NCBI RefSeq assembly: GCF_025526975.1
Contig: NW_026515697.1
Location: forward strand, 248,001 to 312,000
Direction: 5' to 3'
Length of the DNA stretch: 64,000 nt
Source: Fimicolochytrium jonesii
Taxonomy: Eukaryota
Shown: one piece after another, positions 1 through 64,000 of the stretch
How positions within the stretch are numbered: position 1 is the stretch's first letter
How the letters are laid out: each line of letters opens with the position of its first letter
Notes under the pieces: model-generated
What the model was told of the DNA's origin: nothing
Databases searched by the model: none
Seen by the model: only the letters and a program-made list of their open reading frames with translations
Position numbers and translations under genes: made by a program

Positions 1-2541
1 AAGTGATTGGAGCGAAGGAAGTAGGTGCCACCACGATCAGATGATGGTTATGCATGAAGTCAACGCAAGCGTCTGATCCGGCTTTTCTTTGCAGCTTGTT
101 GAGATCAACAAGCAGAAGAACACAGTTCCTGCACCCAAACCGCCTGCACGGACCCCCAAAACGAGGAAACCGGGCGCGGAATCAAGTAAAATGGACCCGG
201 CGGTGAGAGAGTTCCTGGAACAGATGCATCAAGATCGGTCCAAGTGAGTTGTGGCATGGCGAAGCTCATCGTCGATCTCCTGAGTATGTGATTGCTAATG
301 TGGGGCATTGCTGTTAGACTGCAAGCCCTTGAACGAGAACTAGACCATGCCATCTCGCGTCAAAGCATCCAGAATGAAGTGCTCGAGGCGATGAATGCGT
401 TGGAGACGAGTTGGAAGGCTCAGGCTAGAGGAGAGCGTATGTGCTCCCGCTGATTTTGCATCACATCATGTGGCCACCGGAGTGCTGAGGCAGACCTTCT
501 CTCCGTAGGTGTGGGTCTCAAAAATAAGATCAGTGGGATACGGGCAGCTATCAGCAAGCTGTGGTGTCATATCCGGACGCCTCATGAGGGAGATACATGT
601 GTGTGTATACGCATTCCCGGGACCACCAGGACATGTCGCCGCGTGAGACTGACTTTGAAGTTCGTCAGATGTGAGCAAGCTGAAGGCGTCGATGGAATCC
701 ATCGAGGCGGATCTGCTGGCCATCAGGGATCATGAGAGCAAAGTGTAAGCCTCCTTCTCTGGTCTCGCTTCTCACTACTGAAAAGTGAATGTACCGTCTC
801 GCTCTTCAGCCTTGAGGATCTCGTCCGCCAAGAAAAGAAGCTTACGCAAGAGATCAATACCTTCGAAGAGCACATTGAAGCCTGGAACCAGATTGCGGAA
901 ACTGTTCCAGAAAGACTGCCTCACACCGCGTCTAGCAAGCCCGCGCCTGTATCTGTCGCCAAGCATGATGATATACTGCTACCGGAGGTCATGGAATACC
1001 AGGTTGGTTTCTCACCCGTCTTTTATCCCAGTGACGGTGATTCTGAACTCTTGTGCCATGGAACTCTTAGGATTTCATCTCCCGGCATGGCGGCCGCTTT
1101 GGAGGCTGGGAAGAACTCAGCCATACGACCTTTCTCAAGTTACGGCAAAAGTTTGGAGTAAGCTCTCAATCCTGCATAACGGCACCCACCGATGGCAGCG
1201 ACTGAACAAAACCGTCCCTTTGTAGCCAGACTCTCCAGACTTCTTCCGGGCCTGCATCTCCCGCATCCCTGGGATAGACTACAATCTGGCGTCTCAGCAT
1301 GAGAAATGGTATCAGCGGTTCTGTAAAGTGACCGAGGCGCGGAAGATGGCTATTGGCAAATGGAGGCAGCGGAAAGCTGTAAGTATGGCGCGGAAGATCT
1401 GCATCTTCGTGGGATTCCTGTATCTGATTGGGGATTTGCTCTACGGTAGGCCATATTGGAGAGAGAGGAACAGGCCTTGGACGAAGAGACCGAGATGAAA
1501 CACGAAAGGTCAGACGTCGACATAGCGCTGGAACGAGCAGAACGCGAAGAGAAGAGGCGGGCACTGATGGAATGGAAGGTGAGTTCATGACAAATTCATT
1601 GGAAGTACCTCACACGACGTCTGATCACCGGTTAGACCAAGAAAGCCGCCGAGCAGGCAACGCAAGAGCAGATTTCAAAGCTCACACACAGACAAGAACG
1701 GGAAAGGCTAAGAAAGTGGCAGGAAGAACAGGTTGGTCAACGATGCATGCACTGAACTGAAGGCATCCTTTAGACCATCAGTGTCCTGACTTCAACCGAC
1801 CCTGCAGAAAGCACGCCACGACAGAATCGCGGACTTTGTACGGCGCAAAGCTGAAACCGAAGCCTTGATTCGCAGACGCAGAGAAGAACGTGAGAGACAG
1901 GAGCGAATATCCCGGGCGTCTGCGGATCCTGAGAGTGTCACGCGGATCGCCCAGAAGGTGAGCGGCCGGGTTCTTTACGGATGCCTGATCTGAGGGACGG
2001 TCCAGTCTTGACCAGATGTTTTTTTTTTTGGAATGATTACAGAACAAACAAATACTCGAGCGCAGAATTGCAGCGAAGGAAGCGAAAGCCAAAGCTGAAG
2101 AGGAGAAAAAGAAGCACATCGAGCGGCTTCTCGACAAGGTCGGTAGAATCCGTCAAGATCTTACGTTCCCAAATTGGCTCTTCCACCCAGTCTTCCACAC
2201 TTCTAGGTCGAGGTCCACTCCACAAGAAACCCAGCACGCCTCTTACAACCCACTGAAGCGTTTCAAAAGAGATTAGAAACGCCGGCCCATGATCCGAGCG
2301 AGCAGGCTAGGACTCGCTTTGAGCCGCATATATTACCTAGGCGGTGAGTTCATTGGTGAACGACAGTGAGCATGAGTAGTGCGCGTGTTATGTACTGATG
2401 GACTTTTGGAATTCGCAGGAGTGTGCCGACGTGGCGAGTAGAGCTCTGACACGGGATCATCTCATCACCCCAGGAAACAATCATCCCGCGTTGAGGCCCA
2501 AGAAAACGCGGTGTTTTTGGTTCTTCAAAATGTGGGTTTGA
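1..2541 (+). CDS. 3' part of a multi-exon hypothetical coiled-coil protein (5' end outside window)
   Basis: Successive GT-AG bounded exons join in frame (LVEINKQKNT...DPAVREFLEQMHQDRSK|LQALERELDHAISRQSIQNEVLEAMNALE...). The last exon ends ...KTRCFWFFKMWV* at TGA 2539-2541. Middle exons were not fully resolved and no family was recognised. Confidence 0.5.
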
Positions 2542-2675
2542 CTAAGGACATGGTGTATGAACCATTCAATATGCATTTACATATGTACATATATAACCCC
2601 TACTCCCATCCCTCAACGACTATGTGACACGCCATCGTAAATACCCCTAGTGTACAGATGATGCAAAAAGACAGC

Positions 2676-5600
2676 CTACTTCAAAAGCGCCTCTAACTCC
2701 CTTTCAACCTGACGAAGCTGCGACTCGTTCGCGCCCGTCGTTCGCGTAGCGCGACGGAGGATCTCGCGCGCTCCCATGACGTTCGCGGCTTCTTTGATGT
2801 CGCTGTTTTGATGGACTAGGGTGCCGATGGCGACGAGAGCTCGGAACTCGCTTTCTCCGTCTGTTTCTGTTTTGAGGAACTGCGAATGACATATGTCAGC
2901 AATCTTGTTTGGAAGGTGCCCTGCCCACTGCCATCTCCGAGCCCCTTACCTCGATGATGTGATGTAAGAGCTCTACGCCAAACTCGTCATTCGCGCTCGT
3001 CTTCTTGAGCAATACGGCGTAACTGCAAGTAAGAGCACATCGTAAGAACTGACACCACTTTCACGGAAACGCCCCCAATCTTACTTCAAGTATACGGTGG
3101 CCAGCGCCACATGGACGTTCGTGTTCTCCGTCACCGACGGAACATACTTGATCAACTCAATGATCTGTCCGTAAGGAAGAATGTGGTTAGCCAATAACTT
3201 TGTGTCAAGTCACCCTTTTCGCACGTACCTCTCCCTTCTGCTTCCATGCGAAATTCCGCCCCTCCTCCGTTGCAAACACATTAGCCAAAAACCTGAGCGT
3301 CAACATTGCGTTGGTCTCCCCCGTTTTGCCGCCTAATCCCGTATTTGGCTTGACGTCCGCAAAGCCTGCCAGTGCGTTGAGGTAGGCTACCAGGTCGTGT
3401 TTCTTGAATGGAAGGGCGGAGTGGAGGACAATCAAACGGAGGGCGTCAATGCCTGAGGGGGCAATGGAGTGAGACACGGTCCCAAAGTTCCTCATCGCTG
3501 CAAGTAGAACTCACCTGGAAAGCGCGATGCTGCTGGCCACTGGGTGGCCACCCGGAGGATGATGTCGAAATTTGCTTCCGTAGGGTTGCTCTTGAATGTA
3601 GCCGGTTTGTTCAATCCCTCGAGGAGTGTCTCGACGATCTTCTCCTCCGACGTTTGGAGAGCCGCTGGACCGAAATCCTGTATTGATTCGGTAAGAAGCC
3701 TTGCAGTAACGCTGATCACGACGATGCGGCCCTTACCATCGATTTCGCGAGCTCAGCGTTGAGTTGTATGATTTTGCTCGCGATGGCGCTTGTTTTGGCT
3801 GCTTTGAAGAAGATGAATTCCTCCTAGAACATAAGACCATTCCAACGTTAAAGGCGGCAGATGTCAGATCATAACGAGGGGATAGAGGACTTACGTGAGG
3901 AATGAACCTTGTTGATGCAGAAGTTGGTTTCGGCGGTGGCGCAGTAGAGGTGGGTGCTTGCGATGCCTTCAATCAAAGTCGATCTGTGGTTAGTACTCAG
4001 TGTTCGGACGTCAAGCGGGACAGCATCATCCGGAACACTCACAACAGCTCCTCCGGGAACATATCGCGAACCGCCTATCAGATGATCAAAGATGAGTTCA
4101 GGTGAGCGATTCCGCAATGCGTCATAAAAAGTCATCTCGCACCTGTGAATGGATCCTGGTACGCCGACGCAGGCGCGGCCGCTCCCAACACCGGCGCACG
4201 AGCATTTGTCTGTATAAAGTTCGCTACTTGGTCCAGATAATCCTGTGGAAGCTCGTACCGCCATATGAATTGTTGCGCCGCCTGGTATGGATTGTCTTTT
4301 GGAGACACAGCTGGTGAGTTGCTAGATCTCTCGACTTCGATTGCTGAATCTTCGAGAAACTTACCGGAAACATTGTACGGCAACTTCAAAGCCGGCGCAC
4401 CATCCCCCAAATCGACGTCAAAGACATAATCGTAATCTTTTCCCTCAAACGTTTTCTTCCCCTCCTTGGCATCAACAACTTCTCCCACTTTGCTCCATTT
4501 CGCGTCTGCGTCGCTCCATTGGTGCGCTTCGATTGAGCCTCCGAAGTTGATCATGATCACTTGACCGTCTTTCGTCCCTAAAGTGTTGTCAACAGAACTC
4601 AGCCAGGCTCCATTGCGCCATAAGGGATGTGAGTAATAAGCACCTTGCTTGTTCAAGGCATCAAGCCCCGGCAGTTTGCTCTTATCCACATCCCCAACCT
4701 GATTCGATGGGATGGCCTGGCTTGCTAGGGTGTCCTCGTAGGACTACACCGAGATGTGAGCCAATCCATTCCAATACGACTCGCAAGCCAGATCGCGGAA
4801 AGATACCTTCAAAATCTCGGCTGCGGCTTGTCGCTCCTTCGCTCTCGTAAAGACTCGAGCCAAGTGATCACTGGCTCCACTGACAATGTCTCCATTCGGG
4901 AGCGCAGCCACACTCCAGACCGAGGGCGTTGGGTGAAGGATCGTCTGAATGCATTCCGACCCTATATCACATGCACGTCAGGATGGATGAATGGTTGAAC
5001 ACAAAGCGCACACCGTTGCGCATACCTTTCCAGACTCTGACCGAGCGATCCTCTCCACCTGACACGATTTCACCAGACGGTAGTACCGCGACAGTGTACA
5101 CAAAGGAGTCGTGACCGTTCAGCTCTCCGATGCATTCGCCATCTATCGACCATATCCGCAATGTACTGCACGAAAAAAACAACGTTAACCATCATCAAAT
5201 CCTGATGGTGAAACACATGCCGTAACTCCCAATGCGTACGCGTCATTCGAACAAGACACGAAACTGGACTCCGACAGCAATGCGAGGCCTCTCACGGCAT
5301 CGGTGTGTCCGGCATACGTCTTCAAACACTTCTCTCCTTGCCATCTCTTGATGGATTTGTCCGCCGACGCTATTTATCCACCGAACTGATCAATCCAACA
5401 GCATTTGCAATACTCAGCGGCGCTGCCTCTCGTTACCTGTGAGGTACGTTCCGTCCGCCAACCCCAACACGCCCCACACCGACTGCTGATGCTGCACGGT
5501 CGTCACGCACTCATAGTTTCTCCACACCTTCGCCGTGCTACACATCGCCCAACGATCAGTCCCATCGGCATATCTTAACCCCTTACCGGCGCAAACATCT

Positions 5601-6104
5601 CGGACTCACAAATCCCAAGACCCCGAAATGATATCCCCATTCGGTGCAACAGTGAGTGCGCAGATGTTATTGGAATGCCCCACCAATGAGAATATCGCCT
5701 TGCTGGATTGGCGTGGGTCGAACACCTGTATCGTCTTATCCGAGCCCCCACTTACAACCAGCCCTGTACCAAACGTATGAGTCTGGTCACACACGTCTAA
5801 GCCCGCAGCAGAACACACCTACCTTCGGGATGCTCTACAGAAGGCGGAATGAAAGCCAAAGCATTTACAAAGTGCGAGTGTCCCTTGAACACCGACTCGG
5901 GCTGGAAAGGGTGCGAGTCGCTTTGGGACCAGGAGATGACGGACGTGTCGCGGGATGCCGTGACGACCTTGTTGGCGGTCGGTGCGATGACTGCTTTCAC
6001 CTGAACAATGGAGGTTGTTTAGCTTCCTGCTGGAGGTACCGGGGTACATGGCGTCTTACGTCTGAGTCATGTCCGACGAGGACGGCTGAGAGGACGAACG
6101 ACAT
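2676..6104 (-). CDS. DOA1: Doa1/Ufd3/PLAA ubiquitin-Cdc48 adaptor (WD40-PFU-PUL), multi-exon
   Basis: Start MSFVLSAVLVGHDSD|VKAV. WD40 repeats (GHSHFVNAL, GHSNNICAL..ISGSWD, GHDSFVYTVAVL..SGGEDRSVRVW). PFU motif FEGKDYDYVFDVDL..LKLPYN..NPYQAAQQFI..LDQVANFI. PUL-type helices (FPGIDALRL, NAMLTLRFLANVF). Stop TAG 2676-2678. Confidence 0.93.
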
Positions 6105-6451
6105 TGTTGTGAGTGAAGTGATCTACGACGCGGCGAAGGATGAGTTGGACGATTTTCTCAATGGCCAACGACGGTTGTGAGGGACGGACGCAGAGGGACT
6201 GCCAGTGAAGTGGAGCTCGGACCGACTGTGTGTGTATTAGTATCGTTTGCTTAATCACAATGCGTTAGAACAGCGGGTTGCAATGTGCCGTGATCTCTGA
6301 AGACTCTGAAGATGGTGACGAAGCCTCTCAAGCGCCGGAAGAGCCGGAAGGTTTTCTCACGCTGTCCAAATTTCCCAATTCTAGTTACAAGTTTACAGTC
6401 ATCTCATCCCCCAGCAACCAAACGGAAACAAAACACAACTACGTAGCAAAC

Positions 6452-7021
6452 ATGGCCGTCCAAGCGAAACTCCAACAGAACAGCCTCGTGCAGTCGGTTA
6501 CCGGCTCCGTCATGCCTTACCTGCAAAGTGCGCAGTCTCTCGCCGTCTCCGCCATCTACACATCCAAGGCTATCCTCGACCGTTACCCACCGGTTAAGGT
6601 ATATTCACCAAAACGCTTACCTTACTCTTCTTACCATCTACAGCACCTTATTGACTTCATCTTCCTTGCTTTCACAGGCTTTCGTCTACACTTTGGGAGG
6701 AGCCGCCGCGGTTCCCCTGGCCGTCTTCATCGGATACGGAGCAGCGACCGGAGCTGTCGTGTTGGGCGTTGCGGGAACGGGCGTCGCCATGGTCCAGGGA
6801 GGATTCCTTGCCTTTGGAGGATTCTTCTTGTTCTGGTGGTTAGCCGGCGCTTTGATTTTCGCATCCATTGCTGCGTTTTGCAAGTCGTCGAAACTCCATC
6901 CTGTTCCTTCGTGTCTGGAAGCCATAGTCCTGACTTGTTCTCTCTTTCTTCTTTTTTCTCAGGGTTCACCCTTGCCTACTTCGCCTTCCAACTGGCCAAG
7001 CGTTTCGAGGGATCCGCGTAA
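6452..7021 (+). CDS. Promethin/LDAF1-like lipid-droplet membrane protein, 3 exons
   Basis: Spliced product MAVQAKLQ...ILDRYPPVK|AFVYTLGGAAAVPLAVFIGYG...VQGGFLAFGGFFLFWWLAGALIFASIAAF|WFTLAYFAFQLAKRFEGSA*. The long hydrophobic hairpin has the LDxxP..AVP..F..GG pattern of promethin. Intron 2 (6880-6962) is GC-AG. Confidence 0.68.
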   Translation: MAVQAKLQQNSLVQSVTGSVMPYLQSAQSLAVSAIYTSKAILDRYPPVKVYSPKRLPYSSYHLQHLIDFIFLAFTGFRLHFGRSRRGSPGRLHRIRSSDRSCRVGRCGNGRRHGPGRIPCLWRILLVLVVSRRFDFRIHCCVLQVVETPSCSFVSGSHSPDLFSLSSFFSGFTLAYFAFQLAKRFEGSA

Positions 7022-7570
7022 ACGAACCCGCAAACTGCATCAGTAGCAGTGCGTCTCAGTACGAACACGTACCAGATTGAGCAGCACCATCATCCCTTCT
7101 CCCTGGAGTTTATATAGTCCACATCGTAATTAGAATTCAGCAAAACGGCCTCATTCAGCAAATGTATCCGGCGTATACACATACACGCACCCTTGTACGA
7201 TTTGGCGAACACTATGCTAAATCATACCGGGCGTCCCTCCTTCCGAGTTACTTTAATAAAATTACTTTCTGTTCTCGTGTGCATTCTTATGCTGGTCGAT
7301 ATGGGTCCTTACTCATACGCATGGTGACTTGTGAAACAGACTCCGGTCTCGAGCGACGTGAAGTGCAATCTTTGAAAATTAGACTAAAATGTGCAGCAGA
7401 CCACAGACCCCATGGACGACCGGAAAACAAGCCACGCAGCAACACGATGCAAACCAGACCTATGATATAATTTACGTGAATGAATGCTAACGATAAGACT
7501 ACGACTATATGCAAAGTGAATGAAGTTACAGAGACACTCCTCTCCCAACGACCAACTCCGCCCGTCCACC

Positions 7571-10105
7571 CTACTTCTTCTTTTTATTCGGCATTTGATA
7601 CGACGCCAGCCGGTCCTCCGTGATGCGGGGTTTCTTGTGCTTCTTTTTGTCCTTTTTCGGATTTGCATCTGAGGAGGTGGAGGCGGCTGGTGGTGCGTCT
7701 GGTTTTGATTCGGATGTGGTGGCAGTGGGGATGTCGGTCGCCGTGGGGTTGTCCTCCTTCCGCTTCTTGGACGACGGAGTTTTTTCTTCTGGCTGCTGCG
7801 CAACCAGCGCCGCTGCCTCCTTCACCTCATTCGAAGCAGCGGCCTTCTCATCACCTTTCTCTCCCTCCGTCTGTTTCCTCTTCTTCCCCCCTTTATCCAT
7901 CCCCTTCTTCCCCTTCTCCGTCTTCTTAACCGGCAAAACAGGCGCAACCTTCGCCTCTAACTTCTTCCTGAACTCCCTCAACCTCTTCTTCCTACTCTTC
8001 GAAAACTTAGCCAAATCCTGCTCCACCAACTCCTTCCTCCTAAACGGCGCCAATTTCTTTAACCCAACCAATTCATTCAGGTCCGCATCGTCGGCGAGCA
8101 GGATCTCGAGCGGTGTGAGCCCGTAGTCTTGCTGGTCGACTTGGCGGTACTTAAAACGTGTGGGCAAGTCGCCGATCATGTCTTCGTAGTCGAGTTGGTA
8201 GACTTCGTCCATGTATTGTGAGAGAGATTTTTTGGTGGCTTCGCCGTCGGCTGCTGCTGGGTGTTCTTCGGATTCGTCGTCGCCGCGTTTGCCTTTCTTT
8301 TTGTCCTTTCTGGATTTACGTTTCAGCGCTGAGCCGTAGACTTCGCCGCCGGGGAGGTAATCCGCGTCCATGATGAAATTCTCGTCATCGCCCTGGTTCG
8401 CTTCCTGGCCATCCCACTCCTCCTCATACCCCTCATACCCCTCCTCTGCCCCGTCCCACTCCTCCCCATTCTGCGCCGACTCATCCCACCCCCCATCCAT
8501 CATCTCCTCCTTGAACTTCGGCAGCCCATTGTCAGGCAAGATATCCGAGATATCTATATCGTCTGTAAACACCGGTTTCTCCGCATCCCCCTCATTCTGG
8601 TCATAATAACGGTCATCGAACGCCTGCGCCATTTTTCGATCAAACTCCTCCGGGTCAAACTCCTTCTCCAGATCCACCTCATCCAGCCCAAACACGCCGG
8701 TACTCCCCCCGTTCCCACCCCCGACACCCGCGACATCGCGGATGGCTTCGAGACGTTTGCGGATTTCTTCCTTTTTGAGGTTCTTGAGCCGTTTGAGCTC
8801 TTCGGCTTTGCGCGCTTTGTCTTCTTCTTGACGTTCTTTTTTGGCATCGCGTTGTTTCTTGCGTTTGTCGTCTTTGCGGCGGAGGGTGCCTTCGATGTCG
8901 CGGGCGTGGGTTACGATGTTGGTGGAGCCCCTATAGTGATGAAACTAGGTCAGACGCGTGGCTAGAGAAACGCCCAAGCAATGTTCATAATACTCACTCT
9001 TCTTCGAAACGGAAGTTATGCGTCCGCTCAAAGTCTTCTGCTGTTTCTACCGCCTCTTCGTCACCACTGAGATCCACAACGTCCTCATATGTCGGAACAC
9101 TGATGGCGTCTTTGTCCACCCATCCGCGATTTAGCACGTATCTGGAGACATCGAGTTTGGTCAATAAGCAAGTTCCACATGCGGAAAGGTCGGGTAACCG
9201 TTTGGCTTACTCCATCAAAAACGCTTCGTCCGGATCCTGTGGTTTGATCGAGTTGTAGTCTCTGAAATCTTGGAGCCCCTGGCCACCTTCCTGGATGAAA
9301 CAAAAATGTCTTCGTCAGCGACGTTCCAGAGTACGCCAAAGAAACCCCAGCGCCATCAACCTACAGAAGACAAATTCTCCAACAAAAACTTGCGGTACTC
9401 CTCCTCCTCCCTCTTCTTATCCTCCTCCGTCTTCACCCTCAGCGACATAAACTCATCATCCTCATCATCCTCATTATCCTTCAGAGCTGATTTAAACTCA
9501 TCCTTCAACCGTGCCTGCTCTTCCGAGAACGTCAATCCGCCCTCCGACTTCACCCTGAAACCCTCATCCTCATCCTCCTCCTCCTCACCACCACCATTCC
9601 CCCTGGCCGCCCCCTCCAACAACAACTCCCTCCGATGGAAATCCTTCAGTTTGAACGGCTTCCCCTCCTTCTTCAACCCAATCTGCTTCTCCTTCCACTG
9701 CTGCCGGGCGGCGTTGATTTCGTCCTCCGAGAAGAATTTCTTGGTCGGGTCGTAGACTTCGGGTTTGCCCGCGCGGATGGTGGCGATTGTCTTCATGATT
9801 TGGGCGTCGACTTCGGGGGTCACGAGTTCGCCGTTTTCGTCTTCTTCTTCGGCGGATTCGGAGTCGGGGTAGTCGTCGTCGGCTTCGTCGCCGTATTTGC
9901 GGCGTACTGGAGGGGGAGCACGAGTTTAGTTGGGTTATCACACTTAGAGAATTTGAGGCTCTGGGTCGGCCTTTGTTTGTAGCGGTCCTTCACTCCACGA
10001 CTTACAGTCAGTGATTTCCTCATGACGCTTCTTCTTCTGATACCGAGCAGCAAAGCTTTCATTAATAGTGAAGCCGACCTCCTCGTCGTCGCCGGGGCCG
10101 AACAT
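7571..10105 (-). CDS. KRI1: Kri1 40S ribosome biogenesis factor, multi-exon
   Basis: N-terminal FTINESFAARYQKKKRHEE and TPEVDAQIMKTIATIR..PEVYD. KRI1 C-terminal signature YQLDYEDMIGDLPTRFKYRQV..YGLTPLEILLADDADLNELVGLKKLAPFR, ending ITEDRLASY. Confidence 0.92.
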
Positions 10106-10486
10106 GACTGTTTTGCGTTGCCACAAGGGGTGGTCGAAGAGAAGTTCGTAGACTATGTGCCACAGCTCCGCTCTACCTTGAGCAAAAGGTGTTGTTGAGT
10201 TAACGTACAAGTATGAAGGCTCTATATCTAGCGCAGGACGCAGCAACGCTGGAGTGTGCAAATGTCAAACCTCAAGTGGGCGAAAAGGCGACAGAAAATC
10301 GAAGAAGCGCAGTGAGGGGGGGGTGTGGCCATAGCAACTGACGAACACGCTCTGTTGCCCATTTTTCACAACACATATGGAGGAAACAATCGGATGTTTC
10401 GGTTGTTTGATGCATATACAGTACATACAACCGCTACATCTGTAAGTCCGCTCCTCAGCCTGTCTCGGCTGATGCTTTACGCGCCG

Positions 10487-12005
10487 TTATTCCGCTAAAG
10501 GTGTGCAAATTGTGGATCCGCTGCTTTTCAGCTCGCTGCTCCTCTCCAGATGCGCTGCTTCCCCTCTGCGAAGATCTGGCGCTCTTCAAAGACTACGCCG
10601 CTAAGTTCTTCTACGCCGCTGCCCCTATGGGCAAAACAACTGAACTTCCTACTCTATCATTCCAAAAATTGCTGACTATTCCACAACAAACGTCTCTCAT
10701 CGGGCTCCGAAACGGTCTACTGCATAGACATCTGCAAAGATTGTGCAAAAGCGGTCAGCTCCCAGATTTCCCAACTCAAAATCCTCTTTACATCGAACTC
10801 ACCCCGGAATTCATCATCTGCAACTTGATTTCCTCAAAATGATCCTCAGTCAACGGCGAGAACTTGACCGCCGATGTATCGCTATGATCGAACAACACCC
10901 CTTCCGATACTGAAAGCTGTGCGCATTGTGCTGCTAGTTTGGCATAGAGCCCGCGTTCGTTGTGAAAGATCTTGTAGGCTTCCTTGTTGGAGCAGGCTTC
11001 CTCCTGTAAGCTGGACAGGACGGATTCCCTGAACGAGTTCTTGAGGTAGTGCAGAATATGTGCAATGTAGTCCTTCCGTGGCCGCCAGACCGGAAATTGT
11101 TGTGCTGCAGATGGCAAGAAGGTTAGCTTTCTTTCGCATCCTCTTCCACTCCCATCCTAGTACACTCCTCTCACATAGGCTAAACCGGCCATCCCGCCCA
11201 ATTAGCGGATGAAACATATCGGTCAAAAAGAGCACCGAAGGACCAGCATTCGGGTACGCTTTGGGTATCTCGATGACAAACTTGAACACTCCTTCCTTGT
11301 AGTAGCCGCGATGTATGAATAGGACGCCGTGCCATTCTGCCGATGATATGGGAGGTTAGGTTGCTCTGTCGCCAGCGCTTCGAACCGACCTTCGACAGAG
11401 GAACACCCACCATTCAGGTTTTCCGGTTCCGGCCGTAGGTATATCCCTGGCGGACAGTTATTTGGGTTCTTCATGTGCTTGCTGTGGGAGAGAGAGGAAG
11501 AAGGTCAGTGTGGATAACGGCTAGGGACCTTGCAGTCCGTCGCACAAAGTCACTTACAATTCAACCAGCAACTCATATCGCTTGAGGTATTGGTCATACT
11601 TCTGTCCTGGCATGGCAGAGTCTATATGAAAAAACGATAAGTCAGGAAAACCTCAAACCGGCTAGCCACGCATGAATGCGATAGAGCATGCACATGCTGT
11701 TGTTTATGTACCTTCCCGGCGGCCGTCCTGAAAATGGAAAGAGACGAAGCGAGGCGCTACTGTAAGCAAACAAACAAAAAGGACGAGTGAAGGAGCTCGC
11801 TAGCTACGTACCTCTAGCATATTGGAACTGTGTATCGTTCCTGTGGGTTGGGTGTAAGCTCCTGAAGCAGAGGGATAGCGAGGAGTGGTTGAGCAAAATG
11901 TCCAAGCGCTAATGAGGTCATGAGAAGAGCGACAACCGCTTCCTGAACCGCTTCCCACTTTTCCCTAAAAAACGCACAGGCCATCATCTCGGACCGAAAA
12001 GACAT
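10487..12005 (-). CDS. AKTIP/Fts (fused toes) catalytically inactive E2/UEV protein; 5' exons uncertain
   Basis: YELLVEF|..PPGIYLRP..|WHGVLFIHRGYYKEGVFKFVIEIPKAYP..PSVLFLTDMFHPLIGRDGRFSL..FPVWRPRKDYIAHILHYLKNSF. This is a UBC fold with no catalytic Cys and the FPxWR motif of AKTIP/Fts. Confidence 0.8.
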
Positions 12006-12098
12006 ACATATCAACGGAAACTAGTCCTTTCGCTGCGCATCACTGCTACCCGTCTCATCAAAGCCTTTGACCGCACGGAAAATCTTGGCAACGGAAGC

Positions 12099-13185
12099 AT
12101 GTCACCGACGTTGCCTGCACTGGCGCGACTGAACGAAAAATACCAGATTATTGTGGCTTCCGGTTCACCCCGGAGAAAGGAAATACTGACGAAGCTTGTG
12201 AGTGAGCGGAATGGCGCGCTGGGTTTCGGTGCCTACGGCGTGCTTCAGGATCCGTGTTCGTACTATCAATTGGCGCTGGAAGTCGAAGTAGACGGAGAAT
12301 GCGTCGTGATGGTTCTGGTGTCGAGCGTCACGGAACCACATGGCCAACCTTCCGCTCTGTCAAAGTAGGGCCTCGAATTCAGGGTCGCAGTATCAACATT
12401 TCCCGAAGATCTCGACAAATCTTTGTACACACCCGACGAATATGTCCTCCAAACCGCTCTCGGCAAGGCAACGGAAGTCTACAGGCGCGTAAGGCGATCA
12501 AATAACCTGACCGAGGATCACCGCCCAATCCTAGTCATTGCAGCCGATACGGTCGTCATCCACAATGAAAGGATAATCGAAAAGCCGATATCGAATGCCC
12601 ATGCAAAGGAGATGTTGAGAGGGTTGGCGGGACGGGAGCATGTTGTTGCGACGGCGATTGTTCTTGCGTATGCTGTGGATGAGGAGGGAAACTTGAAGGT
12701 TGAGACAGCGGTGGAGAGGAGTAAGGTTCTGTTTGATGAGATGGATGACGAGCTGATTGATGCGTATGTCGCTACTGGAGAGCCATTGTATGTTTCCTCC
12801 CTTCAGGGATTGATGCTGGATCATTGTCTTGTGCAGGTGTCGATGGTGCATTCGCTAATGATAATCACTCTCCTTTCGTAGAGACAAAGCGGTACGATGT
12901 CTTCTGACGGATCAGAATCGCCAGTATGGCGATGGGATTCGCCATTGCTCAAGCTCCTTTCTCTCTGATCCTTAGGGAGGATACGGCTACCAAGGCCTTG
13001 CGGCAGCATTCATCCCGCGGATCGACGGGTGCTACTACAACGTCATAGGTAAGTGAATCTGATACTAAAGGAGGTGAGTCCGCATGGACGACGCTGAGCG
13101 TTGCGGCGCAGGTTTCCCAGTGAATAGGTTTGTACGGACAGCGACGAACCTGCTCAATACGCAAAGCGGTGGCGACCAGCAGTGA
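12099..13185 (+). CDS. Maf-family nucleoside triphosphate pyrophosphatase, 5 exons
   Basis: IIVASGSPRRKEIL, VIAADTVV..IIEKP, YVATGEPL|DKA|GGYGYQG..IDGCYYNVI|GFPV. The DKA part lies on a 10-nt microexon at 12882-12891. Confidence 0.9.
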
Positions 13186-14162
13186 TAGAACCCATGTAAG
13201 CCTACTTACCAAAGGGCATATAAGTCTATGGATGGCCATAGAGATGACAACGGCAGGGTAGCAACGAATTTTATTATGCCACTATCTGTACAAACGCCTG
13301 CTCGCCTGCTCGCCTACTCCGCTAAGATCTGCGATGCCTCTGTCCTCTAAAACTACATATATCCCTTCAAGTCGAAGCGGGTGTGACAGCTGTTCGATGT
13401 TCCACGTCCCAATGCTCCTCCGGTGAACACAAACGCATCCGCCGGGCCCCGTGCACGGGTGTGGTCTGGCAGTACCGCCATGAGCGATAGGCTACGGAAG
13501 GCGGATCAGGGCCTGTACAGCGAAGCATTGCTAGTTGAGGCTGGGGTCGGGATGAAGGCTGGCGTCGAGCTGGGGCCCGCGGCTGGGGCGGCGGCGGCCG
13601 AAGTCGAAGACGATCGTGGCGGGATCCACTGCAGTCTGGGGCCGAAGGTTGAGCCGGATGGGACTGGAGCGGTGGATGCCGATGGGCGCTTTTTGACGTC
13701 CTGTAAGCCGATCGTTTGCTCGTTGCGTCGAGCCAGCCCAGCATTTATCTCCTCCAACGAGAGAGGATCCCTGGTTCGCTGATTCAATCTGGTACCCCTC
13801 ACGCGGTCGCGCAGACATCCACCCATGATCTGAGGTCACTGGGGTCCGAAATCCAGCTCTTTATGTGGACCCATAACCGCAGGAAACCGGCAATACCGAA
13901 CAGAACCCACTTAACGATCCTTGCGTGACAATGCGTGGTTGTCCAGTCGGGACTGATGAGGTCGGCGAGGGCTAGCCCAAGGCCCATGACCACCAAGATG
14001 AGTTTAATCCGGTTGAGTCGTTGTCTAGACTTGTTCGCTACGCCCGACAGTCCGTGCTCTTCCGGCTGCGTTTATGCCCGGTGTGGGTGAGGGGCGGTAT
14101 ACGTCGGATATCAAATTCCGCCTGCGTTTAGAATTCGACAGCGCGTCTTCAGCGGCGTCAAT

Positions 14163-14648
14163 TCAAGGGCCTTCGTTGCGTTCATAAACCACGCTTGACG
14201 CGGGCCCTCTTTCCACCAAAGTTGTATGCTCCGTCGCAGATAGTCGATAGATCCCAAGCAATACCTTCCAAACCCTCCCACAAAGTGAACAATCAAGCAC
14301 GGAGTTTGGCGCATCACTCGGCAGACCGTCAGAGAGGCTTAGGCGGCGGAGTTCACGGAGGTTGTCACGGAGGTCTGCGTCTGTTGTGTTGCGGGTTGAG
14401 AGGAGGTGTTCGTATATTGCGCGGGTGGAGTGGCCATGTAAGGAGGAGGTGGTGGTCGTGGGAGTGGGGGTGTGGTGGTGGTGAGGGGTGCTTGAGCGGC
14501 CTTCGCGGGAGGATGGGGTTGTGGTGGAGGGACGGCCGGTGGGTGTGCGGCTGGGGGAGGTTACTGTGGTTCCGAAGGCCTAGGGTTGTTGTCGTGGTGG
14601 TTGTTGGGGTGGTTGGGTCTTGAGGATAGACGGGTGGAGGTGTTCCAT
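14163..14648 (-). pseudogene. Truncated Bub2/Cdc16-like TBC GAP pseudogene (N-terminal part only)
   Basis: One frame reads MEHLHPS...QQP*AFG...DNLRELRRLSLSDGLPSD...SLCGRVWKVLLGIYRLSATEHTTLVERGPASSVVYERNEGP*. This matches the Bub2 pattern LxxLRxLxLxxGLP..RxxVWxxLL..LVxxGP. It has an internal TAG (14580-14582) and ends just before the expected KIxNDxFRT motif. Confidence 0.62.
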
Positions 14649-15329
14649 GCTGATTTGCGCTGTGGGGAGGAAGTTTGCGACATCATCCCGGCGTCCCTTT
14701 GCATGCACCTTATACTGTCCGTTCCCAAGGGAACTGGATATGGCACTCCTGTTGTCGTTCTGTGTTCGCAAGGATCTCTGTCTTTTCGCAGCGCTCAGCA
14801 CTGTAGCAGCGGGCATGCAATCGCTCGCTGTTGTTTACGAATGCGACCGTATATGATTCAGTACTACGAGACAGAAACGGACAGCGAAGAATACAATTCG
14901 ACAAAAGGAAACGTCACTGCGATGCGTTCGGAGTCTTCGGACGGGCCCCTCTGCAAGCACAAGTGACGATGCTTGCACACATTCTGTTGTTCGACTATGC
15001 TCTGCATCATGGCTTCACGGCGTCCCACTACATATGCATATACGTAGTGAGCATGAGACATAGGTTTCCGCCCTAGGTATGTATCTCACTACGACTCTAA
15101 CCCTAACTCGGCCGAACGCGTCTCAGGAAGTCGGCGGAATGTTCCGAAGATGGCTGTTTGATTAGAAATGCGGCGTGCGGCTGGTTATATAACTTATAGG
15201 AGGGAGTACCCTCGCGGTCATTGTCTTATCAACTGCATCAAGGAAATTGAACTCTCCGCCGGTCGGGAACTGCGATAAAAGGTTCAGCGTTCGCAATCGC
15301 ATCCTTAACAACTTCGGCCGTCCGCAACC

Positions 15330-20966
<5,637 letters not shown>

Positions 20967-21302
20967 AACCAGACCAGCACAGACAGACACATGAGGTTAT
21001 ATTTGACCTTCGTATAGATGCGACTTACGGTCTTTATCTATGTTAGCCCGCCCGTCATGTGCTTCTTCGTTTCGTTTACAACTATGTTTAATTTGATGAT
21101 ATGTTAGAGATTTTACCCACTTGAATATATCTTGACGGTCGCTTCCTGCAAATACTATGTACTGTATTACGTGTCAGCGGGATGAGGAATGCATATACGC
21201 ACGTAGCCTTATCACTTGCGTTAGCGGGTGGACGGGGAGCGAAGGTCATCCACAAAATACATTTATGTATGATGGTGCCGAAAAAAAATGGAAAAAGAAA
21301 TG

Positions 21303-21374
21303 CTCCCAGTCCGGGAATCGAACCCGGCTCTTCCGCGTGACAGGCGGAGATACTAGCCAATATACTAACTGGGA
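21303..21374 (-). tRNA. tRNA-Asp (GTC), intronless
   Basis: Reverse complement TCCCAGTTAGTATATTGGCTAGTATCTCCGCCTGTCACGCGGAAGAGCCGGGTTCGATTCCCGGACTGGGAG has a 7-bp acceptor stem, anticodon arm with GTC and a TTCGA T-loop. A T-run Pol III terminator follows. Confidence 0.97.
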
Positions 21375-21542
21375 CTTGATGAAAGACTCTGTTCAGCAAC
21401 TAGTATAATTACAAGCTAATGAGTCCGTCAGGCCTCGCGTTTTCAATTGCGTTGGGCCTTTTCGCTGGCACGTTGCAGACGTTGCTCCTCCGCGATCTTC
21501 CCTCAAAATCTGTAGTCTTCAGCTGTTCCTATATCACTACCA

Positions 21543-22267
21543 ATGTCAGCCACCACAGCAACCAAGTCCGAAGTCCTGAGCGTCTTCCGGGGCATGCTGC
21601 GGGAAGTCTCCAAGCAGGTACCACCTTCTTTCCCCTCTCTGGCCAAAGTCCTCTGCACCCTTCGTTAGCTGGTCCGTTAACACCCTTCCTCATTCTCAGT
21701 ACACCCGGCGCAACAACAACAAACTCTGGCATAACGAAGTGGTCACAAAGTTCCGGGCCGGTGCCGCGGAAAGGGATCCGAGCGTTGTGGCAACGAATGT
21801 GGGGCATGCGAAGAACGTGTATGCTTTTATGAGGAGTAATAGGTCGCATAGGGTACGTGGAGGGAGAGTGGGCTATGTTTGATCGGAGCAGCGAGCCATA
21901 CGTTGGGAAGGGGATTGAGAGACAGCCATTGGGGAGAGCGGCAAAGCTATCCCTCTGTTTCTCAGGAGGGAAGAACATGAGGGGACAGCTCGCTGGGATC
22001 ACGCAGCCTGGCACACTCAACTGGAATTAACCGCATACTTTCAAATAGGAAATGGTGGAACGCTACTGGCCAATATCCGGCCTGACCGAGGAAGAGAAAC
22101 TCACACGGACAGCCAACACCGTCGGGCTGTCGCTACCGAAGATGTTTGGGGCTGGAGAGACTTGGGCGGATTCAGGTGCTGCCGGTGGTGAGAAGGCGGC
22201 TGTGGAGCCGGAACTGGCCCCAGAGGTAAAGGAAGCGTTGGATATCGTCAAGAATGCGCCGTCGTAG
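21543..22267 (+). CDS. FMC1: Fmc1-like mitochondrial ATP synthase assembly factor (LYR-like), 3 exons
   Basis: MSATTATKSEVLSVFRGMLREVSKQ|..FMRSNRSHR|EMVERYWPISGLTEEEKLTRTANTVGLSLP. The ERY..EE..TA..VGLxLP C-terminal motif is that of FMC1. Confidence 0.75.
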
Positions 22268-22580
22268 TGGTAGCAACAGGAGACTATATATCGTAGTAGT
22301 GTTGCGGACGGAATGCAGCGGCAGAACGTTGAAATAGATAGATTGTTGAGGAAATACAGAAGCGGGGTCACTATGTATGGTCATGCATACATCCTTTTTG
22401 GAATCACACAATACTGGAAATGCTTGATTCTTCATGCATACATATAGGATAGGTATATTGACAAATTCGGCAACCACTAAATACATGCATGTACGTGCGT
22501 AGAAGCCGGGACTGCGCTGCGAGGTCAACGAGTGCGGCCTTCCAAAGCCCGCGACGCTAAAGTTCGTAGCGATACAGGGT

Positions 22581-25399
22581 TCAATCGTCATCACGACGAC
22601 GTCGCCCTCCCGCCTTTGCGGCGCTGCGTGGCTTTCCACGGACTCTACGTCTGCGCTTCTTCCCGAAACTGTAGAGCACAAAGACAAGGTCAGTCAACTC
22701 GCGTTGGACAAGTAGCGTTAGCGGAGTGTAACGTACGTTGAAGCGGCAGATAATGTCCTTCCAATGTTGTCGGGCTTCTTGACTTGATAGATGCGAACGA
22801 TCCAGTTCTCAGTAGTGTAAACTGCGAAAAGAGCGACTGGTTAGAAATATGATGAGACGTAACAATCCGAGCGAAAGTAATACTCACCTTCATCAACCGT
22901 CGTCAGCTTAATTGGCTTATTGGGAATCTGCGTCTGACGCACACTATCATACGCCGGTCCTCCACCAAACAGTTCATTGAACCGATAGTACGACATCTTG
23001 TACATCAGACTGTTCTTCATGGTAGGGGTAGCCTGATCATCAACTCTGTATTCACCGCGCGGGGTGAAGAAGTTCCTCTCGCTAATGTCCTTGGGGTAGA
23101 CACCCTCCCCGATACGGATCATCCACAGGAACTTGTTGATATCGTCCCCGGAGTATCCGATGGCGCCTCCGAAAATGACGAGGACGTAGTCAACGTCTAG
23201 CTTGCGCATCACGTCGTACGAGACGTCTTCGGAACACGACATGGCCTTCCCGACGGTGGCGATGTGGGTGTTGTTCCACGTGTTGTTGTCGACGAGGACT
23301 GTTCGATTCGACATTCCGGTGATCTGGTATCCGTAATCCCACCAGGACATGATCTTGGCCTTTTCGTCGGTGTTCTGACGAAGCCAGTAGTAGGCTTCAC
23401 GGAAGTCATCGATGATATGTTGCGATCCGTCGGGCCTTCGGGAGGCCAGAACGATGGAGGGGGACGAGTATGCGTTGGAAGTTACCCATGAGCAGTGAAG
23501 GGCGAACTGGATGAGAATGAACGTGATGGGAAGAACCAGGGCAAGCTTGGCATCCCATGTCCACACTCCCTGGACCGGGCCGCCCACATCCTTCTTCTTC
23601 CTTTCAGAGGTCTTGACGGCCTTTCCCTCCTTTGTCTTCTTCTCACTAGGAGTAGCTGCCGCCGCCGAGTCAGTAACGGCAGCCGGGGTTTCGGTGTTGG
23701 ACAAGAAGGCTTCGAGACCGGTAGTGATGGCGATCGCTGAAGCGACACAGACAATGGGCGTCAGCGTGAGCATCAGACGGACCATGACACCAGCGAAGTA
23801 GGAGGCGGTTCCCGCGTAAAGTAGGACAAACACATGTTCGTCACGCAGTTCCTACGAGGAGAGTGTGGCATAAGCAAGAGTCGGATGAATGATGATGACA
23901 AAGGTCGTAGCTACCTGGAACAAGAAGTATATTCCTGCAGGGAACAGCACCATCAAAAGCTGCAAGTCAAAGAAAAATGACGTCCATGGGGTCGGCTGAT
24001 GTTCCGACACGGAGGCAATGATCGGAATGTGGATCTTTGCGTATCCCGTGTCCCAGAGAGAGTAGAAACGACCCGTCCAAGGAGCGATGTAGCCGCCTAC
24101 TGTCAGCGCAACCAGGCCACCGAGACCCAGAAGGAAGAAACCGGAAATCAGCCCGTAGAACAAGAGCTTGAACTGGTTTGCTGACAGATGGCTCTTGATG
24201 AACTCAATGAATGCGACAATTTGCAGCAAGCCGAAGATACCTACGCGCACATGTCACGTTAGTCATACATGATGCACCCGTGTCGCCCAAGTTAGATATT
24301 AACATACCGAGGGCCGCCATGTGCTCGCTTGTCCTCGTTGGCTGGAATCCCACGAATGGGATGAGCATAGACGAGATAGTTCCGATGATGTAAAACGTTG
24401 AGTACGACACGTAAAGACGCGGGGTGTACCGTCCCATCAGTATCAGGGCGAAAACGTGGAGTGGGATCAAGTTGGTAATGAAAACGTATCCTCCCCAAGC
24501 AGACACCATCCAAAAGTAGAAGATGGCGGTCATGGCGCCAAAGAAAGCGGATCCCAGCTTCACCGCCTTGATCCAGAGGTAGAAAGTGAACACCAACAAG
24601 AAGATGGCAATCCCTTCGTTATCGTAAGATCCCGCCACGGACCGCGAGATGTAACCGGGAGCAATGCCGATGAACGCAGCGGCCAACAGTCCCGCCGAGG
24701 TGTTCTTCATCTCACTCGTCAAGAGATATGCAGCGATCGCCGTGAACGAGGAGAAGAGAGGCGCCAAGAACACACAGACTTCTCGAATGTGGATCGGGAA
24801 GTTCAGCCCATTCAACGCTTTATGAATGAGTCCAGCGGTGACCATAATTCCTGGGTAAACAGTTCCGCCGACAACTCGCCCCAGTGGGTACCACGATAGC
24901 TCGTCAAACCTGGTGACCAATCGTCAGTCGTAAGCCCGAATGATATTCAGGTGCTGCACCGCATTTACCAATTGACAAAGTTGTAGTATCCATTTTCGAC
25001 CAATTCAATGGTTGTGCGGTAGTTGAACCTAGATCATCGACGACACCACCTTAGTTCCGGAATACTTCGGACGAAAAGTTTTTCCCAGACATCGATTTGC
25101 TCACCATGGGTCGAACTCGTGAATGACACTCTCTGTTTTCCGACAAAGCCAGTGGTCGTTCAGTACAGAACTGAAGAAGGAGACAACCAATAGCCTTCAG
25201 CGGTGAACGTACCAAATCTCAACACGGAGAACAACCGAGTGGAAATGGATAGCACACTGATTAGGAGAAGCACGGTAACCCGCAGCCAGGCGCTCTCTGG
25301 AAAGAAAGCAAACAGATATCATATCGTTATGTCAGTGCACCTACAGGGAGATCACCGCACGGAAGGACGCGTACCACTCGTATTCGTCAGGCCCAACAT
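22581..25399 (-). CDS. STT3: Oligosaccharyltransferase catalytic subunit Stt3, multi-exon
   Basis: [54 protein letters not shown] and [16 protein letters not shown] motifs. Confidence 0.97.
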
Positions 25400-25973
25400 G
25401 TCGAGAAGCGGCGGTATATAACCCCCGCTCAAGAGCTACGACGAAGGGAAGCTTGTCGAGTAGTTGGTATACTCAGACAGGTCGTCGTCACTGCCTGTGT
25501 GTCTGTGGGAACTGCTAGTCCGGCGTGTGATGGGAAGCAGTTGGGCTGCGGCGAGCTGGTTAGAGCGGGTTCCCATTGCAGGTGAGGGAAGTTTGCACAG
25601 CCACCCGCGTTTGGCTCGCATTCGCGCTCCCTTTGGAAACTTGAATTTGAAGGTCTCCCAAAACTGCTCCAGATCATCACCGTCGTGCGAACGTTCTTTC
25701 AACGGCGACTGGCACTAGAGTACACACACAGGCACCCAACTGGAAAGAGGTTTGTATTCCCTCGCCAATACAAAAACTCCTAGTTCTAATGTTTTTGAAA
25801 ATGTTGAACTTATACGCGCGGAACGCTAGTAGGACGACAGGCTGAAACCGTAGCCGCCCGCTCTTCGCAATCGTAGCAGCAGTCTCGGAGAGTTACAGGA
25901 GAGCGTGAGAGCTGGGAAATAGCGTAGGATAGAATCCATCGCTACCAAGTTCGTGGAAAGGGCTGCCGTGGGG

Positions 25974-27401
25974 ATGGAGCTTGACGATGTATTGACGAAC
26001 CAGCCAGTCGTCATTGACAATGTGGGCGAAGTTCCTGTGTATGAACGAATCAATCAATAGCACGACTGACTCCGATGGGCAATGTAGGGATCTGGAATCA
26101 TAAAAGCCGGGTTCGCTGGCGATGACCAGCCGAAAGCCTTCTTCCCATCGTTGTGAGTGCAGGTCGGACTTTGAAGTCGTCTAGTCCTTTGACGACTCAA
26201 CGCGTCGTGTTCCCAGCGTAGGCCGGCCGAAACATCTTCGAGTGATGGCCGGAGCAGTCGAAGGCGATACATTCATAGGAAAGAAGGCGCAAGAGCTTCG
26301 CGGTCTGCTGCGAATAAAGTACCCCATGGCACATGGGGTGGTGACGGATTGGGACGACATGGAACGGATATGGGGATTTGTTTACGAGGAGGAACTGCGG
26401 ATTCTAAGTGAGGAGGTGGGGACGGAGGGCTGAGAGGAGGCGGGGTTTACTGCTTGCCCTTGATCGTACAGACAGCTGACACTCTTGCATGCTGCAGCAC
26501 CCAGTCCTCCTCACAGAAGCCCCAATCAACCCCCGGTCAAATCGAGACACTGCCGCCCAAATCCTCTTCGAAACCTTCAACGTCCCCGCCCTTTACATGT
26601 CCATCCAAGCCGTACTCGCCCTTTACGCATCCGGACGAACCACCGGCGTTGTCCTGGATATCGGTGACGGAGTAACCCATGCCGTACCCGTATACGAAGG
26701 CTTCACCATGCCCCACGGCGTCCGTCGCATCGATCTCGCCGGCCGCGACGTAACAGAGCACCTATCCCTCCTCCTTCGCAAAAGCGGCCACCACTTCTCC
26801 ACCAGCGCCGAGAAAGAGATCGTCCGCGTTATCAAGGAAAAGACGTGCTATGTCGCGTTCAACCCGGTCAAGGAAGAAAAGGACTCGATCGGCAAACACG
26901 AGACATTCGTACTGCCTGACGGCCTCACCATCAAAATCGCACGGGAACGCTTCCGCGCACCTGAAATCCTGTTTCAGCCCGACCTCATTGGTCATGAATA
27001 CCCCGGAGTTCACCAACTCGTCGTGGACGCCATCAACAAAGCCGACATGGACCTGCGGAAATCGCTGTATGGTAATATCGTGCTGAGCGGCGGAGGGACA
27101 CTGACGAAAGGGTTTGGTGACCGGCTCCTATCCGAAGTCAAACGGCTGGCGTTGAAGGATTTGAAGATACGCATCCTTGCGCCGCCAGAACGGCGGTGGA
27201 GTACGTGGATTGGCGGGAGTATTCTGGCTGGGCTGAGTAAGTACACTTGAGATGAAGTGTGACAGCGAGCCGACAGCCCAAACGCATGCATCGACTGACT
27301 GGTCTCGGTTGTCCATTTTAGGTACGTTCAAGAAGATGTGGGTGAGCGCGGAAGAGTACCAAGACGACCCCGACATCATACATAAGAAGTTCATGAGCTG
27401 A
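25974..27401 (+). CDS. ARP1: Actin-related protein 1 (centractin, dynactin)
   Basis: [70 protein letters not shown] and [15 protein letters not shown] are Arp1-specific rather than actin. Confidence 0.93.
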
Positions 27402-27941
27402 GCGAGAGGGCTGAACACCGTCTTTCCCGAATACACCGAGGTTTCCGCCCCAACGTTTACGAGACGCAGGCGGGACACAATTGTAGGGCTTACGATGGGT
27501 CTTCCCCTCTGTGGCTGAACCATTACTGCGTACTGATGGGCTATTGCTGTACCTGGGTCTCTGTGTACATATGGTAGATACCTACATTTATTGATACGTA
27601 CTTATCTTATCCTTCGCTTCGTCTATGGCCTGTCGCAATTGTGGGTCTCCAACGAAAGGTCCTCCTGGATAAAAGAAATAGATACGCCACACAGTCCATT
27701 GTATTGCATGCAGCCCCGTAAAAACATGCGTCCACCGAGCGCGGTTATGCGATGGTCCAAAAAGGAAACAGTATATACAAATGAGATGCAGTTGGGGAAT
27801 GAAGGGCTGCTTTCAACGCATCCTCTGATTAAGTGGCCGGCTCTGACATAGATAGGATGAAGTCCACAACGAGTCCGTCCATAAGGAGTCCAAAATCATC
27901 CGATATAACATGATTCGTGAAGGATGGCAGAATGAAGTGGG

Positions 27942-30900
27942 TCATGGTAGCGGTGGCTTGGCCTGAGGCGTATCCACATGCTCCACATTTGGTTGTATTG
28001 GAGAATCTGTGATGTTATCGGCCGACGTGGCCTGAGTGCCCGGTTGCACTACAACGGTCGCAAGCTTCGCATCTGACTCCTTCGGCGAAACATTGGCGGG
28101 AAAGACAGCGACATGGCTCATGCTGTTCACAGCGCGCGACACCGCGGAGAGTTGGTCTGCGAACCCGGCAAGTCGTTCCCCAAGTCCCACTGCGCGAATC
28201 TGCGCATCGCGTACATTCGCGTGCATGTTTGCGATTTGCATTTTCGTGCGTTGGAGGAGGATTGTCCTGTGTTGGGATAAGGATTAGACTCCGGAAAGTC
28301 ACTGGGATGGCTGATGACGAACCAAGCTTACCTCTCCCGCTGATACTCCGTCTCATCAGCCTGACTCCAGGGATCCGACGCGTCTCCCGCTTGTCCCGGA
28401 TGCTCCCCCTTCCCCACTTGCAGCGTCTCAAGCGCGAGCATGGTTTTCTCCAATCGTACCTCAATAGATGCCATCTCTCTCACGTTGTGCAGGGTGATCG
28501 CAACACCAGCCGTCATCACAACCATGAGAAGGACCAAGAAAAAAAGTGGCGTCCATCCGTGTTTGTCGCTGTGAAGGTTTATACTCGGGATGTTGGAGAA
28601 TAGCTCTACTATTCGTGAGATCGTTCTTTGAAGTGCAGCAGTGAGTCGTTCGGATGCAGTCGGTGGGGGACCGTTCGACTTGGATGGTTGCGCGTCTTTA
28701 GGGGCGTCGGAAACCGGCGGGAGGTCTGCGGAAGACGGCGGCGCGGTTTTCGAGGGTTCTGAATTCCCGACCTTTCCTGTTTTCGAATCGCTCGAGGCTG
28801 GAATTACGTTTGTTTTCCCGATCTGGCGGAGCCTGGTGAGCAGTTCGGCGTTGAACGCTTTCACGCCATCCACAGTGGCGTTTTCGATTTGTGCTACAGC
28901 AGGATTAATGTCCATCATTAGTCAACAGTGCATAGAGCCAGCTTCCTGTAATCGAGCGACCTACATTTCCACATCAACCGCTTGGCAAAGTCCACCTTTG
29001 TTGTCACAAACAACCGCGACCGCTCTCTCCCGGCGTGCGTAAGACACCACCGGTTGACGTTCGTGAAATACTCTCCATAGGGAGCTTTTGGTGTACGGAC
29101 AGCTGTCTCCACTATGTACGCGTTGAGGGGGTCGTACCGCATGACTGTTTGCTTCTCCGAAGCCCCCGTCGTCTGCTTCGCCACTATCAAGCGAAATGTC
29201 AGCTTTTGCGTTCCACTGCGAAACTGAAGATGAAACTGAGAACATACTCATTGGTGGTTTGAAGGACACGAGATAAGTAAGATCGCGCGTTTTCGGTTGT
29301 TTGTTATCGTCGAGAGCCCAAGGACCGAACATCACATCTTCGATCAGGAAAGCCAATTGTTGGTCAGGTCAAGCCTAAGCACCACGCTAAGTCATGAAAA
29401 TTTGCTTCTAAGCTAAGGGACTCACCGACGGTCTCCCGGCTCGCATGTGCTTGCCTCACTAACTCGCTTCCATCCCCGCCAAACAAAACATCAAAGAGCT
29501 TCTCAACATTGAGGTCTAGGGTGGCGTCCATTGTTTGGAAGTCAAAGTGTTGGATGCAATTGCAGCTCACAGGGACATTTGATCGGGCCGAAACGGACTC
29601 CTGAATGCTGGGGGTTGATGCGACTCCCTTGCTGTCCGTTCTCTTAGGCTGCGCCACCGAGGGGATGTGTTGCGTTTGAACTTTTGGCGTCTGAGGGCGG
29701 GAAACGACCGTTGTCGATTCTCGCGGAGTCCCCGTAGCCGGGATCGCAACTGTGGCGGCTCGACTCAGAGTGCTACTGATTGTCGAACCGTTTGCTGGGT
29801 CGGAAGGCGAAGCGGCCCCTGGCGTGGTTGCCATATTTGGATCCGAGCATTTTGAGGGTAATATCTTTCTGATCATGCCATGGGCAATCGTGCGTGCACG
29901 ATGGTTCCTGTTTTTGATCCCGTGTCCGGAGATTGGTGATGCCGGTAACTCTTCGCCTAAAGCAGTCAAATCTGATTCACTATTCGACGGTCGAAAGACT
30001 TGACTGGGGCTAGATATTATTTGTGTGAGTTATCTCCCTCTTTGTGGAAAAGCACATTCAACGGCTCTACCTACCCAGCGAGAGTTGGCCCAACCGTCAA
30101 CTTCTCCGCAACTTCTGAAGGTGCAACGTCGGGCTCTGCTGGGGATGCCGGTAGGGACATATCATGCGAATCTTCGGAGGGTATCCAATATCCATCGCCT
30201 GAATCTTCGGTCGCCGCTGTATCGTGAGCTGCGTCTTCAAAGAACTCGATGTTTGCTGTCTTCGAACCCCGAGGTATCTCGCCCGAGGAAGCTGCGCTCT
30301 CATTCAAATCTGATCTCACGGACGTTGCTGCTGCCAATTCCTATAAAAGAGATTCCAAAAGTCAATGTCCATGCTCACGGCGGCATTTGCACCTTCAAAA
30401 CGCACTTCTGACTGGGCTACCTCCCAGAAATCCATAATCTCGTCGTATGCAGATTCTCGTTTCAAGAAGGAGCCGAAAACAAACTAGGTCCCAAAAATGT
30501 CAATGTTTGCCGACGTCAAAGGCATCCACTATCATTGGTCATTCCGAACATCACACACCTTCTGATCAGGTTCAGCTGTCAGACGTATTGCGTTCGGAAA
30601 CATCCCAGCCGTGTTCTTCCTCTCCAACCCTGTCAGAGCGCTGTAAGCCACGACAGCTTTTGCGCTCCTCCCAAAGTGTTTTCCATAGAAGCACAAGTGG
30701 GCGTTGGTCAGATATAACTTTCCGTGCCATAATCCATCTCTTTCGAGCGCACACGCGTAGGCTGCGAATGGACAAAAGCAATTGGCAGATAAGGACATGG
30801 CTTTAAGAAAGATCAGCAGTGTTGAATACTTACTGTTTATCAGCGTTTCGCCACTCGATGATAACTCTGGGAAGGTTTTGACAAAGCGTTTAATATCCTT

Positions 30901-31585
30901 AGTGGACGTTGTGCTCGGATTCCCGCGGGCTCTGGACCTGGAGTCCCTACTTTCTCCCTAGAATGAGGGAGTCAGTGTGGTTGCACGACGGACTAAGCCA
31001 TACATAGGAAAGGAGCAGTTGACTTACAGAGTGGCTCGCGACCGAAAGGCGGGGGAATGTCGATACCGTCGGGCCTGCAGTCGATGCTCGTTGCTTGTTG
31101 TTGCTGCGAGGCCACGAGCGAGCGTTGGCGTTCTCAGCGTCGTCGCCGTACTTGTCCAGCAGCTGTCCCACAGCGCTCAGGGACGTCGTTGTTGCTGTTG
31201 TAGTCACGTTTTCGACAACCCCTGAGGCGGCAGTGACGTCCGTCGCCGACGAGGGGCTGCTGCCAGCGACCTGTAGGTCATTCCCATGCCCATCGTGACC
31301 ATGTCCATGTCCTCCGTGAGAGAAAGACGCGCGCACTGGGCTGACCACCGTATCTTTGAAGTTGTGCGCAACTTCCTTCAACCCGTACTGCACGGCATGC
31401 GCCGTCGCCTTCAGCCCCACTCTCAGCGCCCCGTCGCTGCGGTTCTTGCGCATCCCGCGGTGACTGCTGCTGCTGCTGCTTCTGCCCTCGACGAAGGAGA
31501 GGTGATGGTGCCCTTTGTCGAGCAGATACGGATGGATCTTATCGTCTGGGTGGTCAAGCATTGATTTGACTGATGCGCCTTCCAT
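27942..31585 (-). CDS. LAM/Aster-type sterol transfer protein (GRAM + VASt + C-terminal TM), multi-exon
   Basis: GRAM: YACALERDGLWHGKLYLTNAHLCFY..LERKNTAGMFPNAIRL. VASt: NVEKLFDVLFG..TPKAPYGEYFTNVNRWCLT..IENAT. TM: LFFLVLLMVVMTAGVAITL. Confidence 0.85.
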
Positions 31586-32592
31586 TTTTGCAGGTGAAAG
31601 ATGGGCAACGGTTTAAGACGGAGCGATGAAGGCGTTTTCTCTACGGGCTCTGCGCGTCAGCGTCTGCTGCTCTTAAACTTCTTGTACCTCCGAAGTGAGC
31701 AGGCGGAATGTGGTAGGTCTTCCGGGCGGCGGCATGCTCAAATAAGGTTGGCCTAAACTGTCGGCTCCACGGTCTGCTCCACGGTCTCAGCTCTCAACCA
31801 GTCGATTGTACCGACGATACGTACGTAACAGTCCTCGCTGTTTCGTGCATAAGCGGCTCTCCACTCCGTCTTTCCCCACATCGTCGTTATGTTTTCAGGA
31901 ACGGAAGTGGAGGTTTTTTTACTCGGAGTTGCGAAAAGCCACGCAACAGCACGCATATTGCACGCGTCCGGTTACCTAACCCGTCAGGGTAAAATTAGGA
32001 CGCGTTAGGGTAAACGACGCCCATCGCGCGTGATTCGGCTTTTCGGAGACTCAGAAGGTCGTCCCTCGGCAACACACCGTTCCGTGGAGAGCAAGTAGAG
32101 AGCTGTCAGAGTACAGTACGTCTGTAGTTATGAATGCAGTGCGATGGTTGAGCGACTGTATCTCACGGTTGGGGGTTGGGGGATACAGCTCTCGTCCATT
32201 CCACCCCGCTACATCAACCGATGGGTTTTGCAACTCGTGCCCATAAAGGCACGGGCGAAACATGTGTCGTTCGAAGTGGCCGACAAAAACAGGGTGAAAC
32301 AAGTTTGGATAATCCCCAGATAGACATCAAACTGACTGCTTATGGCGCATCTTCACCCTCATGCTAAGCTTCTGGAAAGCCCTTTGCATTATGACGACGC
32401 TAGTAGAGGGCGTTGAGGGAAGTTGAAACGAACACTAATGCACTCGGACTGGAATACTGAGAGCTCCCAAATATGTAACTAACTGCAATCACTCCTGCTT
32501 GAACCTGAGATCCATCTTTTTGCCCTGACAGCGCAGAGACGGCCGAATGCGAGTTTTCTTGAAAAAGCCGACGAGGGAAATGATCTTCCCGC

Positions 32593-34378
32593 TCACTGGC
32601 AATATACTCGACACTTGACCAGGACGCTTTTCTCCGTCCTCAGTCCTGGATAATATGCAAATCTTACTTTCGGATTCTTTTCCCGGCCCTTCCTTTGCAT
32701 ACTTTCTTCATCGAAAGGAATACCGCGAAAATCTTCCCAGTCTTCGTCAATAGTCGAGAATGCATCCCTTCCATCCGGCACCGAGAAAGCATTGATACCG
32801 AGGGCGGCGCACTTGAATCGAAGTTTGATTGCGCGATGAATAAGGCTCAGGTAGAGCTCGGAGGACGGGGACGGGTTGAGATCATTTGTCTCCCAAAATC
32901 GTTGCATCCTAGTAAGCTCCCCAACTCGACATTGAAGTGATACAGAGCCACCCTTGTGACCGGGTCGAGGGAGTTAGACGTGATTGCTTCCACCATTCTC
33001 TGCCATACTTGACGCTCGAGGTGACTATCGGCCGCACATAGCTTTTCATAGTTTGGGTTCTGAGCGGAAGCTTGTCTCATCACCGCGAGGGATTGCGCAT
33101 ATTCGGCGGCCGGTACCCCTCTGATTGGGTGCGTGAAGACCTTGATCAAGCTCGTGGTGAGGCATCCCTCAACAAGATACATGAGATTGTTTTTCTTTGG
33201 TCGACTCTCCTCCGGCACCCCAAAGAATTCAAAGCCAGAGCACATGATGCGTTGAAGAATTTGCGAATCTGCGTCCGTAGCTTTGGCAGGGTTTGGTATC
33301 CATTCCGTAGTGTGCCCGTGGAGGTCTGTGTATATCGCTTCGAATTCATCGGCGATCTCTGTCGGAGTGTATGGCGAATCGATCTCGTAGAAGCCTTCGT
33401 GAGTGCGCGTGCGTTGGCCGAGTGCCCCTTCGGCTTGTGCCAAGGCGCTGCGTGTACGCTTCAGCTCCTGATCTAGGATTTGTCTCTCTTCTTCTTGATT
33501 CTTCAAGACAATCTGGAGGTTTGTATATGAGAGTTCCTTCTCCTTCAGCTGCTGCCGGGAGGATTGAAGCTGCGTTTGAAGGGTACTAAAAGCGTGTTCG
33601 GTATCCGTACGATACTTTTCATGCCGCGACAGTTTCTCTTCAAGGGTACGCTTCTCGCTAGCATGCAGCTGCTTTTCCGTGACGAGGATGCTGTTTTGCT
33701 CTTGCAGATTCTTGATGGTTTCCATTTTTACGGACCTGCCGATATCCATGGACCCGAGGACTTTTCGCATCAGACGTGTCGGTCGGACCTCCGCACATTG
33801 GGAAATCACTTCCTCGTTCCATTTTGCTCTTACTGTCGGCAACTGTTTCCTCACAACTTCCCATTCGGCCATACGTATACGGCAATCCATTTCTGTAAGG
33901 AACGCATACACCTTCAAGTCCTGAGATCGCTTGTCTATGACAGACCGACGCCACTTTTGTAAGATGGCATGCAAGCGTGTGATTTCCATGTCCGAGTCAA
34001 GCATGTTGGGAGTCCATTTGGAGCTCAGATTCAGGATGCGCTTTATGGGCGGAGCAAGACTGCTCTCGACTACCGGGGTGAGGTCTACATCGAGGTAGGA
34101 GTCCGGCAGGATGCGTCTGAGAGGTTGATATTGTTCGATGACATCGTAAAAGAAACCCCAGGCTGGGTATGATTCCCGAAGCCTTTTCAAAGCTGCAGGG
34201 CAAACCGCAAGCTGTTCAATTGTCTGTTTATACATACGCTTTAGTACTCTTTTCGAGCGTAAGATGAATGTGCACCTAGCAGTGCTCTTGCCTTCGGCCA
34301 TTTTTCCCCGTGCATCAACTCGTCTTCCTCAGCGACCTCTTCGTGCGGCGACCAATCGGTACTGGCACTTAATCCCAT
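32593..34378 (-). pseudogene. Coiled-coil protein with GrpE-like/MIEAP-like C-terminal domain, frameshifted near 32910-32970
   Basis: ORF 32847-34301 has a long heptad region (IKNLQEQNSILVTEKQ...LKRTRSALAQAEGAL). It continues in another frame to RGIPFDEESMQRKGREKNPKVRFAYYPGLRTEKSVLVKCRVYCQ*. I found no phase-compatible intron at the join. The start is uncertain (ATG 34378 with a GC-AG intron, or the ORF-track start at 34301). Confidence 0.55.
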
Positions 34379-34720
34379 TTCTGCTCGCTTGACCGGGCTT
34401 GTTGCATGAGGCTCTCTTGAGGTATCGAAGGAGGAGAACGCTCTGCTGGAAATACCTCAGATACATGTTCCATTTCTTTGCACAGTCCTGTTTCAAAATG
34501 GCAGAGAGGGTCCCGTTCCTTCAAAGCGACTCGGCACACTTGAAAAGTGACCAGCATTTGACCCTTTGGTCGCTGAAACTGTGGAGAAGCAAATCTAGAG
34601 GCCGGTGCCAGTATTTTGGCGCAGGCTATAAAGAACCAGGTTTCTGAGCACGCTCGACTTTTCTTACCTTCACGCCCAACTTTTCAGACGTCGATAGCGT
34701 TGTATTCTCAGCAAATTATT

Positions 34721-37394
34721 ATGCCCAACCCCAATCACTCAGCGCTGCTCATAGCCTCTGGCCACCGGATTGTCGTAGGAATCGACTTTGGGGTCAGTCA
34801 CAGCGGGTTTGCGTTTGCACATATCTCTGATGAACACAAAATCGATGGGTAAGACGCTTTCCTGCGCATTTGTTGGGAAGATCTCTAAACTCGGTTATTT
34901 CAATGATTTTACGAGTGGCCCGATCAGCTCTCGGTAAGTGCCCGGTCGGTTGGGTGAGGTGTCAAACGCTTGCTAATCCTCTTTCTGGGCAGCCCTACTG
35001 CAAAAACCTTACCGCCCTGTGGTACGATACCGGAAACCAGAAGACGGAAAGCTGGGGGTGAGTCCAATTTGGCTACACGGCTACACAGATACTGTTATAT
35101 CGAGTGTAGCCAGGCTAATATGTTTGTGAACAGATATACCGCCTTGAAAGATGCCTTCAACGACGATGCAGCAGGAACCGGCAAAATGTTACTCACGAAG
35201 ATCAAATTCCTCGTTGAGCCCAGCACAAACCACAACGCGGATGCGAACTTGCCCAATACCATTGATGCCCTCGAGCTTGTTGCAGAATACCTCCATCAGC
35301 TTTTCGAGTACTTGATGGAAAGGCTCCGGAACACATTTGGCACCACTTTGCAACCTGAGGACTTGCAGTATTGCCTCACAGTTCCAGGTATGGTTCACAA
35401 GCATCGCAATCATGACGCGGCTCAACAACTGCTCGATGCTCAACAACTTCAACACAGCCATATGGAGCGAGCACGCCAAGCATACCATGCGGCGCGCCGC
35501 TGCCCGTGCGGGGTAAGGGGGCGTACGTTACACGCCGACGAACCATCTTCTCTAATGGCTCATTCCGTTCTCTAGTTTGATTTCGCCCGGTGAGGTCAAC
35601 ATGCCCCGATTGAGCGTGGTCTTGGAGCCCGAAGCAGCGGCAATCTACTGTTTCAAGAAAGTCAAGGAAGCTCCCATGCGGCCCGGAGAAACCGCTATAG
35701 TCGTTGATGCAGGTATGGTCGGATCCTGTCAGTTGCTGTCAGTTGGAATGACAGGATACGCGCTGTCGAATTAATGCACGACAAACCGCTCAACGTGGTT
35801 CCTGTATTACTTCAATGTTCAGGTGGAGGAACGGTCGATATCGTCGCATACAGATTCCAATGTAAGTGATCCACGCTCCATTCTTCGCAAAGTTGCTGGA
35901 AATGTAGCGGTAAATCTAATCGTCTCATTCCTGTAGCTGGGATTGATGCCTCCCAGAAGATGGTTGAAGTTGCTCCGGGAACTGGCGGTCTCTGTGGGTC
36001 CACCTTCATTGACGAGGTCTTTTTGGACTGGTTGGGAAGCAAAGTGGGCAAGATGGCCCTTGCGGATCTCAAGCGCGAGAAAGGAGTTGACTACTTGCAA
36101 GGTACGCTTTTGTATCAACTCGCAGATTCAGAATTCCAGTCTCAATAGCTAAGCGGGTCTCCACCAGTGCTGACAACTTGGGAGAGAATCAAACGACAGT
36201 TCGAAGGGCCTGAGACGTTTCAGCGCCATGACAAGATCACTTTTGCTTTGCCTGCCGGCCTGTTCAATCTGATGAACGACGATCAAATGGAAGCCCTCGA
36301 AATGCAACAAGATAAACGGCCACCAGCGGTTGTAGCATAAATACTATGTCTGAGCATCATCTCCGTCGTTTCTCAAGACGGAGTCAGCGACAACGTCTAT
36401 ATTACTCTGGCGGACATGCAATCCTTCTTCGATCCAATCGTTGAGCAAGTGTTGCAGTTGATTGAGAAGCAACTTGACAAGTGTCCCAACAAAAGATCGG
36501 ACAAACTCTTCGGGGTTGGAGGCTTCATGGTCGGTATACCCATCGGCTTGCAATCCTGGTAAAGAAATCATTGCAATGGGGTCTGACAGCGTGCTTTCTT
36601 TTAGGCTTCCCCCTATCTTCAGAAAAAAATCAAAGAACGGATTTCCGACAAGTGCGGAATCATCATTTTTCCCAGGGACCCTGGCGCCGCTGTCGGTAAG
36701 ACAACCGAACAAGTGATGACTCTCGTTGTAAAAGACTCACACATACCTTTCCAACTTTTAGTGCAAGGCGCAGCTTGTAAGTTAAGCGGACCAAACACTT
36801 ATGAGATGATTTGCACTCAACCATTTTCTTTGCAGTGCACGGTTTGAACCCGCATGCAATCCAAGCTCGCTTCTCGCGATTCACGTATGCCTTCAAGCAT
36901 AACCTTGAGAAGCACCAATTCCTAACAAAATATCCAAGGGGTCCGGAACCAACAAGTGCCGACGTATTCCTCCATGAGGAGAAAGGGGTTCCCTATCTTC
37001 ACGTGTATCATCCTAAGATGACGGCCAACCAGCTGGTGGAAGTTCAGGACTTTTACAGCACCAAGGTGCGGTGATCAAACAACGTGTTGGCATTCAACGA
37101 TCCTCACCAGAACTAAATACCGCAATATAGGTTTACCCACTGTACAGCTGGCAGACATCCCTGACGCTCCAACTCGTCGCAACTGCAGAGGAATACAAAC
37201 AGGAGATGCCAGTCTCTTGCGTAAACGGACATTTTGATGTCGGGTCTTTGATCGTGGACGGCATCCCTCTCTCAGGCCCAGACCGTTCCGTTAAGTTGAC
37301 CTTCTATTTCGGTCTCACCGAGCTCACCGCTATCGCTCGTGTCAATGCCACCAATGACGAAAAACGAATCTCAGTCAATTTTTCTACTCGCTGA
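34721..37394 (+). CDS. Atypical HSPA12-like Hsp70, many short exons, probably pseudogenising
   Basis: IVVGIDFGVSHSGFAF, WPDQLS|PYCK, YCLTVP|AIW, VLEPEAAAIYC, VVDAG|GGTVDI, GGLCGSTFID, FFDPIVEQVLQLI, VGGFM|ASPYL, AVVQGAA, LTFYFGLTEL. Two splice sites look broken: acceptor TG at 34904-34905 and donor AT at 36312-36313. Confidence 0.87.
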
Positions 37395-37829
37395 TGGTCC
37401 ACTCTTCAGTCAAGAGGGGCCCATGTTCGCCGTCGCCGCGATCGCAAATATTACCGTGCAATGATTTCGATTTTTGAGGAAGCGCAATACTGTTACTTGA
37501 CGAAACCTCAGCAGGCTCAGATCCAGCAGTCATCAAATGGGGAGGTTTTTCCTTTTCTTTGCTACCACCGTGAAGTAGTTATAAGCGCATGAGGAAGATT
37601 TCTATGTTTTAGTATAAGCGTAATATGTACATCAGCCCTTTTATTGAATTTATGGTTGAACCAAGAAGCTTAGCGGTGTACCCCTTCGTCAAAAGAGGTG
37701 CATCTCAACTCACTGTTGAATGCAGAGGGTGTATACAAACATCCTTATCAGTGCGACGTTGTGCCCATGGCACCTATCTATATGTCTATCAAGCTTTGGA
37801 GACGGGCAGCACGCCTGCTAAGGTGAAGT

Positions 37830-38470
37830 CTAGTTGCAAAGAGCCATTGAGTTTCCCTGGCCATCCTGAAAGTGACGGAGAAAGTTTAGTTTCTGTCGAC
37901 AGACAACTGATATTTATGAGAGTTCAACTACTTACGTGGTAGACAACAGCGCAGAACTGGTTTCCTGAAACAGTAGGGTAATAAATCACGCGGTACTTTC
38001 CAGGGCTTCCGCCGTCGTAAACGCTGCCGGGGATGATCGGGTATTCGTATGTGTTGCCTTGATCGGCCTGCGAAGCGCATTCGTTCGACAAGAAGCCTTC
38101 ACGGTTGTCAAACTGGTGAGGGTATGGCTCATAGCGACGAGTCAGTGTTGCGGTAGGCGCGGCTTTCTTTTCGGCTGCCGGTGCTTGGGCGACCTTGGCA
38201 GGTGTGGCAACCAGACCAACAGGATTGTTTTGTGCGTTTGCAGCGGCATTGAGTGCGGAGTTGATGTCGTCAGCTACGAAAGATGGATTGTCAGGTTCAG
38301 TTATGGTTTGCAGGAACGCCGGCAGGCTATTTACCAGTGATGTCGACATTTCCACAGTATTCATCGGATTGCCTGCGTGTGAGACCGTTTGAAGCCGGTG
38401 TGGGCGCGGCCAATACAAAGCTGACCAAAGACCAAGCGGTAGCGAGGAGAAGGGAGGTTTCGACACGCAT
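37830..38470 (-). CDS. Secreted guanyl-specific ribonuclease (RNase T1/N1/U2 family)
   Basis: Signal peptide MRVETSLLLATAWSLVSFVLA and propeptide ..LTRR, then YCG..DINSAL..YPHQFDNREGF..YEYPI..YDGGSPGKYRVIY..VVYH|DGQGNSMALCN*. The catalytic Y/H, E, R and H residues are all present. Confidence 0.88.
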
Positions 38471-41008
38471 TGTGGAGGTGGGGAAGAGTGAAGATGAAAG
38501 ATGATGTGTGTGAGGGTTGGGTGTTTGGTGTTGGGAGGGATGTGACGGGAATCTTTCTGCTTTATATGTCCCGACTACGAAGGCGTTAAGATCCTGGACG
38601 AGTGCGCCGGTTCCTTTCGGATGTAGATACAGAGCAGGAACGTGGGGGAGAAGTCGATCGGTGAGTTTGATCCACTTCACCCTCACACTCGAAGTCCGCG
38701 CGGCAACATTGCCTACGGATGGGATCAGAGCGGACCATCCCGTGACAGGATGGGTATCCCCACGTTTTGTTCCATTTTGTGAGCTTTGCCAGCAGGAAGA
38801 ACTCGCGGTGAGAGTTACAGTACAGTTACTACATATATTGCGGTTGGCATTTTACGGTATTAGATGCGAACGTGCATAGAAGCACGTGGTAAGATCTCTT
38901 GCATCCCGCCGCGAGAGCAAAGGTGTCTCGAGCAAATCGGACTTGCGAGACGACGTACATATTCTGAAGGGGACGGTGGTTCATTCCTGACGTTTTCTGT
39001 CACACCATTTGTTTCTTCCGCCTTGCAAGTGACACCCTTTGTAACGCCGCTGATCTGGGACATCTTTGGATTCTACATTGATCGGTAGACTTTTGTTGAC
39101 ATCATCACTAGGTCTGGAATCCGATGATCCGGAAAAGACCACCTGCAAAAAAAGCACTGAGGAGGGAGGCCCAAAAGTACACAGCGGTCAGGGCTCTTAC
39201 TAAATGCTGATCCTGACCCGACCAAAAACGTTCGGACGACGCTGGGTCGAGGGTCGAGCGCGTACAAACGACAAGCCACCGCTGCGCCGCAGTTATGGAA
39301 CAATCGGTGTTTCGAATTGTCGAATTCGGCAAAAAGCAACATTCGATTATCGAATCTTTCAGAGCTCCAACTTCCTAGAACCCAAGTTCTCAAGGCGAAC
39401 TGCCAGTGTTGAACATGCAGCCGAAGCTGGAGGACTGCGTTCTGACTGCCATGACCTACTCTGTAGGATGGCCAGTCACTTGAAAAACCTCAATTAACAT
39501 ACGATGTGTACTTTGAGGAAGGAATGTGCTGGAGAAGGGTGACCGATTCCTTCTGCTGACCCTTTCTCACCTATTATGACTGGGTAAGGAAAATCATCCC
39601 AGCATGAGAACCGTCTTGTTTCCATGCGAGTAAGGAGTAGGAACTATGCAAGGAACTTTCAGAGCACCATTCGCATTATCATGTCATCTCGGGATCGTCT
39701 TTTCCGTCCATACTTCGTAAAGAAACACTGTGCCCATGAGACGGGGTGTCACCGGTGCGTAGCGGATAGCAAGTGAAGCACAGTTTGTCTATTGTCTCAC
39801 TAACTTACGTGGAGATAGAGGGCCATTGTTTTCTTGGGGAACAATGTCACACCTGGCCCATTTCGGTAGTCCCCTGGACTCCAAGTCTCTGTGCCGTGCG
39901 CGGCTTCTCGCTGTCCGGCCCGGGGTCGTTAAGTATGGGGGAGAGCATCCAAGGACGAGCCTCCAACCTGGACGATGGAAACCTGTAATGCGGGGGATCC
40001 CTTTTCCGCTGCCAAAAACATGGTCAACAAACATTGGCGTTGCTTCGCGACACAACGCATCCTTGCCCAATCTCAGAGATAGTGTTGACGTCAACAGCAG
40101 CTGTGAGCTCCCAGCGCCTTGGTATACGATTCGAAAAGGGCAAAGCAGCCCCCCAGGCATCAATGCAGTAGAGCGGTTACCGGTTCCTCCCTGACATGCT
40201 GTGTTTGCTGGACCAAGGAAGTGTCCAATGCCTCATCCATAAATGTAGAACTCGGTCCAGACATTTATTTTGAATGTCCTCTCGTTGAGTATATTCCCCA
40301 TCATGGAGCTTCGATCGCTTGTGTAAACCTTCATAAGTGCTGGATGACCGTGTGGGAGCGAATGCTTTGCCTCGATCAGTCAAGCAGGATTTTGTCGTGG
40401 TTGTTGTTGCACTCAGCCGCGCCCTGCTCAAGATGAATGCTTTTGGACATCGCCACTATGTTGGATCCCTGCTTCTTCGAAGTCCAAAGGACCCAGGGAG
40501 CCGGGTTTGGGTAAGTGTTCAATATCGCTCCGACGATCTTTCGATGACTTTGCAGTACGAAGCCAATATGTGGTAGAGAAGTGAATCCGACGGAGCCTTT
40601 GTAAGTTTTTTCTATCACCGGCCCAATCTCGATTTTCCTCCTTCCTGGGTGCAGTGGCCGGCCCAATGGACTGTGTCCCGAAGGACATCGATTCCCAGAT
40701 CTTCCAATCAATAATGAATAGTGCATGAGCAATCTGCCAAACATGCCGTCCGGAAGTGGGGCTCGCCTCAAGTCAATCGTTTCGACGTAGCTTCGATGCC
40801 TGTCGTAGCCTCGTAGGAATTCCCCCGGTGAGAAACGCGTCCTCGCAAATGCAGCCAATCAGAGCGCGTTTGTCCACAACCAACTCATCATTGACACCGG
40901 TGCTGCGGGTCCATCACGGCAAAGGCGGCTGCGGACAACGAAAGCTTCGTCTCTACGGCACATATCCCGAAATCGTCTTTTGGGTTGCAACACACACCGG
41001 GCGCCACA

Positions 41009-41964
41009 ATGGTATGTCTCGACAGAACGTCTCAGCACTCGCCAATCGATTGATGGATAGGGGCAGCACGATGCACGATTTTGGGCGTGGGAAGCAGATG
41101 GATGGATGGATGGATGGATGGATGGATGGATGAAAGTGGAGGCGTGGGAATGATTGACAAATTGCCGGAATGAGGACGAACAATTGATCCTCGATCACAC
41201 GTTCGACACTGGGGAGTTGGTATGCTGCTTTGACGGGTGGGGTTGCTCCGGTGAAACGAAACCTCTGAAGGAATGGGAGAGGAATCGAGAGCTCCGGTGT
41301 AGTGGCAGTGGACAGACAACCCACGTGAGGATGCATGTTCGACGACTGGGAATGGTACTCATTTCGCCGGTACTCTGTAGGTCAACATTCCCAAGACCCG
41401 TAACACCTACTGCAAGGGTAAGGAGTGCAAAAAGCACACCCCCCACAAGGTGACGCAGTACAAGACCGGTAAAGCTTCCCTGTTCGCGCAAGGTACGTGA
41501 TGTCGACTCGGTTCTGGTTCAGCTGGTGCTTCTGTTCGATGGCTTTGTTGTGGAGAGTTTTGGAAAGCATTGGAGCGGACTGGAAGGGAAATGGAGGGAC
41601 TTCTGAAGACTTTGAACAGCTGGGAACTTTGAACCTGGGGACCCGCGAAGCTCACGCATTCATCCCCTGCCTACAGGAAAGCGTCGTTACGACCGGAAGC
41701 AGTCCGGTTTCGGTGGTCAGACCAAGCCCGTCTTCCACAAGAAGGCCAAGACTACCAAGAAGATTGTCCTTCGTCTTGAGTGCACCGCTTGCAAGTACAA
41801 GCACCAGATTGCCCTCAAGCGATGCAAGCACTTCGAGCTTGGTACGTGGATGGAGCTTGTCGACTATACGAGTTTTGCCATCGGTCATCTCAAATCACGC
41901 TGCTCACTCCCTTTTCGTTTCAGGTGGTGACAAGAAGACCAAGGGTGCTGCCCTTCAATTCTAA
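41009..41964 (+). CDS. RPL42: 60S ribosomal protein eL42 (L42/L44/L36a), 4 exons
   Basis: ATG|intron 41012-41380|[94 protein letters not shown]. Confidence 0.96.
41097..41132. repeat. (GATG)9 microsatellite in RPL42 intron 1
   Basis: Direct read of the tandem GATG units. Confidence 0.95.
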
Positions 41965-43296
41965 GCGCATTGCTGGATGTCCCCTCTGGATCCCATCTGG
42001 AAGGCTGGTCTTCGATGTTCGCTCGTTTGGGTTGTCTGTTCGAGATCAGATTGCCCTTTCGGTCACTTTGTTAATATAAAATCTCGACCAATACGAAATT
42101 TTGTGCTCGTACGTCTGTTTCTGGGAAGAGATTTTGCAGATTGCGGAGGAGTCTTGGGCGCAGATGGAGCCGTCGGCATGGAAAACACGCTCGCTGGGTG
42201 GAAGCATCAGTCGGTCGGCTAGGAGTAGGCTGGTCTGCCTGGCCTGGAAGATTTGCAGGGTGAACACCGTGGAAGTCGGTACGGGTGTCGGTCTATGTCA
42301 GCACTCAACGGTTCTTTTCTTTTCGTGGCAGTTGCGTCGAAGATTTGCGGGTACTGGGAGGCGGACGGAGGGAGGCATGGTGAGGGATGGGAATGCCAAA
42401 ATTGGAGCGAGTCCGCATGAGCTTTCACCAATTACAACGGAACTGCTTTACAGTTGTCCTTCCACGAGTCCCAAAGCTTACAACTAAGCTCTTCGGCAAG
42501 GCTGCGGCTCAACAAAAAACATCGGCCGAGAGGGTCGGGTGTGGAAACTTCCTGCATACACCGGCCGTCTAAATATCCACCCGTCAGTCTCCGCACATCA
42601 ATGAAGTTCGATACCACTGCGGTCTATGGGCGTACAACCCAGACCGAAGTCTCCGTAAAATCCTTTCGGACTCGGTCCATTTAGCAAATGTCCCCTTCCA
42701 AGCCAAACATCCCCAAAATGAGAAACTTCGGAACAGCTGTCGTAGATCCGTGCTTACCCCCAACTCGCCCTCGGGACATGCTGCTCTCGGGACGGCCTCA
42801 TCACCGCTAGGATTTCTGGAGTCGTTGTGTATCTCAAATGCTGGCTACACGTACAGGTATAATACCGGTGACCGCAACGGTCTCGCATGCTGGATCGCTT
42901 TTCCTGCACGCATCATATCCTACCTTTCGTTACTTTACCTCTCTGTAATCGGGACATCGTCGGATGCACTCATTTCGTCGAACGACGAACATCTTATCTT
43001 CCCGTGGCGTGCGTGCTCTCCAGTACTCACTACATGATAGCATAGCCGTCTACACAGTTCGAGGGGAACAGACCTGAATGCAATTCCCTGGTATGCAGTT
43101 CCGTTCATCACGGCCAACGCGTTGTCTCACAGTGTTTGCTTGACAGGCTTGACAAGTGGTGTTCAGCTACTGACAGAGCTCGTCGCAAAGGTCGACCTGA
43201 TCGAGGGAAGGCATAACAGGTGAGAGCGAAGAGTTGAGGATTTCTGAACCCGCCAATACCACATCCGACGAGTCGGACGTCGAATGTTCCAGTCAA

Positions 43297-44273
43297 CAGC
43301 TCCAATCACCATTGCGTAAGGACATACAGACGTCTAATCACAACAGAACGTTGAGACCGTGCTGACCGAAGCACCCGCAACGTTTTTTCGCCACATCACA
43401 GCCTGGAAGTGGCCCGTAGACGCTCATGGAGTGTTCCTTGTTCCTAGATCCTTGAAGTTGACAGCTTCAAAGGACATTGCGTGAGGACATACAGTACGTC
43501 CAATCCCAACAGAGCGTTGGAACCGTGCATACAGAAGCACTCGCAACTTTTCCATTCTGTCAAGCAAAGAAACCAGTTCCAGGGTTACTAATGCGTGAGG
43601 AAGATCGTTCTCGACCGGGCCAAGGCCGATCGCATTCTGGGCTCCCATGACAAGGTCGCCGGTGTCCCGTCGCCCAGATACTCGGACCTCCAGATCATCA
43701 GCATAATCAAGAATGCTGCGTCGCTTGCCGTTCTGATGGGCGATGAGAACAAGGCAATCGGGGAAGTGAAGCAGGAATGGAAGGAAAGCATGTGCCGGGA
43801 TGTGACCGGTAAGGAACTTGTCCCGATGATTTGTCGATCCGGGGGCTGTGACTGATGCGCCATTTTTAGGTTCGAAGGAGAATGTTCTTGACGAAATCGA
43901 GAAGGCCGAAGGCGCAGGTCAAGGTCGGGAAGCGCAGGTCAAGCTGGATGAAGCACGTGCAGCCGCTGCCGTAGCCCGCCAGAAGGCAGCGGCAGCCGTG
44001 CGAGCGGAGGGAGCGAAGGCGATGGAAGCTGTGCGGTTGACCGAGGCGCCGACGGCAGCTATCAAATTTGAGAAGGCTGCTGAAAGCGAACTACGCAACA
44101 ACGAAAACCGTGGGCCGCGTCGCGAAGATCATCACCGCCAGAGCGGCCTAAAGCACAAGCGCCGAAGCGAAGACGGTCATCGCCGGGACCGCAGCCACGA
44201 TGATCACAGCCGGGACGGCAGCCGGCACCGCAACCGGAATCGCAGCGGACGAAAGCAGCGCAGGGTGCACTGA
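43297..44273 (+). pseudogene. Decayed gene of unknown family with internal duplication and Ala-rich coiled-coil/Arg-His tail
   Basis: Frame EVDSFKGHCVRTYSTSNPNRALEPC..FQGY*CVRKIVLDRAKAD.. contains a stop and is followed by the helical/RH-rich ORF 43848-44273. Confidence 0.35.
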
Positions 44274-45113
44274 CCCACCACGAGGACACGACGCCCTTCT
44301 CTCACACCCACGCGAACGAATTGCACGTGTCTTCACTCGCTTGCATGCGCACGGATGTGATAAGCCGGCTTTTTGTTCCTCATACGTCAGTAGCATCCCC
44401 ATGGGGAATCGTCTCTTAGTTTCGTCAGTAGGGCCCCCCATGGTGAAGACATCCCTCGATCAATCTCGTCAGTTGCCCACGCCACCTTGGTGAAGCGCCC
44501 CCACGGTGTTACCGCCTGCTTGCTCATTGTCCTGTGACTTCGGCATCGGGGAACAGCGGCGTTGTCTGGAACCTATTGGATTATTCAGCGATGCGGATTT
44601 TGCGGCCAACTGGAAGCCATTTTCGATGATGAGGAGGTGACGGAAACTCACCAAGATTTGCAAAGAGTCTTTGGCGTAACTTGAAGGGGACCCGGACATA
44701 TTTTTTGCTGTGGGACTTCTGGACCGACGTTGCAGGATAGACATTGATATTTACTTTTGTAATCATTCAATTTCAATAGTTTAGTTGAGATTTGATCAGA
44801 ATGAAGGACAGTTCGTTCCCGCACTTCTTCAGACGGAACAGAGACCTTGCGGCTCTGACCTGCAAGTCTCGTGCGCCTGGCTTTCTCATGGATGGCGACA
44901 CAGTTCTGTTCCCATTGTGAGACGGCGGCAGACGAAAACCTGTCAATCGGACAAGTGTCAAGTTCCCTGAACCGGAGCTTTACGAGAAATATCATACGAA
45001 GATACGGGAACATGAGGGTCTCTCTCCTTGCATTTGCCCTCTAGCAAATTCCCCTTTCTCCTAAGCGTTGCACATGTGATGGATTTTGAGTGATGGGAGG
45101 AGCAGAATGGCAC

Positions 45114-45186
45114 TTAGGGTTAGGGTTAGGGTTAGGGTTAGGGTTAGGGTTAAGGATGAGCAACAGGGGTTAGGGTTAGGGTTAGG
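45114..45186 (+). repeat. Interstitial telomeric repeat (TTAGGG)n
   Basis: Six perfect TTAGGG (45114-45149), one TTAAGG, a 14-nt spacer, then TTAGGG x2 plus TTAGG. Confidence 0.95.
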
Positions 45187-45485
45187 CACGATGTTTCTGA
45201 TTGGCAGTCGCAATTCAAGGCAGTGATAGCCCCGATGTGGTTCCCAATGTTATGGTATTCGAATGGTAGCCTGTAGGCCAGACATGCCAGTAAGCGCGAT
45301 CGACGCGCCCAGAGGAAAAGATCTATAGGAGAATCTAGATATATGCGGGATCTGGTCTACCCTATCATGAGGTATGAAGGAAAAAAGTATATACGGTGAT
45401 GACAATAGATGAGATAACTTCGAGGAGAAATGTATGCGCAGGATGGAATGTTTCGGTTGTACGCCGCTGGAATGACTAAATGCCT

Positions 45486-48093
45486 TCAACTGCGATGATT
45501 CCGCCGTCTAAATGATGTACGAGATAGGGTAGCGGTGACGGTTGCAGGGGGTTTCGTCCTCGTGGGTGATCGCGTCAACGTGGTTGTGCTGCTGGCAAGC
45601 ATAATTGTCTTTGTCACCGAGCCCGTTGGACTCATCGTCGTTTTAGAAGGGGCTGCCGCGCTGGTAGTACGAAGTGTAATAGCCGGCGTCCTGGTGGTGC
45701 TGTGTTGCGTAGGCGTCGAGAAGATGTGAGGTTTGGTGGTGATTATGGCCGTTGTCATGCCCAAGCTTGTCGGGATCGTCGTCTTTTGAGTTGAGTTGAT
45801 GGCTGTAGTATGAGTAGCTACTGTAACGCTCGACGTAGTCGTCCTGACGACCGAACTGGTGGTGGGCAGGACCGGTCCGCCAACTCCCTCGCAGCGACGG
45901 AATCCGCTTTCCTGAGGTACCCGAAGTGGGGGGAGTGGCGGGGGGTTCCCTTGGTTGATACCATCTCCGCACACCCAGCCATAGCCCACACCAACGCTCA
46001 GATCTTTCTGAGCATTCGCGCAGCTCAGCTCCATGGGTTTCACCCGGCGGTGCCAGCCTGCCCGCACTGAATCTTTGTCGAGGGCTGCGATAGCGGCGGG
46101 ATGTGCAGAAGCCCATGATTTGATCGCGGAGAACATATCCTTTTGAAGCCTTGTTTTTTTCGGGGTGAGGAGCGACGATGGGTGATGGAAAACTTGCAAC
46201 GCTATGTTGACCGCGTCATCGAGCGCGGCAGGCGATGGATCGAACCAAGCTGTGACAACGGCGTTGGCCACATGCTCAACAATGACCTTGGCGACCAGGC
46301 CCGCTGGTTCGTTGAGGTGCAAGTCGAAATGATCCTTTGATATGATGGAGTGTGTTGGGTCCGTGGCATTGAAGGATGTGAAGATTTCCTGCTGATCCGG
46401 TGCCGCCGTCACCATGTCGGATAATTTCTGCAGAACCTCAACCGTCTCGATCAGAAGCGGGGTGGCGAGGGGCTCGATGAAGCTGTATATGATTCGCTGG
46501 AATAAAATTGAAACTTCCTGTTGAAGCCATCTGAAGCCGGGTATCCGATCAATGATCGCGGAAACTTTCTTCATGATCCTGTCCCGCAGTTCAAGCAGCC
46601 GCCATAGACGAGCGAGCACTTCCCGCTCTTCGTCGGTTAAACCGTCGTTGAGGGAGATCTTCAGAGGGTGGGTAAAATCGGAGAGAGTTTTTTCAATATC
46701 GTCGATGATGCTTTCCATCTCTTCGTCGAAGTGCGTAAGTTTCCGCAAAAGACCGATTAGGGTAGTCAATGTCGATAGGGGATCACGACGATGCAGGTGT
46801 GCTTCTTGCTTCATCTCCTTCATCAGCGACTGGATCTCAAGGGAGCCGATTTTGTCTTTGATCTCGCCCAGTAGCGAGTGGGCCAAATCCCACTGTCCAA
46901 AGGTACCGGTTGTGATGGGGTAGATAGGACGATAGCAACCTGCCCGCTTTGCGCTCGACGACAGCCAGTCAGGCAGCCAGTCTCTGACAGTCTCCCAAAC
47001 GCCGCTTTCGGCAGGCATAAAGTCGTACTTGATCGGTGCGAGCTCGCCGATGTATGGAAAGACATGGCGATATCCAAGCTCCGCCAAAGTCAGCTCCACG
47101 TAGTTGGTGTGAGCTGAGTAGTCCTCCAGCGTATGCAGGGCTTGTCCTAGTAACCTGAGACCATCCGTCTCATTTCCAGCGCGGTACCCTTGAATGGCCC
47201 GGGTTAGGGTTTTACGGATGGAAGCAGAGGACGTAGTCCAGTTTCCCTTCTCGTTGGCCATGTAATTTCTCAAGCCAGTTTTCCCGTCCACCTCAAGTTC
47301 ACGTGGGTCGATAGGGCCCCGAAGTTCGTCGTCATAAGTTCGAGCATCCAACGGATAGCCTGCAGATTCGAAATTCGGGGTTAGCCTCGTTATCGATAAT
47401 TTGACTGACACCGCTTTTCACCCGTCTTTGCCTGCTCGCTGACCATCTCTCTCCCATACCGCTCGAAGCTAACGACGCCCTACCTTTCGGGTTATCGACA
47501 TGTTCCTCGGCGCGATAGACACCTAACCGCTTCTGGGTGACTTGAAACTCATCGGTAACGAAGTGTGTTTCTTTGAAGGAAAGCAAGGCGACCACCAAAG
47601 TCAAGGCCTCACGAGGAAGGTGGCGAGAGAGAGTTCCCACATCAATGACCTGAGAATAGTCTCGCAACCAGTTGCCTGTTGAATGATAGGATAAGGAAAC
47701 ATCGCGGTTAGCGAAAAAACAAAAAAATCTGGAAGATGCAGGAAGAGCTCGTTTCGATTCCCGGCAGCCTACTCGTTACTTCTGCCGGCCGGTGGGTCGA
47801 CGGGGCCAACTATTTCTCGCAGTGAGACCGAGGCACTTCGGTCGTGGCACGGTGTCTGTAGCCGCATACTTACCAAAGTAGACCCTTTCCGTATCGAGGG
47901 AGTTGAACTTCTCTTCGAAATTCCAAAAGTGCTTCTTGGGCCTACGCCTCAAATCACGCAGTGTATCCTCGATGTCGCCGTGGCGAAACGCTTTGCCCTC
48001 GAGCGCTGAAGCGGGAGGGACATTCCCCGCATCGAAGGCGGAGACGCAGGACGTGGCCAACAGAAGCGCCACAAGGGTACGCATCCAGCGCAT
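45486..48093 (-). CDS. HET-C family protein with signal peptide and Thr-rich C-terminal tail, 3 exons
   Basis: AFDAGNVP..EGKAFRHGDIED, RVYFG|NWLRDYSQVIDVG, RLGVYRAEEHVDNPKG|Y, LRLLGQALHTLEDYSAHTNYVEL, TGTFG..D..HSLLGE and DPTHSIISKDHF..LNEPAG are HET-C hallmark motifs. Confidence 0.93.
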
Positions 48094-49881
48094 TGTACCT
48101 AAGCTTTCGGGCGAGAAGGAGAGCACCGGCGACGAGCGCACCCCTTCAGAGCCGTTCCTTTATGGGCCACGGACTCCATCGTCCAGCGGCGGCACGGAGT
48201 TCTTAGTTCATGATGATTCTTTCTGGGTTTCTGTGGAAGAGGAATGAAGGTTGACTATTTTTCGTAGGTTTCCCCACGATTGATGCCCGCGGGGCTGGAA
48301 AAGCACCTCGTTGTATGAATTTACCGGCCCTATCATGGAGAAAAGAATCAAAAGCGCAACGGTTTCATTGCGCTGATGACCGGGAGCCATACCTGCTTAC
48401 CTAAACTGCGCAGTCTCTCTGCACGCGCAATCATCTATGGTAGCAGGCATTTCATCAATTTCAAGTCAGCGTTTGGTCTCGATTCGCATGCCGCTCACAC
48501 TTCAGGCCCCTCTTGAGGTGATCTCCCCGTGTTCCTGCACACGCGACATCTACGCTTGCCTGCAAAGAACGCTGAAGTGGATCTGGAGCCCCTCGGCTCA
48601 TTTTTATTGACGGGCGGACATTCGATCGCGCTCGAAGTCTCCACCGCTCCAAAGATCGCAGTACTTTTTGGATAACCATCCAGGCGGGAAATGGGAGGAT
48701 TGTGTGAATTTTCTTGTCGAGAAAGCGGTGGAATGTGCGGGGGATAATGCCATGCAAAGAGCTATCACCCGCTGTTTGAACGTGCGTTTCTGAGCCTCGC
48801 CCTGCTCTTGCAGATAAATAATCCTGCCATGTATTTGCTTCGGAAAAGAGCCCCGATTCTTTCGCTCAAGCACTGCGTGCACACCATCCGGCCAAAAAGG
48901 GGGTGACGGCAGCCGTTCAGCTCCAAAACAACCTTTATAAGCTGATTGGTCAACAGACCGCGCTCATCGGTTCGGGAGTGGCCTCGGGACACCAAGATAT
49001 CGTCCAAGCTTTGCTTGAGTCACCTCCTACTCCGATTGCCAAACGCACCAGAAATAAGCTTAGAGGACAAAGTCGCCGCTAGAAGACACAGATATAGGAA
49101 CAGAGTTAAAACGCGAGGAGGTAGACTACGAGAACGACTTTACGGAGGGCATAGAGGTACGCGTACCGTATGTGAAGTTTCTGTGACATCACAATTAGCA
49201 AGCCGTTCGAGCAGAAATTCACCGAAGAAGCAAAAACGCTGTGGCTTCAATATCTTGCTGCAATTCAAATTTTTTTTTTAGCATGGCTCGATCAACCAAC
49301 GACCAGTATATAGCTCAAAGAGGACGCCATCTTTGCATCCTTTCAAAGTGGTTTGTGACTGACACCAGCGAGGTTGAGATACCGATACTTATCGGCAGCA
49401 AGACGTTTTTCGACATCAGCACGCAATACATGTGTCAGACAATCACCATCAATCAATCGGCCTTACGTCTCATGGCAAGCGACTTCAACCCGATAAGAGC
49501 GCTTTGTCGTGTTCGTACGAAATGGTCCGCGTTATGGGACTCGCAGAATCACGGTTCAAGAAATGGTCCGAGACCACACAATATGTTGTTGCTAACTCAA
49601 TCTTGGCAGACATCGCATTCTCTTTCGAACAAGGACACCGCTTCTCTGTCGAGTGAAAGTTCGCCAGGACGCAAAACGTCCTCGAGACATCCGACTCTTG
49701 CACGTTCTCATCGCCAACTTAATACCAATCCGACGCCAACGCGTAAAGTGGCTCGGAATCAACTGGACCAACTGCAAAGCTACTGGACCAACTGGCCCGA
49801 CTTCTCTCGCTGAATTATACCTCCCGCGAGTGCATATCGTCTTCGGCTCCGATCGTCGGTGAGCGTTTGAGCTCATCCAAC

Positions 49882-50865
49882 CTATTCACTAGGGCTAACT
49901 GTATGGTAACGATAACTGTATGGTTGCGAACTATCAAAACTCCTCTCACGATTCTTAAGCGTGTGGTTCCGACAGCAGGCTGTGAGGGAGTTCAATCGCC
50001 GGACACTGCTGGTCATTGCATTGAGTAGTGCTAGCATGGCCGGCCGGCCACTGTCGAGAACCCGGTCGGCAATCCTGACCAAGTCGGAAACATCCAGCTG
50101 AACAGTGCGCTGCATGCAGGCTGCAGCTGCGGCAGAAGGCTGATGCCACGATTCCCCTAGATATGGCTTCAACGCCGACGCATGTGCCATGCGGGCATTT
50201 TCCACAAGGTCGCCAAGTGCAGCGCAGTCTTGTTCATCGTCAAGATCAATAATTTTTTTCCACAGCAGCCTGCACAAGTAGCAATCTGAGCGTGACGGAG
50301 GCATACTAGGTTGAGAGTTGTCGAAGCTTACCGGTTCGCCGATTTGGCTGCTTTCTTCCACACCTCATCCGCTTTGCTTGTCCAAACCGATGTGTGTTCG
50401 GGGCCAACTGGTGCACAAGCTCCATCTGCCAGATCCGGGTCTTCTATAGCTGCGCCTTCCACTTCGGCACTCAGCGCGGCCTTTTCCGGCCTCGGCAGGC
50501 TGCCTTCAGCTTCCGGTGAAAAGCGTACCCAGCTGGGTGTATCGGGCGAAGGCACTCGCAGGCCAGCTGGATGGTTTGCGGACTCCAAGTTGTCGGCAAA
50601 TCGCGGCCCGCTGGCTTCCTGCAATTGGTGGAGGTCCTTCTGGTCCAACTTGAGGACGTATCTGGTCGTCTCGCTGGCCACCTTGCGGCCTGCTTCTTCG
50701 GCGCGCAGATGCACTGTTCTTAAGCGCTCATACTCGTCACCCGGCCCAGATGCGGCCTTCTGCAGCGAGAAAGACAATTACGGACATTTGGCAGGGTTCT
50801 TCAACCAAGAGCTCGCGAGCGCTCTCAACAATCTTCAGCGCGTCCGTCCGGGTGGTGACAAACAT
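49882..50865 (-). pseudogene. Degenerate spliced gene of unknown function
   Basis: Protein-like ORFs 50328-50777 and 49882-50361 with a GTAAGC donor at their junction. The 5' part appears frameshifted and no family was recognised. Confidence 0.3.
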
Positions 50866-51400
50866 TTCAAAATGCCAAAATCTGCGAGCTGCTGCTGAAT
50901 CTCAGCAGCATATCACGTGACCCCGCACTAGTGACGACGCGCAGTGGAGTTTGGCGAGTTTGGCCCTGCGTCCGCGTCCGTCCGTCGGGCCGGCGCGTCG
51001 TCCTCCTCTCTCTTGCTGCTCGCGCCCCTTGTCCTGCAAAATCGAATTTGCGTCTCAGTTGCATCTCTCTCTTGTTGCTAAATTGGCGTCACTGTTTCCC
51101 TGATCCCACAGGCACCCTAAGGGGGCGTCGATACCGCTGCAACCCCAGGGCAACGGCAGTTCCACTGTTCGGCAAAATGGCTAGCCAATGGGGCTACGTC
51201 CTCCTGCGGTGATGGAGCTACATCCTCCGCCCGAGCACAACCTGCTATGCTCAAATCCAACGAGATCCTGCCGTACCCTCGCGCTTCTTGCCAAGGCAGA
51301 AGGTTGTTGGCGATCGGCGGTTTGTCGTCAAAAATGTCATTTTTCAACATTTAATCAATCTAGTTTCCCCTTTCTCCCCTAACCCTAACCCTGCAAACAG

Positions 51401-51994
51401 CGCAGATTCACATTAGCACCGCCGCCATATCAATCGCGCTGAGAGCCGACCTTGGGCCGCTCCCGCTATTGGATATCACGTTAGTCGAGGCTCACTTGTT
51501 TGCAAAGCATAGAAACTAATACCAACTGTAAACCTAGGTCGCGCATCGAGGTGATCGGACGCTACGACGAGTCACATTACAGAGTCGTTGCAGGGCGCGA
51601 AGATGACAGCACAGTATCAAAGTACATGATCATTGACGGTGGGCATCGAGTCAAGGCCGCGAGCCAGTTGAACGCCAAATTTCAGGATGAACGGAAAATT
51701 TCCACAGTGGGCCTTCCATTAGCTGGCAGCGCGCTGTACCATTGGTTGCTAATCAAAACCTTGGGTTTTGCACATCCAGCTGCCGGCCTTTGTACTCCGC
51801 TCGGACATGCCGGGATGGAGCGCGTGCAGTTAGCCATCTCGCTCAACCTGACGACCCAGTCCACTACGCCGGACACGTATGCCGATAACCTGTTGATGAT
51901 AAACCGCTTGATGAACATCCGCATGGCTGAGCTAGGAAAAGAACCCACTTTGGAGATCCTCGCCGCGGACTGTCGGGCAACGGGAATGAAGTAA
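51401..51994 (+). pseudogene. ParB/sulfiredoxin-like domain gene fragment with spliceosomal introns
   Basis: ISTAAISIAL..|..KYMIIDGGHRVKAASQL followed by ERVQLAISLN..DTYADNL matches the IIDGxHRxxA and ExxxxAxxxN motifs of ParB-like NTPase domains. Downstream sequence (52-53.5 kb) is decayed. Confidence 0.55.
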
Positions 51995-53910
51995 GTCGCG
52001 GGTTCTAGTATGGCATCTATCCGCCGGATAGCTCACGCAACTCTGCGCAGGATAGCCGGACCTTCCCTTGGGCACAATCGCCATGTGATAAAAGCAGGGC
52101 CTCGCGCTTTGAAGCTCATTTGCAACATGTTTGCAGAAGAGCCAAAGCGGTTTTTGCCAAGGTAAGCTTTGGACCCAAAAATTCAGCCAATCCATTGTTT
52201 ACCCGGGGAGGCAGCGGAAGGCCCGGGTTGTTACAATCACCGTTTTCCCTTTCTCTTGACTTGATTGCCCGCTTGCCGAGCCGCCACAGACTGTGGACCC
52301 TCGGGAAGACTGCAAACACGCGGGTGTGGCATTGGATGGAACATGAGTTTCATAGCCGTTATTAGTTGGGTCGTGCCTCGTGCTGCCTGCCAGCATGAGG
52401 AGTGGCCGGTCGGGGCGACCGCGTAAGGCGTCCTAGGCGTGGTGGCCCCTCTTGAGAGCCGCTGCACACGTCCATCCCACTCCACTGGGACTGACCCCTT
52501 TGAAATTGCTGAACATAACAGCGTGCTGCGTAAACCATTTGTGTCCTGCCATTAATATTGCGGTCCTGCGGGACGAGCTTTTTCTTTCACCTTAGAACAT
52601 GAAAGTTGAGCGCTAGCAAACCACCACATCCAAGCCGCGGCAGCTGTACCACTGCGAACAAAGCTTGCTAAAGACTACCGGTCGCATTCGTGGACATAAT
52701 GTACGTCACCGAGCCGCGAATTAATGGCTTTGCCGCCATGCAGGGTCCAAGCGCTACCAACGTGTGGATACGGACTATCGCTGTCGGGCCCGAAAGCTGC
52801 TGGACGCCACAAAAGAGGAATCGCAGGTGGCCTCCTTTGGACCTGAAGGGAGGAGGACAGATTCCAAATTCCAAAAGCCCGATGTTCTTGCGCAAAGGAC
52901 CTCACGGAACGTCAATTCTCGACATCCCGTCCGTCCTTATCTTGTACAACGGCGAGCCGCTCGATGAAAAGACCATCCTGCTGCGGTCGTCGGAGGTTCT
53001 GCCGCCTGCGGCCGTGAAGCTCCTTGACGTACTTGGCGACAAGGAGACGAAACGTGATATTTCAAATAACATGGTCATGCAAGGCGACCTTCCCGCGGCC
53101 TTCACCTTCATTCATAATCATGCTAAGTTGACGCAAGCACTGGCAATTGCTCTTATCTCAGAGGTATGCATTGCCACCTTCCCTGCGGACCCTTGTGGGG
53201 GACTGAGTTGCCGCACTGCCTGCGCTATCCCTTTGGCCGCAGGCCGCGTGTCTCACATGTCTTCTATCCGCCGGATATATACGCTGTCTCAGCGGTACCC
53301 CATTGAAACGCCGGGTCTCGAGAATCAAATTCTTCAGAAGTATTGTCGCACGCGCGAAACGGAAACGAATGGCCCTCAGCAAGAACTGCTACCGTTGACG
53401 CAAATCGAGCTTAGGATGGAGCACCTCACCCGTCCTATAAACCCTGTCCGGGTCGAGAGGATTGTGTAAGTTGGGAACATCGGAAACACTCAAAGGGTGG
53501 AACAATTCACTTACTCGCCTTCATTCCGATTCACAGCGGCAATCTGAACCAAACAAGAGAGTTTGATTTCACCAAGCCACTGGTTGTCGTTGCCAAAGAG
53601 AATGAAGACGGAGAGATTGCAGACGAGGCTGCCAAATATTACATGCTGGGCGGCGCACACCGCTACACAGCTTTGCAAGAATACAACTCTGCGGCCGCAG
53701 CGGGCTCCCGCATCTTGAAGGTTAGTGTCTGTTATGGACAACTATTGTCCCACTGACAGTGACGGCAAAGAACAACGCGCGTGTATCTAAATGCTAATGC
53801 GTGTGAAGCTCCACTTATGGCCTAGCCTCGACGCGTGCGCTGAAGTTCAAGCCATTGTTCAAGAAAGCACTGTTGTAGTCTATGCCCTCCGGAGGCTCCC
53901 CAGAAGTATA

Positions 53911-54200
53911 CACTACGGGACACGCAGATCCATTTATTCACGCGTAATTGATCCATAACCGGTTTACGGCATTCAAAGCAAACTTACGCCTATGTCTCCA
54001 TATATGGATCAATACGTGTCCATTTACGGACCTTAATGTATGAATACGGATCCGTACATGATCCATTTATCACATGTATAACCTTACATGCATAGCATAA
54101 ATATGTATATAAAACAATGGATGTGAGTCCCAACACCGATCTGCATGCATTGCACCCTGAGATCAGCCAATGCCCTCGTAGATCCAGATCCATGATTGAG
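53911..54200. mobile_element. Possible CACTA/CMC DNA-transposon terminus with subterminal repeats
   Basis: Starts CACTACGGGA. It is followed by AT-rich DNA with GATCCAT/ATGGATC-type motifs in both orientations (about 53927, 53950, 54004, 54048, 54060, 54181-54193). No matched partner end with a TSD was seen. Confidence 0.35.
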
Positions 54201-55010
54201 ATGAACTGTGATGTGGACCACCTTCCACACGGGTTGTATAACAGGTGTTCGTATACAATAACTACTTCGCTGTAAGATATTGTAGACGGACTGGGTGTTC
54301 GCCGACGCTGCTATTCGATATGTAGTAGAAGAACTACTTATTGTGAATAGGAACGCGGGGCGAGCACTGTTAAAGTACCCGTGAGGCCAGAGTCAACTGG
54401 AGAACACACTCCTGCGAGGCGATAATCAAATTATCCCCTCGGACGCGCCTAACATACACTGTTTGTTTGCCTGACATACACTGTATGTGCACGTCGTTCT
54501 CCAACTTGTTAGCAGGTCAGTTGGCAGAGATAGCAAGAGATGAACGGTAATGCATAGGATAGACGATGTCCTATATGAAGTCTTGTCTAAAGTGCAAACG
54601 GGAAGTTTGTTGAGGGGAAGAAAAGGGAAGTCACGTACGCGTAACCAAGGCGCACGCGGGAGAGGAGTCACGTGAGTAAATAAACTACGGGGAAGGTAGG
54701 AAGAACGGGGAAGACCGGGAAACCCTACTAGAACCCTAACCAGGGGCTCGGGAGGATGTACCTCCAACACCCCCACGCAAACTCACGAGTCTATCTAAGT
54801 GAAAGACAATGAGAAACAATGGCGGCCGTACGCGAAGCGCGTACGGTCGTGGTGATGACTATCTATGAATAGAGTGAAAGGAAAAATGAAAGAAGTAGTG
54901 ACGCCGCAAGCATAAAAGAAACAAGGCGACGTGTCAGTCGTCCAAAACCCAAGACCGACAAACCAAGAAGTAAACTCGGCACACAAACACACTCTCTGCT
55001 CCGCGATACG

Positions 55011-55757
55011 ATGGCAAAAGACGGAAAGAAAGGTGGAAACGGGGGAAAGAAGGGCGGCGCTAGCGGTAGCGGTGCGCCCAGAGTCAACCAAATGGCACGG
55101 AAATCAGTGCGTCCGTCGGTCCCGCCGCCACTCCCGTCCGCTACGGTCCCGACTACGGCTCCGCCTCCCAGGCGCGTAACGCGCACGTCCACTGTGGCTG
55201 CTGCCGCGAGTCCTTCTGCGATGTTGAAACGTCCTAAGGAAGTGTTGCGTGTGGCAACCGACGCTGCTGTAATCAAGTTCCGCAAAGACAACGCCGACAA
55301 CCTCCAAAAGCGTAGGGCACGAGTGGAGGAGAATGTGGCGAGGTTGTAAAGGCAAATGAAGAGGGCGAAGGCAAAGGGAAGGGATTTGGGGGCTTTCGAT
55401 TTCGAGGAGTTGACGGCGAAGGCGGATGTGCTAGCTCTAGATAAGATAGATGAAGCGCGGGCGGCCTCGGATGCCAGAAAAGAGAAAGGAACAAAGGGAT
55501 CGGTGACAGATGCAAAGCGCCGGGAGGATGCAGCCGAGAGGAAGAAACGGGATAAGTTGTTGGAAAGGTTGGAGTACCTTAAAAAACATATGGATGAAGA
55601 ATCATCCGATGACGACCGTGGGAATGGTGGCGGAGGTGGCGGTCCCGGTCCGAGGGGTCCGCCTGGTCCAGGCGGAGCTGGAGGAGGAGGTGCGGGAGGT
55701 GGTGGTGCCGTTGGAGCAGCTGGTGCAATGATACCGGTAGGCATCGCGGCCGGGTAA
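55011..55757 (+). pseudogene. Intronless basic coiled-coil ORF with histone-tail-like N-terminus, one premature stop
   Basis: ORFs 55011-55349 and 55356-55757 are the same frame split by a single TAA (55347-55349). N-terminus MAKDGKKGGNGGKKGG..RVNQMARKSV; Gly/Pro-rich C-terminus. Confidence 0.55.
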
Positions 55758-55873
55758 AATTGTATGTCCAGCCATCTCTGTTTGTTTAAACTCCGCGTCA
55801 TTCGGGCGTAGTGCGCGCAAGTTGTCGGTTACTGGCCACACGCCCTGCTCGTATGTCGTCAATGAACTTTGTG

Positions 55874-56425
55874 TGTTATGGACGACGCGCCCATACCATA
55901 AGCTTACCTACTGACAGCCGCCAATGTGAACCGCCAATGTCAAACGCCAATGTCAATGTCAATGTCAGTGTCAGTGTCAACGTCAGTGTCAATGTCAATG
56001 TCAATGTCAATGTCACTCCCCCTCTCTCCTCTCATTTTGCCAATCCTCCCGCAATATCGCCGCTCCTCCTCTCTCCTCTCATTTTGCCAATCCCCCCTCG
56101 GCTTCTCCACATCCCCCACTACTTCTCCATAGCCAGCAGCTGTAGCAATGCCCTCTACGCTCGCCACGCACGCTCTAGCAGCATAGCTGGCACCCCCCCC
56201 CAGTCCCCTCTTGTTGTTGTTGTTCTCTGGCCTGCTGGGTTGCCTATCTATAAATAGCCGGTCTCTCTTCGTCCATTCCCTTCCTCCCCAGCAGATCAAC
56301 ACCAGTTCTTCTCGTCTCTTGTTCTAGTCCTTGTCTCTTGTTTCGCCAATACAATCTCTTGTTGCCTATCACTCTCGCCTTGTCTTCTCTACTTCGCTTC
56401 CGCCTCAGCCGTCGAGATCATAACA
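55874..56425 (+). mobile_element. Solo LTR of the downstream chromovirus family
   Basis: TGTTATG...CATAACA termini. Colinear and highly similar to LTR 57430-57969, with an internal (A[A/G]TGTC)n hexamer array and TATAAATA. Confidence 0.95.
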
Positions 56426-57429
56426 CTCCATGCTGCGGTGTGTTCCCAGGGTGGGAGCCCATAAACACCTTCATCGTGTTCACAGAAGCCACCCTTGGCG
56501 AAGAGGTCTTGTTCGTGGTTCAGCAATTTCGGATAGTCGATGAGGAGCGTAAGGAGCTGAAGGTACCATGGAGCTTCTCGCCATATGGGGGTAATCAGCG
56601 TAATGGTTGCTCCGTCCGTGACGACCTTGTCGAGCACTTGTTGAATGGCGAGCCAAGGGGGATTGGCCCAGCCATTCTCAGCGTCCCAGCGAATCTTGAA
56701 GGCGTCGTGGGCAATTGCATTGGTGTCCGTCTGGTCGACCGAGCAGTACCTTGAAACTTGAGCGTTCTGCTTCATGGCTAAGAGGTTCACAGTGTGGCTT
56801 TGTGGGCCTCCCCAGGGTCCGTCATCGAGTTGCTGGAAGATGTCCGGGTGCAATTGCCAATAGTTCTTGTCAACCAGGTTGATCAAGTAGAGTTCCTTTT
56901 CGGGTGGCGGAGACGGGTAGCGTGTTTGGTCAGGGTCCTCTGAGTCGGGTTTTTCTTCTCCCAACTTGGACAGGTGTTGGGGTTGTAACAATTCGTCAGC
57001 TGTTGTTATTTCTCCGCGCGTCCCCCAGTCGCTTTCGGAGTCGGAATCCCTGCCTCTTCCCGGGTCTGATGGTGACCGAGCAGGAAAGGTCAGGCTTTCA
57101 TCCTGGTCTTGAGGCAGCAATTCTCCGGGGTCTTCCTGCTCAAGAGCCGTTGGTTCCAGGACTAGTAGGCTCTCGGCTCCTAGCCCTGGCGGGTAAAATG
57201 CCGCTTCTCAGCATTGGCATTTCCCGCCTTGGGGCTTTGTTTGTTGGGGCATACTGGTCTCCCCGTCTCGCGATCCACGTCGTCCTTGAAGTGGTCTCCT
57301 CCGCAGGCGTAACACTTTCCGTCTCCGATCCTTGGTGGTCCTCCCGGGGACTGGCCATTGTTAATCTGCACCTTGGCCATTTGCGATGCAATTTTGGCAA
57401 CCGCTTTCTTGACAACTTCCTGTACTTGC
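56426..57429 (-). mobile_element. Fragment of a second retroelement: Gag zinc knuckle, -1 frameshift site and DNA N6-adenine methyltransferase
   Basis: Gag end CYACGGDH...VCPN...AGNA..QG* (stop 57180-57182). Slippery heptamer G GGA AAT at 57225-57219. The -1 frame leads to WQLHPDIFQQLD..WGGP..TVNLLA..NAQVSRYCS..AHDAFKIRW..WANPPWLAIQQVLDKV..LITPIW..PWY..AAW. Both ends are cut by chromovirus LTRs. Confidence 0.85.
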
Positions 57430-57969
57430 TGTTATGGACGACGCGCCCATACCATAAGCTTACCTACTGACAGCCGCCAATGTCAACCGCCAATGTCAAA
57501 CGCCAATGTCAATGTCAATGTCAGTGTCAATGTCAGTGTCAATGTCAATGTCAATGCCACTTCCCCTCTCTCCTCTCATTTTGCCAATCCTCCCGCAATA
57601 TTGCCACTCCTCCTCTCTCCTCTCATTTCGCCAATCTCCCCTTGGCTTCTCCACACCCCCCACTACTTCTCCATAGCCAGCAGCTGTGACAATGCTCTCT
57701 ACGCTCGCCACGCACGCTCTAGGAGCATAGCTGGCGCCCCCCCCCAGTCCCCTCTGGTTGTTGTTGTTCTCTGGCCTGCTGGGTTGCCTATCTATAAATA
57801 GCCGGTCTCTCTTCGTCCATTCCCTTCCTCCCCAGCAGATCAACACCAGTTCTTCTCGTCTCTTGTTCTAGTCCTTGTCTCTTGTTTCGCCAATACATTC
57901 TCTTGTCGCCCATCGCTCTCGCCTTGTCTTCTCTACTTCGCTTCCGCCTCAGTCGTCGAGATCATAACA
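57430..57969 (+). repeat. 5' LTR (540 bp)
   Basis: TGTTATG...CATAACA termini; TATAAATA at 57793-57800. Confidence 0.96.
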
Positions 57970-57971
57970 GT

Positions 57972-57981
57972 TTGATCTGCT
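57972..57981 (+). promoter_or_regulatory. Self-priming primer-binding site
   Basis: TTGATCTGCT, 2 nt after the LTR, is the exact complement of AGCAGATCAA at 57834-57843 in the LTR. It lacks the TGG of tRNA-primed PBSs. Confidence 0.8.
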
Positions 57982-58038
57982 CCAACACTACGAAGTTCAG
58001 AACCCGTCCAGCCCTGCATCTGCCACACCTTTTTTGCC

Positions 58039-59045
58039 ATGTCCCAATCCGAATCCGTACCTTTCACCGCCTAGCAATGGAATGATATGTGCCAAGCCAT
58101 CGCCGCCTTGCAAAGCCAAAACACCAACTTGCAGGCCAACCTAGCGCAAGCCCAAGCCAACGCACAAGCTGAGCAGAACATTGCTGCCCAGGTTCAAGCC
58201 GATGCGTTCGCCCATCCTCAAGTCACCAACCCTGCTCCCGGAGCTCTGGAGCCAAGAATCAGCTCGCCGGAGAAGTTTGATGGTACCCGCAGCTAATTCC
58301 GTGGGTGGTTGAACAACATCCGGTTGATGTTTGCTCTCCAGCCCGACCGCTACCCCAGCGACATCATCAAGATCCAAACGATTGGGACCCACCTCACCGG
58401 CACTGCGCAAGCCTGGATGGCGCCCCTAGTCGAACGCCAGATCACAGCCTTCAGAACTTCGATAGTTTTATCGGTCAGATGCAATCTGTCTTCGGGGACA
58501 GCGACAGGGTCCGCACCTCCGAGAACAAGCTCCAGAACCTTCGCCAAACCCGTGCAGCCACCGAGTACGTCGCCAAGTTCCTCCAGCTACAATGCAATGT
58601 CTCCTGGAACGACCAGGCCCTGATTGCTACCTTCCGCCGTGGCCTCAAAGAGGACGTCAAGGATCTGATGCTCACGATGCCTCTTGCTGCCACCATTGAT
58701 ACGGTGATGGAGCAGGCGATCCAGTGCGATAACCGACTGTTTGAGCGCCGCCTGGAACGAAACAGAACCCGCCAGACCTTCCCAGTTCCCCATACCTCGT
58801 TTACCACTACCCTCACCGTCGACCACAGCGAGCCCATGCAGATTGACGCCGCTCGTCCCTGCGGCCCTCTGAGCCCCCAGGAACGCCAACGCCGCATTTC
58901 CAACAACCTCTGCCTTTACTGCGGCGGCGCAGGGCACATTGCAAAGGCCTGCCCCGTCAAGAACAAGACCACCACCCATGCCGCCAACATCGACATCAAA
59001 GAAACCTCCGCCGAACAGGGTTTTCCCAAAGTCCAGCCGCAGTAA
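58039..59045 (+). pseudogene. gag: Chromovirus gag (stops and a frameshift)
   Basis: EPRISSPEKFDG, LTGTAQAW, LQNLRQ..EYVAKF, FRRGL, PMQID and CCHC knuckle CLYCGGAGHIAKAC. Confidence 0.92.
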
Positions 59046-59062
59046 AGCCCCAGCGACTGGAC
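59018..59062 (+). promoter_or_regulatory. -1 ribosomal frameshift signal at gag/pol junction
   Basis: In-phase heptamer G GGT TTT, 6-nt spacer, then stem GTCCAG(C)CGC...GCG(A)CTGGAC. The -1 frame stays open past the gag stop. Confidence 0.72.
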
Positions 59063-62000
59063 AACACACGCTCCGCCGGGCCTCCTAACCTCGCAGCTCC
59101 TGCAACGGAAGAGGCCATCCCCCTGGTTCCCGACTCCGTTATAGCCGACACAACCCTCCTAGCCGCCGCCCATGTCGAAAACTCCAAAATTAAACATTGC
59201 GCTGGGTCCTGCTGAACCCTTCAACTACCCCGTTACCATCATGGTATCATCCAGCCATGCCCCGATACCTACCTCAGCCATGATTGACAACGGGGCCCTG
59301 TCCTGCTTCATCGACGAAGACTTTGCCCGCAAGCACCGCATGCCCCTAGTCCAGCATCAGCGTCCCCTGACGATCGAACTCGTTGACGGTCAACCCAGCT
59401 CTGCTGGGCCAATCACCCATCACACCCAACCAGTAGGCATGTGGGTCGACGACTACTTCGAAGAACTCGTCTTCCATGTCACCAAATCACCCCACGCTCC
59501 AATCCTCCTTGGTCTCCCCTGGCTCCGCCTCCACGACGTTAACCTTGACTTCAAGAACCTTTCGGTCGGTTTCCGTTCCGACTATCAGTACCATGAATTC
59601 GCAAATTGGGACCGCTCCCCAGCACACCCGAGCCCAGCACCCGCCAGAACTCCTGAGCCCTTGATCCGCATCCCCCAGGATGAAGTCCCTGTCGACGAAA
59701 CATGGTCGATCCCAGTACCCAAGGTGTCTCGCTCCAGCACCCCAGAACCGGCTTCCACGCCGCTCTGAGTATCGTTCATCTCCGCCCCAGCCTTCCGCGT
59801 CGCGGCAAGGCATGACCAGGTCCTTGTCGCCTACGCCAACCCTGCGAAACCCGAGCTCCCGGCCTCGCCTAGCCCCAGGACCCTCCCAACACCCGAGAAA
59901 GACATCAAAGACTTCCTGCCCCCCGAATATCAAGATTTTGCCGATGTTTTTGAAAAGAAAAATGCTGACACTCTCCCCGAGCACCGGCCCTACGACTGTC
60001 CTATCGACCTGAAAGAAGGCAAGCAGCCACCTTTCGGCCCGATCTACAGCCTCATCAAACCAGAAATGAAAGCACTCTGCGAATACCTCGAAGAAAACCT
60101 CGCCAAAGGATTCATCAAACACTCAAAGTCCCCTGCCGGTGCGCCGGTCTTATTCGTGAAGAAAAAGGACGGTTCTCTCCGCCTCTGCGTCGATTATCGA
60201 GGCCTGAACAGCATCACGGTGAAGAATCGCTACCCCCTGCCCCTGATCAACAGTATCATGGACCGTTTGCGCGGCGCCCGCCGTCTCGGCAAGATCAACC
60301 TCTGCGGCGCTTACAACCTCTTACGCATGCGCCCGGGCGATGAATGGAAGACCGCCTTCCGCTGCCGCTACGGCCTATTCGAATACAATGTCATGCCCTT
60401 TGGACTCAGCAACGCTCCTGGCGTTTTGCAGTACCTGATGAACGACATCTTCCGCCACATTCTCGATGTGTTTGTTGTCGTCTACCTTGATGATATCCTG
60501 ATATTCTCCAAGAACCCCCTTGGCGGGGCATTGGGTGTGACTTATACTGGAACAGGGGACTCCATATCAGCAAATGTCCTTGCTCCGGCTCTCGATTCGG
60601 GAAATAAAATAGGAGTTCGCTTGGGCACGGCCGTTTCAGCCAATAACGCATTTGAATTGCGATGTACTAATGTAGGTACAGGTTCTGCCGAAAACTATGT
60701 TGTAGCTTCATTTTATGGCAGTACGGTTGATACACTCAGGTTGTATGCTTCAGGGGTTGTTTCCCTTTTAGTCACGACTGATGCAAACGCTGTTGAAACG
60801 GGGTCATTTCAGGTGAAAGGTGGATCAAGTGTTTCTAGAACTCCCTACATGGGGAACTCCACTGCTTTTACTGGCGCGTCCGTACCTCTCATTGTTTCCC
60901 AAAACGCCACGGTGGCTACTGCTCTAACAATCCACAACTCAGCAGTTACCAATGGCTCCTATACATTCGGAGTGTCCGGAACCAGTCATGCTCTAGGTTC
61001 AGGCGAGTTCTTCCTTTCCAGCGGGGCGTTGTCCGGAGCAAATATCTTTTACGTCTTGCCGACAGGAGCAATGGTTTTTCCATCTTCTCTTGATGAGTCT
61101 GTCGCTCTTACAGGAGGAGCACGTATTTCCAAAAATTTAGTTGTTACCGGCGCTACCAGCAGCACACTTTTATCTGTGAATGAAGACGGTACTCTAGTTT
61201 TTGGTGCATCCTCAACAGGTCCACGGTTTGTCAAAACTTTGGGTCAAGATGTACGTTACGTACCAGGCGCACAAGGTTTTCGTATACGCGACTCTGGAGC
61301 ACGTCCGCGAAGTCTTGTCCTGCCTCCGCCAGCATGGGCTGTACGCCAAACCTGAGAAGTGCGAATTCAACTGCGAATCTGTCGAGTTCCTAGGCTTCAT
61401 CATCTCCAAGAAAGGCATACAGATGGACCCCAAGAAGATCGCTGCCATCACGGATTGGGAGGCTCTTAAGAATGTCAAAGGCGTCCAGCGCTTCCTCGGC
61501 TTTGCCAACTTCTATCGCCAATTCATCCAAGGTTATTCCAAGATTGCTACCCCGCTCACAGCCCTGACCCGGAAAGACATCCCGTACGCCTGGACGCCCG
61601 CCGCAAACACCGCCTTCGAGAACCTGAAGAAATCATTCACCACCGCCCCCATCCTTGCTCACCCTGACCCAGAAAGCCCTTCGTCGTCGAAACTGACGCC
61701 TCCGACTTCGCTCTCGGCGCAGTTCTCCTCCAACCTGACCAGGACAATCAGCTCCACCCTGGGGCCTTCCACTCTCGCAAACTCATGGCCGAAGAGATCA
61801 ACTACAAGATCTACGACAAAGAGCTTCTGGCCATCCAAGACTCCTCTGCCCAGTGGCGACACCATCTCATTGGCGCCCGTCACAAGATCACCGTTTACTC
61901 CGACCACAAAAACCTTCAGTACTTCATGACCACCCGCACCCTGAACCGCCGCCAAGCCTGCTGGTCGATATTCTTCTCGGATTTTGATTTTGTCATTACC

Positions 62001-63600
62001 TATCGCCCCGGTTCCCAGCAGCACCAAGCCGATGCCCTCTCCCGACGCTCCGAACATGAGCTAAAGGAGGGGGAAGAAGCGTTCTGCTCCCAGGCGACCA
62101 CAATTCTGACTCCCGAACGCCTTCGACTCGCCGCGGCCTACCTCACACCCATGGATACTACGCTGGTTGACAAGATTAAGGCCGCCCAGGCCTCTGACCC
62201 CCTCGCTAAGACCATCCGCAAAGAGCTCAAGATACCCCTTGCCCAACGGACGAAACCCAAGATCGTATCAAGCGGTTCTCAGATGAAGATGGGATCCTGC
62301 TGCACGATAACCTTGTCTATGTCCCCACCAATGAGCTCCGAGCTGAAGTCTGCCACGACATGCACAATGCACCCCTAGTCGGCCACTTTGGGATGTCCAA
62401 GACGCTCGAACTTGCCTCCCGCAACTACTGGTGGCCCAGCCAGTGGCGCTTCGTCAAGGCCTACGTCAAGTCCTGCGATATCTGTAGCCAAGCGAAATCC
62501 AGTCGACACAAACCGTATGGCGTACTCCAGCCCAACATATCCCTACCCGCCCTTGGGAATCTTGGTCCCTGGACTTTATCACCGGTCTGCCTCCCGTTGA
62601 TGGGTACGACTCCATCCTGAACGTCAACTGTCGCCTCACCAAGATGGCCCACTTCATCGCCTGCAGCGAGTCAAAATCCGCCGAACCCACCGCCGACCTA
62701 GTCTTCCACAATATCATCCATCTCCACGGCCTCCCCGACGACATCATCTCTGACTGAGGACCCTAGTTCAAGTCCCGTTTCTGGCGTCGACTTCTCAAAC
62801 TCCTTGGGGCGAAAGCCAACATCTCCTTGGCCTTCTACCCCCAGAGCGACGGCCAGACGGAACGCACCAACCAGACCCTGGAGCAGTATCTCCAATGCTT
62901 TTGCAACCACCAACAGGACAAATGGAAACGGCTTCTGTCGTCCGCCGAGTTCGCCTACAAAAACACCCACCAGTCCGCTTCCCAGACCACCCCCTTCTAC
63001 GCAAACAAGGGTCTCCACCCCCGCTTCAGTTTCGCTGCCTCTGCTACCTCCGAATCCGTCAACCCCGCCGCTGAAGCCCACGCTAAACAAATCAGGGGAG
63101 TCCACGAACAGCTCGTCCTTGAGCTCAAGGAAGCGCAAGATCGAATGAAGCGCTACGCCGATGCTAAGCGAATTCCTGGACCGGACTTCAAGCCTGCTGA
63201 CCACGTCTGGCTCCTCCGCAAAAACCTCCAGACAACCCGGCCCTCTCAGAAACTCGACCATCGCAAGATTGGGCCATTTCCCATTGTTGAAAAGATCAAT
63301 CCAGTCGCCTACCGGCTCAAGCTCCTGCCTACGTACAAAATCCACGATGTCTTCCATGTCTCGCTCCTCGAACCCCGCTTCACCATCCCCAAACGACACG
63401 AACCCGAACCCGCGGCCCCAGAGACCGTTGAGGGTCGAGAAGAGTGGGTTGTCGAAGCCATCCTTGACTCTCGCATCCATCGTCGTCGCCTTCAGTACTT
63501 GGTCAAATGGCAGGGCTGGCCTGACTCCGAGAACACCTGGGAGCCCGTGGAACACCTCACCCATACCGACTGCACTCCTCAAGGACTTCCACAGCGCGTA
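59024..63600 (+). pseudogene. pol: Chromovirus pol (PR-RT-RH-IN-chromo), disrupted
   Basis: Domain motifs occur in Ty3/Gypsy order across several frames. RT is interrupted by a foreign insert after [12 protein letters not shown]. Confidence 0.93.
60519..61293 (+). other. Foreign ~775-bp stop-free coding insert resembling a viral fibre protein, inside RT
   Basis: Sits between RT ..[12 protein letters not shown] and LEHVREVL... Gly/Ser/Thr/Ala-rich, with [27 protein letters not shown] and [17 protein letters not shown]. Codons are T/A-ending, unlike the C-ending codons of the retroelement. Confidence 0.8.
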
Positions 63601-63677
63601 CCCCAACAAGCCTTCCTCTGTCCCCGGTGCCCCTCCTCCGCGACCACACCAAACTCGGCGCCGCCGCCGCCGCCGCT

Positions 63678-63688
63678 AAAGAGAGGGG
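63678..63688 (+). promoter_or_regulatory. Polypurine tract
   Basis: AAAGAGAGGGG immediately before the 3' LTR. Confidence 0.85.
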
Positions 63689-63691
63689 TGA

Positions 63692-64000
63692 TTTTATGGT
63701 CGACGCGGCCATACCATAAGCTTACCCACTGACAGCCGCCAATGTGAACCACCAATGTCAAACGCCAATGTCAATGTCAATGTCAGTGTCAGTGTCAATG
63801 TCAGTGTCAATGTCAATGTCAATGCCACTCCCCCTCTCTCCTCTCATTTCGCCAATCCTTCCGCAATATTGCCGCTCCTCCTCTCTCCTCTCATTTCGCC
63901 AATCCCCCCTCGGCTTCTCCGCATCCCCCACCACTTCTCCATAGCCAGCAGCTGTAGCAATGCTCTCTACGCTCGCCTCGCAAGCTCTAGGAGCATAGCT
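63692..64000 (+). repeat. 3' LTR (partial)
   Basis: Colinear with 57430 onward; terminal TG mutated to TT. Confidence 0.95.

Follow-up and report, generated by a model that had tools for sequence, protein, structure and literature searches.

The soil chytrid fungus Fimicolochytrium jonesii carries an Hsp70 gene on the plus strand and a partner gene on the minus strand which, by sequence and exon models, diverge head-to-head. The question is whether the two make up a chaperone with its own cofactor and whether these copies still work. The reading favoured here, at a probability of about 0.55, is that the partner likely serves the adjoining lidless Hsp70 as its dedicated GrpE-fold cofactor, and that the two genes have probably become pseudogenes recently. 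The features are listed in Table 1; the window denotes the whole 64-kb stretch of DNA analysed.

Table 1. Features of the Hsp70-partner locus (positions within the window)
Feature	Position	Strand	Basis
Partner gene, ~570 aa: variable N-terminus, coiled coil, helical domain, GrpE-like head; one frameshift	32593..34378	-	
GrpE-like head (predicted), last helix and beta-domain, 94 aa	32596..32877	-	AlphaFold2, Foldseek, VIA
Interval to which the frameshift is bracketed	32855..32945	-	homologue alignment
Coiled-coil segment, ~110 aa	33387..33734	-	heptad periodicity; weak SMC-like matches, residues 190-300
Probable GC-AG intron of the partner, 68 nt	34224..34291	-	in-frame join; homologue match
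Intergenic stretch common to both genes, ~342 bp	34379..34720	.	sequence
Lidless HSPA12-type Hsp70 gene (putative class), 14 exons, 588 aa read through two broken splice sites	34721..37394	+	exon model
Broken acceptor of intron 1, TG instead of AG	34904..34905	+	no canonical in-frame join; exon 2 aligns to homologues
Broken donor of intron 9, AT instead of GT	36312..36313	+	junction fixed by homologues

An earlier sequence-only reading had described divergent genes 350-420 bp apart. The divergence was borne out (Hsp70 ATG at 34721, partner start most likely at 34378), but the gap is about 342 bp with the preferred partner start and reaches 419 bp only with the alternative ATG at 34301. The stretch between the genes may hold a bidirectional promoter. 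The label "start of the accessory region" fits only loosely, since 4 kb downstream lies an intact gene which we take to encode a ribosomal protein. Downstream of the pair the same window also encodes Het-C and a T1-type RNase, and no viral match for the locus was found.

The Hsp70 exon model runs in one frame with no internal stops, provided that intron 1 is taken to end at 34905 and intron 9 to start at 36312. The NCBI F. jonesii model P0001 matches it; the NCBI model skips exons 2-3 and omits the 144-nt exon 9. P0001 contains the ATPase domain of the Hsp70 superfamily (Pfam HSP70, PF00012: E 6.7e-07, 28.3 bits, cut-off 20.6) and also matches DnaK structures (E 7.9e-05). Identity to actinobacterial homologues is ~31%. 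A word-index protein search returned only the window's own model. In a tree that included no named HSPA12, a long branch set the window Hsp70 apart from DnaK, and it clustered with eukaryote-like metagenome sequences (support 0.987).

As in HSPA12A/B (Hsp70-12), the exon model carries EPxAA and GGxT and lacks EEVD, and judging by its length the C-terminal part is probably too short for a helical lid. On these features we take the protein to be a putative HSPA12-type Hsp70. Motif 1 differs: it is DxGTT in HSPA12 (PMC12692333) and DFGVS in the window. The Hsp70 had been called non-canonical from the sequence, with an altered phosphate-1 loop, and indeed this loop reads DFGVSH, with Val replacing a Thr that is present in all 110 counted homologues (70 bacterial, 40 metagenomic). 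HSPA12 function is given as unknown in the available part of PMC13580251, and the literature searched describes no linked cofactor of HSPA12A/B.

The partner was best modelled with a GC-AG intron, which scored better against two of four chytrid homologues (79 vs 65 and 31 vs 21) and equally against the other two; it was preferred to a second frameshift near 34250. The "long coiled coil" of the first description is present but covers only ~110 of ~570 residues. In this segment the hydrophobic period of 3.5 has an amplitude of 13.6, compared with at most 5.3 for five other periods. The proposed frameshift was upheld by all six homologue segments (scores adding up to about 940, against 809 for an intron model; a conserved Trp is kept) and bracketed to about 32945-32855. 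A canonical-looking 56-nt GT-AG intron (33008-32953) was considered in its place and aligned worse in all six. Word-index protein searches with the partner gave no matches.

The suggestion that the partner ends in a GrpE-like domain gained support from structure prediction. An AlphaFold2 model of the last 94 residues reached a pLDDT of 85 with an alignment composed mostly of bacterial partners (36 of 41 rows bacterial), and it has the GrpE arrangement of a helix followed by a C-terminal beta-domain. Folding of the tail from a single sequence gave no confident model (pLDDT 44.7). With the head model as query, the top 11 Foldseek rows were all GrpE/GrpEL1 (probability 0.84-1.00, best E 0.008; none reached E 0.001). 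In VIA the top four rows were GrpE (Z 6.8, 6.6, 6.2 and 4.8), the next unrelated chain had Z 2.4, and the GrpEL1 superposition had an rmsd of 2.9 over 77 residues, although Z values below 8 can reflect a common arrangement. The partner tail is therefore predicted to have a GrpE-like fold. Its ~110-residue heptad segment resembles the GrpE coiled-coil stalk, with an extra helical domain between stalk and head.

Sequence profiles connect the chytrid partners to GrpE in steps. Chytrid partners matched actinobacterial partners with P 66% and E 5.6e-5, where reversed and shuffled controls did not exceed 0.2%. They also matched 13 other metagenomic partners (P 88%), and these 13 matched GrpE (P 95%, E 3.3e-8). 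The direct comparison of chytrid partners with GrpE was not significant (E 0.1). Pfam GrpE (PF01025) matched neither the window tail (E limit 10) nor five chytrid partner homologues (E limit 1), the HEA and R..RPA motifs of GrpE are not kept, and sequence searches of the tail against solved structures returned only noise. For 71 bacterial partners, the best 25 of 192 Pfam matches were only coiled-coil families. The closest named families of the tail are MIEAP/SPATA18 (PF16026) and the plant GIL1/IRKI C-terminal domain (PF24994), with a Pfam E of 0.012 and an Atlas value of 0.86, which lies below the 0.9 line and is a lead only. This kinship is weak: GIL1_IRKI_C scored 16 bits against a curated cut-off of 27, and Pfam gave no MIEAP match. 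Neither family is described as an Hsp70 cofactor in the literature searched.

The genomic neighbourhood of related genes makes the partnership more concrete. In actinobacteria a homologous partner lies directly downstream of the related Hsp70 in 78 of 84 loci (the other 6 lack it), with a gap of -6 to 27 bp in 75 of 77 measured cases. Among 151 Streptomyces genomes all six full-length Hsp70 copies are paired and three unpaired matches are fragments; the unit is patchy, present in about 4% of these genomes. Of 43 metagenome loci whose downstream sequence spans 1.2 kb or more, 19 contain the partner, and in locus L167 a single ORF fuses both parts. Pair identities correlate (rho 0.62, 0 of 999 permutations), partly through shared ancestry. 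The two genes thus form a conserved two-gene unit in bacteria, where they are co-oriented and not head-to-head.

Linkage of the proposed Hsp70/cofactor module is seen in bacteria but not in the eukaryote-like metagenome loci: none of 14 with at least 2.5 kb upstream has a head-to-head partner. One large fungal-type clade of related Hsp70s showed no partner. The 0/14 count would fit a chance adjacency in the chytrid, with the partner a MIEAP/GIL1-like protein acting without the window Hsp70, as would the identity of its closest named Atlas clusters. Such a coincidence is very improbable, given that each of the two genes was matched on its own to a different member of the same bacterial operon and that, when a chytrid-only profile was run against 4,027 bacterial ORFs, 10 of the top 13 matches were the operon partners.

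Since relatives of the two genes occur together as a unit in many bacteria, it is likely that the partner is there to assist this Hsp70 specifically. It shares with GrpE/Mge1/GrpEL1 (PF01025 + PF00012) the order of coiled coil, helices and C-terminal beta-domain of the same predicted fold, and a gene adjoining an Hsp70 gene. In contrast to them, it is about three times as long, has an additional N-terminus and helical domain, and gives no Pfam GrpE match. Its neighbour is a non-canonical Hsp70 that lacks a lid and is remote from DnaK in the tree, the bacterial hosts keep a separate canonical GrpE (5 of 5 checked), and no DnaJ was seen in the unit. By analogy with the action of GrpE on DnaK, as given in the available part of PMC4753570, the beta-domain of the partner would wedge into the ATPase cleft of the Hsp70 and rotate subdomain IIB, which would release ADP and reset the Hsp70. 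The coiled coil may provide a stalk or mediate dimerisation, while choice of the client or the place of action may fall to the variable N-terminus. Both binding and nucleotide exchange are inferred from this analogy.

A rival proposal sees the pair as a switch in conflict or immunity, in which the GrpE-fold partner restrains or sets off the Hsp70-type ATPase instead of simply recycling it, and the variable N-terminus senses an invader. Its patchy presence in Streptomyces would suit this role, as would plasmid copies near toxin-antitoxin, Abi, HNH and transposase genes, and the downstream Het-C and RNase genes in the window. On the same side, the 381 neighbour ORFs form 274 clusters; patatin occurs at 15 loci, vWA or PP2C at a few. 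Against the switch, no effector gene is common to most loci, and PADLOC assigned no family to the Hsp70 or the GrpE-like tail and gave only coiled-coil noise for the rest. The accessible text of PMC7159879 describes predicted GAP1-N2 GTPase conflict systems in actinobacteria, likewise with extra Hsp70 and GrpE genes outside the housekeeping operon. These additionally encode a GTPase and FNIII/DnaJ proteins, none of which occurred among the 48 of 381 neighbours scanned. On balance the switch, with its putative immune role, is unlikely.

No description of an Hsp70 paired with a GrpE-like partner was found in the literature searched. Only tentatively can the cofactor reading be widened to an undescribed two-component Hsp70 machine ranging from filamentous bacteria to fungi, in which HSPA12-type ATPases have their own GrpE-derived cofactor, animal MIEAP and plant GIL1/IRKI are its unlinked descendants, and the whole is a dispensable conflict switch. 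If true, the eukaryotic cytosol would contain an exchange factor of the GrpE type, although reviews state that none was retained there (PMC4753570, in the part available). A linked GrpE-fold partner would also open a direct experimental route to HSPA12-type chaperones.

Whether the window copies still work was judged from their lesions. Broken splice sites had been reported at 34904 and 36312, and homologue alignment fixed both junctions and confirmed both. Treating intron 9 as a U12-type AT-AC intron was discarded on inspection, as this breaks the frame. The pair has three lesions and the controls none (four neighbouring housekeeping genes, 9,858 coding nt, 23/23 introns canonical), a comparison that is biased because the pair was chosen partly for its lesions. 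It is possible, if rather doubtful, that both genes still function and the breaks stem from assembly errors or are confined to one allele, which would touch the decay and not the cofactor assignment. The 588 codons contain no stops, 11 of 13 introns are canonical, conservation is normal, a short homopolymer run lies inside the frameshift interval, and the acceptor lesion could be one missing base; the species is possibly diploid. Against this stand the unbroken controls in the same window, the donor lesion, which is a substitution, and the Thr-to-Val change. Decay of a cofactor pair remains the preferred reading, with both genes likely decaying together. Since the unit is patchy and dispensable, both genes could go together when unneeded, and such joint loss has likely begun here. 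The window copy extends the pair to chytrids as a pointer, not as a copy to assay, because it is probably broken. In the Hsp70, 2 of 47 conserved columns deviate in the window copy, a number as low as a live gene would also show.

The window Hsp70 gene (see table) shares a 100% match in one exon with the uncharacterized NCBI protein EV422DRAFT_509232 (P0001) of the chytrid Fimicolochytrium jonesii. Eleven of its introns are canonical. For intron 1 no canonical in-frame acceptor was found, and the sole canonical bypass of intron 9 deletes most of exon 9. With the intron 1 acceptor and intron 9 donor placed as tabulated the frame is open across 588 codons, and alignment to homologues supports both junctions, in agreement with the sequence-only reading, which had called these two splice sites broken. 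The NCBI model leaves out exons 2, 3 and 9 and so avoids both faulty sites, but it is unlikely to encode a functional product because exon 9 falls in what we take to be the subdomain IIB region.

Coordinates of features in the window
Feature	Position	Strand	Remarks
Partner gene	end at 32593	-	start 34378 with a GC-AG intron favoured by chytrid homologues
Frameshift in partner gene	between about 32945 and 32855		
Hsp70 gene	34721-37394	+	14 exons
Intron 1 acceptor, Hsp70 gene	34904-34905		reads TG
Intron 9 donor, Hsp70 gene	36312		reads AT
T1/N1-type ribonuclease gene	37924-about 38370	-	directly after Hsp70 gene
eL42 gene (presumed)	about 41350-41950	+	intact-looking
TTAGGG array	45114-45186		about 12 copies
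Het-C family gene	45486-about 48070	-	
Glutamine synthetase-like match	52672-53466	+	possibly a fragment
Retroelement (presumed Ty3/gypsy-like)	about 55800-64000		broken
CAATGT arrays	55935, 57478, 63753		in repeated ends of the retroelement region

The divergent partner gene has five relatives, all chytrid, in a search of 1.84 billion representatives. The tabulated start and intron fit two of four homologues better and tie for the other two. A 56-nt canonical-looking intron as the source of the frame change was outscored by the frameshift model in six of six homologue segments, leaving one frameshift, as had been reported. The coiled coil is present, although at about 110 residues it is shorter than the "long" one described. 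In Borealophlyctis the homologous protein P0003 (1123 aa) carries two partner modules in tandem, which could reflect either true duplication or two genes fused in the model.

Four window genes served as controls: ARP1, STT3, KRI1 and an ABCC transporter, presumed identities read from translations, with Pfam backing for ARP1 and KRI1. All 23 of their introns join canonically, over 9,858 coding bases. Under an even spread of errors, the rough chance that all three breaks fall in the pair is 0.04 (arithmetic from break and control counts). This lends modest support to true breaks, since the lesions were one reason for selecting the pair and errors may be clustered. The window copy is probably decaying; we give recent decay a probability of roughly 0.7.

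Relatives of the two genes are linked in many bacteria. P0001 matches eight Streptomyces plasmid genes across most of its length, and at each of the four such loci retrieved a gene of some 240 codons follows after 7-10 bp. In a set including the best 80 of 158 genome-scan relatives, the partner was present at 78 of 84 loci. The gap was -6 to 27 bp in 75 of 77 measured (three short matches excluded), the remaining two being halves of split genes. A chytrid-only profile run against 4,027 bacterial ORFs ranked partners as 10 of its top 13 matches, only the best with E below 0.01. Among 151 Streptomyces genomes the partner occurs in eight and the Hsp70 in seven, adjacent in six including the seed genome; the three unpaired matches are fragments within the stretches retrieved. 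Across 70 pairs the identity matrices are correlated (rho 0.62), as shared ancestry would also produce. At six actinobacterial loci (L023, L033, L034, L036, L039, L067) the partner was not found in the flanks retrieved; the two of these Hsp70s placed in the tree group together.

The partner tail is predicted to adopt a GrpE-like fold. Folding from the single sequence gave no usable model, and an alignment with four chytrid and 36 bacterial rows gave pLDDT 85. GrpE or GrpEL1 fills the top 11 Foldseek rows for this model (best E 0.008; no row below 0.001), and among 48,161 chains compared by VIA-align the four leading ones are GrpE (Z 6.8, 6.6, 6.2 and 4.8; next 2.4), bearing out the GrpE-like C-terminal domain proposed earlier. 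MIEAP and GIL1/IRKI, the other candidates named, show weak similarity: Pfam GIL1_IRKI_C matches weakly (E 0.012) and both are next Atlas neighbours at 0.86, behind unnamed, mostly fungal clusters (0.93-0.95), with the Spizellomyces homologue also pointing to MIEAP (0.86). Pfam gave no GrpE match for the tail, and direct profile comparison of chytrid partners with GrpE was not significant. Profiles link chytrid partners to actinobacterial ones (P 66%) and to 13 other metagenomic ones (P 88%), and the latter to GrpE (P 95%).

The window Hsp70 protein matches Pfam HSP70 and lacks EEVD. Only two of 47 conserved columns deviate, one being the phosphate-1 loop Thr, kept in 70/70 bacterial and 40/40 metagenomic homologues counted; the loop is non-canonical, as noted before. 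In a FastTree phylogeny of 60 sequences it clusters with eukaryote-like metagenome sequences (support 0.987), adjoined by an actinobacterial clade, with DnaK distant. The HSPA12 label is our presumption from these features. PF27033 is precomputed on P0001 and absent from local Pfam output.

Among metagenome loci (best 80 of 377 relatives) the partner lies in 19 of 43 with room downstream. The other 24 are eukaryote-like, and 23 of them apparently form one tight fungal-type clade (four placed in the tree). As for a recurrent head-to-head partner, none was found at the 14 eukaryote-like loci whose upstream flank reaches 2.5 kb or more, where introns or divergence could conceal one, and the layout is therefore confirmed in no other eukaryote. 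At L095:3-1088 (-) a long coiled-coil ORF stands head-to-head with a related Hsp70, its tail cut off by the contig end. L167:1472-4078, on one contig, is a single open frame fusing Hsp70 and the partner C-terminal part, possibly a frameshift artefact.

According to PMC4753570, the GrpE beta-domain enters the nucleotide cleft of DnaK, with subdomain IIB rotated. The partner domain would do the same for its Hsp70 subfamily, and exchange-factor action appears the simplest reading of a predicted GrpE-like fold beside one Hsp70 subfamily across kingdoms. The pair would be an Hsp70 with a GrpE-fold cofactor; no account of it was found in the literature searched, most subscription journals lying outside its reach. 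The unit may instead, or also, have a conflict role: it is patchy in distribution and its surroundings vary, with integrases, transposases and patatin, but no effector common to the loci was found (48 of 381 neighbours scanned), and neither the Hsp70 nor the GrpE-like tail matched a PADLOC family. HSP70 and GrpE occur within GTPase conflict systems as described in PMC7159879, which may or may not involve the same family. Of 80 loci, 15 have a patatin-like phospholipase gene close to the pair (e.g. L077:7802-9004); many of these 15 are closely related. The earlier observation of the pair is confirmed and its interpretation partly supported.

The pair had been placed at the start of an accessory region, against which stands the eL42 gene, its identity presumed from translation, inside that region. 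The neighbouring ribonuclease gene matches Pfam at E 3.9e-12. The Het-C gene (E 2e-97), here in a chytrid, has a Thr-rich tail and lies beside the interstitial telomere-type array. The glutamine synthetase type III N-terminus match is weak (E 1.5e-05). The retroelement has what we take from translations to be gag, protease, RT, RNase H, integrase and chromodomain-like frames.

Follow-up and report, generated by a model that had tools for sequence, protein, structure and literature searches.

A chromovirus interrupted within its reverse transcriptase

The window analysed here, a 64,000-bp stretch of the Fimicolochytrium jonesii genome, carries a degenerate Ty3/gypsy chromovirus on its + strand, extending from position 57430 to beyond 64000 (Table 1). 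The class assignment follows from the presence of two LTRs, the domain order gag-PR-RT-RNaseH-IN with a C-terminal chromodomain, and collinearity with full-length relatives in Pfam and tblastn comparisons. The gag remnant is matched at 58284-59042 by Pfam Retrotrans_gag (E 4.8e-13), together with zf-CCHC, and by tblastn with the relative P0045; the protease region gives weak gag-asp_proteas and RVP_2 matches, under the curated cut-offs; and the integrase region gives SH3_Tf2-1 (E 4e-21) and Chromo (E 3.2e-15), with tblastn passing from frame 2 to frame 1 across two stops. The two LTRs are 92.2% identical (57432-57732 vs 63694-64000 by self-BLASTN, with 18 mismatches and 6 gap positions in 307 columns). 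Leaving the insert aside, pol has been hit by three frameshifts and no fewer than three in-frame stops, and gag is damaged too. Given so many other lesions and LTRs that are no more alike than this, the chromovirus copy is dead and the insert probably inert at present.

Table 1. Features of the chromovirus copy and its insert, in window coordinates
Feature	Coordinates	Strand	Basis or remarks
5' LTR	57430..57969	+	self-BLASTN match to 3' LTR
gag remnant	58075..59045	+	Retrotrans_gag, CCHC knuckle; in-frame stop at 58294-58296 and a frameshift
Aspartic protease region	59163..59768	+	ends at in-frame TGA 59766-59768
RT N-terminal part	59769..60518	+	RVT_1 and tblastn
Foreign insert, internal fragment of a virus-type fibre gene	60519..61293	+	258 open codons plus 1 base
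RT C-terminal part (LEHVREVL...)	61294..61668	+	+1 frame relative to upstream RT
RNase H domain	61674..62207	+	third frame; RT_RNaseH E 5.7e-32; tblastn frame 3
Integrase with SH3_Tf2-1 and chromodomain	62210..63609	+	one more frameshift, two in-frame stops
3' LTR	63694..64000	+	cut by the window end; self-BLASTN match to 5' LTR

The reverse transcriptase (RT) is interrupted by 775 bp, after which it resumes at LEHVREVL in another frame. Positions 1-162 of the RVT_1 profile match at 60156-60515 (E 2.3e-21) and positions 166-205 at 61291-61404 in a frame that differs from that of the upstream RT, while tblastn with the relatives P0044 and P0037 stops at 60515 and 60518, respectively, and with P0044 restarts at 61294 in frame 1. 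A sequence-only reading of this DNA had described just such a break and resumption, with about three RT codons missing, and both observations hold. The distance between the YxDD and KCxF motifs was compared across 120 relatives, 104 of which matched the pattern and 16 of which did not. The spacing is the canonical 40 residues in all 104 matching relatives (seven of them read 48, the pattern having been caught from an upstream YLDDF), against 37 in the window, so that three RT codons, or ~9 bp, have been lost from this copy. In the closest KNP/KNE relatives, the lost residues are EEH or EDH. The insert thereby falls within the RT palm, separating the YxDD strand from the conserved helix that follows.

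Positions 60519-61292 encode 258 residues in the frame of the upstream RT with no stop, whereas the remaining five frames of the insert each contain 10-15 stops, and none of 20,000 shuffles of the insert was stop-free in this way (0/20000). Translation and shuffling thus agree with the earlier description of a sense-oriented insert that is in frame with the upstream RT and open for about 258 codons. The insert is free of stops and frameshifts in an element that carries about one lesion per 600 bp around it; the chance of finding zero lesions in 775 bp is ~0.3, a figure that is uninformative. The 3' junction is out of frame with pol (775 = 258x3+1), as had also been stated. Both junctions were set at the protein level, and the insert boundaries are good to about +/-3 bp. 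Inspection of the insert edges revealed no target site duplication (TSD), terminal inverted repeat (TIR), LTR or poly(A), again as the sequence-only reading had it, and the absence of repeats and poly(A) eliminates a MITE or SINE. A 9-nt repeat, GGAGCACGT, found at 61116 and 61296, was considered as junction microhomology and set aside, as by our estimate chance alone would give ~3 pairs of this kind in 1.2 kb.

The insert is a coding sequence of foreign composition. Its GC content is 0.477, compared with 0.57 in both flanks of the element. Its GC3, at 0.36, falls below both the 0.65-0.74 of six coding pieces of the element and the 0.54-0.76 of host ORFs supported by Pfam. Within the insert, GC skew moves to ~0 from outside values of about -0.2/-0.4. 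The AT-richness noted from the letters alone is therefore confirmed. Such a composition would also be seen if a read from a contaminating phage or bacterium had been merged into a repeat during library preparation or assembly. We regard an artefact of this kind as highly improbable, however, as the flanks continue one RT gene within 3 codons and two independent false joins at adjacent positions would be needed to produce that arrangement.

Homology of the insert to virus-type fibre proteins

An exhaustive HMMER search with the insert product returned 14 of 1,835,955,588 representatives at E ≤ 1e-3. The best match, P0002, is a 2800-residue metagenomic protein (E 5.4e-30 against the 1.84 billion representatives), of which residues 543-794 are collinear with insert residues 3-258; BLASTP finds 106 of 268 positions identical (40%; pairwise E 3e-39), and the alignment takes in the distinctive end RFVK..GQD.RYV.G..FRIRD. 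A C-terminal Peptidase_S74 domain, the intramolecular chaperone found in tail spikes and fibres, occurs in four of the 14 matches (P0002, P0004, P0008 and P0015; at 2696-2748 in P0002), and PHROG families of the tail category were found in five of the ten matches scanned. The insert carries one 'L.P.L..G...G.A.S.NN....F...G.GS..N....YG' module and two 'TG..V.GG..I.K.L.V.G' motifs, an arrangement typical of the family, and it has the family-invariant residues G36, G55 and N59. Both motif copies, which had been picked out in the earlier reading, align with the repeated TTGALQVxGGxGIAKxLYVGG-type motif of the homologues. From these similarities we conclude that the insert and virus-type fibre proteins are homologous; the tail-fibre or spike-like character proposed for it from its motif pattern is substantiated by the match to P0002, the S74 domains and the PHROG tail families, and by proteins bearing the module, one from a giant-virus MAG contig and another from a contig whose genes are phage-type. 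Within the window, neither the fibre profile nor the fibre proteins match any other ORF.

The insert is a piece of a fibre gene rather than a complete member, as it lacks an S74 domain and corresponds to residues 543-794 of 2800. It likewise has no N-terminus, promoter or stop codon of its own. Neither Peptidase_S74 nor any other Pfam family is found in its product (P0001) at E ≤ 10, and no PHROG family is found at the same threshold. An intein was rejected on this ground (no Hint-domain motifs), and because of the fibre homology and the out-of-frame 3' junction; a mitochondrial (NUMT) origin would fit neither the GC content of the insert nor its fibre homology. Word-seeded protein searches with the insert, covering near and longer lengths, gave nothing at E ≤ 0.01, tblastn against 50,697 phage records gave nothing at E ≤ 1, and a scan of IMG/VR with the insert itself gave no match. 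The Batrachochytrium salamandrivorans protein P0010 was considered as a fungal homologue and dropped from the family, being an unrelated repeat protein with six repeats of ~7 bits each; apart from this spurious match there is no fungal protein among the 14 HMMER matches.

AF2 monomer models of the insert product are of low confidence, with pLDDT 40.1 from the single sequence and 60.2 from a 15-row alignment, and contain strands only. A Foldseek search of BFVD and the PDB with the monomer model gave 0 matches at E ≤ 1e-3, its weak top rows being mostly tail fibres, and a profile search of the PDB gave no relative at E ≤ 1. A score of 0.92 for the insert in the ESM Atlas, to unnamed clusters that include one viral cluster, constitutes a weak lead. 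For the two-part fibre module there is neither a Pfam nor a PHROG model, nor a solved relative, and it may warrant being described as a separate family.

The open 258 codons, the in-frame 5' junction and the retention of G36, G55 and N59 could together be read as a working fusion or a propagating subfamily, in which the fibre piece has been kept as an in-frame part of a pol or env-like protein and the single-base 3' frame offset is a late mutation. We consider this very unlikely. Frame is lost at the 3' junction, the RT palm is split, the fragment is missing its N-terminus and S74 chaperone, the copy carries many other lesions, and the junction is absent from a collection of 5.8 billion protein clusters.

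Distribution of the module and nature of the donor

Pattern scans for the module used the smaller alignment A2, alignment A1 being too divergent. The closest match with readable context, 50% identical across 60 aa, is located at one end of an IMG/VR contig, the genes of which are phage-type: endolysin-like, ThyA-like, a 5-hmdU kinase and a glucosyltransferase. A 1989-aa ORF on a GVMAG (giant-virus MAG) contig contains four copies of the module, with 34% identity across 73 aa (pairwise E 3e-7); this ORF adjoins an EsV-1-7 motif protein and ankyrin proteins, and the contig GC of 0.485 is near that of the insert. The module is also present in a protein of a Bacteroidetes MAG (35% over 85 aa). P0002, the best relative, comes from an unplaced metagenome contig. 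Using P0002 as the IMG/VR query gave 24 loci, all aligned to its residues 19-173 and 893-1117 and none with the module; P0013 gave three loci, again none with the module; and P0008, P0007 and P0003 gave no relatives. In a metagenome scan P0009 gave nothing and P0011 gave two loci, both devoid of the module. With the module turning up on a phage-type contig, on a GVMAG contig and in a Bacteroidetes MAG, the donor may have been a phage or a eukaryotic dsDNA virus, and we give roughly equal odds to a eukaryote-infecting virus, polinton-like or giant, and to a phage or prophage.

The insert had been interpreted as a fossil of a DNA-virus infection of this fungus, and here the two halves of the claim part ways, as the virus-type fibre homology stands but the infection itself does not receive the same support. 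An infecting giant or polinton-like dsDNA virus, which the genome may hold as an endogenous viral element, gains support from the 1989-aa ORF in the giant-virus MAG contig with its similar GC. Such a donor is also in keeping with the large modular, Peptidase_S74-ended fibres that PMC12220804 describes as ubiquitous in polinton-like viruses of many eukaryotes, and with the giant viruses and giant endogenous viral regions known in fungi (PMC13533422 and PMC10640383); moreover, viral DNA in an infected cell would be an obvious substrate for capture. Against it, the 50% identical match is found among phage-type genes, one of the loci related to P0013 is a tailed phage in which the relative sits beside portal, prohead protease and HK97-type capsid genes, and a bacterial MAG has the module too. 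The 29.7 kb of the GVMAG contig that were read contain no NCLDV hallmark gene, and the 14 matches include no genuine fungal protein. Within the window, the 94 ORFs of at least 130 aa in positions 1-57300 contain no viral family, the families found there all being cellular (PFU, KRI1, UQ_con, Maf, ABC, STT3, Actin, GRAM, Ribonuclease, Het-C and GSIII_N), and beyond 57300 lies the retroelement; neither NCLDV or polinton-like hallmark genes nor a multi-gene viral region is present in the window. We therefore treat infection of this fungus as a serious possibility that falls short of being the favoured one. A more specific proposal is a little more doubtful still. On it, a fibre-bearing dsDNA virus of polinton-like or giant type would once have replicated in a Het-C-bearing filamentous fungus and left this piece as its first visible sign, the donor being endogenous in the full genome.

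Known fungal giant-virus elements include Mycodnaviridae in zoosporic fungi and a 1.5-Mb region in Rhizophagus irregularis (PMC13533422 and PMC10640383). They share with the present locus the fixation of virus-type DNA in a fungal chromosome, but they are recognised by hallmark genes, such as those for capsid and polymerase, and by multi-gene regions, whereas here there is a single 775-bp non-hallmark fragment with no viral neighbour. The S74 fibre proteins of phages, polinton-like viruses and giant viruses, which in polinton-like viruses are modular and reach 3.9k aa (PMC12220804), resemble the insert in whole-length homology and in their Gly/Ser/Thr/Val-rich repeats, and differ in that only an internal 258-codon fragment is found here.

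Route of capture and significance

Our preferred reading, to which we assign a probability of roughly 0.6, is that 775 bp from the interior of a virus-type fibre gene are lodged in the RT of a resident chromovirus, likely captured by end joining and likely functionless now. The donor would have been the DNA of a dsDNA virus, a linear fragment of which would have been taken up as filler at a double-strand break in the resident copy. End joining is favoured because of the ~9-bp target deletion and the lack of a TSD, terminal repeats or poly(A), and the out-of-frame 3' junction counts on the same side. The sense orientation counts against it, being expected only half the time; sense orientation together with an in-frame 5' junction would be a matter of chance, at 1 in 6. 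The insert may still be open because the ORF that supplied it was very long and because decay has had little time, or luck, on its side. Capture of filler by nonhomologous end joining (NHEJ) has precedents, as the NHEJ machinery of yeast captures unrelated linear DNA at breaks (PMC1976456) and NUMT filler at breaks has been documented in primates (PMC2567098). These cases share with the present one an unrelated fragment, a small target deletion (here three codons) and the absence of TSD, terminal repeats and poly(A); the filler here, however, would be virus-type coding DNA rather than organelle DNA or Ty cDNA.

The earlier interpretation had offered end joining and RT template switching side by side. 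The former fits the anatomy of the locus better, and we consider the latter unlikely. In template switching, RT within a virus-like particle would pass from the element RNA to a co-packaged fibre transcript and back, and the chimeric cDNA would then be integrated. The sense orientation of the insert relative to the element is what copying of an mRNA requires, and chimeric LTR elements formed by aberrant switching have been described in plants (PMC13317346 and PMC1950507). Two non-homologous switches would nevertheless be needed, with a return within ~9 nt of the point of departure that the model would not predict. The cytoplasm of the fungus would also have to contain donor RNA, and a phage donor would provide none there. 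One copy is known, and the single 9-nt repeat that turned up lies inside the insert and is expected by chance.

A DNA-virus virion-surface gene within a Ty3/gypsy-type element recalls the capture of env. The env gene of errantiviruses, which are Ty3/gypsy-like, was acquired from a baculovirus fusion protein. Such an env follows pol as an additional full ORF and encodes both a signal peptide and a membrane anchor. Here, in contrast, a truncated piece lies inside RT and breaks pol. The suggestion that the locus resembles a step towards env-like gene capture therefore fails, as the insert sits in the RT catalytic domain instead of after pol, has no C-terminal chaperone and is accompanied by other stops and frameshifts; nothing foreign lies at 63609-63694, between integrase and 3' LTR, where an extra ORF was sought. 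A foreign sense coding fragment inside an LTR element is likewise seen in gene transduction by Veju and BARE-2, and maize Bs1 is a further case in which an LTR retrotransposon has transduced gene fragments. In known transductions (PMC13317346), larger internal segments are replaced or added and multiple copies exist, whereas here ~9 bp were replaced and one copy is known.

Foreign DNA fragments fixed in repeats are natural records of DNA that has reached a nucleus. On the preferred reading, this insert would record a gene for a virion attachment fibre, and it would rank as a rare fossil at the molecular level, not as a functioning part; whichever the donor, it amounts to one dead fragment and does not show a retroelement en route to an envelope gene. 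Surveys of viral fossils in fungi overlook fibre genes because their targets are capsid and polymerase genes. PMC13533422 contains none of the words 'fiber', 'fibre' and 'endosialidase', and among the papers listed by our literature search none dealt with phage tail-fibre genes in fungal genomes. If the donor was a phage, the locus would represent a clean transfer of DNA from phage to fungus with its integration scar preserved. If it was a eukaryotic virus, the fragment would offer a handle on the barely known DNA viruses of filamentous fungi, and should a fibre-bearing dsDNA virus prove to have been the donor, a fungal DNA-virus lineage would have been revealed through a gene that is not a hallmark.

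Boundaries and composition of the insert

A single Ty3/gypsy chromovirus copy fills the right end of the window. Its two LTRs are 92.2% identical over 307 columns and enclose, in order, gag (Retrotrans_gag, CCHC), a protease region, reverse transcriptase (RT; RVT_1), RNase H, an integrase with a Tf2-type SH3 domain, and a chromodomain. This copy is dead. Compared with full-length relatives, its pol runs through frames 3 / insert / 1 / 3 / 2 / 1 and is interrupted by in-frame stops once upstream of RT and twice within the integrase; gag holds one stop and one frameshift.

Features of the window, in window coordinates
Feature	Position	Strand	Remark
Het-C homologue	45486-47775	minus	two ORFs
Additional LTR	55874-56425		same family; 1 kb upstream of the element
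LTR microsatellites	55940-56010, 57490-57560, 63750-63830		CAATGT/CAGTGT hexanucleotide
ORFs between additional and 5' LTRs	56389-57431	minus	272-aa ORF and CCHC-knuckle ORF
5' LTR	57430-57969
ORF spanning the 5' junction	59769-61355		528 codons
Insert	60519-61293	plus	775 bp; edges +/-3 bp
3' LTR	63694 to window end

Within RT, the match to RVT_1 (profile positions 1-162) stops at 60515 and restarts (positions 166-205) at 61291 in a different frame, and tblastn with an RT relative, P0044, breaks at 60515 and restarts at 61294. A YxDD...KCxF pattern, applied to 120 RT relatives that are 60-74% identical, matched 104 and failed to match 16; its spacing is 40 residues in all 104, seven of which read 48 because the pattern was caught from an upstream YLDDF, and 37 residues in the window's RT. 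The shorter spacing and the tblastn break together show that three RT codons (~9 bp) have been replaced by the insert. At the interrupted site, the closest KNP/KNE RT relatives carry IFSKNPEEHQRHV and IFSKNEEDHINHV.

Continuing the reading of the RT before it, the insert stays open for 258 codons; each of its other five frames contains 10-15 stops, and none of 20,000 shuffles was stop-free. As 775 equals 258x3+1, the downstream RT is out of frame. GC content is 0.477, compared with 0.57 on either flank, GC3 is 0.36, compared with 0.65-0.74 in the element and 0.54-0.76 in host genes, and the element's strong C-over-G skew is gone within the insert. Its edges show neither a target-site duplication nor a terminal repeat, LTR, or poly(A). 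The sequence-only reading had reported the RT break, the loss of about three codons, the open frame, the AT-richness, the lack of mobile-element ends, and the out-of-frame 3' junction, and each of these descriptions holds; the insertion is real. For the assembly to have produced this by error, two false joins would have to fall side by side within a single RT gene, which makes an artefact highly improbable.

The additional LTR, 93-94% identical to the 5' and 3' LTRs, either stands alone as a solo LTR or terminates another copy. The 272-aa ORF that lies between it and the element has no Pfam family and adjoins an ORF that encodes a CCHC-type knuckle (KCYACGGDHF); the pair may be what is left of a further, unclassified retroelement lying in the opposite orientation. 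The microsatellite, present in every LTR, translates as (NV)n, (QC)n, or (MS)n in its three frames. Among the named proteins closest to this fungal-type chromovirus RT (P0018-P0020, P0023, P0025, P0026, P0032, and P0104) are uncharacterised ones of several frog genomes (53-69% identity), which are as close as a smut-fungus protein (60%); closer matches (up to 74%) come mostly from 4-6-kb metagenome or transcriptome contigs.

Outside the chromovirus, the window is ordinary fungal DNA with compact genes and short introns. A Pfam scan of the 94 ORFs of at least 130 aa in 1-57300 returned no viral families and only cellular ones, namely PFU, KRI1, UQ_con, Maf, ABC-C transporter, STT3, an actin-family protein, GRAM, a T1-type ribonuclease, Het-C, and GSIII_N. 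The Het-C (heterokaryon incompatibility) homologue, probably divided by an intron, is the clearest fungal marker of the window; together with the compact, short-intron genes, it agrees with the sequence-only reading's identification of the host as a fungus.

Homology of the insert to a fibre family

Curated libraries and fast searches (Pfam, PHROG, word-seeded protein search, phage tblastn, and IMG/VR) gave no match to the insert. Exhaustive phmmer against 1.84 billion representative proteins returned 14 matches at E<=1e-3, led by P0002 (E 5.4e-30), a 2800-aa protein from a 10.9-kb metagenome contig. By BLASTP, insert residues 3-258 are collinear end to end with P0002 543-794 (106 of 268 columns identical, pairwise E 3e-39), including the distinctive end RFVK..GQD.RYV.G..FRIRD. 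P0002 has a discoidin-type domain and a C-terminal Peptidase_S74 (S74), a self-cleaving chaperone domain that belongs to the tail spikes and fibres of phages. A C-terminal S74 is found in four of the 14 matches (P0002, P0004, P0008, and P0015), and a PHROG scan of ten matches gave tail families in five and nothing in three. P0010, a chytrid-genome match, was dropped as an unrelated repeat protein (six matches of ~7 bits each).

The family alignment reveals a two-part module, 'L.P.L..G...G.A.S.NN....F...G.GS..N....YG' followed by 'TTDSTS.TTGALQV.GG.GIAK.LYVGG'. The insert contains one complete module and a second copy of the part-2 motif, so that the two motif copies noted from sequence alone are the two part-2 motifs of the alignment; the accompanying recognition of a fibre-type protein is likewise confirmed by the phmmer and BLASTP homology and by the S74 and PHROG tail families among the matches. 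Homology to P0002 and the other matches, together with the shared module, indicates that the insert is a piece from the interior of a fibre gene belonging to this family and lacks both the N-terminus and the S74 domain. No further matches to the family were found in the window outside the insert. Structure prediction contributed little: models of the insert (pLDDT 40 and 60) gave no Foldseek match at E<=1e-3, and the best-ranked of the weak matches were for the most part tail fibres. The module has no Pfam model, PHROG model, or PDB relative and is a candidate new domain family. In several full-length family members (P0002, P0003, P0007, and P0008), a TTDSTS...GG...K.LYVG motif lies within ~10-15 residues of the protein start.

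Genomic settings of module carriers

For three module-bearing proteins, the genomic surroundings were readable. The first (50% identity over 60 aa) is an ORF truncated where its 9.5-kb IMG/VR contig ends; after it come an endolysin-like gene, a ThyA-like gene (phrog_5131, E 5.6e-86), a 5-hmdU DNA kinase, and a glucosyltransferase, a phage-type gene set with no capsid or portal gene on the piece. The second (34% over 73 aa, pairwise E 3e-7) is a 1989-aa ORF with four tandem modules on a 41-kb contig binned by its authors as a giant-virus MAG; in the 29.7 kb read, its neighbours are ankyrin proteins, an EsV-1-7 cysteine-motif protein, and a series of ~380-500-aa ORFs without a Pfam family, and no NCLDV or phage hallmark genes were seen. 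That series, in the 13.8-29.7 kb part of the record and beside the fibre-like ORF, looks like a paralogous array. The third (35% over 85 aa) is a collagen-repeat protein among chromosomal genes of a Bacteroidetes MAG. A distant relative of the insert match P0013, itself without the module, shares a contig with portal, prohead protease, and HK97-type capsid genes, and a 46-kb contig from a moss assembly carries two insert matches side by side. According to PMC12220804, large modular fibre proteins with a C-terminal S74 are ubiquitous among the polinton-like viruses of many eukaryotes. The description of the insert as part of a virus-type fibre gene is thus well supported, and a phage and a eukaryote-infecting virus are about equally likely as its donor.

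Route of capture and meaning

The loss of ~9 bp, the absence of duplication, repeats, and poly(A), and the combination of one in-frame and one out-of-frame junction point, with a probability of roughly 0.6, to a double-strand break in the RT gene that would have been repaired by end joining with capture of a stray linear fragment. Such capture at breaks has been shown experimentally in yeast and needs the NHEJ machinery, according to PMC1976456. Under end joining, the sense orientation and in-frame 5' junction would be a 1-in-6 coincidence, and the insert would be open merely through its origin in a very long ORF. At the element's ~1 lesion per 600 bp, a 775-bp piece would escape damage ~3 times in 10, and its intact frame does not date the insert relative to the element's decay. 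Had the element's own RT instead switched template onto a fibre transcript and then back, sense orientation would be expected, but there would be no reason for a return within ~9 nt of the departure point, donor RNA would be needed within the virus-like particle, and the cases known from PMC13317346 are multi-copy and exchange larger segments; we consider this route unlikely.

The insert most likely does nothing, and the ORF spanning the 5' junction, which lies behind an in-frame stop, appears to be a chance fusion in a many-lesion copy. The suggestion of a step towards env capture is not borne out: env captured by LTR elements lies after pol, whereas this piece lies within the RT palm and is a truncated shaft segment without an assembly domain. 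The insertion is a new example of known processes, namely the fixation of foreign or viral DNA in fungal genomes and the capture of filler by repeats.
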